From assembly GCF_035285525.1 (NCBI RefSeq), contig NZ_JAYKGW010000157.1:14711-46710 (forward strand): a stretch of DNA of 32,000 bases, written 5' to 3'. The notes under the pieces were generated by a model. It saw only the letters and a list, made by a program, of their open reading frames with translations, made no database searches and was not told the origin of the DNA. The position numbers and the translations under genes are program-made. The DNA is from Okeania sp. (GTDB taxonomy: Bacteria > Cyanobacteriota > Cyanobacteriia > Cyanobacteriales > Microcoleaceae). Positions 1-32,000 of this stretch are shown in pieces (the first letter of the stretch is position 1; each line of letters opens with the position of its first letter).

Positions 1-394
1 TTTCTTGATGCAGTTCCAATACCTGACACAAACGAAGTAAAAATACTCGTTCTTTTCCGGAGAAGACCCCATCTACTAAAACTAGATCGGCAGCTAATAT
101 AAAAGCTGTTTCTTTATGCTCCTTATTTAAGGAATCATTAGCTATAGCTACTAAATTATTAATTCCTTTTTCGGTGACTGTATTGAACAACTTATTCAGC
201 ATATTTGTAATCTGTTTTTCTGAATAGCTTTTAAACATTTCCATTTCAGACAAAAGCAACATAACTCGTTCTGTTTCTTCATCTAAAATATAGCCATCTG
301 AAGCAATAGCAGATACTGCAATAGCTGCTATTGCTTCGGGTTGTGAGAATATACCTCGATGTCCATTGTCAAATACCTTATCTAGTAAATTCAT
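1..394 (-). CDS. TerB-like (tellurite-resistance TerB family fold) protein, 5' part only; the ORF runs off the left window edge
   Basis: Absent from the supplied track because it is open at the edge. Own translation from ATG (complement of 392-394): MNLLDKVFDNGHRGIFSQPEAIAAIAVSAIASDGYILDEETERVMLLLSEMEMFKSYSEKQITNMLNKLF...KETAFILAADLVLVDGVFSGKERVFLLRLCQVLELHQE. No stop in 131 codons. Two A-x-(A/V)-DG-x-(I/F)-x3-E half-motifs are typical of TerB/DjlA-N type helical domains. Confidence 0.55.
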   Translation of the reverse strand, partial: MNLLDKVFDNGHRGIFSQPEAIAAIAVSAIASDGYILDEETERVMLLLSEMEMFKSYSEKQITNMLNKLFNTVTEKGINNLVAIANDSLNKEHKETAFILAADLVLVDGVFSGKERVFLLRLCQVLELHQE

Positions 395-467
395 TTTAGG
401 TATTGTCTCCTAATTTATTGTTTTTTGACTTCACTGATAACTGATAACTGAAATTACTAGACGTCCT

Positions 468-650
468 CTACATCTTTTCCCCCCTTCCGAAGGAGGGGTT
501 AGGGGAGATACTTTTATTGGGTTTCCTCCCTCAACCCAACCTACATCTTGTTCCCCCCTTCCGAAGGGGGGGGTTAGGGGGGATACTTTTGTTGGGTTTC
601 CTCCCTCAACCCAACCTACATCTTGTTCCCCCCTTCCGAAGGGGGGAGAT
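468..650. repeat. 75-bp tandem repeat, about 2.4 copies (468-540, 541-615, partial 616-650); each unit holds two hairpin modules
   Basis: Direct reading. The unit is CTACATCTTGTTCCCCCCTTCCGAAGGGGGGGGTTAGGGGGGATACTTTTGTTGGGTTTCCTCCCTCAACCCAAC. It contains the palindromes CCCCCTTCCGAAGGGGG and GTTGGGTT-N9-AACCCAAC. Confidence 0.9.
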
Positions 651-759
651 GAGGTACACCCACACGAGCAACATGCTCCCACTGTAAGGATTTAACTATT
701 TTGTCTTGTACATCATTAGTCCAAAATATACTGTATTTATTAATTGATAAATGAATTCA

Positions 760-3240
760 TTATCCATTATCAAAAGGCAATTTTGGTGGTGGTGGAGGAA
801 CTACCAAGCACTCAACAACTGCTTTATGACTTTCGCGGTCAGTTTGGACTTCTGCCGCGATCGCCTCAAACCTAATTTCCAAACAACCATAAGCAATATC
901 TAAGTCTGTAATTACTTCTACTTCTCCCATTCCATTTGGGATAAAATCAGTTAACCAGCGAGGTCCAGCTACTATTGCTTGAGCTTGGCGATCATAAACC
1001 CATATTTTAACATAAATCCGAGGTAAACCTTCTGGTAATTTCACCCTTACTTTTACTGCTCGTCCGGCAACAATATCTTTGGCCATCAATTCTAAATTAG
1101 GAACTGGCAATGGTTGTTCATCTGATAAAATATAAGGTTTTGTCGAAATAGACTCATCTTTTTGTTGAGAAAGATTATCTAAACCAAAGTCCCATTGGTT
1201 CTCTTGGCCTGGCCAGATTTCTTCTGGTTGTTCATCTTCGACCACAAATTCTTCTGCTTCCCAATTAATTTCATCATTATCCTCACTAGCAAATTCTTCA
1301 TCATCAACCATTACACTAATAGAATCATTATCCTGTAATTCTTCTGTTTTATCTAATTCTGTATTACCCTTGTCCGTTTTCTCAGTTGGTTCCACAGAAG
1401 AAATCTTCATCCATTGCAATAACTCAGAATCGTTAATCAAGGAATTTAAACGAGAAAAGAATCTATCTTCCAAGTTCAAAGCTTTAAATTCGTGATTTAT
1501 AGGAGTAAAGTTTGTGGGAAAGGGTACAAGATTTTGTTTAGTTTCAAGTGTTGCTTCTTTATTAAAAGTTTCTGACTTTGACTCTACTTCTGATTGTAAA
1601 TTTGTCTCTTCTTCAGACGGTTCTGAATCTCTCCAAACATCATCCATTTCATCAGAATCTTTAGTATAATTTGACTTAGCCAAATCATTAATTTTAGTTG
1701 GATTTTTCGCCCTATTACTATTATCCGGTAGTGAATTTCCAAATGTTGGTAATTTTAATATTTCAGAATTTGACTTACCTGTAATAGGTTTGTTTATTTG
1801 TGGTGGTAAAGGTTTTTCTCTATCTGTTTTCTGCTCTGGTTGAGTCTGATTAATTTTTTTGACTAAATCCTGAAAAGAATTATGTTTTTCTTCTGGCTTT
1901 CTTGCTATTAAATTTGTTTTCGGATCAACTATTTCCTGATATTCATCTTCCCAAAAATTATCATCAATTACAGCTAGTAAGTTTTCAACTGAAGCGGTAA
2001 TTGTAAAAGATTGATTTGCTAAAACATTATTATTATTTTTGAGGATAATTTCTCCTAATATTAGACGAGTTTTCATATTTTCTGGCACATTAATTATACA
2101 GGCAAAGAAAATAGGTAAAGCTTGCTCTGGTAAAATTTGTTCTACTTCTATTAAAATTTCTGAAGTTTGAGGATTACGCAAACAAATATTTAAGTTCCCA
2201 TTGATTATGGGAGTATTATTCGTTGCAAGAGCATAATTTTTTTCTGTTAAATTATCCTGGGCAAGTAGATTGTTAAAGCCTTCATTAGATTGAATATTCT
2301 CATCTTGATTATCAATAATTATTTGTCCAGATATAGTTAATGCTTCTCCTGGTTGAGCAATATAAGATAATCTATCTAAAATTAGTTCTAGAGATAAATT
2401 TAGAATAGAGTTAGCTTGAGTATTAGTATTTGTTTCTTGATTTTCTTCTACTTTTATATCTGGCTCTTTCTGCAGTTCCTCCAATATTGATGAGCTATTG
2501 TTCAGGGTTTCAGTTAGTTCTCTTAGTTGACTCTCTATATTTTTAATTTCTTCGTTTTGATTTTGAATGTTTGGTGTTTGCTGTTTATAACTATCTAGTA
2601 AATCAGTCAGATTTTCTATACTTTCTGATTCTTCTGATAATGCTTGTAATTTCTCTTGAATCTGACTGTCTAATAATTCTATTTCATCTGATTTAATTGT
2701 CTCAAGTTTTGGCAACTCAGGATAGTTTTTTCCTATATTTTCTTCTTGATTAATTGTTACTTCATTTTGACCTGAAAAAAACGAAATATTTTCATTAGTT
2801 ATCAAATTCTTTAGCTCAGGTTCAGTATCTTTTACTTTATATAATTCTTGACTTTGTGGTTCTAGTTGTTGTGAAAAATCTGAACTATCCCAGTCATTAG
2901 ACAATACTTCTAGATAGACAATATGTTCTCTTGTTTCTATTGATGATGTGGTTGGTTTAGCTAAACAGCGAAACTCCCACTTACCTGGTTTGAGTCTGGT
3001 AAATGGAATAATAGATATGAGACCTTGAGAGCGAGTACGACTAGAACGTTTATGAACTCGCCTTATGGGAGGGATTTCTTCATTAGAATTATGAATAATC
3101 TGAATTTGGACTTCTGTATTAGCTATATGAGTATTCGCAACTATCCGATAGCGACCCTCTAGAATTTCCACATCGGCTAATTCTAAGGGTAGCCAGGTTT
3201 GGTCTCCCTCTTTCTGTAGCAAAAATTCCCAGTCTGACAT
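760..3240 (-). CDS. Hypothetical protein, 826 aa: structured N- and C-terminal modules joined by a ~600-aa acidic, E/N/Q/S-rich low-complexity region
   Basis: Long uninterrupted ORF in the track. Ordered-looking ends (MSDWEFLLQKEGDQTWLPLELADVEILEGRYRIV... and ...VKVRVKLPEGLPRIYVKIWVYDRQAQAIVAGPRWL...) flank a compositionally biased middle. I recognise no catalytic motif. Confidence 0.8.
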   Translation of the reverse strand: MSDWEFLLQKEGDQTWLPLELADVEILEGRYRIVANTHIANTEVQIQIIHNSNEEIPPIRRVHKRSSRTRSQGLISIIPFTRLKPGKWEFRCLAKPTTSSIETREHIVYLEVLSNDWDSSDFSQQLEPQSQELYKVKDTEPELKNLITNENISFFSGQNEVTINQEENIGKNYPELPKLETIKSDEIELLDSQIQEKLQALSEESESIENLTDLLDSYKQQTPNIQNQNEEIKNIESQLRELTETLNNSSSILEELQKEPDIKVEENQETNTNTQANSILNLSLELILDRLSYIAQPGEALTISGQIIIDNQDENIQSNEGFNNLLAQDNLTEKNYALATNNTPIINGNLNICLRNPQTSEILIEVEQILPEQALPIFFACIINVPENMKTRLILGEIILKNNNNVLANQSFTITASVENLLAVIDDNFWEDEYQEIVDPKTNLIARKPEEKHNSFQDLVKKINQTQPEQKTDREKPLPPQINKPITGKSNSEILKLPTFGNSLPDNSNRAKNPTKINDLAKSNYTKDSDEMDDVWRDSEPSEEETNLQSEVESKSETFNKEATLETKQNLVPFPTNFTPINHEFKALNLEDRFFSRLNSLINDSELLQWMKISSVEPTEKTDKGNTELDKTEELQDNDSISVMVDDEEFASEDNDEINWEAEEFVVEDEQPEEIWPGQENQWDFGLDNLSQQKDESISTKPYILSDEQPLPVPNLELMAKDIVAGRAVKVRVKLPEGLPRIYVKIWVYDRQAQAIVAGPRWLTDFIPNGMGEVEVITDLDIAYGCLEIRFEAIAAEVQTDRESHKAVVECLVVPPPPPKLPFDNG

Positions 3241-3670
3241 CTACGGCTACAGCTTTACTTTACAAAATATATTTTTCTAAGTTTATCTCAGATTGTTGAT
3301 TATCTAGATAAATTTTAGATATTAAAGTTATAATTTTTTTAATCTTAATATTTGATTTATTTTTACTTATCACAAATAGTTACTTTTGTCAAATATATTT
3401 TTCTAAAACTATGACTAAAACTGGACTTTAGACTAAATGTATTAGTGTAAATTTGTAGTGGACTGTTTCACTTGAAAAATGGTGCCATAAGTTTAGGTTG
3501 GGTTATTTGCGTGAGCGTTGCGTTGGCTTTAGCATGGCAAAGCAAAGCATGAGACCGAAACTCAATAATAATTTTTATTCTCTATTACCCTAATACAAAA
3601 AAGGTTTTAACCTTACTTTTCACTCCTTTAGACAGATTTGGTATAAAATTGTCAGGACTTACCCAGAAAC

Positions 3671-4141
3671 CTGGTTAATTAATGAAATTTCCTGATTTAT
3701 TTGAAAGACTAAATCTTAAAGAAACCCATCTGGCTTTTTGGTTGGTTTGTGTAACTCCTGATTTCTGAAATTTCCTGATTTATTTGAAAGGCTAAATCTT
3801 AAAGAAATCAATTTGGCTTTTTGGTTGGTTTGTGTAACTCCTGATTTCTGAAATTTCCTTACTTATTTGAAAGGCTAAATCTTAAAGAAATCAATTTGGC
3901 TTTTTGGTTAATTAATGAAATTTCCTGATTTATTTGAAAGACTAAATCTTAAAGAAATCCATCTGGCTTTTTGGTTGGTTTGTTTAACTCCTGATTTCTG
4001 AAATTTCCTGATTTATTTGAAAGGCTAAATCTTAAAGAAATCAATTTGGCTTTTTGGTTAGTTTGTGTAACTCCTTACTTATTTGAAAGGCTAAATATGA
4101 AAGAAATCCATCTGGCTTTTTGGTTGGTTTGTGTAACTCCT
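3671..4141. repeat. Non-coding tandem array of an 83-bp unit, about 6 units (two truncated to 67-74 bp), with a 233-bp higher-order period
   Basis: Unit starts (AAATTTCCTGATTTATTTGAAAG...) read at 3685, 3768, 3851, 3918 and 4001, with a 5'-truncated unit at 4075. The variant junction GGTTAATTAATG occurs at 3671-3684 and 3906-3917, and the spacing of AAATTTCC starts 3685 to 3918 is 233 bp. No ORF in any frame. Confidence 0.92.
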
Positions 4142-4235
4142 AATTGCCTATGAGGTAAATATTTACTGTTAAAATAAAATTCCATTTCCCTACACTTTAT
4201 CAAAACCCAAAGTTTCATTAATAAAAACTAACTCT

Positions 4236-5693
4236 CTAAATTTGAGGTTGATATTTGTACCAATCATTAGATTGTTCATAAACATGAGCAACTTCAAATA
4301 ATAAAGATTCTTTCAAAACATTACTAATAAATTGCATACCAATAGGTAAACCTTTTTCATCAAAACCACAAGGTAAACTCAAAGCAGGTAAACCAGCCAA
4401 ATTAACTGGAATAGTCATTAAGTCAGACAAATACATATTCAGTGGATCGTTAGTTTTTTCACCCACCTTAAATGCTGTAGTTGGAGCAGTGGGGCACGCC
4501 AAAATATCTACTTGAGCAAAAGCCTTATCAAAATCTTCCTTAATTAAAGTTCTAACTTTTTGAGCTTTCAGATAATAAGCATCATAATATCCAGCCGACA
4601 AAGCATAAGTACCAATCATAATTCGGCGCTTAACTTCTGAACCAAAACCTTCAGCACGAGTTTTCCCATACATACTTAAAAGGTTTTCTGAATCAGGAGT
4701 ACGGAAACCATATTTAACCCCATCATAACGAGCTAAATTCGCCGAAGCTTCTGAGGGAGCAATAATATAATAAGTAGGTAAACCATATCTAAATCTAGGA
4801 CAAGAAATTACCTGAATTTCTGCTCCTAACTCTTGCAGTAGTTCCACCGCTTTAGTGAAAGCTGCTAAAACAGATGAATCTAAACCTTCGCCAAAAGTCT
4901 CTTGAATTAGACCAATTCTCAGTTGTCCTCTAGGTCTTAAATTAGGTTTCAGATTTTTCCTGTAATCTGGTATTGGTACATTCAAACTGGTAGAATCCTT
5001 CGGGTCATAACCAGCGATCGCCTGCAATAAAATGGTCGAATCTTCGACAGTTCTACTAAAAGGACCGATTTGGTCCAGAGAAGAAGCATAAGCCACTAAC
5101 CCATAGCGAGAGACCAAGCCATAAGTAGGCTTCATTCCTACCACTCCACAAAAAGATGCTGGTTGACGAATGGACCCACCTGTATCTGAACCTAATGCTA
5201 CTATAGATTCTTGAGATGCCACTGCTGCTGCCGATCCTCCGGAAGAACCTCCAGGTACTCGTTCTACATCCCAAGGATTAGCCGTAATTTGATAGGCCGA
5301 ATTTTCTGTAGAACTGCCCATCGCAAATTCATCCAAATTAGTTTTACCTAAAATTACTGCTCCAGCATCCACAAGTTTTTGAGTCACCGTAGATTCATAA
5401 GGGGGAATAAAATTTTCGAGAATTTTAGAACCACAAGTAGTCGGGATACCTCTAGTACACATATTATCTTTAATGGCAATCGGAATCCCTGCCAGTTGTC
5501 CAATTTTTTCTCCTGCTGCAATTTTGGCATCCACCAGACGAGCTTGAGTAATGGCCTGATCTGCGGTAACACAGATAAAGCTTTTTAACTTTGGCTCTAA
5601 CTGGTTGATGCGTTCCAGAGCTTCTTGAGTAATTTCTACAGCAGAGCGTTCTTTGCTGATTAGTTGTTTATGCAGCTCGCTAATGGATGCCAT
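4236..5693 (-). CDS. gatA: Glutamyl-tRNA(Gln)/aspartyl-tRNA(Asn) amidotransferase subunit A (amidase signature enzyme)
   Basis: 485 aa with canonical GatA sequence throughout: [61 protein letters not shown] (amidase signature Ser-cisSer-Lys region). Confidence 0.97.
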
Positions 5694-6141
5694 GCTTATA
5701 CCGTTATTCCTACAAATTAAAATTTAAAATATTTATGATTATTTTGAGATTCTCGCTGTTAATTATAACAGGAGATTCTTTGGTGGGAGTGAATTTGCGC
5801 AACTGGGAATCACTAGAGAAAAGAATTTATTAGTCTACCCGCATTAACACAAGCTGAATTTTAGCACAAACCTTGTAGATATTTAACGTAAAAAGTTGAT
5901 ATAGCAATTCTTAATATTTGTGACAAAATTTTTAGACTTGGTATGGAGGGAACAGGGAATAGAAAGACCAAATAAAATTATACCTCACAAGCTTAAGAAA
6001 CGCTACAAATATTAAGTTTTAAGTTGAAATTAGATAATTTTACTGATGATAATTTTTTAAATTCAAACTTATATTTTATCCGGAATATGGTACAGATAGG
6101 CTGAGAAACTATGAAGTTCCCACGATTTCTTAGTAAGAGCT

Positions 6142-6597
6142 ATGCCACCAAAAGCTCGTTTGAAAAACTATCTGACTACAGAAGAATTGAAAATTCGCTA
6201 TCGACAAGCTCCAGATACCATCGAATCCCGTCGATGGCATCTCCTGCTTTTAATTGCTCAACAATGGTCTATTAAAAAGGCAGCTCAAGTTATTGGGCTT
6301 AATTATGATTATGCCAAGGAAATTGTTGGACGTTATAACCGAGAAGGACCGGAGTCTGTGAAAAATCGTAGCAAGGATCGTCAACCACCTCCTGCTAAAT
6401 CTTTATTGACTTTTGCTCAACAGCAGGAACTATTAATGGCTTTACAAGGGCCTGCTCCTGATGGTGGGACTTGGTCTGGTCCAAAAGTAGCTCGTTGGAT
6501 AGCTGATAAAACTGGTCGGGATCATGTCTGGCCTCAACGAGGTTGGGATTATCTAAAAAGGTTGGGTATTGACTGGAAGAAAAAAGATCACAAGTAA
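6142..6597 (+). CDS. Stand-alone helix-turn-helix / winged-helix protein resembling the N-terminal DNA-binding part (orfA) of IS630-family transposases; no DDE catalytic domain follows
   Basis: 151 aa. RRWHLLLLIAQQWSIKKAAQVIGLNYDYAKEIVGRYNREGPESV is HTH-like, and LLTFAQQQELLMALQGPAPDGGTWSGPKVARWIADKTGRDHVWPQRGWDYLKRLG is the second winged-helix typical of IS630 N-termini. The next 1.1 kb has no ORF. Confidence 0.5.
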   Translation: MPPKARLKNYLTTEELKIRYRQAPDTIESRRWHLLLLIAQQWSIKKAAQVIGLNYDYAKEIVGRYNREGPESVKNRSKDRQPPPAKSLLTFAQQQELLMALQGPAPDGGTWSGPKVARWIADKTGRDHVWPQRGWDYLKRLGIDWKKKDHK

Positions 6598-6619
6598 GTA
6601 TTTCCTCTGGAATGCTTAC
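6594..6619. repeat. 26-bp palindromic mini-element (GTAAGTATTTCC-TCT-GGAATGCTTAC): two termini of the GTAAGCATTC repeat family back to back
   Basis: Direct reading. The TAA stop of the 6142-6597 ORF (6595-6597) lies inside the left arm. The 8-bp flanks GATCACAA and AATAACAA match 6/8. Confidence 0.7.
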
Positions 6620-7027
6620 AATAACAAAGACAACAATAACTGATAATTATTAACCTAGTTTTGGAACCTAAAATTATTAATAAAAACTATATATAAATGA
6701 TTTAATTGGCAATGTATTTTGTAAGCATTTAGTCTTCAGCTATTTAGGCTTTTCTGAATAAATATAAAAGCTTTTAGATATAAAGTTTTGAGGATTTTTA
6801 GGTAGGTCAAAAGTGCAAATTCTGAGGTTGGGAAAGCACGGTTCCCGAAAAATCCTAAATTTAGGATTTTCCCCTAACTATGGCAGAAAATAAAGGGATA
6901 ATTTTTATGATTATATCCTCTATAAATCTTGATTCTTTTTGATTCTGTAGAGACCTTGGGTAAAGGTTTCCCTACCTACTTCCTACTACCTCTCTCAATC
7001 AAAAGACTTTTTCAGTAATACCTATGT

Positions 7028-7195
7028 ATTTGAGTTTGATAAAAAAGCTTTATTGGTTGAAGTAAATTCAATTTTACTATCAAAGAAGACTTTAAAGGTT
7101 ATTTTCATTGAAAGCTATTTTCAAGTTTAGATTAGGATTTGCTGTTGGCGCGACATTCCGCAAAAATAGCCGACAGTTAATAGCTGAATGCTTAC
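7028..7195 (-). mobile_element. Partial, inverted copy of the MITE-like element seen at 11348-11527 (one terminus present, ending ...AATAGCTGAATGCTTAC at 7195)
   Basis: The reverse complement of 11400-11500 aligns by eye with 7028-7110 (...TACTATCAAAGAAGACTTTAAAGGTTATTTTCATTGAAAG...). The terminus GCTGAATGCTTAC is at 7183-7195. Confidence 0.6.
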
Positions 7196-7776
7196 TGTAT
7201 TTTTTTTAAAATATTTTGTAATTATTCAGTCGTCAACTATGAGTTATTAGCTTTATTAACTATGATTTAAATTCAAGATTAGCTTTTTTTTATTCAATTA
7301 TCTACTTGAAAATATGTAAGGATTCATCCTTCAGCTATTAGCTATCAACTATTTGTAATTCACTCATTATTCCACTAGAGGAGCATTATCCATAAAGGAA
7401 TATTCATGGTTATTTTGGTACAGTATTCCGTAGGAAATGAAATTGGTAATAAAACCTAACCTTAGTCATTACTTCCCACATTCAAAAGCTGATAGCTGAA
7501 TGCTTATGAAAATATAGTAGAACACAAGAATGAATCGACCAAGAGAAAATTAACTTGAGTATTTCAAGCCTCTGGCTTAAGTAAGAGGTAATGATAACTG
7601 ATAACTGAAATGACAGATTATGGCTAAATGCTTAACATTAAATCAAATACTTTTCCGGAATCATAGTAAAAATATTGAGAAATTAGATGAAGGTTTTATT
7701 AACCATAATTATTCATGAATTATCAATTATTAATTTAGTAAAACCTGAAATAAAAATATCTCAATATTTAGTAGCT

Positions 7777-8472
7777 ATGAAAATCAATATTTGCACAAAA
7801 ATCATCCTAGCATTTGCCTTATGTTTTGGGATTAATTTAACTCTCAATAATTCCGCTTTTGCTAGACCAAAGCCTCAATTAATTTGTGAATTAAAACCGC
7901 AATTATGTCAAGAAAACCAAGAAACTGTGTGTAAAGAAAATGAAAGTTGCCATCAAAAAGCACTAGAAAGTTGCCAGCAACATAATCCAAATTCCTGCGA
8001 AAAAACACAGTCTGTAGTTGAAGAAATTCGACCTGAAATTCGACCTAATAAATTTTATTGTGAACAAGGTAAAAATGGTATTCCAACTACTTTTGTTAAA
8101 ACACCACAAGGTACTTATCCAGTCATTCGTTGGGTTTCTAATTATTTCTTATCTGCTGGATATACTCCCATGACTCGTTGTCGTCAAGTATCAAATAAAT
8201 TTCAATTATTCTATGATGATGAGAGACTAAATTACATTACGACTGGCATTGTTAATCGTCAACCAGTTGTTTGTGTTTCTAGTAAAAATGGTGGTCCTTG
8301 TCAAGGAGTATTATTTACTCTTAAACCACAACAAAATGCTAGTCAAACAATTCAAAAATTATTTGATATTCGAGTTGGTGCTTCTACAGGTCCCCTGTAT
8401 GAAAGTAGTTCCCGTTTCTATTTAAACTTCAATGATTATTTAAAGAGTTTAGCAAACCAGAGAATGGAGTAA
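7777..8472 (+). CDS. Secreted COP23-domain protein (circadian oscillating polypeptide COP23 family) with a Cys-rich N-terminal segment
   Basis: Part of track ORF 7687-8472. I prefer the ATG at 7777 because MKINICTKIILAFALCFGINLTLNNSAFA is a classic signal peptide (AFA-RP). The C-terminal 130 aa (FYCEQGKNGIPTTFVKTPQGTYPVIRWVSNYF...TPMTRCRQVSNKFQ...NRQPVVCVSSKNGGPCQGVLFTLKP) matches my memory of the COP23 domain pattern. Confidence 0.7.
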   Translation: MKINICTKIILAFALCFGINLTLNNSAFARPKPQLICELKPQLCQENQETVCKENESCHQKALESCQQHNPNSCEKTQSVVEEIRPEIRPNKFYCEQGKNGIPTTFVKTPQGTYPVIRWVSNYFLSAGYTPMTRCRQVSNKFQLFYDDERLNYITTGIVNRQPVVCVSSKNGGPCQGVLFTLKPQQNASQTIQKLFDIRVGASTGPLYESSSRFYLNFNDYLKSLANQRME

Positions 8473-8475
8473 TAT

Positions 8476-9414
8476 TTGGTGAGTCTGCGATCGCTAATTT
8501 TAGCAACTTATATTAATAGTGGTTTATTTTTTTTGCCTATACAAATGTTGCCTCAAAAGTTTTCTGAGTTGGAAAGTTTGGCAACTCAAATCCCAATTCA
8601 AAATTGTGTTGAATGTAATAATTTTTGCACGATTAAAGAACTTAAAAGTATAGCTAAATCTATCACTGTTAAGATTATTTCGGAAACTGGTTGGGGGTCA
8701 GGAATTATTTTGAAACAGGAGGGAGAAGTTTATACAGTTATTACGAATCAGCACGTTTTAAATACTAATAATAACTCTTATCTTATTCAGACTCCAGATG
8801 GTATTTTTTATCAGGCAAATAAAATAGAAAATGAAAATTTTCAAGGAAATGATTTGGCTTTATTAGAATTTCGCAGCACTCACTCAATTTATGCTGTTGC
8901 TTCTCTGGAAAATTCTACTACTCTTTCTCTAGGAGATAAAACTTTTGCTGCTGGTTTTCCTACTTTGGAAAAATCTGAAGACACAGAATTTTTATTGACT
9001 AGAGGAAGAGTTTCAATTTTGTCTAAGCAACCTTTAGAAAAGGGTTATCAAGTTGGCTACACTAATGTTGTTAAAAAGGGTATGAGTGGGGGTCCTTTAC
9101 TGAATATTTACGGACAAGTAGTTGGTATTAATGGAATGCACGCTTATCCTTTATGGGGAAATCCTTATGTATATCGTGATGGTTCTGAACCAACTTTAAC
9201 TTTGCGTCAAAAAATGAGTCATTTAGCATTTGCTATTCCTATGGAAACTGTGGCTAAGTTGGCTCCAAATTTTGCATCTATATCGACTATTAAATTTGAT
9301 GAAACTGTTAGTATTAAATTTTTAAATTATTTGTTTTTTGATGATTTTGGTGAATTACTGAACTGGCAGTTTTATCCATATATTTTGTCTACTTCGTGTC
9401 ATGGAAATAGTTGA
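8476..9414 (+). CDS. Trypsin-like (S1/chymotrypsin fold, Trypsin_2-type) serine protease
   Basis: His/Asp/Ser triad motifs are in order: VITNQHVL, GNDLALLEF, KKGMSGGPLL. It starts 3 nt after the COP23 stop. The exact start is uncertain (TTG 8476, GTG 8479, or an internal ATG). Confidence 0.8.
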   Translation: MVSLRSLILATYINSGLFFLPIQMLPQKFSELESLATQIPIQNCVECNNFCTIKELKSIAKSITVKIISETGWGSGIILKQEGEVYTVITNQHVLNTNNNSYLIQTPDGIFYQANKIENENFQGNDLALLEFRSTHSIYAVASLENSTTLSLGDKTFAAGFPTLEKSEDTEFLLTRGRVSILSKQPLEKGYQVGYTNVVKKGMSGGPLLNIYGQVVGINGMHAYPLWGNPYVYRDGSEPTLTLRQKMSHLAFAIPMETVAKLAPNFASISTIKFDETVSIKFLNYLFFDDFGELLNWQFYPYILSTSCHGNS

Positions 9415-9537
9415 ATAATTAATAATTACCTCTTCTTATTTAATAAGTAGAAACTTTTATGGCGCTATAGGCAACATAATTTCTGACTTTCCTCTAGAGA
9501 TAAATTTAGTAAGCAGAAATTTTTATTATAAAAAAAT

Positions 9538-11064
9538 ATGAAATTTAAGAATTTTTTACGGAGCTTCGTCAAATTTTTACTCCCTATTAAACCCTTACTT
9601 ATAACTTCTTCTTTATTACTAATTCCTGCTACAACAATTGTTTTCAAACAACCTGTTGCTTTAGCCTTAATGGCAGATCAAATAAAGGAAATTTCTACAG
9701 AATTTACAGTATTAATTGATGCTATAAATCCCGCTTCCGGAATAATTATTTCTCATAAAAAAGATACTTATTATGTTTTAACTGCAAAGCACGTTGTCGA
9801 AACTCAAGATGAATATGCAATTATTACTAAAGATGGAGAAAGATACGAAATTGACTATCAAAGAATCATTAAATTACCAAGAGTTGATTTAGCAATTTTA
9901 GAATTTCGGAGTAATAAAAAATATCAAATTGCTACTTTAGCTAAATATGATTATCAAGCAGAATTTCGTCATGTTTTTGTCTCTGGTTGGCCTGAGTCGA
10001 GATTACCTTTTGCAGAAAGAGAACATTTATTTAGTCCTGGTTTATTAATTAATGAAGATTATGAATTAGCCTTTATTAAAGATCCGGTTTCTAATGGTTA
10101 TGAACTTTTTTATAACAATATTACGGAGTTAGGTTTAAGTGGCGCACCTGTTTTAGATACTCAAGGAAGAGTAATTGGAATTCATGGTGCTTCTGAAGGT
10201 ACAAAAATTTATGATGAAGAATCTAATTCAGTAGCAAGAGTAAATATTGGTTTTAGTTATGGCATTCCCATTAATACTTTTTTAGAATCAGTAAATAAGT
10301 TAAATATTGGGTTAAATTTTCAACTAGAAAATTCACCCCCACCACCACTAACTAGAAAAGAAGTTTTTTCTATAGAAGCTTATTTAAAAGTTCCAGAAAC
10401 AACAGATATTTCTAGTGCAGCAGCATGGGCAAATCGCGGGAATCATTTATATAGATTAGAAAGATTTGCCGAAGCATTAGTAGCTTTTGAACGTTCCATA
10501 AAAATCAGGGAAAATTTTTATCCAGCTTGGTATGGAAAGGCAAATGTTTTATCTGCTTTAGGTAGATATAATGCAGCAATAGATGCTTATAAAAAGACAG
10601 TAAAAATTAAACCAGATTTCTATTTAGCTTGGCGAGACCAAGGAGCTTTATTTGCTTATTTAGATCGACCTCATGAAGCATTAATATCTTTTCATCGAGT
10701 AATTACATATAAGCCAGATGATTTTGCAGTTTGGTATCTGAAAGGGAATGTTTTAGCAGCCAATTTGCAGAAATATGAAGAAGCGATCGCTGCCTATAAT
10801 AAGGCAATTCAATTAAAGTCTGATTTTGCGGATGCTTGGATAGGAAAAGGGGAAGCTTTTTATCGTTTAGGAAATTATGAAAAAGCTAGAGAAGCTGTTC
10901 AAGAGGCAGTGAGACTTAAGCCTAACGATCAAGAAATATCAAATTTTTTAAATTCTTTGAATAAAGATAATTTGCCACAACATTCTGTAGAGTTAATACC
11001 AAATCAAAGAGAAGTTGAAAGAAGAAGTTATCCTCCTCGTAAACAACCTAATTTATTGTGGTAA
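9538..11064 (+). CDS. Trypsin-like serine protease domain fused to C-terminal TPR repeats, with an N-terminal signal/anchor sequence
   Basis: 508 aa. The hydrophobic N-terminus is LLPIKPLLITSSLLLIPATTIVF. Triad motifs are VLTAKHVV, RVDLAILEF and ELGLSGAPVLD. The C-terminal ~200 aa carry repeated 34-aa TPR signatures (AWANRGNHLYRLERFAEALVAFERSIKI, AWYGKANVL..., AWRDQG..., AWIGKGEAFYRLGNYEKA). Confidence 0.85.
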   Translation: MKFKNFLRSFVKFLLPIKPLLITSSLLLIPATTIVFKQPVALALMADQIKEISTEFTVLIDAINPASGIIISHKKDTYYVLTAKHVVETQDEYAIITKDGERYEIDYQRIIKLPRVDLAILEFRSNKKYQIATLAKYDYQAEFRHVFVSGWPESRLPFAEREHLFSPGLLINEDYELAFIKDPVSNGYELFYNNITELGLSGAPVLDTQGRVIGIHGASEGTKIYDEESNSVARVNIGFSYGIPINTFLESVNKLNIGLNFQLENSPPPPLTRKEVFSIEAYLKVPETTDISSAAAWANRGNHLYRLERFAEALVAFERSIKIRENFYPAWYGKANVLSALGRYNAAIDAYKKTVKIKPDFYLAWRDQGALFAYLDRPHEALISFHRVITYKPDDFAVWYLKGNVLAANLQKYEEAIAAYNKAIQLKSDFADAWIGKGEAFYRLGNYEKAREAVQEAVRLKPNDQEISNFLNSLNKDNLPQHSVELIPNQREVERRSYPPRKQPNLLW

Positions 11065-11347
11065 TAAAGTAAGCATTTAGCAGTTAGTTAGCCTCCTACT
11101 GAGGCGGAATTCAGATATTGTTTTTGGTTTGAGATTTAGACCTCTCCTTGAAAACTATATTTTATCAACATATCTCTTGAAATAGAATTTTATAATGGAT
11201 AGCTTTAAAGGCAGGATATTATTACTGACAGCTAATAGCTAAATGCTTAGTTAGTAAATATAGCATTCAACCTTTACCAAAGATTTATAGTAATTTTCAA
11301 TTTTATGTAATAAAATAAAAACTAGGATAGCTCAAAGGAAAAATAGC

Positions 11348-11527
11348 GTAAGCATCCAGCTATTAGCCGTCAGCAAATCCTATCTAAGATATAAAAATGG
11401 CTTGAAATGAATATAACCTTTAAGGTCGCTTTTGATAGTAAGATTCAATTTACCTCAACAAAGCCAAGCTTTTATCTCAAAATAAAATAAATAGCTGACT
11501 GCTAAATGCTGAGTGCTGAATGCTTAC
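11348..11527 (+). mobile_element. 180-bp MITE-like non-autonomous element with imperfect terminal inverted repeats (GTAAGCATCCAGCTATTAGC... / ...GCTGAGTGCTGAATGCTTAC) and a perfect 8-bp target-site duplication
   Basis: AAAATAGC occurs at both 11340-11347 and 11528-11535, immediately flanking the termini. No coding capacity. Related copies are at 11552-11874, 7028-7195 and 25413-25478. Confidence 0.75.
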
Positions 11528-11551
11528 AAAATAGCAGACTGCACTATCAGG

Positions 11552-11874
11552 GTAAGCATTTCCTGGGAGCTATTAGTCGTTATCTCTTCCTGCGGAATGC
11601 TGCGCAAACAGTAAACCCTATCTAAATCTTAAAAATGACTTTAAATAAATTAGAACTTACGCACCAGACGCTATATGTGGCTTCCAAAACTATTGCGCAA
11701 TCGTTTTTGAACTCTATAGATAGTACCTTTGCGTAAGTCCTGTGAATATAACCTTTAAAGTCGGTTTTGATAGTAACATTCAATTTACCTCAACAAAGCC
11801 AAGCTTTTATCTCAAACTAAAATAAATAGCTGACTGCTGACTGCTGACGATGCAGAATGCTTACTTATCAGATA
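11552..11874 (+). mobile_element. Second copy of the same MITE-like element in direct orientation, 323 bp, enlarged by internal insertions
   Basis: It shares with copy A the block GAATATAACCTTTAA(A/G)GTCG(C/G)TTTTGATAGTAA(G/C)ATTCAATTTACCTCAACAAAGCCAAGCTTTTATCTCAAA and the termini. The 8-bp flanks CTATCAGG and TTATCAGA match 6/8. Confidence 0.7.
11655..11738. repeat. 84-bp insertion nested inside MITE copy B, bounded by a perfect 9-bp inverted repeat ACTTACGCA / TGCGTAAGT
   Basis: This segment is absent from copy A at the homologous position. The inverted repeats were read at 11655-11663 and 11730-11738. Confidence 0.6.
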
Positions 11875-12111
11875 AGATAAAAAAATATTGTTCAGATCTA
11901 ATTGTAAGCAGTCAGCCATCAGTCATCAGCTTTATTAACTTTAAAAGAGGAAAAAGAAATCAGCTAGATTTCCGAGAATTATAGAGTATGGTTTATTAAT
12001 GAATAATGGATGATTACGTCATTTATTAAAAAGGTGATATTAATTAAAAAGCTTAGAGCTAACGGCTAATAGCTGGATACTTGCAGACAATTAGGGAAAT
12101 AGTGATTAAGT

Positions 12112-13593
12112 ATGTTATTTAACTCTTATGTTTTTATATTTGGTTTTTTACCTTTAACTTTGATTATATTTTTTGCTTTAACTAAGTTTCGCTTAATTAA
12201 AGCAGCTAAGGTTTGGTTGACTGCTAGTTCTTTCGCTTTTTATGGTTATTGGAATGTTGCCTATGTTCCTCTACTGATAATTTCAATTTTATGGAATTAT
12301 CAAATGGGTAAATTTATTGCTGAAGCTAAACCAGAAAGTAAGAAAGTAAATGTTTTACTTTGGTTAGGTATAGCTGTAAATTTAGTAATAATTTCCTATT
12401 ATAAATATGCCAACTTTTTCTTAGATAGTTTTAATTCAGTAGTTTCTACAAATTTCAATGCTGGGGAAATTATTTTACCTCTGGCAATTTCTTTTTATAC
12501 TTTTACTCAAATAGCTTATTTAGTAGATGCTTATCGTGGAGAAACTAGAGAAACTAATTATGATTTACTCACTTATAGTTTATTTGTAGTTTTCTTCCCT
12601 CAATTAATCGCCGGACCTATTTTACGTCACGATGAACTTATTCCGCAATTTCGTCAATTGCGTAATTATGTTTTTTCCCAGAAAAATATGGCTTTGGGTT
12701 TGAGTCTTTTTAGTTTAGGATTGTGTAAAAAAGTATTGATAGCTGATACTATATCACCTTGGGTAACACTAGCATTTAATAATACTTCTGATTTGAGTTT
12801 TATTGAAGCCTGGGTAGGGGCTTTAAGTTACACTTTTCAACTATATTTTGATTTTTCTGGTTACTCAGATATGGCAATAGGTTTAGGGTTAATGTTTAAT
12901 ATTAAATTACCCATTAATTTTAACTCTCCCTACAAAGCTACTTCTATTAGTGATTTTTGGCGACGCTGGCATATTACTTTATCAAATTTTCTGAGAGATT
13001 ATCTATATATTTCCCTGGGTGGAAGTCGTCGCGGAGAAGTTCGTCGTTATACTAATCTTTTAACAACAATGCTATTAGGTGGATTATGGCATGGTGCTGG
13101 TTGGACTTATGTAATTTGGGGAGGTTTACATGGTATCTATTTATGTATTAATCATGGTTGGCGAAAGTTAAATATTCCGATGCCAAAATTATTAGCATGG
13201 GCAATTACTTTTATTTCTGTTATTATTAGTTGGGTGTTATTTCGAGCCGAAAATATTCAAGATGGTTTAGATATTTTACAAACAATGACCGGTTTTAATG
13301 GAATAGCTATACCAGGAGAAGCTAAAGGGAAATTATCTATATTAACTAATTTTGGTTTTCAGGTTAAATCTTGGTCGGAATTAACTTATTTGCCAGAACT
13401 TTGGGGTAGTAAAACTTTCTCAATATTGACTTTAATAGCTTTAACTTTTTCTGTAAGTTTTCTACCAAATACTCAGGAAATTTTAGCAAAGCTAAAACCT
13501 ACTTGGTGGTGGGCAGCTTGGATTGGTATTTTGACAAGTTTAGCTTTATTATCACTGAACCGTGTGTCTGAGTTTCTTTATTTCCAATTTTAA
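12112..13593 (+). CDS. MBOAT-family membrane-bound O-acyltransferase (AlgI/DltB/PatA-like)
   Basis: 493 aa and polytopic. MBOAT hallmarks are present: FSGYSDMAIGLGLMFNIKLPINFNSPYKATSISDFWRRWHITLSNFLRDYLYISLGG and GGLWHGAGWTYVIWGGLHG (conserved His, codon at 13090-13092). Confidence 0.92.
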   Translation: MLFNSYVFIFGFLPLTLIIFFALTKFRLIKAAKVWLTASSFAFYGYWNVAYVPLLIISILWNYQMGKFIAEAKPESKKVNVLLWLGIAVNLVIISYYKYANFFLDSFNSVVSTNFNAGEIILPLAISFYTFTQIAYLVDAYRGETRETNYDLLTYSLFVVFFPQLIAGPILRHDELIPQFRQLRNYVFSQKNMALGLSLFSLGLCKKVLIADTISPWVTLAFNNTSDLSFIEAWVGALSYTFQLYFDFSGYSDMAIGLGLMFNIKLPINFNSPYKATSISDFWRRWHITLSNFLRDYLYISLGGSRRGEVRRYTNLLTTMLLGGLWHGAGWTYVIWGGLHGIYLCINHGWRKLNIPMPKLLAWAITFISVIISWVLFRAENIQDGLDILQTMTGFNGIAIPGEAKGKLSILTNFGFQVKSWSELTYLPELWGSKTFSILTLIALTFSVSFLPNTQEILAKLKPTWWWAAWIGILTSLALLSLNRVSEFLYFQF

Positions 13594-13608
13594 TTTTTTA
13601 GAGAAATT

Positions 13609-14844
13609 ATGAGTATTAATAATCAGGTTAATTCTACTTACTATCAAGCTTTAAATGCTGAGGAATCAGAGAAAAATGCAACAAATAGAAAAAAATATTA
13701 CTGATATAATTGGATATTTTTACTGTCGGCATTTATGCCTGTAGTAACTGTAGGAATATTGAATATAATTGTCGATCCTTACGATGTATTTAATACTCCT
13801 AATTTCCTGGGAATAAATCATTCAAAACCTCGAAAAGATAATAGCGATCGCCTTTATAAAGCAATTGATATTATTCGGTCTAAACCTGTAACAGTTTTGA
13901 TGGGTTAATCTAGGACAGAAAATGGTTTAGACCCTAATCATCGAGCATTAAAAAATTAGCAACCTATCTATAATTTAGGGCTGAGTTTCATTAATACTTA
14001 TGAATTAAAACCTTATATAAAACATGTATTCGCTAATCAAAAAGAATTAGACTTGATTATTCTGGGGTTAGATTTTTTTATGTTTAACAAATTCTTGGAA
14101 AATCAACCAAGTTTCTCGGAAAATAGATTAGAAAAGCAGAATATATCCCTAGTAGATTTTATCAACGTTACCTTTTCTTCAGATATGCTTTTAGCAAGTA
14201 AAGAAACCATAGTTGATAGTCAAAAAAATCCACCAGATAGTATTAGTTATGAAGAGAGTGGATTTATCTGATCTCGAGAACGCTATCGTGACCAAAAAAC
14301 AACTCAGGTGCTATTATTTAACTCTAATATAAAGTATTATTATAAATTTTTTACCAAATATCAATTACCTACTCAATTAATTGAATTGAAAAAAATAGTA
14401 GACTTTTGCAAACAAAAACAAATAAAACTAATAGTATTCATTTCTCCTTCTCATGCAACTCAATGGGAAATTATTAAAAATGCTGGTCACTGGTCAAGCT
14501 TTGAAGAATGGAAACGTGAAGTTGTAAAAATTACCCCTGTATTTGATTTTTCTGGATACAACACTATCACAACTGAACCTATTCATAATAATATGGAAAA
14601 TTATACAGAAAATTCTCATTATACTCCCAAAGTAGGGAATTTAATTCTTAACCGAATTCTCTCTTACAAAGAAGAAGAACTTCCAGAGGATTTTGTAATT
14701 TTAATTAATTCAAAAAATCTTGAATCTCATCTAGAAAAAATTCGTCAAGACCGAGAAGTTTGGGTGAAAAATAATCCTGATGAAGTGAACTTGGTAATAG
14801 AAATTAAACAAAAATATGATGCTTCACTAGCAAATAAAAATTAG
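13609..14844 (+). pseudogene. Inactivated paralog of the 14991-16214 gene (DltD/AlgJ-like partner of the MBOAT): collinear over ~412 codons in one frame but interrupted by in-frame stops
   Basis: Own translation in the frame of ATG 13609. Stops fall at 13702-13704 (TGA), 13906-13908 (TAA, replacing the first Ser of the GSS motif), 13957-13959 (TAG) and 14269-14271 (TGA), plus a premature terminal TAG at 14842-14844 where the paralog has GAG. Track ORFs 14053-14271 and 14308-14844 are fragments of it. Confidence 0.85.
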
Positions 14845-14990
14845 ATGGAAAATTGATGTTAGTTTAAATATACATTAGAATCGGAAATCAATTACCGGGT
14901 GCATCTCAACTATTTACAAAAATACTTTTTTTCTATTCCCTAAAAGCGATAAATTTTTGGCTTTCTTGAAAATTGAGATGCACCTAAATT

Positions 14991-16214
14991 ATGAATATCA
15001 ATAACAAACATTATCCTAACTATTCCCTAGTTTCATATTCCCAAAAATCAAAAAAATATCGTAGATTTAATTGGATATTTTTACTGTCGGTATTTTTCCC
15101 TGTAATTACAGTAGGAATATTAAATATTATTGTCAATCCTTATGATGTATTTAATACTCCTAATTTCATCGGAATAAATCATTCAAAACCTCGGAAAGAT
15201 AATAATGATCGCCTCTTTAAAGCAACTGATATTATCCGAATTAAACCTGTTACAGTTTTTCTAGGTTCCTCCAGAGCAAAACGCGCTCTAGACCCAAATC
15301 ATCCTGCTTTAGAAAATCATCATCCAGCTTATAACTTAAGCATTGATAACCCCAATATTTATGAATTACGACGCTATTTAGAACACGCGATCACTAATCA
15401 GGAAAAATTAGGTTTAGTGATTATCGGATTAGATTTTTTTACGTTTAATTCATTTCAGGAAAATCAAGTGAATTTTTCTGAAAATAGATTAGAAAAACAG
15501 CATATTTCTGCCAAAGATTTTATTAATATCACCTTTTCTCTAGATGCATTGTTGGCAAGTAAAGAAACAATAATTGATAGTCGTAAAACTCCAGCAAATA
15601 ACCTTGGTTACGGAGAAAATGGATTTATGCCTGAGTTAAATGTTGACCCTGAAAAAACTCAGCAGAGATTTAACCAACTTATCAGTTACTATGTAAAACA
15701 TCGATATGCCAGATATCAATTATCTGCTCAATTTTTAGATGAATTAAAAACAATAGTAGATTTATCTGAAAAAAATCAAATTAAGTTAATATTATTTATT
15801 TCTCCTTCTCATGCGACTCACTGGGAAGCAATGAAAAGGAAAGATAAATGGTTAATTTTTGAAGAATGGAAACGTGAAGTTGTAAAAATTACCCCTGTAT
15901 TTGATTTTTCTGGATACAACAGTATCACAACTGAACCTATTCATAATAATATGGAAAATTATACAGAAAATTCTCATTATACTCCCAAAGTAGGGAATTT
16001 AATTCTTAACCGAATTCTCTCTTACAAAGAAGAAGAAGTTCCAGAGGATTTTGGAATTTTAATTAATTCAAAAAATCTTGAATCTCATCTAGAAAAAATT
16101 CGTCAAGACCGAGAAGTTTGGGTGAAAAATAATCCTGATGAAGTGAACTTGGTAATAGAAATTAAACAGAAATATGATAGGTCACTGACAGATAAAAATG
16201 AGATGGCAAATTGA
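14991..16214 (+). CDS. N-terminally membrane-anchored DltD/AlgJ-like (SGNH-type fold) protein, putative acyl-transfer partner of the upstream MBOAT
   Basis: 407 aa with one N-terminal TM (FNWIFLLSVFFPVITVGILNIIV). FLGSSR is a candidate nucleophile block shortly after the anchor, and ENSHYT is a candidate (D/E)xxH block near the C-terminus. The position downstream of an MBOAT gene mirrors DltB-DltD, AlgI-AlgJ and PatA-PatB pairs. The family call is from memory, not a search. Confidence 0.55.
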   Translation: MNINNKHYPNYSLVSYSQKSKKYRRFNWIFLLSVFFPVITVGILNIIVNPYDVFNTPNFIGINHSKPRKDNNDRLFKATDIIRIKPVTVFLGSSRAKRALDPNHPALENHHPAYNLSIDNPNIYELRRYLEHAITNQEKLGLVIIGLDFFTFNSFQENQVNFSENRLEKQHISAKDFINITFSLDALLASKETIIDSRKTPANNLGYGENGFMPELNVDPEKTQQRFNQLISYYVKHRYARYQLSAQFLDELKTIVDLSEKNQIKLILFISPSHATHWEAMKRKDKWLIFEEWKREVVKITPVFDFSGYNSITTEPIHNNMENYTENSHYTPKVGNLILNRILSYKEEEVPEDFGILINSKNLESHLEKIRQDREVWVKNNPDEVNLVIEIKQKYDRSLTDKNEMAN

Positions 16215-16218
16215 TGAG

Positions 16219-16246
16219 AATAGGGAATAGGGAATAGGGAATAGGA
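16219..16246. repeat. Heptanucleotide tandem array (AATAGGG)x4, STRR-like, beginning 5 nt after the stop codon of 14991-16214
   Basis: Direct reading: GAATAGGGAATAGGGAATAGGGAATAGGAG. Confidence 0.9.
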
Positions 16247-16721
16247 GATTATCAAAGAGTTTCAGAATTGATACCATTTTTCTGTAACAATGCACCTAAT
16301 AATTCTTACCAAGACCTGAATTTTTCAACAACTATTACCTTTTTATTAAGTGCAACTTCATGGAGAAATGGTATTAGAAATTTCCGCGTCCTTTGCTTTG
16401 ACTATTATATTAGTTCAAATTACTTGAACTCGGAAATAAATTAAGTGCCTAGGGAAAATTAACTTGCTAATTTTATTACCAAATTACTGACAAGAAAAAT
16501 ATTGCTTTTAGCTGAAAAGTTTACCAATTTTTTTACTTTTTAGGTAAGCATTTCCTGCAAAATACTGTGCAAACAGCAGTCAGATCGAGTGCAATAAAAA
16601 TGCAAGCTTTCTTTTAATTTATACTACATTTTTAATCATAAATTTTGAGTTTTAAACCCATATAATTTGTGACAGGAAGTTATAAATTTTTCTTGAAAGC
16701 TGACTGCTGAATGCTGACTTT

Positions 16722-17639
16722 TTAGTTTTGACTTTTTTGTTCCAACCAAGCTAAACCAGCAGCAAAAGTTTCAGCTAAAACACTAATCAACCGATAAAAT
16801 GCAATAGCACTTAACAGAATACCAGGAGAAAATTTATGCTCTAGTAAAGTTAAAGCAGTGACTTCAAATACTCCCACACCTCCAGGTGCTCCAGGTACAA
16901 CTAAACCTAATAACCATGCTAAACTAAATGCACTAAATATTAAAAAAATTTGATTCAATTCAACAGAATTAAAAGCTAATATAGTCAGTAAAAAGCCAAA
17001 ACCTCGAATCAATACAAAACAAATTTCTCCCAGAAAAGGCTTCACTAAATACCGCTCTAATTTTAATTCAGTAACTGGCTGAATATCAGCAGATTTTTTA
17101 CCTTTTAATTTGATTTTAGCTAAGTATTTAATTACTGGGTTTAAAACTCGTGGATGCAGAATAGAAACTACTGCCAAAAAACACAAAAATTGTATAAACC
17201 AGCTTTCTTGAGTAGAACCAATTAAAGCAACTCCTAAAGCAGATGCAGCCATTAAAAGTGGTTCTATTAAAACACTTAAAATTGCAGTTTCAACAGGTAT
17301 TCCTGCTTGTTTTGTGGCATTAATTCGACCATAAAAATGCCAAATATTTCCTGGCAAATACTTAGCAATATTTGTGAGTAGATAGACTCTAATTGCCCAC
17401 CGTAAATTAACTTTTTGATGAAACTCTTTAATAATCCCAAACCAGACAACTGCTGACCATACATGAGCCATTATTGTGACGATTAAAGCAACTCCTAAAC
17501 TTACCCACCCAGAATCACTAATCCTAATTTCTAGCACTTGTTCCCAGTTGTCTTTAAGAGTTTTAACTAGGAAAAATAGAGTTACTCCTAAAATAACCCA
17601 TCGGAGATAAGGTTTAATACTCGACAGAACTTTTTTCAT
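16722..17639 (-). CDS. Flippase-like / lysyl-phosphatidylglycerol-synthase-TM-region family (UPF0104) integral membrane protein
   Basis: 305 aa with ~8 predicted TM helices. The N-terminus MKKVLSSIKPYLRWVILGVTLFFLVKTLKDNWEQV and the YLPGNIWHFYGRI motif are typical of this family. It is divergently placed from a GT2 polyprenyl-phosphate glycosyltransferase, a recurrent pairing. Confidence 0.65.
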   Translation of the reverse strand: MKKVLSSIKPYLRWVILGVTLFFLVKTLKDNWEQVLEIRISDSGWVSLGVALIVTIMAHVWSAVVWFGIIKEFHQKVNLRWAIRVYLLTNIAKYLPGNIWHFYGRINATKQAGIPVETAILSVLIEPLLMAASALGVALIGSTQESWFIQFLCFLAVVSILHPRVLNPVIKYLAKIKLKGKKSADIQPVTELKLERYLVKPFLGEICFVLIRGFGFLLTILAFNSVELNQIFLIFSAFSLAWLLGLVVPGAPGGVGVFEVTALTLLEHKFSPGILLSAIAFYRLISVLAETFAAGLAWLEQKSQN

Positions 17640-17669
17640 AAAGTAAAAAATAACTTAATTGATAACTTC

Positions 17670-17992
17670 GTAAGCATTCAGCAGCCAGGATTCAGCTACT
17701 AATTCATTACCTTTTGAGAAAGAATCAGTATTGAGGTAAGTATTTCCTGCGGAATGCTGCGCAAACAGCTCCTAGCATTTTCTACGGAATGCTTTCAGCT
17801 TTTGTCAAGAATAAAGGAATTATGAGGTTAGCTGACGACCAATTTAATTTCCTTTCCCTGGGAATGGCAGGCAAACAGAATGCTTCGTAAACATAACTTT
17901 GAATTCTCGTTATTAGGCTAATTTCTTCTTTGATATAATAATGAGTTAATGACTTAAAGCTGATAGCTGGTAGCTGACTGCTGAATGCTTAC
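17670..17992. repeat. Composite of GTAAGCATTC-family repeat modules, bounded by GTAAGCATTCAGC (17670) and GCTGACTGCTGAATGCTTAC (ending 17992)
   Basis: Direct reading. It contains the internal module GGTAAGTATTTCCTGCGGAATGCTGCGCAAACAG, which also occurs at 11589-11611 and 16549-16583 and inverted at 7141-7168. No convincing target duplication. Confidence 0.5.
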
Positions 17993-18420
17993 TTATTGAG
18001 AAATTTAAGGAGAATTATAAAGTTTTGGAAAAAACTAACCTTGACAAAGGAAAGTATATTTTCTATTCTTAACAAAACACCTAAAAGATGACCACTAATA
18101 GCTAAATGCTTACATAACTTCTAACTCTTTACTTTTCTTCTCTAAACTGTCTTAGTATTCAGTGTAATTATTTTTTATTCAACTTATAAATCCGTCAGCA
18201 TTCACCACTTATCACTCATATATCAGCTTATTAAAAAGATATGTTAATATAGTATTGCATCTTCAATATGATGAACGAAAAGTTGGGACATGGAATCAAA
18301 AGGAAAAAGTATATAATGTCCAAACTAAAAATAAAAATATGTTCAGAATAATGATAACAGACAGGGAAAAAAATCAGATTTTTTTGTGTTAATAGTTAAA
18401 CTTCATCCCAATACAGTTTA

Positions 18421-19416
18421 ATGAAAATAAATAACCATATACTAGATTTATCTATAGTCGTACCAATTTATAATGAAGTAGATAGTATTCCTTGCCTGCT
18501 GGAAACTATTTCTACTATTTTAAAGCAAAAGAACTATGCTTATGAAATTATCTGTGTAGACGATGGTTCTCAGGATGGTTCGACAAAACTCCTCACAGAA
18601 TTAGCTCAAGAACGTACAGATTTAAAAGCAGTAATTCTTCGTCGAAATTATGGGCAAACTGCAGCTATGGCGGCAGGATTTAAGTATGCTACGGGTAAAG
18701 TAATTGTGACTTTAGATGGAGATTTACAAAACGATCCGGCAGATATTCCACTATTATTATCTAAACTGGATGAAGGTTATGATTTAGTTAGTGGATGGCG
18801 AAAAAATAGACAGGATGATGCGGTGACAAGACTACTTCCTTCTAAAATTGCTAACTCGATAATTGGTAGAGTAACGGGAGTAAATTTACATGATTATGGT
18901 TGTTCTTTAAAAGCTTATCGTTCGGAGTTAATTGCTGATATGAATCTCTATGGTGAATTACATAGATTTTTACCAGCTTTGGCTTTTATTGAAGGGGCAA
19001 GAATTACAGAAATTCCTGTTAATCATCATGCTCGTCGTTATGGTAAAAGTAAGTATGGTTTAGGGCGAACTTTTCGAGTTGTGATGGATTTATTAACCGT
19101 ATTTTTTATGAAGAAATTCCTCACTAGACCTATGCACGTTTTTGGAATGTTAGGTTTAGTTTCTGGAGGGATAGGGTTATTATTGGGTATTTATTTAACC
19201 ATTTTAAAATTTGGCTTTGGTGAAACTATTGGCGATCGCCCTCTCCTAATTTTGGTTGTGGTTTTATTACTAGCTGGTTTACAATTATTTAGTTTTGGTT
19301 TATTAGCAGAGTTACTGATGAGAACTTATCACGAATCTCAAAAACGACCAATTTATCGAGTACGAGAAGTTGTTGGTAAAAGTTCATCAGAAGAATTTCT
19401 GCAAAATTCTAATTAG
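18421..19416 (+). CDS. Family 2 glycosyltransferase, polyprenyl-phosphate sugar transferase type (GtrB/ArnC/DPM1-like) with two C-terminal TM helices
   Basis: 331 aa. GT-A motifs are present: LSIVVPIYNE, ICVDDGSQDGS, TLDGDLQNDP (DxD). The tail has C-terminal hydrophobic helices (MHVFGMLGLVSGGIGLLLGIYL, LLILVVVLLLAGLQLFSFGLLAELL). Confidence 0.9.
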   Translation: MKINNHILDLSIVVPIYNEVDSIPCLLETISTILKQKNYAYEIICVDDGSQDGSTKLLTELAQERTDLKAVILRRNYGQTAAMAAGFKYATGKVIVTLDGDLQNDPADIPLLLSKLDEGYDLVSGWRKNRQDDAVTRLLPSKIANSIIGRVTGVNLHDYGCSLKAYRSELIADMNLYGELHRFLPALAFIEGARITEIPVNHHARRYGKSKYGLGRTFRVVMDLLTVFFMKKFLTRPMHVFGMLGLVSGGIGLLLGIYLTILKFGFGETIGDRPLLILVVVLLLAGLQLFSFGLLAELLMRTYHESQKRPIYRVREVVGKSSSEEFLQNSN

Positions 19417-19656
19417 GGTTTGCTGAAAAAATAGAATCTTGGAAGGGTGGGGAGTGTGGGAAGTGTGGAAAAAAAGAAATAGTGGGAGGAATAATTTTTC
19501 CTTGATTTTTCTACTGTTGGTTTGGTGAAAATCCTAACTTTGTTGGTAATTTTAGCTGGAAAAGTTGCACTTTTACGTTTCCCGATAAATGGAGACTTTA
19601 AAAAGGCTATAAATATTAGTATGTAAAGACTTTTATATTTCCATACGCGAACCCTA

Positions 19657-19712
19657 ATTAATGAGGTTTTGCTGAATAATGTCTTTTTGCTAAGGTAGGG
19701 AAGGGAGTAAGG
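19657..19712 (+). repeat. Copy of the dispersed module TTA(G/A)-GGTTTGCTGAATAAT-N-TCTTTTTG-N-AGGTAGGGA(A/G)GGGAGTA; an 8-bp-stem hairpin GGACGTTC-TATG-GAACGTCC follows at 19711-19730
   Basis: Other copies were read at 19413-19470 (5' half, embedding the GT2 stop codon), 31715-31775 (+) and 29990-30043 (-). Confidence 0.7.
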
Positions 19713-20048
19713 ACGTTCTATGGAACGTCCCTACAAAATCAAGATCAATGGGGGTTATAGAAAAGTTGGTTGTTCATAATAGTCAAAGTAATTTGTCTAC
19801 CATAATTAACCCAAAATTTGTACTTTTTTTGCTCTAAAAAGACTCAAACTTTTGTCAAATAAGCATCTTAATCTATGAGAGCTTTATCACTAGGTCAAGA
19901 AGTTGAGTTGATTCTTTTTTTATACATACAGAATATTTCCGACAAATTGGTGTTATTATTATCATTTTGCCTGCTATATGTTACCTGACAAGAATCGGGA
20001 ATACTATACAATACTCCTCTAAAAAACCGACTTTTAAACCTTAAAGTT

Positions 20049-21533
20049 TTACCCTTCTAATTTCTTACTAATTAATTGATTTGTCATCTTAGGATCGGCA
20101 CGACCTTGGGTTTTTTTCATCACTTGACCAACAAAGAAACCTTTGAGTTTTTTCTTACCGCCACGATACTTGGCTAATTCTTCTGGATGTGCTGCTAAAA
20201 CTTCATCAATAATTGCTTCTATTGCCTTAGTATCTGATATTTTAATTAGACCTTTTTTCTCTACTAATTCTTTAGGTGAACCACCTTTTGTTAATAATTC
20301 TGGCAAGATATCTTTGGCAATTTTTCCACTGATAGTACCATCTTCAATAATTGTTACTAACTCAGCTAAATTTTCAGGTTTCAAAGCAATATCATTAATA
20401 CTAATTTTTTCATTTTTCAAATAAGCAGTAATATCTCCCATCACCCAGTTAGCTGCTTGTTTAGAATTTCCACCTGCTGCCACTGTTGCCTCAAAATATT
20501 GGGCTACATTACAATCATCAGTCAAAACACGAGTATCATAAGCAGATAAACCCAACTCACTTTCATAACGGTGACGTTTATGCGCCGGTAACTCTGGTAA
20601 CTCACTTTTCCAAGTATCTAACTGTAGACTTGATACTTCAACAGGGGGAAGATCCGGTTCTGGAAAATAACGATAGTCACTAGAACCCTCTTTAATCCTC
20701 ATGCTAATAGTACGTTGAGAACCCTCTTCCCAGAGTCTAGTTTCTTGAACAATTTTTTCCCCTGCTTCAATAGCTTCAGTTTGCCTTTCTATTTCATATT
20801 CGATCGCCCGTTGTATAGCACTAAAAGAGTTCATATTCTTAATTTCCACTTTTGTGCCAAATTCTTTTTGTCCTACAGGTCGCACCGAAACATTCACATC
20901 ACACCGCAGGGAACCTTCCTGCATATTCCCATCACTTACACCCAGATAGCGGACAATACGTCTTAATTCTTGAGCATACTCGGCAGCTTCTAGTCCAGAA
21001 CGCATATCCGGTTCTGATACAATTTCTACTAATGGTACACCAGCACGGTTATAATCTACCATAGAATAAGTAGAACCAGATAGGCGATCGCTACCTCCAT
21101 GGACTAATTTACCTGCATCTTCTTCCATGTGTAGTCTGGTGATACCAATTTTTTTACGAGTTGCAGTACCATCTTCTTCTACTATTTCTATTTCTATCCA
21201 ACCATGTTCGGCGATGGGTAAGTCATACTGAGAGATTTGATAATTTTTCGGCAAGTCTGGGTAGAAATATTGTTTTCGGTCAAATTTACTGTAAGGGGCA
21301 ATTTGACAATTTAGTGCTAATCCTGCTTTGACAGCGTATTCGAGAACTTTTTGATTGAGTACGGGTAATACTCCTGGCATTCCCATACATATTGGATCGA
21401 TGTTGGTATTGGGGGTTCCACCAAATTCGGTGGAAGAATTGGAAAAAATTTTGGTATGAGTATTAAGCTGACAATGGGTTTCTAATCCAATGATTGCTTC
21501 ATATTCTGTTTTAACTTTAACAGTAGTAGTCAT
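20049..21533 (-). CDS. gatB: Aspartyl/glutamyl-tRNA(Asn/Gln) amidotransferase subunit B
   Basis: 494 aa with canonical GatB sequence: [54 protein letters not shown], and a C-terminal GatB/YqeY domain (NWVMGDI...[13 protein letters not shown]). Confidence 0.97.
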
Positions 21534-21536
21534 TTT

Positions 21537-21560
21537 AGTTATTAGTTATCAGTTATCAGT
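21537..21560. repeat. Heptamer array AGTTATT-AGTTATC-AGTTATC-AGT starting 4 nt upstream of the gatB start codon
   Basis: Direct reading. The same (TGATAAC)n / ATTTCAGTTATCAG module occurs at 434-454, 7592-7612 and 25215-25231. Confidence 0.85.
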
Positions 21561-22315
21561 ACATCTGGCTAAAACGGAGGTTTTAGACTTTATTTTTTAA
21601 TTAATTTAAAATTATAGCATCAATTGTTCGATGATAAATAAAAATCAAAGAATAAAAAGAATAATTGTTTGTTCAAGAATATGTTGAAATTTGATAGTAC
21701 ATAGAGGTAATTTTGATTCATTAATAAACAATTTATTCTTAATTACTTTGACTAACCTAGTTGGAAAGCGAGTTCCAGATTGAGTTTGTAAATAAATTAA
21801 TTATCAGCAAAATTTCTATGAAGATAGGCATATTTAGTGTCTGAATCCCAATTTTATCATTGGCTTACTTCTGAATAAACTTGAAAGATATTTTCTGGGT
21901 TGGCATTAATTTATATTTGGGATTAAAATTGCATTATTGGTTTACCTCTAAACAAATTTTAAAGATATTTTCTGGTGGAAAAAGGAAGAAGAAAAAGGAA
22001 GAAGGTGGAAAAATAGAAAAGGAAAAGATCAAGCTATCTAAAATGAATTAGACCAGCTATTTTTAAGTATATCTGATTAAGACAGACTTTTTTGTAGTAT
22101 TCTTTTTTTGAAATTGGTATAGCAATCTATTTATGATTGCGACAAATCAAAGAGTAGATCAAAAAACTAAAACTCTTATACCAATTACTAAAAGTAATGC
22201 TATATTTCAGCAAGAATTAATATTTACCAAGATTAAAAGTCTATTTTTAACAATGACAATTATTAGTTACTTAGTAATAATTTTTCCTCCTTTTTGAGAA
22301 ATGATGTTGGCTGTT

Positions 22316-22357
22316 CCCTATTCCCTATTCCCTATTCCCTATTCCCTATTCCCTATT
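22316..22357. repeat. Heptanucleotide tandem array (CCCTATT)x6, the reverse complement of the AATAGGG array at 16219; it contains the stop codon of the JmjC gene
   Basis: Direct reading. The TAG stop (complement of 22353-22355) lies in the last heptamer. Confidence 0.92.
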
Positions 22358-23537
22358 GCTCTAAATTTGGATTTTGATACTTATAATAATTTGGAAAAAT
22401 AAAGTTCATCAAAGAAAGAGAAATACTAATATTTAATGATTTAACTTGATGCCACCAACCAATAGGAATAAAAATCATTTCTCCTGGTTCCAAAATTACC
22501 TCAATAATTTTTACCTTTTTAAATAAAGGATATTTATTATAGTCTAGATTTTCTAAGTCTACTTGACTAAAAACAGTTTGATAATTATAAACAAAAGGGG
22601 TTTGGTCAGGAGAAATAATTCGCCACAGTTTTTTTCCATAAATTTGAGCGCCAATAAGGTTAGTTTGGTCGTGGTGTAATGGAGTAATTGTACCACCAGG
22701 ACCGAACCATAATTTGATTTGACCTTTAATATTTGAACTGTCTAAAAAATCAGGATAAACATTTATATCATTCAGAAGATGTTGAATTTTGTCTCGTTGA
22801 AAATTACGATTACTAGCAACCATATAATAATCGTTAGTATCACCACCATTGAGAATCATATCGACATATTTGCTTAATTTTAATTCTCTTTTGTGTCGTT
22901 TTTTATTAATTTCATATTGTGGATTTGAGTTACGATTATCTTGAATTTCTACATCCGCATCGCCATAATTAGTTTTAAAGTATTCTGGATTCCACAAAGA
23001 CAGAGCTTTCCATTCAGTCATCATATTTGTAATAATAACTGGGGTATTTGTGGCATAATATTTGGTTAAAAATTCCTCTTTGGAAATACAATTTCTACGT
23101 TCTATATAATTGGAGTTGGGAGATAGTTGATAAATTTGATGACGGACTTCTAAAATAGACTCCAATTTTCTTAATAATTGAGTCATATTATTGCCTGCTT
23201 GGAAATAGGGATTAGTAGTAAGATGATTTAATTCTGCGACAACAATTTCCTCTTTTATTCCTCTTTTAACCATTTCTTGAATAATTAATTTGTCAGGATA
23301 GTTGCGCAATTTTCTTTCTGCAATCCATTGTTTAAAATTATCAGGGATTTCAGATTTATTTGGTTGATTTAATGAATTTTGGCTACTGCGTTGATTCTCT
23401 ATTTCTATAATTTTAGTAGCAATTTTTGCTCGCTCTTTTTCAGAAATATTTTGGTCGTTTAAAACTATTTCTAAAATTTCCAGAGATTTATTAATTAGAT
23501 TGTTTAGCTTATCTTTAGGTAATATTTCCATCGTCAT
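22353..23537 (-). CDS. JmjC/cupin-8 Fe(II)-2OG oxygenase, FIH-like (protein-hydroxylase type), with an N-terminal helical extension
   Basis: Track ORF is 22353-23783. I place the start at MTMEIL (ATG, complement of 23535-23537) because the 82 upstream codons translate dispersed-repeat DNA. The catalytic core TPLHHDQTNLIGAQIYGKKLWRIISPDQ...SQVDLENLDYNKYPLF...PGEMIFIPIGWWHQVKSL parallels the human FIH segment as I remember it ([28 protein letters not shown]...SQVDFDNPDYERFPNF...PGDVLYIPMYWWHHIESL). That gives the HxD...H iron triad. Confidence 0.8.
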   Translation of the reverse strand: MTMEILPKDKLNNLINKSLEILEIVLNDQNISEKERAKIATKIIEIENQRSSQNSLNQPNKSEIPDNFKQWIAERKLRNYPDKLIIQEMVKRGIKEEIVVAELNHLTTNPYFQAGNNMTQLLRKLESILEVRHQIYQLSPNSNYIERRNCISKEEFLTKYYATNTPVIITNMMTEWKALSLWNPEYFKTNYGDADVEIQDNRNSNPQYEINKKRHKRELKLSKYVDMILNGGDTNDYYMVASNRNFQRDKIQHLLNDINVYPDFLDSSNIKGQIKLWFGPGGTITPLHHDQTNLIGAQIYGKKLWRIISPDQTPFVYNYQTVFSQVDLENLDYNKYPLFKKVKIIEVILEPGEMIFIPIGWWHQVKSLNISISLSLMNFIFPNYYKYQNPNLEQ

Positions 23538-23828
23538 TTTTTGACTTGAGGGAACAGGGAACACAGAAGGTGGGAACAGGGAATAGAAAAGAACCAAAAC
23601 AACTATTTTCTTAACATAAAACTTGGGCATTATTGACCAGTTATGTGTAAGTCTTAGTTCGCCTTTTTCTGGAGAAAAATGTATAAAAAAACACATTAGA
23701 AGAGCGATCGCTCTTCGCAGTTTTACTGAGCTAGTATGATGTTTTTTTCTCTTCTCCCCTGCTCCCGAATCCCCTGCTCCCACAAGGGTTTCAGGATTTC
23801 CTTATCAGGGATAGCGCATCATCGGGGG

Positions 23829-23895
23829 GAAGTGAACAAAAAGTCTCCCTTTGAAAGGGGAGAAGTGAACAAAAAGTCCCCCTTTCAAAGGGGGA
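23829..23895. repeat. Two tandem 33/34-bp units GAAGTGAACAAAAAGTC(T/C)CCCTTT(G/C)AAAGGGGA, each ending in a palindromic hairpin
   Basis: Direct reading (23829-23861, 23862-23895). Same hairpin style as at 468-650. Confidence 0.85.
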
Positions 23896-24290
23896 TTTAG
23901 GGGGATTATCAATGTACCTTACAAGAAAAGGGAAATGCTATATATATTAATCCTATTTTATTCATTTTTTGACTTGAGGGAATAGGTATGGAGGGAACAG
24001 GGAATAGAAAAGAACAAAAACAACTATACCTTATAACTTAGGAATTTGCTATATATATTAATCCTATTTTATTCGTTTCCAAAATTTAATTGCTTTTGAG
24101 GTAACTGGACAGTGTAAAGTTCTAAGAATAACTATTCCTAGCTAAGGGTTTCAGCCATCTAAAAGTTAGAAACTTTCTACTGAGAACTGTAGGTGCTGTA
24201 AGCCTTTACCAATAATACTTTAACCCTTGAAAACAAATATTTTTTTAGGAGAACTTTGTACTCTCCAGTGAGGTAATTATTAATTATTAA

Positions 24291-25151
24291 TTATTCTCGA
24301 ATCCAACCATTAAAGGTAAAACGACTATGTTCAAATTCTTTAGTCGGACAACTAACTGGTAAGACTTCATGTAAGTAACGACTGGGGAAAAATATAATAC
24401 TATTATTGTGAGGTTCAATCACTTTAAAATCATTATGTTTAAAAAGATTATTTCCTTGTACTTTAGTTTCATAAATTACTAATTCTCCTCCAGAAAATGA
24501 TTTTGGTTGTTGATAAAAATAGTAAACATAAGTCATTTTTCTAGTAGCAGTCATTTCTGTATTAGCATCACTATGAATTGTGTAAAAACAACCATCATTA
24601 TGTGCTGTTAATTGAATAACAATATTAGATACAGAGAAATTTGGATGGTTTAGTCTTTCCAAAACTGAGGGGAGAATTTTTAAGACTTTCTTTTGTATTG
24701 ATTTGGCAAGTTCGGAATAAAATTTATGGTGCAGAACTAAAGATTGTCTAAATTTATTGACTTGATTGGTACTTTTATTATGTACTGAAGAATCGGTAAA
24801 ATTATCTTGATTTTTGATGGCAACTTTGAGTGCTACTTCTAGTTCTAGAAATTCCAAGAAATTATAAATTTGTAAACAATTAATTGGTAAAATTTGGGAT
24901 TGATTATGATTGGAAATAGACTGAGGAAAATTAGGGATAAACTTTGGTATTTTAGGAGTAGCAGGTATAATGATTTTGTTACTAGCTGAAGTTATGGAAT
25001 TTTGAATATTTGCTTGAGTAGATTGAGCTATTTCTAATATTCGCAAAGCAACTTCTGCTTTTTCTAATAATGGTGTATTTGAGTTATCAAGAATTGTTTC
25101 TAGTAAATCAATAGACTTAGTTGTTAACTCTTGTAGTTTATCTACAGACAT
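24291..25151 (-). CDS. 2OG-Fe(II) oxygenase of the prolyl-4-hydroxylase-like (P4H / 2OG-FeII_Oxy_3-type) group, with an N-terminal helical extension homologous to that of the neighbouring JmjC protein
   Basis: 286 aa. HxD is in FYTIHSDA, the distal His in SRYLHEVLPV, and the 2OG-binding Arg in SRFTFNGWIRE. A GGELVIYE beta-strand motif is also present. Confidence 0.8.
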   Translation of the reverse strand: MSVDKLQELTTKSIDLLETILDNSNTPLLEKAEVALRILEIAQSTQANIQNSITSASNKIIIPATPKIPKFIPNFPQSISNHNQSQILPINCLQIYNFLEFLELEVALKVAIKNQDNFTDSSVHNKSTNQVNKFRQSLVLHHKFYSELAKSIQKKVLKILPSVLERLNHPNFSVSNIVIQLTAHNDGCFYTIHSDANTEMTATRKMTYVYYFYQQPKSFSGGELVIYETKVQGNNLFKHNDFKVIEPHNNSIIFFPSRYLHEVLPVSCPTKEFEHSRFTFNGWIRE

Positions 25152-25412
25152 ATAGCAATCCTATTTTATTTGTTTATAAAAATCTTGCTGCTTTTTGGAA
25201 ATGGGTATGGAGGTCATTTCAGTTATCAGTAGAGAGTGAACCTCCGAATTTAGTCGGAGGCTTGAAATACTGAGTTAAAATTTTTTCATCCCTTTAGAAA
25301 GGGAAGCTTTATATCTCTTTTTTTGGTAGAATATTCGGAGTTTATTTCTAGTTTTTGAGTTGTTCTTGTGCTTCAATAATAATTTGTTTAAAAATGTAGT
25401 AGTAGTTAAAAG

Positions 25413-25478
25413 GTAAGTTTTCAGTTAAGAAAGCTTTTATCTCAAGCTAAAATAAATAGCTGATAGCTAAATGCTTAC
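25413..25478 (+). mobile_element. 66-bp internally deleted derivative of the MITE-like family (GTAAGTTTTCAG...AAGCTTTTATCTCAAGCTAAAATAAATAGCTGATAGCTAAATGCTTAC)
   Basis: The right 48 bp match the right ends of the copies at 11348-11527 and 11552-11874. No clear target duplication. Confidence 0.5.
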
Positions 25479-25651
25479 ATAGCAAGTAATACCAAATCCA
25501 TCGCTCGAATGGTATTCAAAATTCTCTCTAACCATTACCCCAAACCCCCTATCACCCCAAAAAGATACTTTTATCAACCGGATTTAGTATAAAATAAAAA
25601 AGTAAGTTTTTTTAAGCTTATCCTAATTTAGATAATTCACTAGGAGAAACA

Positions 25652-26254
25652 ATGGCCGAATTAACCAAACTAGAAATGCGTGAAAGATTGGGCAATATTG
25701 ACAAGATTCGTGATATCATTTTTGGTTCTAAGCTGAGAGAATATGAAAATCGTCTTGATAAGCTAGAATCAGAAGTATCTTCAGTTAAGCAAGAAATTAC
25801 GAATCAAATAGCACAATTAAAAAGTGCTTTATCTACAGAACTAAAAGTTATGGTTGATTCTATAGACCAAAAAATTATAGGTATAAATTCAACTCTGCAA
25901 AACAATCAAGAAGATATTACTGAAACTAAGGAACAGGTTGAACGGGTAAATCGAAAAATTATTGCTACTAAAGAAGGTTTAGAGCAAGTTATTAATCATC
26001 AAACAACTTCTTTCCAAGATAATTTGTTACAGAAAAGGGAAAAATTAGAAAGCGATATTAATAGCTTGAAAAATCAAATACTTAAGGAACTTGAGAAGCA
26101 ATTTTCTTTGCTTCAAAATGGCAAAGTTTCACGGGATGATTTGGCAGAAGTTATGTTTGAAGTTGGCATGAGAATGAAAAAGACTGAGTTTGTAGCTGAA
26201 CTGACAGAAGCAGCAAATGAAAATTTAGGAACAGCAGCAATTATCAAGTCATAA
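25652..26254 (+). CDS. Coiled-coil protein, 200 aa, function unknown
   Basis: Heptad-rich, E/K/Q/L-biased sequence throughout, with a conserved-looking N-terminal motif LGNIDKIRDIIFGSKLREYENRLDKLE. It ends 26 nt before the next gene. Confidence 0.8.
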   Translation: MAELTKLEMRERLGNIDKIRDIIFGSKLREYENRLDKLESEVSSVKQEITNQIAQLKSALSTELKVMVDSIDQKIIGINSTLQNNQEDITETKEQVERVNRKIIATKEGLEQVINHQTTSFQDNLLQKREKLESDINSLKNQILKELEKQFSLLQNGKVSRDDLAEVMFEVGMRMKKTEFVAELTEAANENLGTAAIIKS

Positions 26255-26280
26255 AACAATTATTAGGTTCTGAGAAATAT

Positions 26281-29200
26281 ATGGCTTATTTAGATAGAAA
26301 ATCTGGTAATAATCAGCAAGGTATAAGTAATGGTCAATCTGTGGAAATAAATACAGAAGCAGTTGAACAATTAGAACGTTTGCTGAATTTATTAACTGAC
26401 TTGAACTTAATTAGTTTGCCAGTAAAATTAACAGAGAAGTCTATTAAGTCTGATGAGCAAAAACATTTGCTCATCACAGAAACTAATGAGATGGAAAAAA
26501 ATCATAATTCTCTTCATCAGAATCTTATTAAAGATTCTGTTGAAAATGATGATGATGTTATTGATGTTATTAGTTATCTAGTAGAATTAACGGAGGAACC
26601 TATTAAGAATGATGAGCAGAAAATTTTGCTCATCACAGATACTAATAAGGTAGAAGACAATCATAATTCTCTTCATCAGAATCTTATTAAAGATGATGAT
26701 GAAGTTATTGATAAAATTATATTTGACACTGGCAAAAATTACGTTTTTCCATCTCAAACATCAAACTTTAGTCCTCGAAATTTGAGGAATAAATTCTGTT
26801 GTAAATCAACCATAGCTCCTGGTTCCTTAAAGTACAATTTTTACTTTCTAGCAGAATTAACAGAGAAGTATGATGAGCAGAAAAATTTCCTCATCACAGA
26901 CACTAATGAGGTGGAAAAAAATCATAATTCTCTTCATCATAATCTTATTAAAAATGATGATGAAGTTATTGATACAATTATATTTGATACTGGCAAAAAT
27001 TACGTTTTTCCATCTCAAACATCAAATCTTAATCCTCAAAACTTGAGGAATAAATTCTGTTGTCAATCAACCATATATCCTGCTTATTTTAAGTATAATT
27101 TTCATTTTCCAGGAGAATTAACAGAGAAGTCTGATCAACAGAAAAACTTCCTCATCACAGAAACTAATGAGACCGAAAAAAATCAGAATCCTATCAAAAA
27201 TTCTCCTAAAAATAAAGAAAAAATTCTCGATCTGGAGAATCAATCTAGTGATTATCAAAAAGAAATACCAACCAGAGAAAAACCATTCTTTATTTCCTCA
27301 AAATCATCAGAAATATCAGGGTCTCATCACAAAAATTATACAGAATTAGAAGCTTTTGAAATTTTACAAAATATTCTATTTGGTTCACAAATAGCTAAAT
27401 TAATTAGAAATGTAAATACTAACCTGAGCGAACAAAAAATTCATCATCTTCAAGACCAATCAAATAATCTCTCCAACCCTGTATTATTAGAAAATTTATT
27501 AACATATTTATGTCAAACAGAAGGAAAAAATAAAGAAGCAATAAGTTATGCACTAGCTCCTATATTATCTTCCGCATTAGCAATACAAATAGAGCAAGAC
27601 GAACAGTCAATCATTGAAGTTTTAGCACCTTTATTGCCAGGATTAATTTCCTATGCAATCAAGAATTATCCTCAAGAAATTGCTAAAGCTATCGGACCAG
27701 AAATGGGAGCAGCAATTAGAGAACAAGCGAAAATTGACCGACAACAAATTTCTCAAACATTGGCACCAGAAATGGGAGAAGCAATTAAAGAACAAGTTTT
27801 CTTAGAGCGAAATTCCATAATAGATGCTTTATATCCTGTTATTGGAAGTACCATTTCTAAATACATGACAGAAACTATTCGCGAAATTAACCATAAAATT
27901 TCACAGACATTTGGTTCCAAAGTCATAAAACGGAAAATTAAAGCAACTTTACAAGGAGTTTCTGAAGCAGAAATTATGCTTTCGGAAATCAATGATTTTA
28001 GTGTTAAAGCAATATTTTTAATTCACAAAGAATCAGGTTTAGTAATAGCTGAAGCTAAACAACCTGGACTAGAAAAATTAGAATCAGAAATGGTGGCAGG
28101 GATGTTAACAGCTATCCGCAGTTTTGTGAATGATTGTATTGTTCAGTCTGGAGATATTTCCGAGCTAGATGAGATTGAATATGGAGATTCAAAAATTATT
28201 TTAGAGGTGGCTGGACATTGTTATTTGGCAGTAGTAATTAAGAGGGAACCTCACAAATCATATATTAAAGAATTACGCCAAACATTTAGCAAGATTGTGA
28301 TAGATTACGGTCAAGATATTAAGAATTTTTCTGGCGATCCAGAAACAATTCCTAGTTCAATTAAATTACAACTAAAAAAATTAGTAAATGTAGAAGAAAA
28401 GCAAAAATCTTCTGATTCTGAACCACCTACTGCTCTCTTAATACTTTGTGGAATAATATTAAGTTTGATGTTAATTCCTTGGGGTATTTATCACTATAGT
28501 AGTAGAGTTAATCGCAGTATTGAAGTAAAAACTATTAATGGTTGGGCGAATATTCCGCGGTTAGCTTTTTATAGTTTAAATGCAGAAGTAAAAAGAGGTT
28601 ATTTAGTTATAAGTGGGAAATTGCCAAATAAAAATTTACGCAATCAAGCAATAGAAATAGCTGAAAAAGAAGCTAATTTTTATAATTTAAAACTAGATAA
28701 TCAAATAATAATTATAGAAGTACCACCTGACCCCTCGGAAATAAGAGCAGAATTAGAGCTAATCACAAAAGCATTAAATCAAATGAAGGGAGTTTCTATC
28801 ACAACTAAATATACAGAAGATAAGGTGATAGTAATAGGAACCGTGATGGATGCTGTAGATGCTGAGAAAATAATTGCCAAAATTGAGCAAGTCCCTGGGG
28901 TAAAATCTGTTGTTACTGCGATTAAACTAAGTCCACTCACACTGAACAGTCGTATCTATTTTGAGTTGGGTTCAGCTAAACTTCAACCTGCTTATACAGA
29001 AACAATAGTTCAAATTAAACAATTTCTCAGTCAACATCCTACAAAATACCTTAAAATTATAGGCTATACAGATCGTACTGGTGGTCCTGATATTAATCAA
29101 AAATTGGCTCTTGAGCGAGCAACTATAGTCAGGGATGCTTTAGTTAAGCAAGGAGTGGATGCCAGACGATTGATAGTAACTGGAAAAACTAGCTCTCCTC

Positions 29201-29283
29201 AAGATGTGGAAGATAATCAACCATTATTATTGAGTAGATGTGTCGTATTTGAGTTGCTTGAAGAAACTGCAGAAGATAACTGA
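26281..29283 (+). CDS. 1000-aa multidomain envelope-spanning protein: N-terminal tandem repeats, 23-aa helical LAP-repeats, a Roadblock/LC7-like alpha/beta module, one TM helix, two BON-like segments and a C-terminal OmpA/MotB peptidoglycan-binding domain
   Basis: The repeat region is aa ~50-300. There are 5 x 23-aa repeats with xxLAPxxGxAIxxQ (aa ~420-537). The pattern alpha-beta-beta-alpha-beta-beta-beta-alpha runs aa ~572-676 (VKAIFLIHKESGLVIAEA...ESEMVAGMLTAIRSFVNDCI...LDEIEYGDSKIILEVAGHCYLAVVIKR). The TM helix is PPTALLILCGIILSLMLIPWGIYHY (nt 28423-28495). The OmpA_C motif is IYFELGSAKLQP...LKIIGYTDRTGGPDINQKLALERATIVRDALVKQGVDARRL (nt ~28951-29250). Confidence 0.85.
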   Translation: MAYLDRKSGNNQQGISNGQSVEINTEAVEQLERLLNLLTDLNLISLPVKLTEKSIKSDEQKHLLITETNEMEKNHNSLHQNLIKDSVENDDDVIDVISYLVELTEEPIKNDEQKILLITDTNKVEDNHNSLHQNLIKDDDEVIDKIIFDTGKNYVFPSQTSNFSPRNLRNKFCCKSTIAPGSLKYNFYFLAELTEKYDEQKNFLITDTNEVEKNHNSLHHNLIKNDDEVIDTIIFDTGKNYVFPSQTSNLNPQNLRNKFCCQSTIYPAYFKYNFHFPGELTEKSDQQKNFLITETNETEKNQNPIKNSPKNKEKILDLENQSSDYQKEIPTREKPFFISSKSSEISGSHHKNYTELEAFEILQNILFGSQIAKLIRNVNTNLSEQKIHHLQDQSNNLSNPVLLENLLTYLCQTEGKNKEAISYALAPILSSALAIQIEQDEQSIIEVLAPLLPGLISYAIKNYPQEIAKAIGPEMGAAIREQAKIDRQQISQTLAPEMGEAIKEQVFLERNSIIDALYPVIGSTISKYMTETIREINHKISQTFGSKVIKRKIKATLQGVSEAEIMLSEINDFSVKAIFLIHKESGLVIAEAKQPGLEKLESEMVAGMLTAIRSFVNDCIVQSGDISELDEIEYGDSKIILEVAGHCYLAVVIKREPHKSYIKELRQTFSKIVIDYGQDIKNFSGDPETIPSSIKLQLKKLVNVEEKQKSSDSEPPTALLILCGIILSLMLIPWGIYHYSSRVNRSIEVKTINGWANIPRLAFYSLNAEVKRGYLVISGKLPNKNLRNQAIEIAEKEANFYNLKLDNQIIIIEVPPDPSEIRAELELITKALNQMKGVSITTKYTEDKVIVIGTVMDAVDAEKIIAKIEQVPGVKSVVTAIKLSPLTLNSRIYFELGSAKLQPAYTETIVQIKQFLSQHPTKYLKIIGYTDRTGGPDINQKLALERATIVRDALVKQGVDARRLIVTGKTSSPQDVEDNQPLLLSRCVVFELLEETAEDN

Positions 29284-29292
29284 CTATAAATT

Positions 29293-29814
29293 ATGATATC
29301 GAAAAAAATTTGTCTTGTTGGTGATTTTGGTGTGGGAAAAACCAGCTTAATTCGTCGATTTGTAGATCGACAATTTAGCGACCAATATCTTTCTACTGTG
29401 GGAGTGAAAATTTCCAGTAAAGTAGTAAATTTATCTACCACAGAAATAAAAAAAAATAGTTCCTTAAGACTATTAATTTGGGATTTAGAAGGTCATACTA
29501 AGTTTAAGGCGATCGCTCCTAGTTATTTACAAGGTGCTAGTGGAGCTATAGTTGTTGCTGATGTTACTCGTCAAGAGACTATAGCTAATCTTTCTGAAAG
29601 ATTAGAATTATTTTTTTCAGTAAATCCTAAAGGTATCGCAATATTGGCTTTGAATAAATCTGATTTAGTTGATGCAGAGATAATTAATCAATTGCTTTTA
29701 AAACTGAATAATCAGGAAGATGAAAGAGTCATTGCGACATACAATACATCTGCTAAAACTGGTGAAAATGTGGATGATATTTTTGATAAATTATCTTATA
29801 GGATGGTGAAATAA
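29293..29814 (+). CDS. Small Ras-superfamily (Rab/Rup-like) GTPase, 173 aa
   Basis: G1 is GDFGVGKT (nt 29320-29343), a Rab-like switch I is YLSTVGVKI, G3 is WDLEGH (D at 29482-29484), G4 is NKSD (29653-29664) and G5 is TSAK. It starts 9 nt after the stop of the 1000-aa gene. Confidence 0.9.
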   Translation: MISKKICLVGDFGVGKTSLIRRFVDRQFSDQYLSTVGVKISSKVVNLSTTEIKKNSSLRLLIWDLEGHTKFKAIAPSYLQGASGAIVVADVTRQETIANLSERLELFFSVNPKGIAILALNKSDLVDAEIINQLLLKLNNQEDERVIATYNTSAKTGENVDDIFDKLSYRMVK

Positions 29815-29914
29815 TTAATAATGGATAATGAATAATGAAAAATACCTCTAATAGTTAATGATTTGTTATCCATTGGTAAATAGGATTGAAGCAAATACAG
29901 AAATCTCCTAGTTG

Positions 29915-29968
29915 TAGGGGTTTGGTTTCCAAATCCCTTGATATTTGGGTTTGGAGACCAAACCCCTA
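29915..29968. repeat. Inverted repeat with 19-nt arms (TAGGGGTTTGGTTTCCAAA / TTTGGAGACCAAACCCCTA, 1 mismatch) separated by 16 nt
   Basis: Direct reading. The arms are 29915-29933 and 29950-29968. Confidence 0.85.
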
Positions 29969-29989
29969 GGGTAAAACCTTACAACCTAT

Positions 29990-30043
29990 AACTACTCCCT
30001 ACTCCCTACCTTGACAAAAAGACTTCCATAACAAACTCTAATA
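29990..30043 (-). repeat. Inverted copy of the TTAGGGTTTGCTGAATAAT...AGGTAGGGAGTAGGGAG dispersed module, upstream of the histidine kinase gene
   Basis: The reverse complement reads TTAGAGTTTGTTATGGAAGTCTTTTTGTCAAGGTAGGGAGTAGGGAGTAG. Confidence 0.65.
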
Positions 30044-30125
30044 ATTTAATTATCAATTTTGTTTCCACCCTTCCCACGCTTCTTACTTCCTTGGAATAAA
30101 TTAAATCTTTCAGTGTGTACTACCT

Positions 30126-31673
30126 ATGATTAATCTATTTAAAAAACTCTTATCGTCTCGTCAAACAGAGTATTTAATAATTAATTCCCAGCTAAAAATT
30201 TTAGAGGTATCAAATGGTGTAAAAAGGTTTACTGAATCTCCAGAATTAGCAGTTCCAGGTGAAAATATTCAAAATAGTTTTCCTGAATTAATAGGCTCGG
30301 AAAAAGCATTAAAAGAAGTAATTAGTGGGAAGAGAGAAAGTTTTGAATATGAGGGAATAGCTAAATATTCTAGACAAGAAGATCCCCTATATTTTGATAT
30401 TATTGTAATTTCTGATTTAGATAATCATTACCAGGGGCGAAACTTAATTGTATTAGTAGAAGATGTTACTGAAAAAATGGTAATGCAGCAGCAGCTAACT
30501 CAAAGTGCTAATGAATCTCATCTCTTGTTAAGTGCTTTAACTGCTTCTCAGGATTATATTAATAAAATCATTAACTATATGGCAGATGCTTTATTTGTCA
30601 CCACAAGTTCAGGAGTAATTAAAACTATTAATCATGCCGCAGAAATTTTATTTGACTATCCAGAAAAAGAGTTGCTAGGTAAAGAAATTTCCCTAATTAT
30701 TCCCCAAGAAAATTTACTACATAAAGCCCGACAAAAACATTTGCTTTTACAAGGAAAAGTATCTCAAGATGTAGAATTAATTTGTTATAACCAAAGTGGA
30801 GAACAAATAATTGTTGAATTTTCTTGTTCAATAATTCAGACAAATGTGGAAGGAGTCAACAATTTTGTTTATATAGGTAGAGATATTACAGAGCGGAAAA
30901 AAGAGGAAGAAAAAATACTTCAAGATTTGGAGCAAGAACGAGATATGAGAGAATTAAGGGGTCGTTTTTTCTCTATGGTTACTCACGAATTTGGTAATCC
31001 TTTAAATACAGTTTTATTGTCTACTCAAATGCTTCGCTCTTATGAAGACCAAATTACTGAAGAAGAAAAAAGTCAATATTTACTCTTTATTGAAGAATCT
31101 ACCCAAGAAATGTTGGAACTGCTGGAAGATGTCAGGTTTATTGGTAAAGCAGATGCAGGAAAACTACAATATAGACCAGAACCTGTTGATTTGATTCAAC
31201 TATCTTCTCATATTGTTAATTCCATGAAAGTTACTGCTAGTGATAAACATATTATTGACTTTAAAGTTGATAATAAATTATCTACAAATTATGAGTTTAA
31301 ATCTGACAATGATGAGATAGAATTTTTCTTGATGGATGATAAATTAATTAGGCACATTTTAAATAATTTATTGTCTAATGCTATTAAGTATTCACCGACG
31401 GGAGGTCATGTAGATTTTCAGTTGACTTTGGATGAAAAAAAAGCTATTTTTTCTATTAAAGATGAGGGTATTGGTATTCCAGTTGAGAGTCAAAAAAATT
31501 TATTTGAATCTTTCCATAGAGCAAGTAATGTCGGCAAAATATCAGGAACAGGATTAGGATTATCTATTGTTAAACAGTGTGTAGAGTTGCATGGTGGAAA
31601 AATAAATTTTTCTAGTGAAGTTGGCAAAGGAACTACTTTTATAGTTGAAATTCCATTAAAAATATTATCTTAA
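30126..31673 (+). CDS. Soluble sensor histidine kinase: two PAS-like domains, HisKA and HATPase_c; no TM segment and no receiver domain
   Basis: 515 aa. The H-box is FFSMVTHEFGNPLN (His codon 30984-30986), the N-box NNLLSNAIKYSP, the G1 IKDEGIGIP and the G2 GTGLGLSIVKQCVELHGG. PAS-like core: INYMADALFVTTSSGVIKTINHAAEILFDYPEKELLGKEI. Confidence 0.92.
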   Translation: MINLFKKLLSSRQTEYLIINSQLKILEVSNGVKRFTESPELAVPGENIQNSFPELIGSEKALKEVISGKRESFEYEGIAKYSRQEDPLYFDIIVISDLDNHYQGRNLIVLVEDVTEKMVMQQQLTQSANESHLLLSALTASQDYINKIINYMADALFVTTSSGVIKTINHAAEILFDYPEKELLGKEISLIIPQENLLHKARQKHLLLQGKVSQDVELICYNQSGEQIIVEFSCSIIQTNVEGVNNFVYIGRDITERKKEEEKILQDLEQERDMRELRGRFFSMVTHEFGNPLNTVLLSTQMLRSYEDQITEEEKSQYLLFIEESTQEMLELLEDVRFIGKADAGKLQYRPEPVDLIQLSSHIVNSMKVTASDKHIIDFKVDNKLSTNYEFKSDNDEIEFFLMDDKLIRHILNNLLSNAIKYSPTGGHVDFQLTLDEKKAIFSIKDEGIGIPVESQKNLFESFHRASNVGKISGTGLGLSIVKQCVELHGGKINFSSEVGKGTTFIVEIPLKILS

Positions 31674-31687
31674 GATTAGGGAGTAGT

Positions 31688-31830
31688 TTAATAATTAATA
31701 ATTAATAATTAATAATTAGGGTTTACTGAATAATTCTTTTTGTACTTGGCAGGGAGTAGGGAGTAGGGAGTGTGGGAAGTTTGGGGAGTTTGGGGAGTTT
31801 GGGAAGTTTGGGGAGTTTGGGGAGTTTGGG
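31688..31830. repeat. Repeat block after the kinase stop: (TTAATAA)x4 heptamers (31688-31717), the TTAGGGTTTACTGAATAAT module (31715-31775) and G-rich short tandem repeats GGGAGTA / AGTTTGGGG (31751-31830)
   Basis: Direct reading. Confidence 0.85.
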
Positions 31831-32000
31831 AAAAAATACTCTATTTGATAAGATTAGGGATTAAAAACTAGGTAGTAAAAAGTAGGAATAAATGTAGGGG
31901 TTGTGGGATATGTAGGAAGTGATAAAAAAAATACTCTATTTTATAAGATTATCGAGTAGGAAAGAATCCGGGAAATCTCGAAAGTGTAGAAAGTGCGAAA

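Follow-up and report, generated by a model that had tools for sequence, protein, structure and literature searches.

What links a Rab-like small GTPase to a cell-wall-binding membrane protein and a sensor kinase? The question is raised by four genes of Okeania sp. in the window, that is, the whole 32,000-nt stretch of DNA that was analyzed. An ORF check of the window placed all four ORFs on the + strand at the coordinates below, and the same-strand arrangement with gaps of 26, 9, and 311 nt agrees with the initial annotation.

25652..26254, + strand: coiled-coil protein gene, 'DUFY' of the Group 1 Rup neighborhood (200 aa, soluble)
26281..29283, + strand: bitopic membrane protein gene, 'DUFX:OmpA' (1000 aa)
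29293..29814, + strand: Rab-like small GTPase gene, Group 1 Rup type (173 aa)
29916..29938, + strand: terminator-like hairpin between the GTPase and kinase genes, within the 311-nt gap (consensus scan)
30126..31673, + strand: soluble histidine kinase gene (515 aa)

That the ORFs are real genes, and not products of chance, is shown by their order, which is kept in 79-80 of 80 genomes from related species. The cluster of Rab-like GTPase, cell-wall-anchored membrane protein, and sensor kinase is likewise real and strongly conserved; its function is predicted. PADLOC found no defense-system signature.

A conserved small-GTPase neighborhood

Relatives of the 1000-aa protein are encoded in 501 species genomes. 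We examined synteny in 80 related species genomes, taking the best 80 loci, all from gliding filamentous Oscillatoriales. The GTPase gene lay directly 3' of the OmpA-fusion gene at every one of the 80 loci (identity 61-91%), the coiled-coil gene lay 5' of it at 79, and a homologous output gene followed the GTPase at 79, with gaps of 6-90 nt in this set. A Mesorhizobium plasmid carries the genes in this order too (gaps of 6, 11, and 3 nt), as do a Nostoc plasmid and a distant cyanobacterial contig. Between cyanobacteria and alpha-proteobacteria, the order is kept, and the gaps flanking the GTPase are just 3-26 nt. This synteny supports a functional link among the genes as one module. For the kinase, the connection, which had been offered as an inference, is stronger than the initial annotation assumed: tblastn matches place the kinase gene of Microcoleus ~6 nt past the GTPase, and the output proteins carry a common, system-specific N-terminal module.

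The initial annotation did not recognize this combination of proteins, yet Wuichet & Søgaard-Andersen (GBE 2015, PMC4316618) had described by computer analysis a 'Group 1 Rup' neighborhood with the order DUFY > DUFX:OmpA > Rup > output. On sequence grounds, the locus is a member of this small-GTPase signaling system because all of the features given in that paper occur here: a coiled-coil gene, a DUFX-TM-OmpA gene, a G3 motif with Asp and without Gln, and an output protein with the invariant Gln. The analogy to conservons, also drawn from the window's sequence, had been proposed in the same paper. Its table extends the module to unicellular cyanobacteria, Proteobacteria including Alteromonas, Nitrospira, Bacteroidetes, and Chloroflexi, and this breadth makes the suggested roles particular to filamentous cyanobacteria unlikely. 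What is new here is that the unknown 'Unc/DUFX' domain is predicted to have a longin/Roadblock fold, which classically docks small GTPases; we did not find this assignment in the literature searched.

The membrane protein and its longin/Roadblock-like domain

The database entry for the 1000-aa protein, P0001 (Okeania sp., 100% identical), bears no annotation beyond 'OmpA family protein'. Its features, together with one motif of the coiled-coil protein, are as follows.

25706..25729, + strand: motif IRDIIFG[SA], coiled-coil protein aa 19-26 (at 76 of the 79 loci that have the gene)
26281..27315, + strand: variable low-complexity N-terminal region, aa 1-345 (no alignment possible between genera)
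27364..27387, + strand: motif LQNILFGS, aa 362-369, start of the conserved cytoplasmic part
27622..27897, + strand: four proline-punctuated helical repeats of 23 residues each, aa 448-539 (pattern [LI][AGY]P-x-[LIM]...)
27964..28407, + strand: predicted longin/Roadblock-like 'Unc/DUFX' domain, aa ~562-709 (two AlphaFold2 models and Foldseek)
28084..28146, + strand: central helix LESEMVAGMLTAIRSFVNDCI, aa 602-622, between strands beta2 and beta3 (top conservation in the protein)
28429..28494, + strand: single transmembrane helix, aa 717-738 (sole windows with Kyte-Doolittle score >1.6)
28561..28668, + strand: first BON-like segment, aa 761-796, weak (Pfam BON, E 7.7e-4)
28777..28932, + strand: BON domain, aa 833-884 (Pfam PF04972, E 3e-10 to 5e-12, over the gathering score)
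28957..29196, + strand: OmpA-like peptidoglycan-binding domain, aa 893-972 (Pfam PF00691, E 4.8e-16)

Tandem Repeats Finder identified a tandem duplication within the variable region (26605-27189; 261 nt, 2.2 copies, 88% matches). Further along, the proline-punctuated repeats keep register with a spacing of 23 residues and have a mean column identity of 0.78, and the homolog P0062 has about 16 copies. The only repeat falling within the second AlphaFold2 model (aa 517-539) was predicted to be helical at low confidence. A single hydrophobic segment with Pfam domains after it bears out the proposed topology of cytoplasmic part, one transmembrane helix, and periplasmic BON/OmpA region; Pro, Trp, and Gly are conserved inside or beside the helix. 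Two BON-like segments had been claimed, of which aa 833-884 is clear, its match falling in two stretches (E 3e-10), and aa 761-796 is a partial match (profile positions 19-54 of 69) under the gathering score. The OmpA-type domain was correctly called, and its matches among PDB sequences include YiaD (1.2e-14), Omp38, Rv0899/ArfA, and Pal.

The coiled-coil protein drew only coiled-coil matches from Pfam, all sub-threshold, and its ends are highly conserved (N-terminal ~35 aa, C-terminal ~25 aa). Its Mesorhizobium counterpart (27% identity, E 1.7e-8) is likewise encoded 5' of the big gene and has the motif version IRDLLFG. The LQNILFGS motif of the OmpA-fusion protein resembles this motif; comparison of the two proteins gave only non-significant matches (BLAST E 0.26, hhalign probability 9-17%).

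A Roadblock-like domain had been proposed just before the membrane helix, and the proposal held at the level of fold and failed at the level of sequence. Two independent AlphaFold2 models reproduced the predicted order alpha-beta-beta-alpha-beta-beta-beta-alpha over aa ~562-681. The first had a pLDDT of 74.7; in the second, core blocks were mostly 85-97, falling to ~72 at the central helix and to 55 in a single loop. For both models, 50 of the 50 Foldseek matches listed against the PDB were longin or Roadblock domains (E ~1e-4 to 1e-3, TM-scores 0.4-0.77), among them Sec22b, a set of GTPase regulators (Mon1-Ccz1, TRAPP, Ragulator/LAMTOR, Rag C-terminal domains, and MglB, 3t1r and 3t12), and the Streptomyces Roadblock/LC7 structure 3kye. 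Over its full length, the domain fits longin domains better than MglB. Roadblock/LC7 sequence signal was absent from Pfam searches of the isolated segment and 12 family members and from a search of PDB sequences with the family profile. These models support a longin/Roadblock fold, an assignment made at fold level only, for a domain family comprising 4199 clusters at 50% identity.

Conservation within this domain peaks at the helix aa 602-622, which contains invariant residues and has a mean column identity of 0.93 versus 0.65-0.78 in the protein's other conserved regions. In longin/Roadblock platforms, a single 'top-face' helix binds GTPases (PMC3747258), and we infer by analogy that aa 602-622 may correspond to it.

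The GTPase and its output proteins

The remaining features lie in the GTPase and kinase genes.

29482..29496, + strand: G3 motif DLEGH, GTPase aa 64-68 (Asp present; His replaces the catalytic Gln)
30171..30473, + strand: system-specific N-terminal PAS-like module, kinase aa 16-116 (PAS_9, E 1.2e-4)
30489..30491, + strand: invariant Gln122 codon (motif T115-x2-M118-x3-Q122-x-L124-x4-N129)

The 173-aa protein is a Ras-superfamily GTPase, as first read (Pfam Ras E 8e-28, Roc E 3e-27), with the motifs G1 GDFGVGKT, G4 NKSD, and G5 SAK. The label 'Rab-like' also holds, because its closest solved relatives are the eukaryotic Rabs Rab22A, Rab1B, and Rab14 (E ~1e-23); in NCBI, the counterparts from Nostoc and Mesorhizobium bear the name 'Rab family GTPase'. 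Across 81 aligned sequences (80 loci and the window), G3 was DLEGH in 79, DLEGQ in one, and cut by a contig end in one. The residue in place of the G3 Gln varies, being His in cyanobacteria and Glu in Mesorhizobium (DLAGE). Like the coiled-coil protein and the kinase, the GTPase has no hydrophobic segment (maximum 19-residue Kyte-Doolittle score <1.2), and it has no C-terminal Cys as a lipid-anchor residue, so it would need a protein anchor.

The kinase is soluble and carries Pfam PAS, HisKA, and HATPase_c domains, as had been read from the sequence. Its order is a divergent PAS-like module, the Gln122 helix, PAS, HisKA, and HATPase_c. The N-terminal module, a full-length PAS_9 match under the gathering score, stands at the start of kinases, cyclases, and giant multi-PAS kinases alike. 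It is presumably the GTPase-facing part, since only the first ~265 aa are common to these output types. Gln122 was invariant across 78 aligned output N-termini and matches the 'invariant glutamine' of Group 1 Rup outputs (PMC4316618); a Gln of the Mesorhizobium cyclase aligns with it weakly (E 0.09). Two or three tandem outputs can follow one GTPase, including at 51 of 63 loci in one set.

A proposed mechanism and its rivals

From gene content, domains, conservation, synteny, and the predicted fold, we infer every protein-protein contact, the signaling direction, and any GEF or GAP roles in a model that we consider reasonably probable: a peptidoglycan-tethered platform docks the GTPase, which controls interchangeable outputs through their common PAS-like module. 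The 1000-aa protein would be a bitopic inner-membrane scaffold held non-covalently on peptidoglycan by its periplasmic BON and OmpA-like domains. Its cytoplasmic platform, placed after the helical repeats and just before the membrane helix, would bring the anchorless GTPase to the membrane, probably through the face of helix aa 602-622. The platform, possibly with the coiled-coil protein, would set the nucleotide state or position of the GTPase. In its GTP-bound form, the GTPase would engage the PAS-like module of every linked output enzyme, which is a histidine kinase here and elsewhere an adenylate/guanylate cyclase, giant multi-sensor kinase, or GGDEF/EAL protein (the last according to PMC4316618). 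With DLEGH in place of DxxGQ, the GTPase may have its active site completed in trans by Gln122. If true, the system would in effect tie phosphorelay or cyclic-nucleotide signaling to a fixed position or a state of the envelope. GTPases of the Sar1 and EF-Tu types can use His itself for catalysis, and the system might then do without a Gln contributed in trans. In Okeania, the kinase gene is set apart from the GTPase by the 311-nt gap with its terminator-like hairpin (10-bp stem, 5 G-C pairs, weak T tail), which counts against the model.

The longin-like domain could instead serve dimerization or ligand sensing, and control of the GTPase would then fall solely to the output N-terminal module, the coiled-coil protein, or both. 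The fold may reflect convergence or a role apart from GTPases, because sequence and profile signals to GTPase-binding Roadblock or longin families are missing. Moreover, the Foldseek lists are headed by SNARE longin domains and adaptor sigma subunits, not all of which bind GTPases, and GTPase adjacency fails in one distant family member, L081. We nevertheless judge this reading unlikely, given that GTPase adjacency is near-universal across phyla, the best conserved element is the helix on the expected GTPase-binding face, and the domain adjoins the membrane, the place at which a GTPase lacking its own anchor would require a receptor.

Two other readings start from resemblances to known systems. 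In an MglA/MglB-like polarity or motility switch, the Roadblock-like protein would mark a pole or septum and the GTPase would direct gliding or type IV pili. The MglB-like fold and the gliding habit of the organisms behind the best 80 loci fit such a switch, and gliding bacteria exist in several further phyla of the 2015 table. However, the GTPase falls outside the MglA family, differing by its G3 Asp and Rab kinship, no motility genes adjoin the locus, and the conserved neighbors encode kinases and cyclases. With the module also present in Mesorhizobium, Alteromonas, and unicellular cyanobacteria, a switch of this kind seems distinctly improbable. We give very little credence to a MotB/TolR-like stator or envelope-integrity anchor with unrelated passenger GTPase and kinase genes. 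JGI labels some homologs 'flagellar motor protein MotB', the best PDB profile match is TolR (non-significant, E 0.85), and proteins of TM-BON-OmpA architecture, Rv0899/ArfA for example, function alone. Against this reading, no MotA/ExbB/TolQ partner gene was found nearby, no acidic residue is visible in the transmembrane helix or among its conserved positions, and an order kept from cyanobacteria to alpha-proteobacteria with 3-26 nt gaps is unexpected of passengers.

Conservation of the four-gene module

The module consists of four open reading frames separated by gaps of 26, 9 and 311 nt, and their positions and strand agree with those given in the initial annotation.

Genes of the module (window coordinates, strand, product)
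25652-26254, + strand, coiled-coil protein, 200 aa
26281-29283, + strand, big OmpA-fusion protein, 1000 aa
29293-29814, + strand, small GTPase, 173 aa
30126-31673, + strand, kinase, 515 aa

An 'OmpA family protein' of the filamentous marine cyanobacterium Okeania sp. matches the big protein at 100% identity, and relatives of the latter are encoded in 501 species according to a scan of one genome per species. We determined gene order in the best 80 loci out of these 501 species, which represent the genera Dapis, Okeania, Trichodesmium, Microcoleus, Kamptonema, Tychonema, Oscillatoria, Lyngbya and Phormidium. The GTPase gene was found directly 3' of the big gene in 80/80 loci, at a gap of 12-90 nt and with 61-91% identity. 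A kinase homolog lay downstream in 79 of the 80, and the coiled-coil gene lay 5' of the big gene in 79, the lone exception being a contig end. In Microcoleus, the kinase begins ~6 nt past the GTPase when placed by tblastn matches, and the two frames abut or overlap by ORF calls. Gene order is identical in a distant metagenomic member and on a plasmid of Nostoc flagelliforme. On a Mesorhizobium plasmid, the order is hypothetical protein, OmpA family protein, 'Rab family GTPase' and adenylate/guanylate cyclase, with gaps of 6, 11 and 3 nt. The neighbourhood of GTPase and OmpA-fusion gene, on which the initial annotation had let its proposal depend, is conserved in cyanobacteria and also in Mesorhizobium. 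Linkage of the GTPase is very strong yet not absolute, because one distant member, from a Synechococcaceae metagenome-assembled genome (locus L081), has neither a GTPase nor a coiled-coil gene adjacent. At positions 6001-8662 of that locus the family member is split into a 636-aa protein without OmpA and a separate 235-aa OmpA gene. The four genes are a real, ancient, cross-phylum module.

The remaining genes in the window, which encode GatB, a glycosyltransferase, an MBOAT protein, peptidases and two oxygenases, are unrelated to the module and are not syntenic with it. The upstream JmjC and 2OG-oxygenase genes were considered as module parts and rejected, being syntenic in only 1-3 of the 80 loci. 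These two neighbours, a JmjC/Cupin_8 protein (22353-23783, - strand) and a 2OG-Fe(II) oxygenase (24291-25151, - strand), differ in their catalytic domains and have in common an N-terminal helical segment of ~45 residues (35% identity, E 2e-7). A reading of the locus as a defence system was likewise rejected, since PADLOC returned coiled-coil noise only.

Known RNA families were absent from window positions 25000-32000. The 311-nt gap between GTPase and kinase contains a terminator-like hairpin with a 10-bp stem (29916-29938). This gap widens to 1.0-1.6 kb in close relatives (Dapis, Okeania), where it holds no ORF of at least 70 aa. One Microcoleus genome (locus L047) has a 423-aa HNH-nuclease-like ORF between GTPase and kinase, ~250-1520 nt past the GTPase stop, that is IscB- or RRXRR-like as judged by eye only; a ~1.58-kb gap occurs at the matching site of another locus (L071). 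Two simple repeats lie 3' of the kinase, namely TTAATAA in 4.4 copies (31688-31718) and GGGAGTTTG in 7 copies, alternatively a 27-nt unit in 2.5 copies (31766-31832). The final 330 nt of the window have neither an ORF nor an Rfam match.

Assignment to the Group 1 Rup systems

The initial annotation did not recognise this combination of proteins from earlier work. That claim was mistaken, because the features of the arrangement were described by Wuichet and Sogaard-Andersen (Genome Biol Evol 2015, PMC4316618) and all of them are present at the Okeania locus. In their study, genes for Group 1 of the Rup GTPase family reside in a conserved neighbourhood with three more genes, encoding a predicted cytoplasmic coiled-coil protein ('DUFY'), a protein comprising 'DUFX', a TM segment and OmpA, and an output, which is a histidine kinase or GGDEF/EAL protein with an invariant Gln in its N-terminal region (PMC4316618). 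Group 1 Rup GTPases lack the catalytic G3 Gln, and its supply in trans was speculated (PMC4316618). The layout 'DUFY>DUFX:OmpA>Rup>' appears in Table S2 of that paper for the cyanobacteria Nostoc punctiforme, Anabaena, Cyanothece and Acaryochloris (matching examples being Npun_F1891, Ava_0879, cce_4705 and AM1_2998), as well as for Nitrospira and alpha-, gamma-, delta- and epsilon-proteobacteria; Bacteroidetes and Chloroflexi have a Rup arrangement without OmpA. The same study used M. loti mll3243 as a Rup reference sequence and found not a single Rup gene coupled to an MglB homolog (PMC4316618). Rup proteins were still 'of unknown function' in a 2016 paper, and searches of the literature by name, locus tag and topic found no experimental study of any Rup system.

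Each of the features so described was found in Okeania. The GTPase is a single-domain protein of <240 aa with canonical G1, G4 and G5 motifs and an Asp in G3 (DxxG). The adjacent coiled-coil gene (25652-26254), corresponding to DUFY, recurs in 79/80 loci, and the adjacent big gene encodes DUFX, then a TM helix and OmpA. The output carries an invariant Gln in its N-terminal region. In pairwise comparison, the GTPase and its Mesorhizobium counterpart from the corresponding neighbourhood share 42% identity (E 8e-39). The Okeania locus is very probably a Group 1 Rup module; its four components and their order are identical to those of the described system, with no structural difference, making Okeania a further member. 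Beyond the 2015 description, the present analysis adds a predicted longin/Roadblock fold for DUFX, BON domains, a PAS-like N-terminus of the outputs, cyclase outputs, multiple outputs in tandem, and a short [IL][IL]FG motif common to the coiled-coil and big proteins.

The GTPase matches Pfam Ras/Roc (E 8e-28) and contains the motifs GDFGVGKT, DLEG, NKSD and SAK; NCBIfam agrees with the Pfam domain calls on the module proteins. It is Rab-like, in that its best 60 PDB sequence matches are all Rabs or Rab-type proteins, with E-values down to 1e-23, and MglA is absent among those 60. The catalytic Gln of G3 is missing: among 81 aligned GTPases (the 80 loci and the window), 79 have DLEGH, one has DLEGQ and one is cut by a contig end. 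The Mesorhizobium GTPase reads DLAGE, with Glu where the cyanobacteria have His. Lacking a Cys in its C-terminus (...YRMVK), the GTPase cannot be prenylated in the eukaryotic manner and would need a protein receptor to reach the membrane.

We also compared the module with two better known bacterial systems. Like MglA/MglB of Myxococcus and Thermus, it has a small Ras-like GTPase encoded beside a protein whose predicted alpha/beta fold is Roadblock-like. However, MglA lacks the G3 Asp and uses its own Arg finger (PMC4316618, PMC3747258), and MglB is small, soluble and recognised by Pfam Robl_LC7, unlike the domain here. Membership of the MglA family, whose G3 is of the TxxGQ type without Asp and which is coupled to mglB, was rejected because G3 is DLEGH and the best solved relatives are Rabs. 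The initial annotation had also drawn an analogy to the actinobacterial conservon (CvnA-D). As a conceptual likeness this stands, for the mycobacterial Mfp system as well, since in each case genes for a small GTPase and a sensor kinase occur together with one for a protein of Roadblock fold, here a predicted Roadblock-like one, and the Streptomyces Roadblock/LC7 structure 3kye is among the fold matches of DUFX; as a new idea it does not, having been proposed in 2015 (PMC4316618). Membership in the conservon itself was rejected. The conservon contains DUF742 (CvnC), which Pfam did not find in the four proteins here, its GTPase belongs to MglA Group 2 rather than to the Rup family, and its kinase is of TM-HAMP type with an LPxR motif, whereas the kinase here is soluble and PAS-type. 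In addition, only here is the Roadblock-like domain fused to a peptidoglycan anchor.

Architecture of the OmpA-fusion protein and predicted fold of DUFX

A single TM helix had been proposed for the big protein, and its only hydrophobic segment lies at aa ~717-738; the other three module proteins have none. The proposed OmpA-type peptidoglycan-binding domain was borne out by a match to PF00691 at aa 893-972 (E 4.8e-16, 59.3 bits vs a Pfam gathering cut-off of 27.2). The two BON segments fared unequally. The one at aa 833-884 scores above the gathering cut-off of 27 for PF04972 (E 3e-10, 40.6-46.5 bits), whereas the one at aa 761-796 reaches only 20.1 bits (E 7.7e-4), so we count one firm and one weak copy. 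The order of TM helix, BON and OmpA-like domain in this periplasmic half resembles known anchors such as ArfA/Rv0899 of M. tuberculosis and YiaD and OsmY-type BON proteins of E. coli, with YiaD and Rv0899/ArfA among the best PDB sequence matches. Neither the ~700-aa cytoplasmic region nor a GTPase partner is present in those anchors. In the Mesorhizobium family member (pWSM1497, locus L083, 4764-7829), four near-identical repeats of ~150 aa replace the BON domains between TM helix and OmpA.

The N-terminal ~345 residues are variable and completely different between genera. They include, at window 26605-27189, a recent tandem duplication, with a 261-nt unit in 2.2 copies at 88% identity, which encodes repeats of ~87 aa with paired Cys (…NKFCC…). 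Family members range in length from ~650 to >1600 aa. N-terminal to the longin-like domain, four helical repeats of 23 residues punctuated by proline ([LI][AGY]P-x-[LIM]…) occupy 27622-27897 (aa 448-539). A homolog (P0062) has ~16 copies of this repeat at aa 144-626, spaced by exactly 23 or 46 residues. Their layout recalls the proline-punctuated amphipathic repeats of apolipoproteins. Further towards the N-terminus, LQNILFGS (27364-27387) resembles IRDIIFG[SA] of the coiled-coil protein (25706-25729). Both fit the consensus [RQ]-[DN]-[IL]-[IL]-F-G-[SA], which lies close to the N-terminus in the coiled-coil protein and opens the conserved part of the big protein; the Mesorhizobium coiled-coil protein (L083, 4092-4757) keeps it as IRDLLFG. 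Homology between the coiled-coil protein and the N-proximal part of the big protein received no significant support (BLAST E 0.26, hhalign probability 9-17%), and the short [IL][IL]FG motif is their only likeness.

The initial annotation had likened a segment before the TM helix (aa ~572-676), which lies within DUFX (aa ~562-709), to Roadblock domains. At the level of sequence this call failed. No Pfam match to Robl_LC7 (PF03259) or Longin was obtained at E<=10 with the full protein, the isolated segment or 12 family members, and NCBIfam gave no Roadblock or longin signal. Searching all PDB sequences with a family profile recovered no Roadblock protein, the best match being TolR at E 0.85, which we took as chance. 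At the level of fold, AlphaFold2 and Foldseek lent the call support. A first model of aa 542-704 from a 12-sequence alignment (pLDDT 74.7, pTM 0.66) had the alpha-beta-beta-alpha-beta-beta-beta-alpha order anticipated by the initial annotation. A second model of aa 500-712 from 55 diverse sequences had pLDDT 85-97 in most of the core, with lower values across the central helix (~72) and in one loop (55). With either model, all 50 matches listed by Foldseek against the PDB were longin or Roadblock domains, at E 1e-4 to 4e-3 and 6-20% identity. On the longin side these included Sec22b, Ykt6, VAMP7, adaptor sigma subunits, Mon1-Ccz1 and TRAPP/sedlin; on the Roadblock side they included LAMTOR/Ragulator, Rag C-terminal domains, dynein LC7, MglB (including MglA-MglB 3t12) and Streptomyces 3kye.

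The best full-length superpositions were on Sec22b (TMt 0.71-0.77, rmsd 2.8-3.1 A), and superposition on MglB was poorer (TM 0.37-0.46, rmsd ~9 A). The confident part of the model follows the longin order, E-E-H-E-E-E-H-H, and ends in two C-terminal helices. Its core sheet and central helix match LAMTOR, the Rag C-terminal domains, MglB and 3kye, and the helices preceding beta1 have pLDDT 56-77. Given the two C-terminal helices, the weaker N-terminal helices and the better longin superposition, 'longin/Roadblock-like' is the accurate label for the predicted fold of DUFX. Longin and Roadblock folds are circular permutations of each other, and their sequences usually show very little conservation; both form dimeric platforms, which bind a GTPase through the face bearing the single helix that separates strands 2 and 3 (Levine et al., PMC3747258). 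The corresponding central helix of DUFX (aa 602-622, LESEMVAGMLTAIRSFVNDCI) exceeds every other element in conservation, with a mean column identity of 0.93 vs 0.65-0.78 in the other conserved regions of the protein. The domain family comprises 4199 clusters at 50% identity (E<=1e-3). Prior assignment of DUFX to a longin or Roadblock fold was not found in the literature searched.

Signalling outputs and a proposed mechanism

Pfam resolves the kinase into PAS-HisKA-HATPase_c, and its first ~116 residues form a divergent PAS domain (PAS_9 E 1.2e-4). Conservation across loci is confined to the first ~265 residues of the output protein, which are followed by either a plain kinase, an adenylate/guanylate cyclase of PAS-GAF-PAS type or a multi-PAS/GAF kinase of ~1780 aa. 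Two outputs with like heads, that is, N-terminal PAS-like modules, stand in tandem at several loci, and 51 of 63 loci have an extra output gene with the same head after the kinase, a representative of which resembles the cyclase-type outputs. As a shared head tops varied and tandem outputs, we regard it as their system-specific part, and it probably faces the GTPase. All 78 aligned kinase N-termini from syntenic loci have Gln122, within the motif T115-M118-Q122-L124-N129, and a Gln of the Mesorhizobium cyclase aligns at this position in a weak alignment (E 0.09).

A GTPase without the G3 Gln and a partner with an invariant Gln recall GAPs that act in trans, such as the Asn thumb of RapGAP on Rap and the Gln finger of TBC RabGAPs. 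The candidate donor here would be a helix after the PAS-like domain, with no relation to RapGAP or TBC folds. Sar1 and EF-Tu are examples of GTPases with a catalytic His at the G3 Gln position. Since the conserved His here could likewise be catalytic, and since Mesorhizobium has Glu, the idea is weakened, and we consider donation of the invariant Gln to the GTPase in trans a doubtful possibility.

The mechanism that we favour, with some reservation, begins with the big protein as a scaffold in the inner membrane, tethered to peptidoglycan and presenting a longin/Roadblock platform just beneath the membrane. The anchorless Rab-like GTPase would dock onto this platform and, when bound to GTP, engage the PAS-like head of kinase or cyclase outputs, whose Gln122 may complete its active site. 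The periplasmic BON/OmpA part may sense the envelope (outside-in) or merely fix the complex in place. Eukaryotic Rab and Rag GTPases are similarly paired with longin/Roadblock platforms (Mon1-Ccz1, TRAPP, DENN, Ragulator, SR-alpha/SR-beta), whose GTPase-binding side is the single-helix face, and the corresponding helix is conserved here. Those platforms share no detectable sequence homology with DUFX, and only in the bacterial module is the putative platform part of a bitopic, peptidoglycan-tethered membrane protein. We put at about even the chances that the GTPase is bound or regulated by the longin-like domain, to which the extreme conservation of the central helix and the synteny point indirectly. 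The stronger proposal, that DUFX is a genuine bacterial longin-type domain and the cognate membrane platform, GEF or GAP cofactor of Rup GTPases, is tentative; a 2013 review described prokaryotes as without longin domains.

Other readings of the locus appear less probable. The predicted fold would also suit a longin-like domain whose function has nothing to do with the GTPase; this we think unlikely, with the GTPase gene adjoining at nearly every locus and the single-helix face so conserved. Somewhat less likely again is a polarity or motility switch like MglA/MglB, which the pairing of a GTPase with a Roadblock-type protein brings to mind, but the GTPase family, the signalling outputs and the presence of the module in non-gliding bacteria all argue against it. 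The anchor-like periplasmic half could suggest a stand-alone stator or anchor surrounded by passenger genes, which we judge very improbable for genes kept together across phyla. A MotB/TolR-like stator in particular was rejected for want of a MotA-type partner and of an acidic TM residue.

What is new here is the fold-level placing of DUFX, by structure prediction, in the longin/Roadblock class of platforms, which partner small GTPases from MglB through Rab GEFs, and a clearer view of interchangeable PAS-headed outputs. If DUFX is truly such a platform, the module has a concrete logic of platform, GTPase and PAS-headed effector possibly supplying Gln122, and the rule of a small GTPase on a longin/Roadblock platform would reach a large bacterial family scored as uncoupled by sequence searches. 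Rup GTPases are the bacterial proteins nearest eukaryotic Rab/Ras/Rho/Ran. A genuine longin domain would mean that a module of Rab-like GTPase and longin domain, tethered to the cell wall rather than to endomembranes, is widespread in bacteria, and would bear on the origin of the eukaryotic pairing of Rabs with longin GEFs. Contact between platform and GTPase, if shown, would be relevant to bacterial G-protein signalling and to the origin of eukaryotic Rab-longin modules. The peptidoglycan tether suggests spatial fixing of a G-protein switch, or a means of informing kinases and cyclases about the state of the envelope. In genome annotation, thousands of entries now called 'OmpA family protein' or 'hypothetical protein' could receive names as parts of one system.

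Further signalling genes were observed 3' of the module at two loci. On the Nostoc flagelliforme plasmid pNFSY07 (locus L084, 9646-11623) these are annotated as an anti-sigma regulatory factor, a SpoIIE-family phosphatase and a STAS protein, and at another locus (L082) a STAS gene is found with response-regulator/Hpt genes. The partner-switching genes of the former and the STAS and response-regulator/Hpt genes of the latter may be downstream signalling partners.
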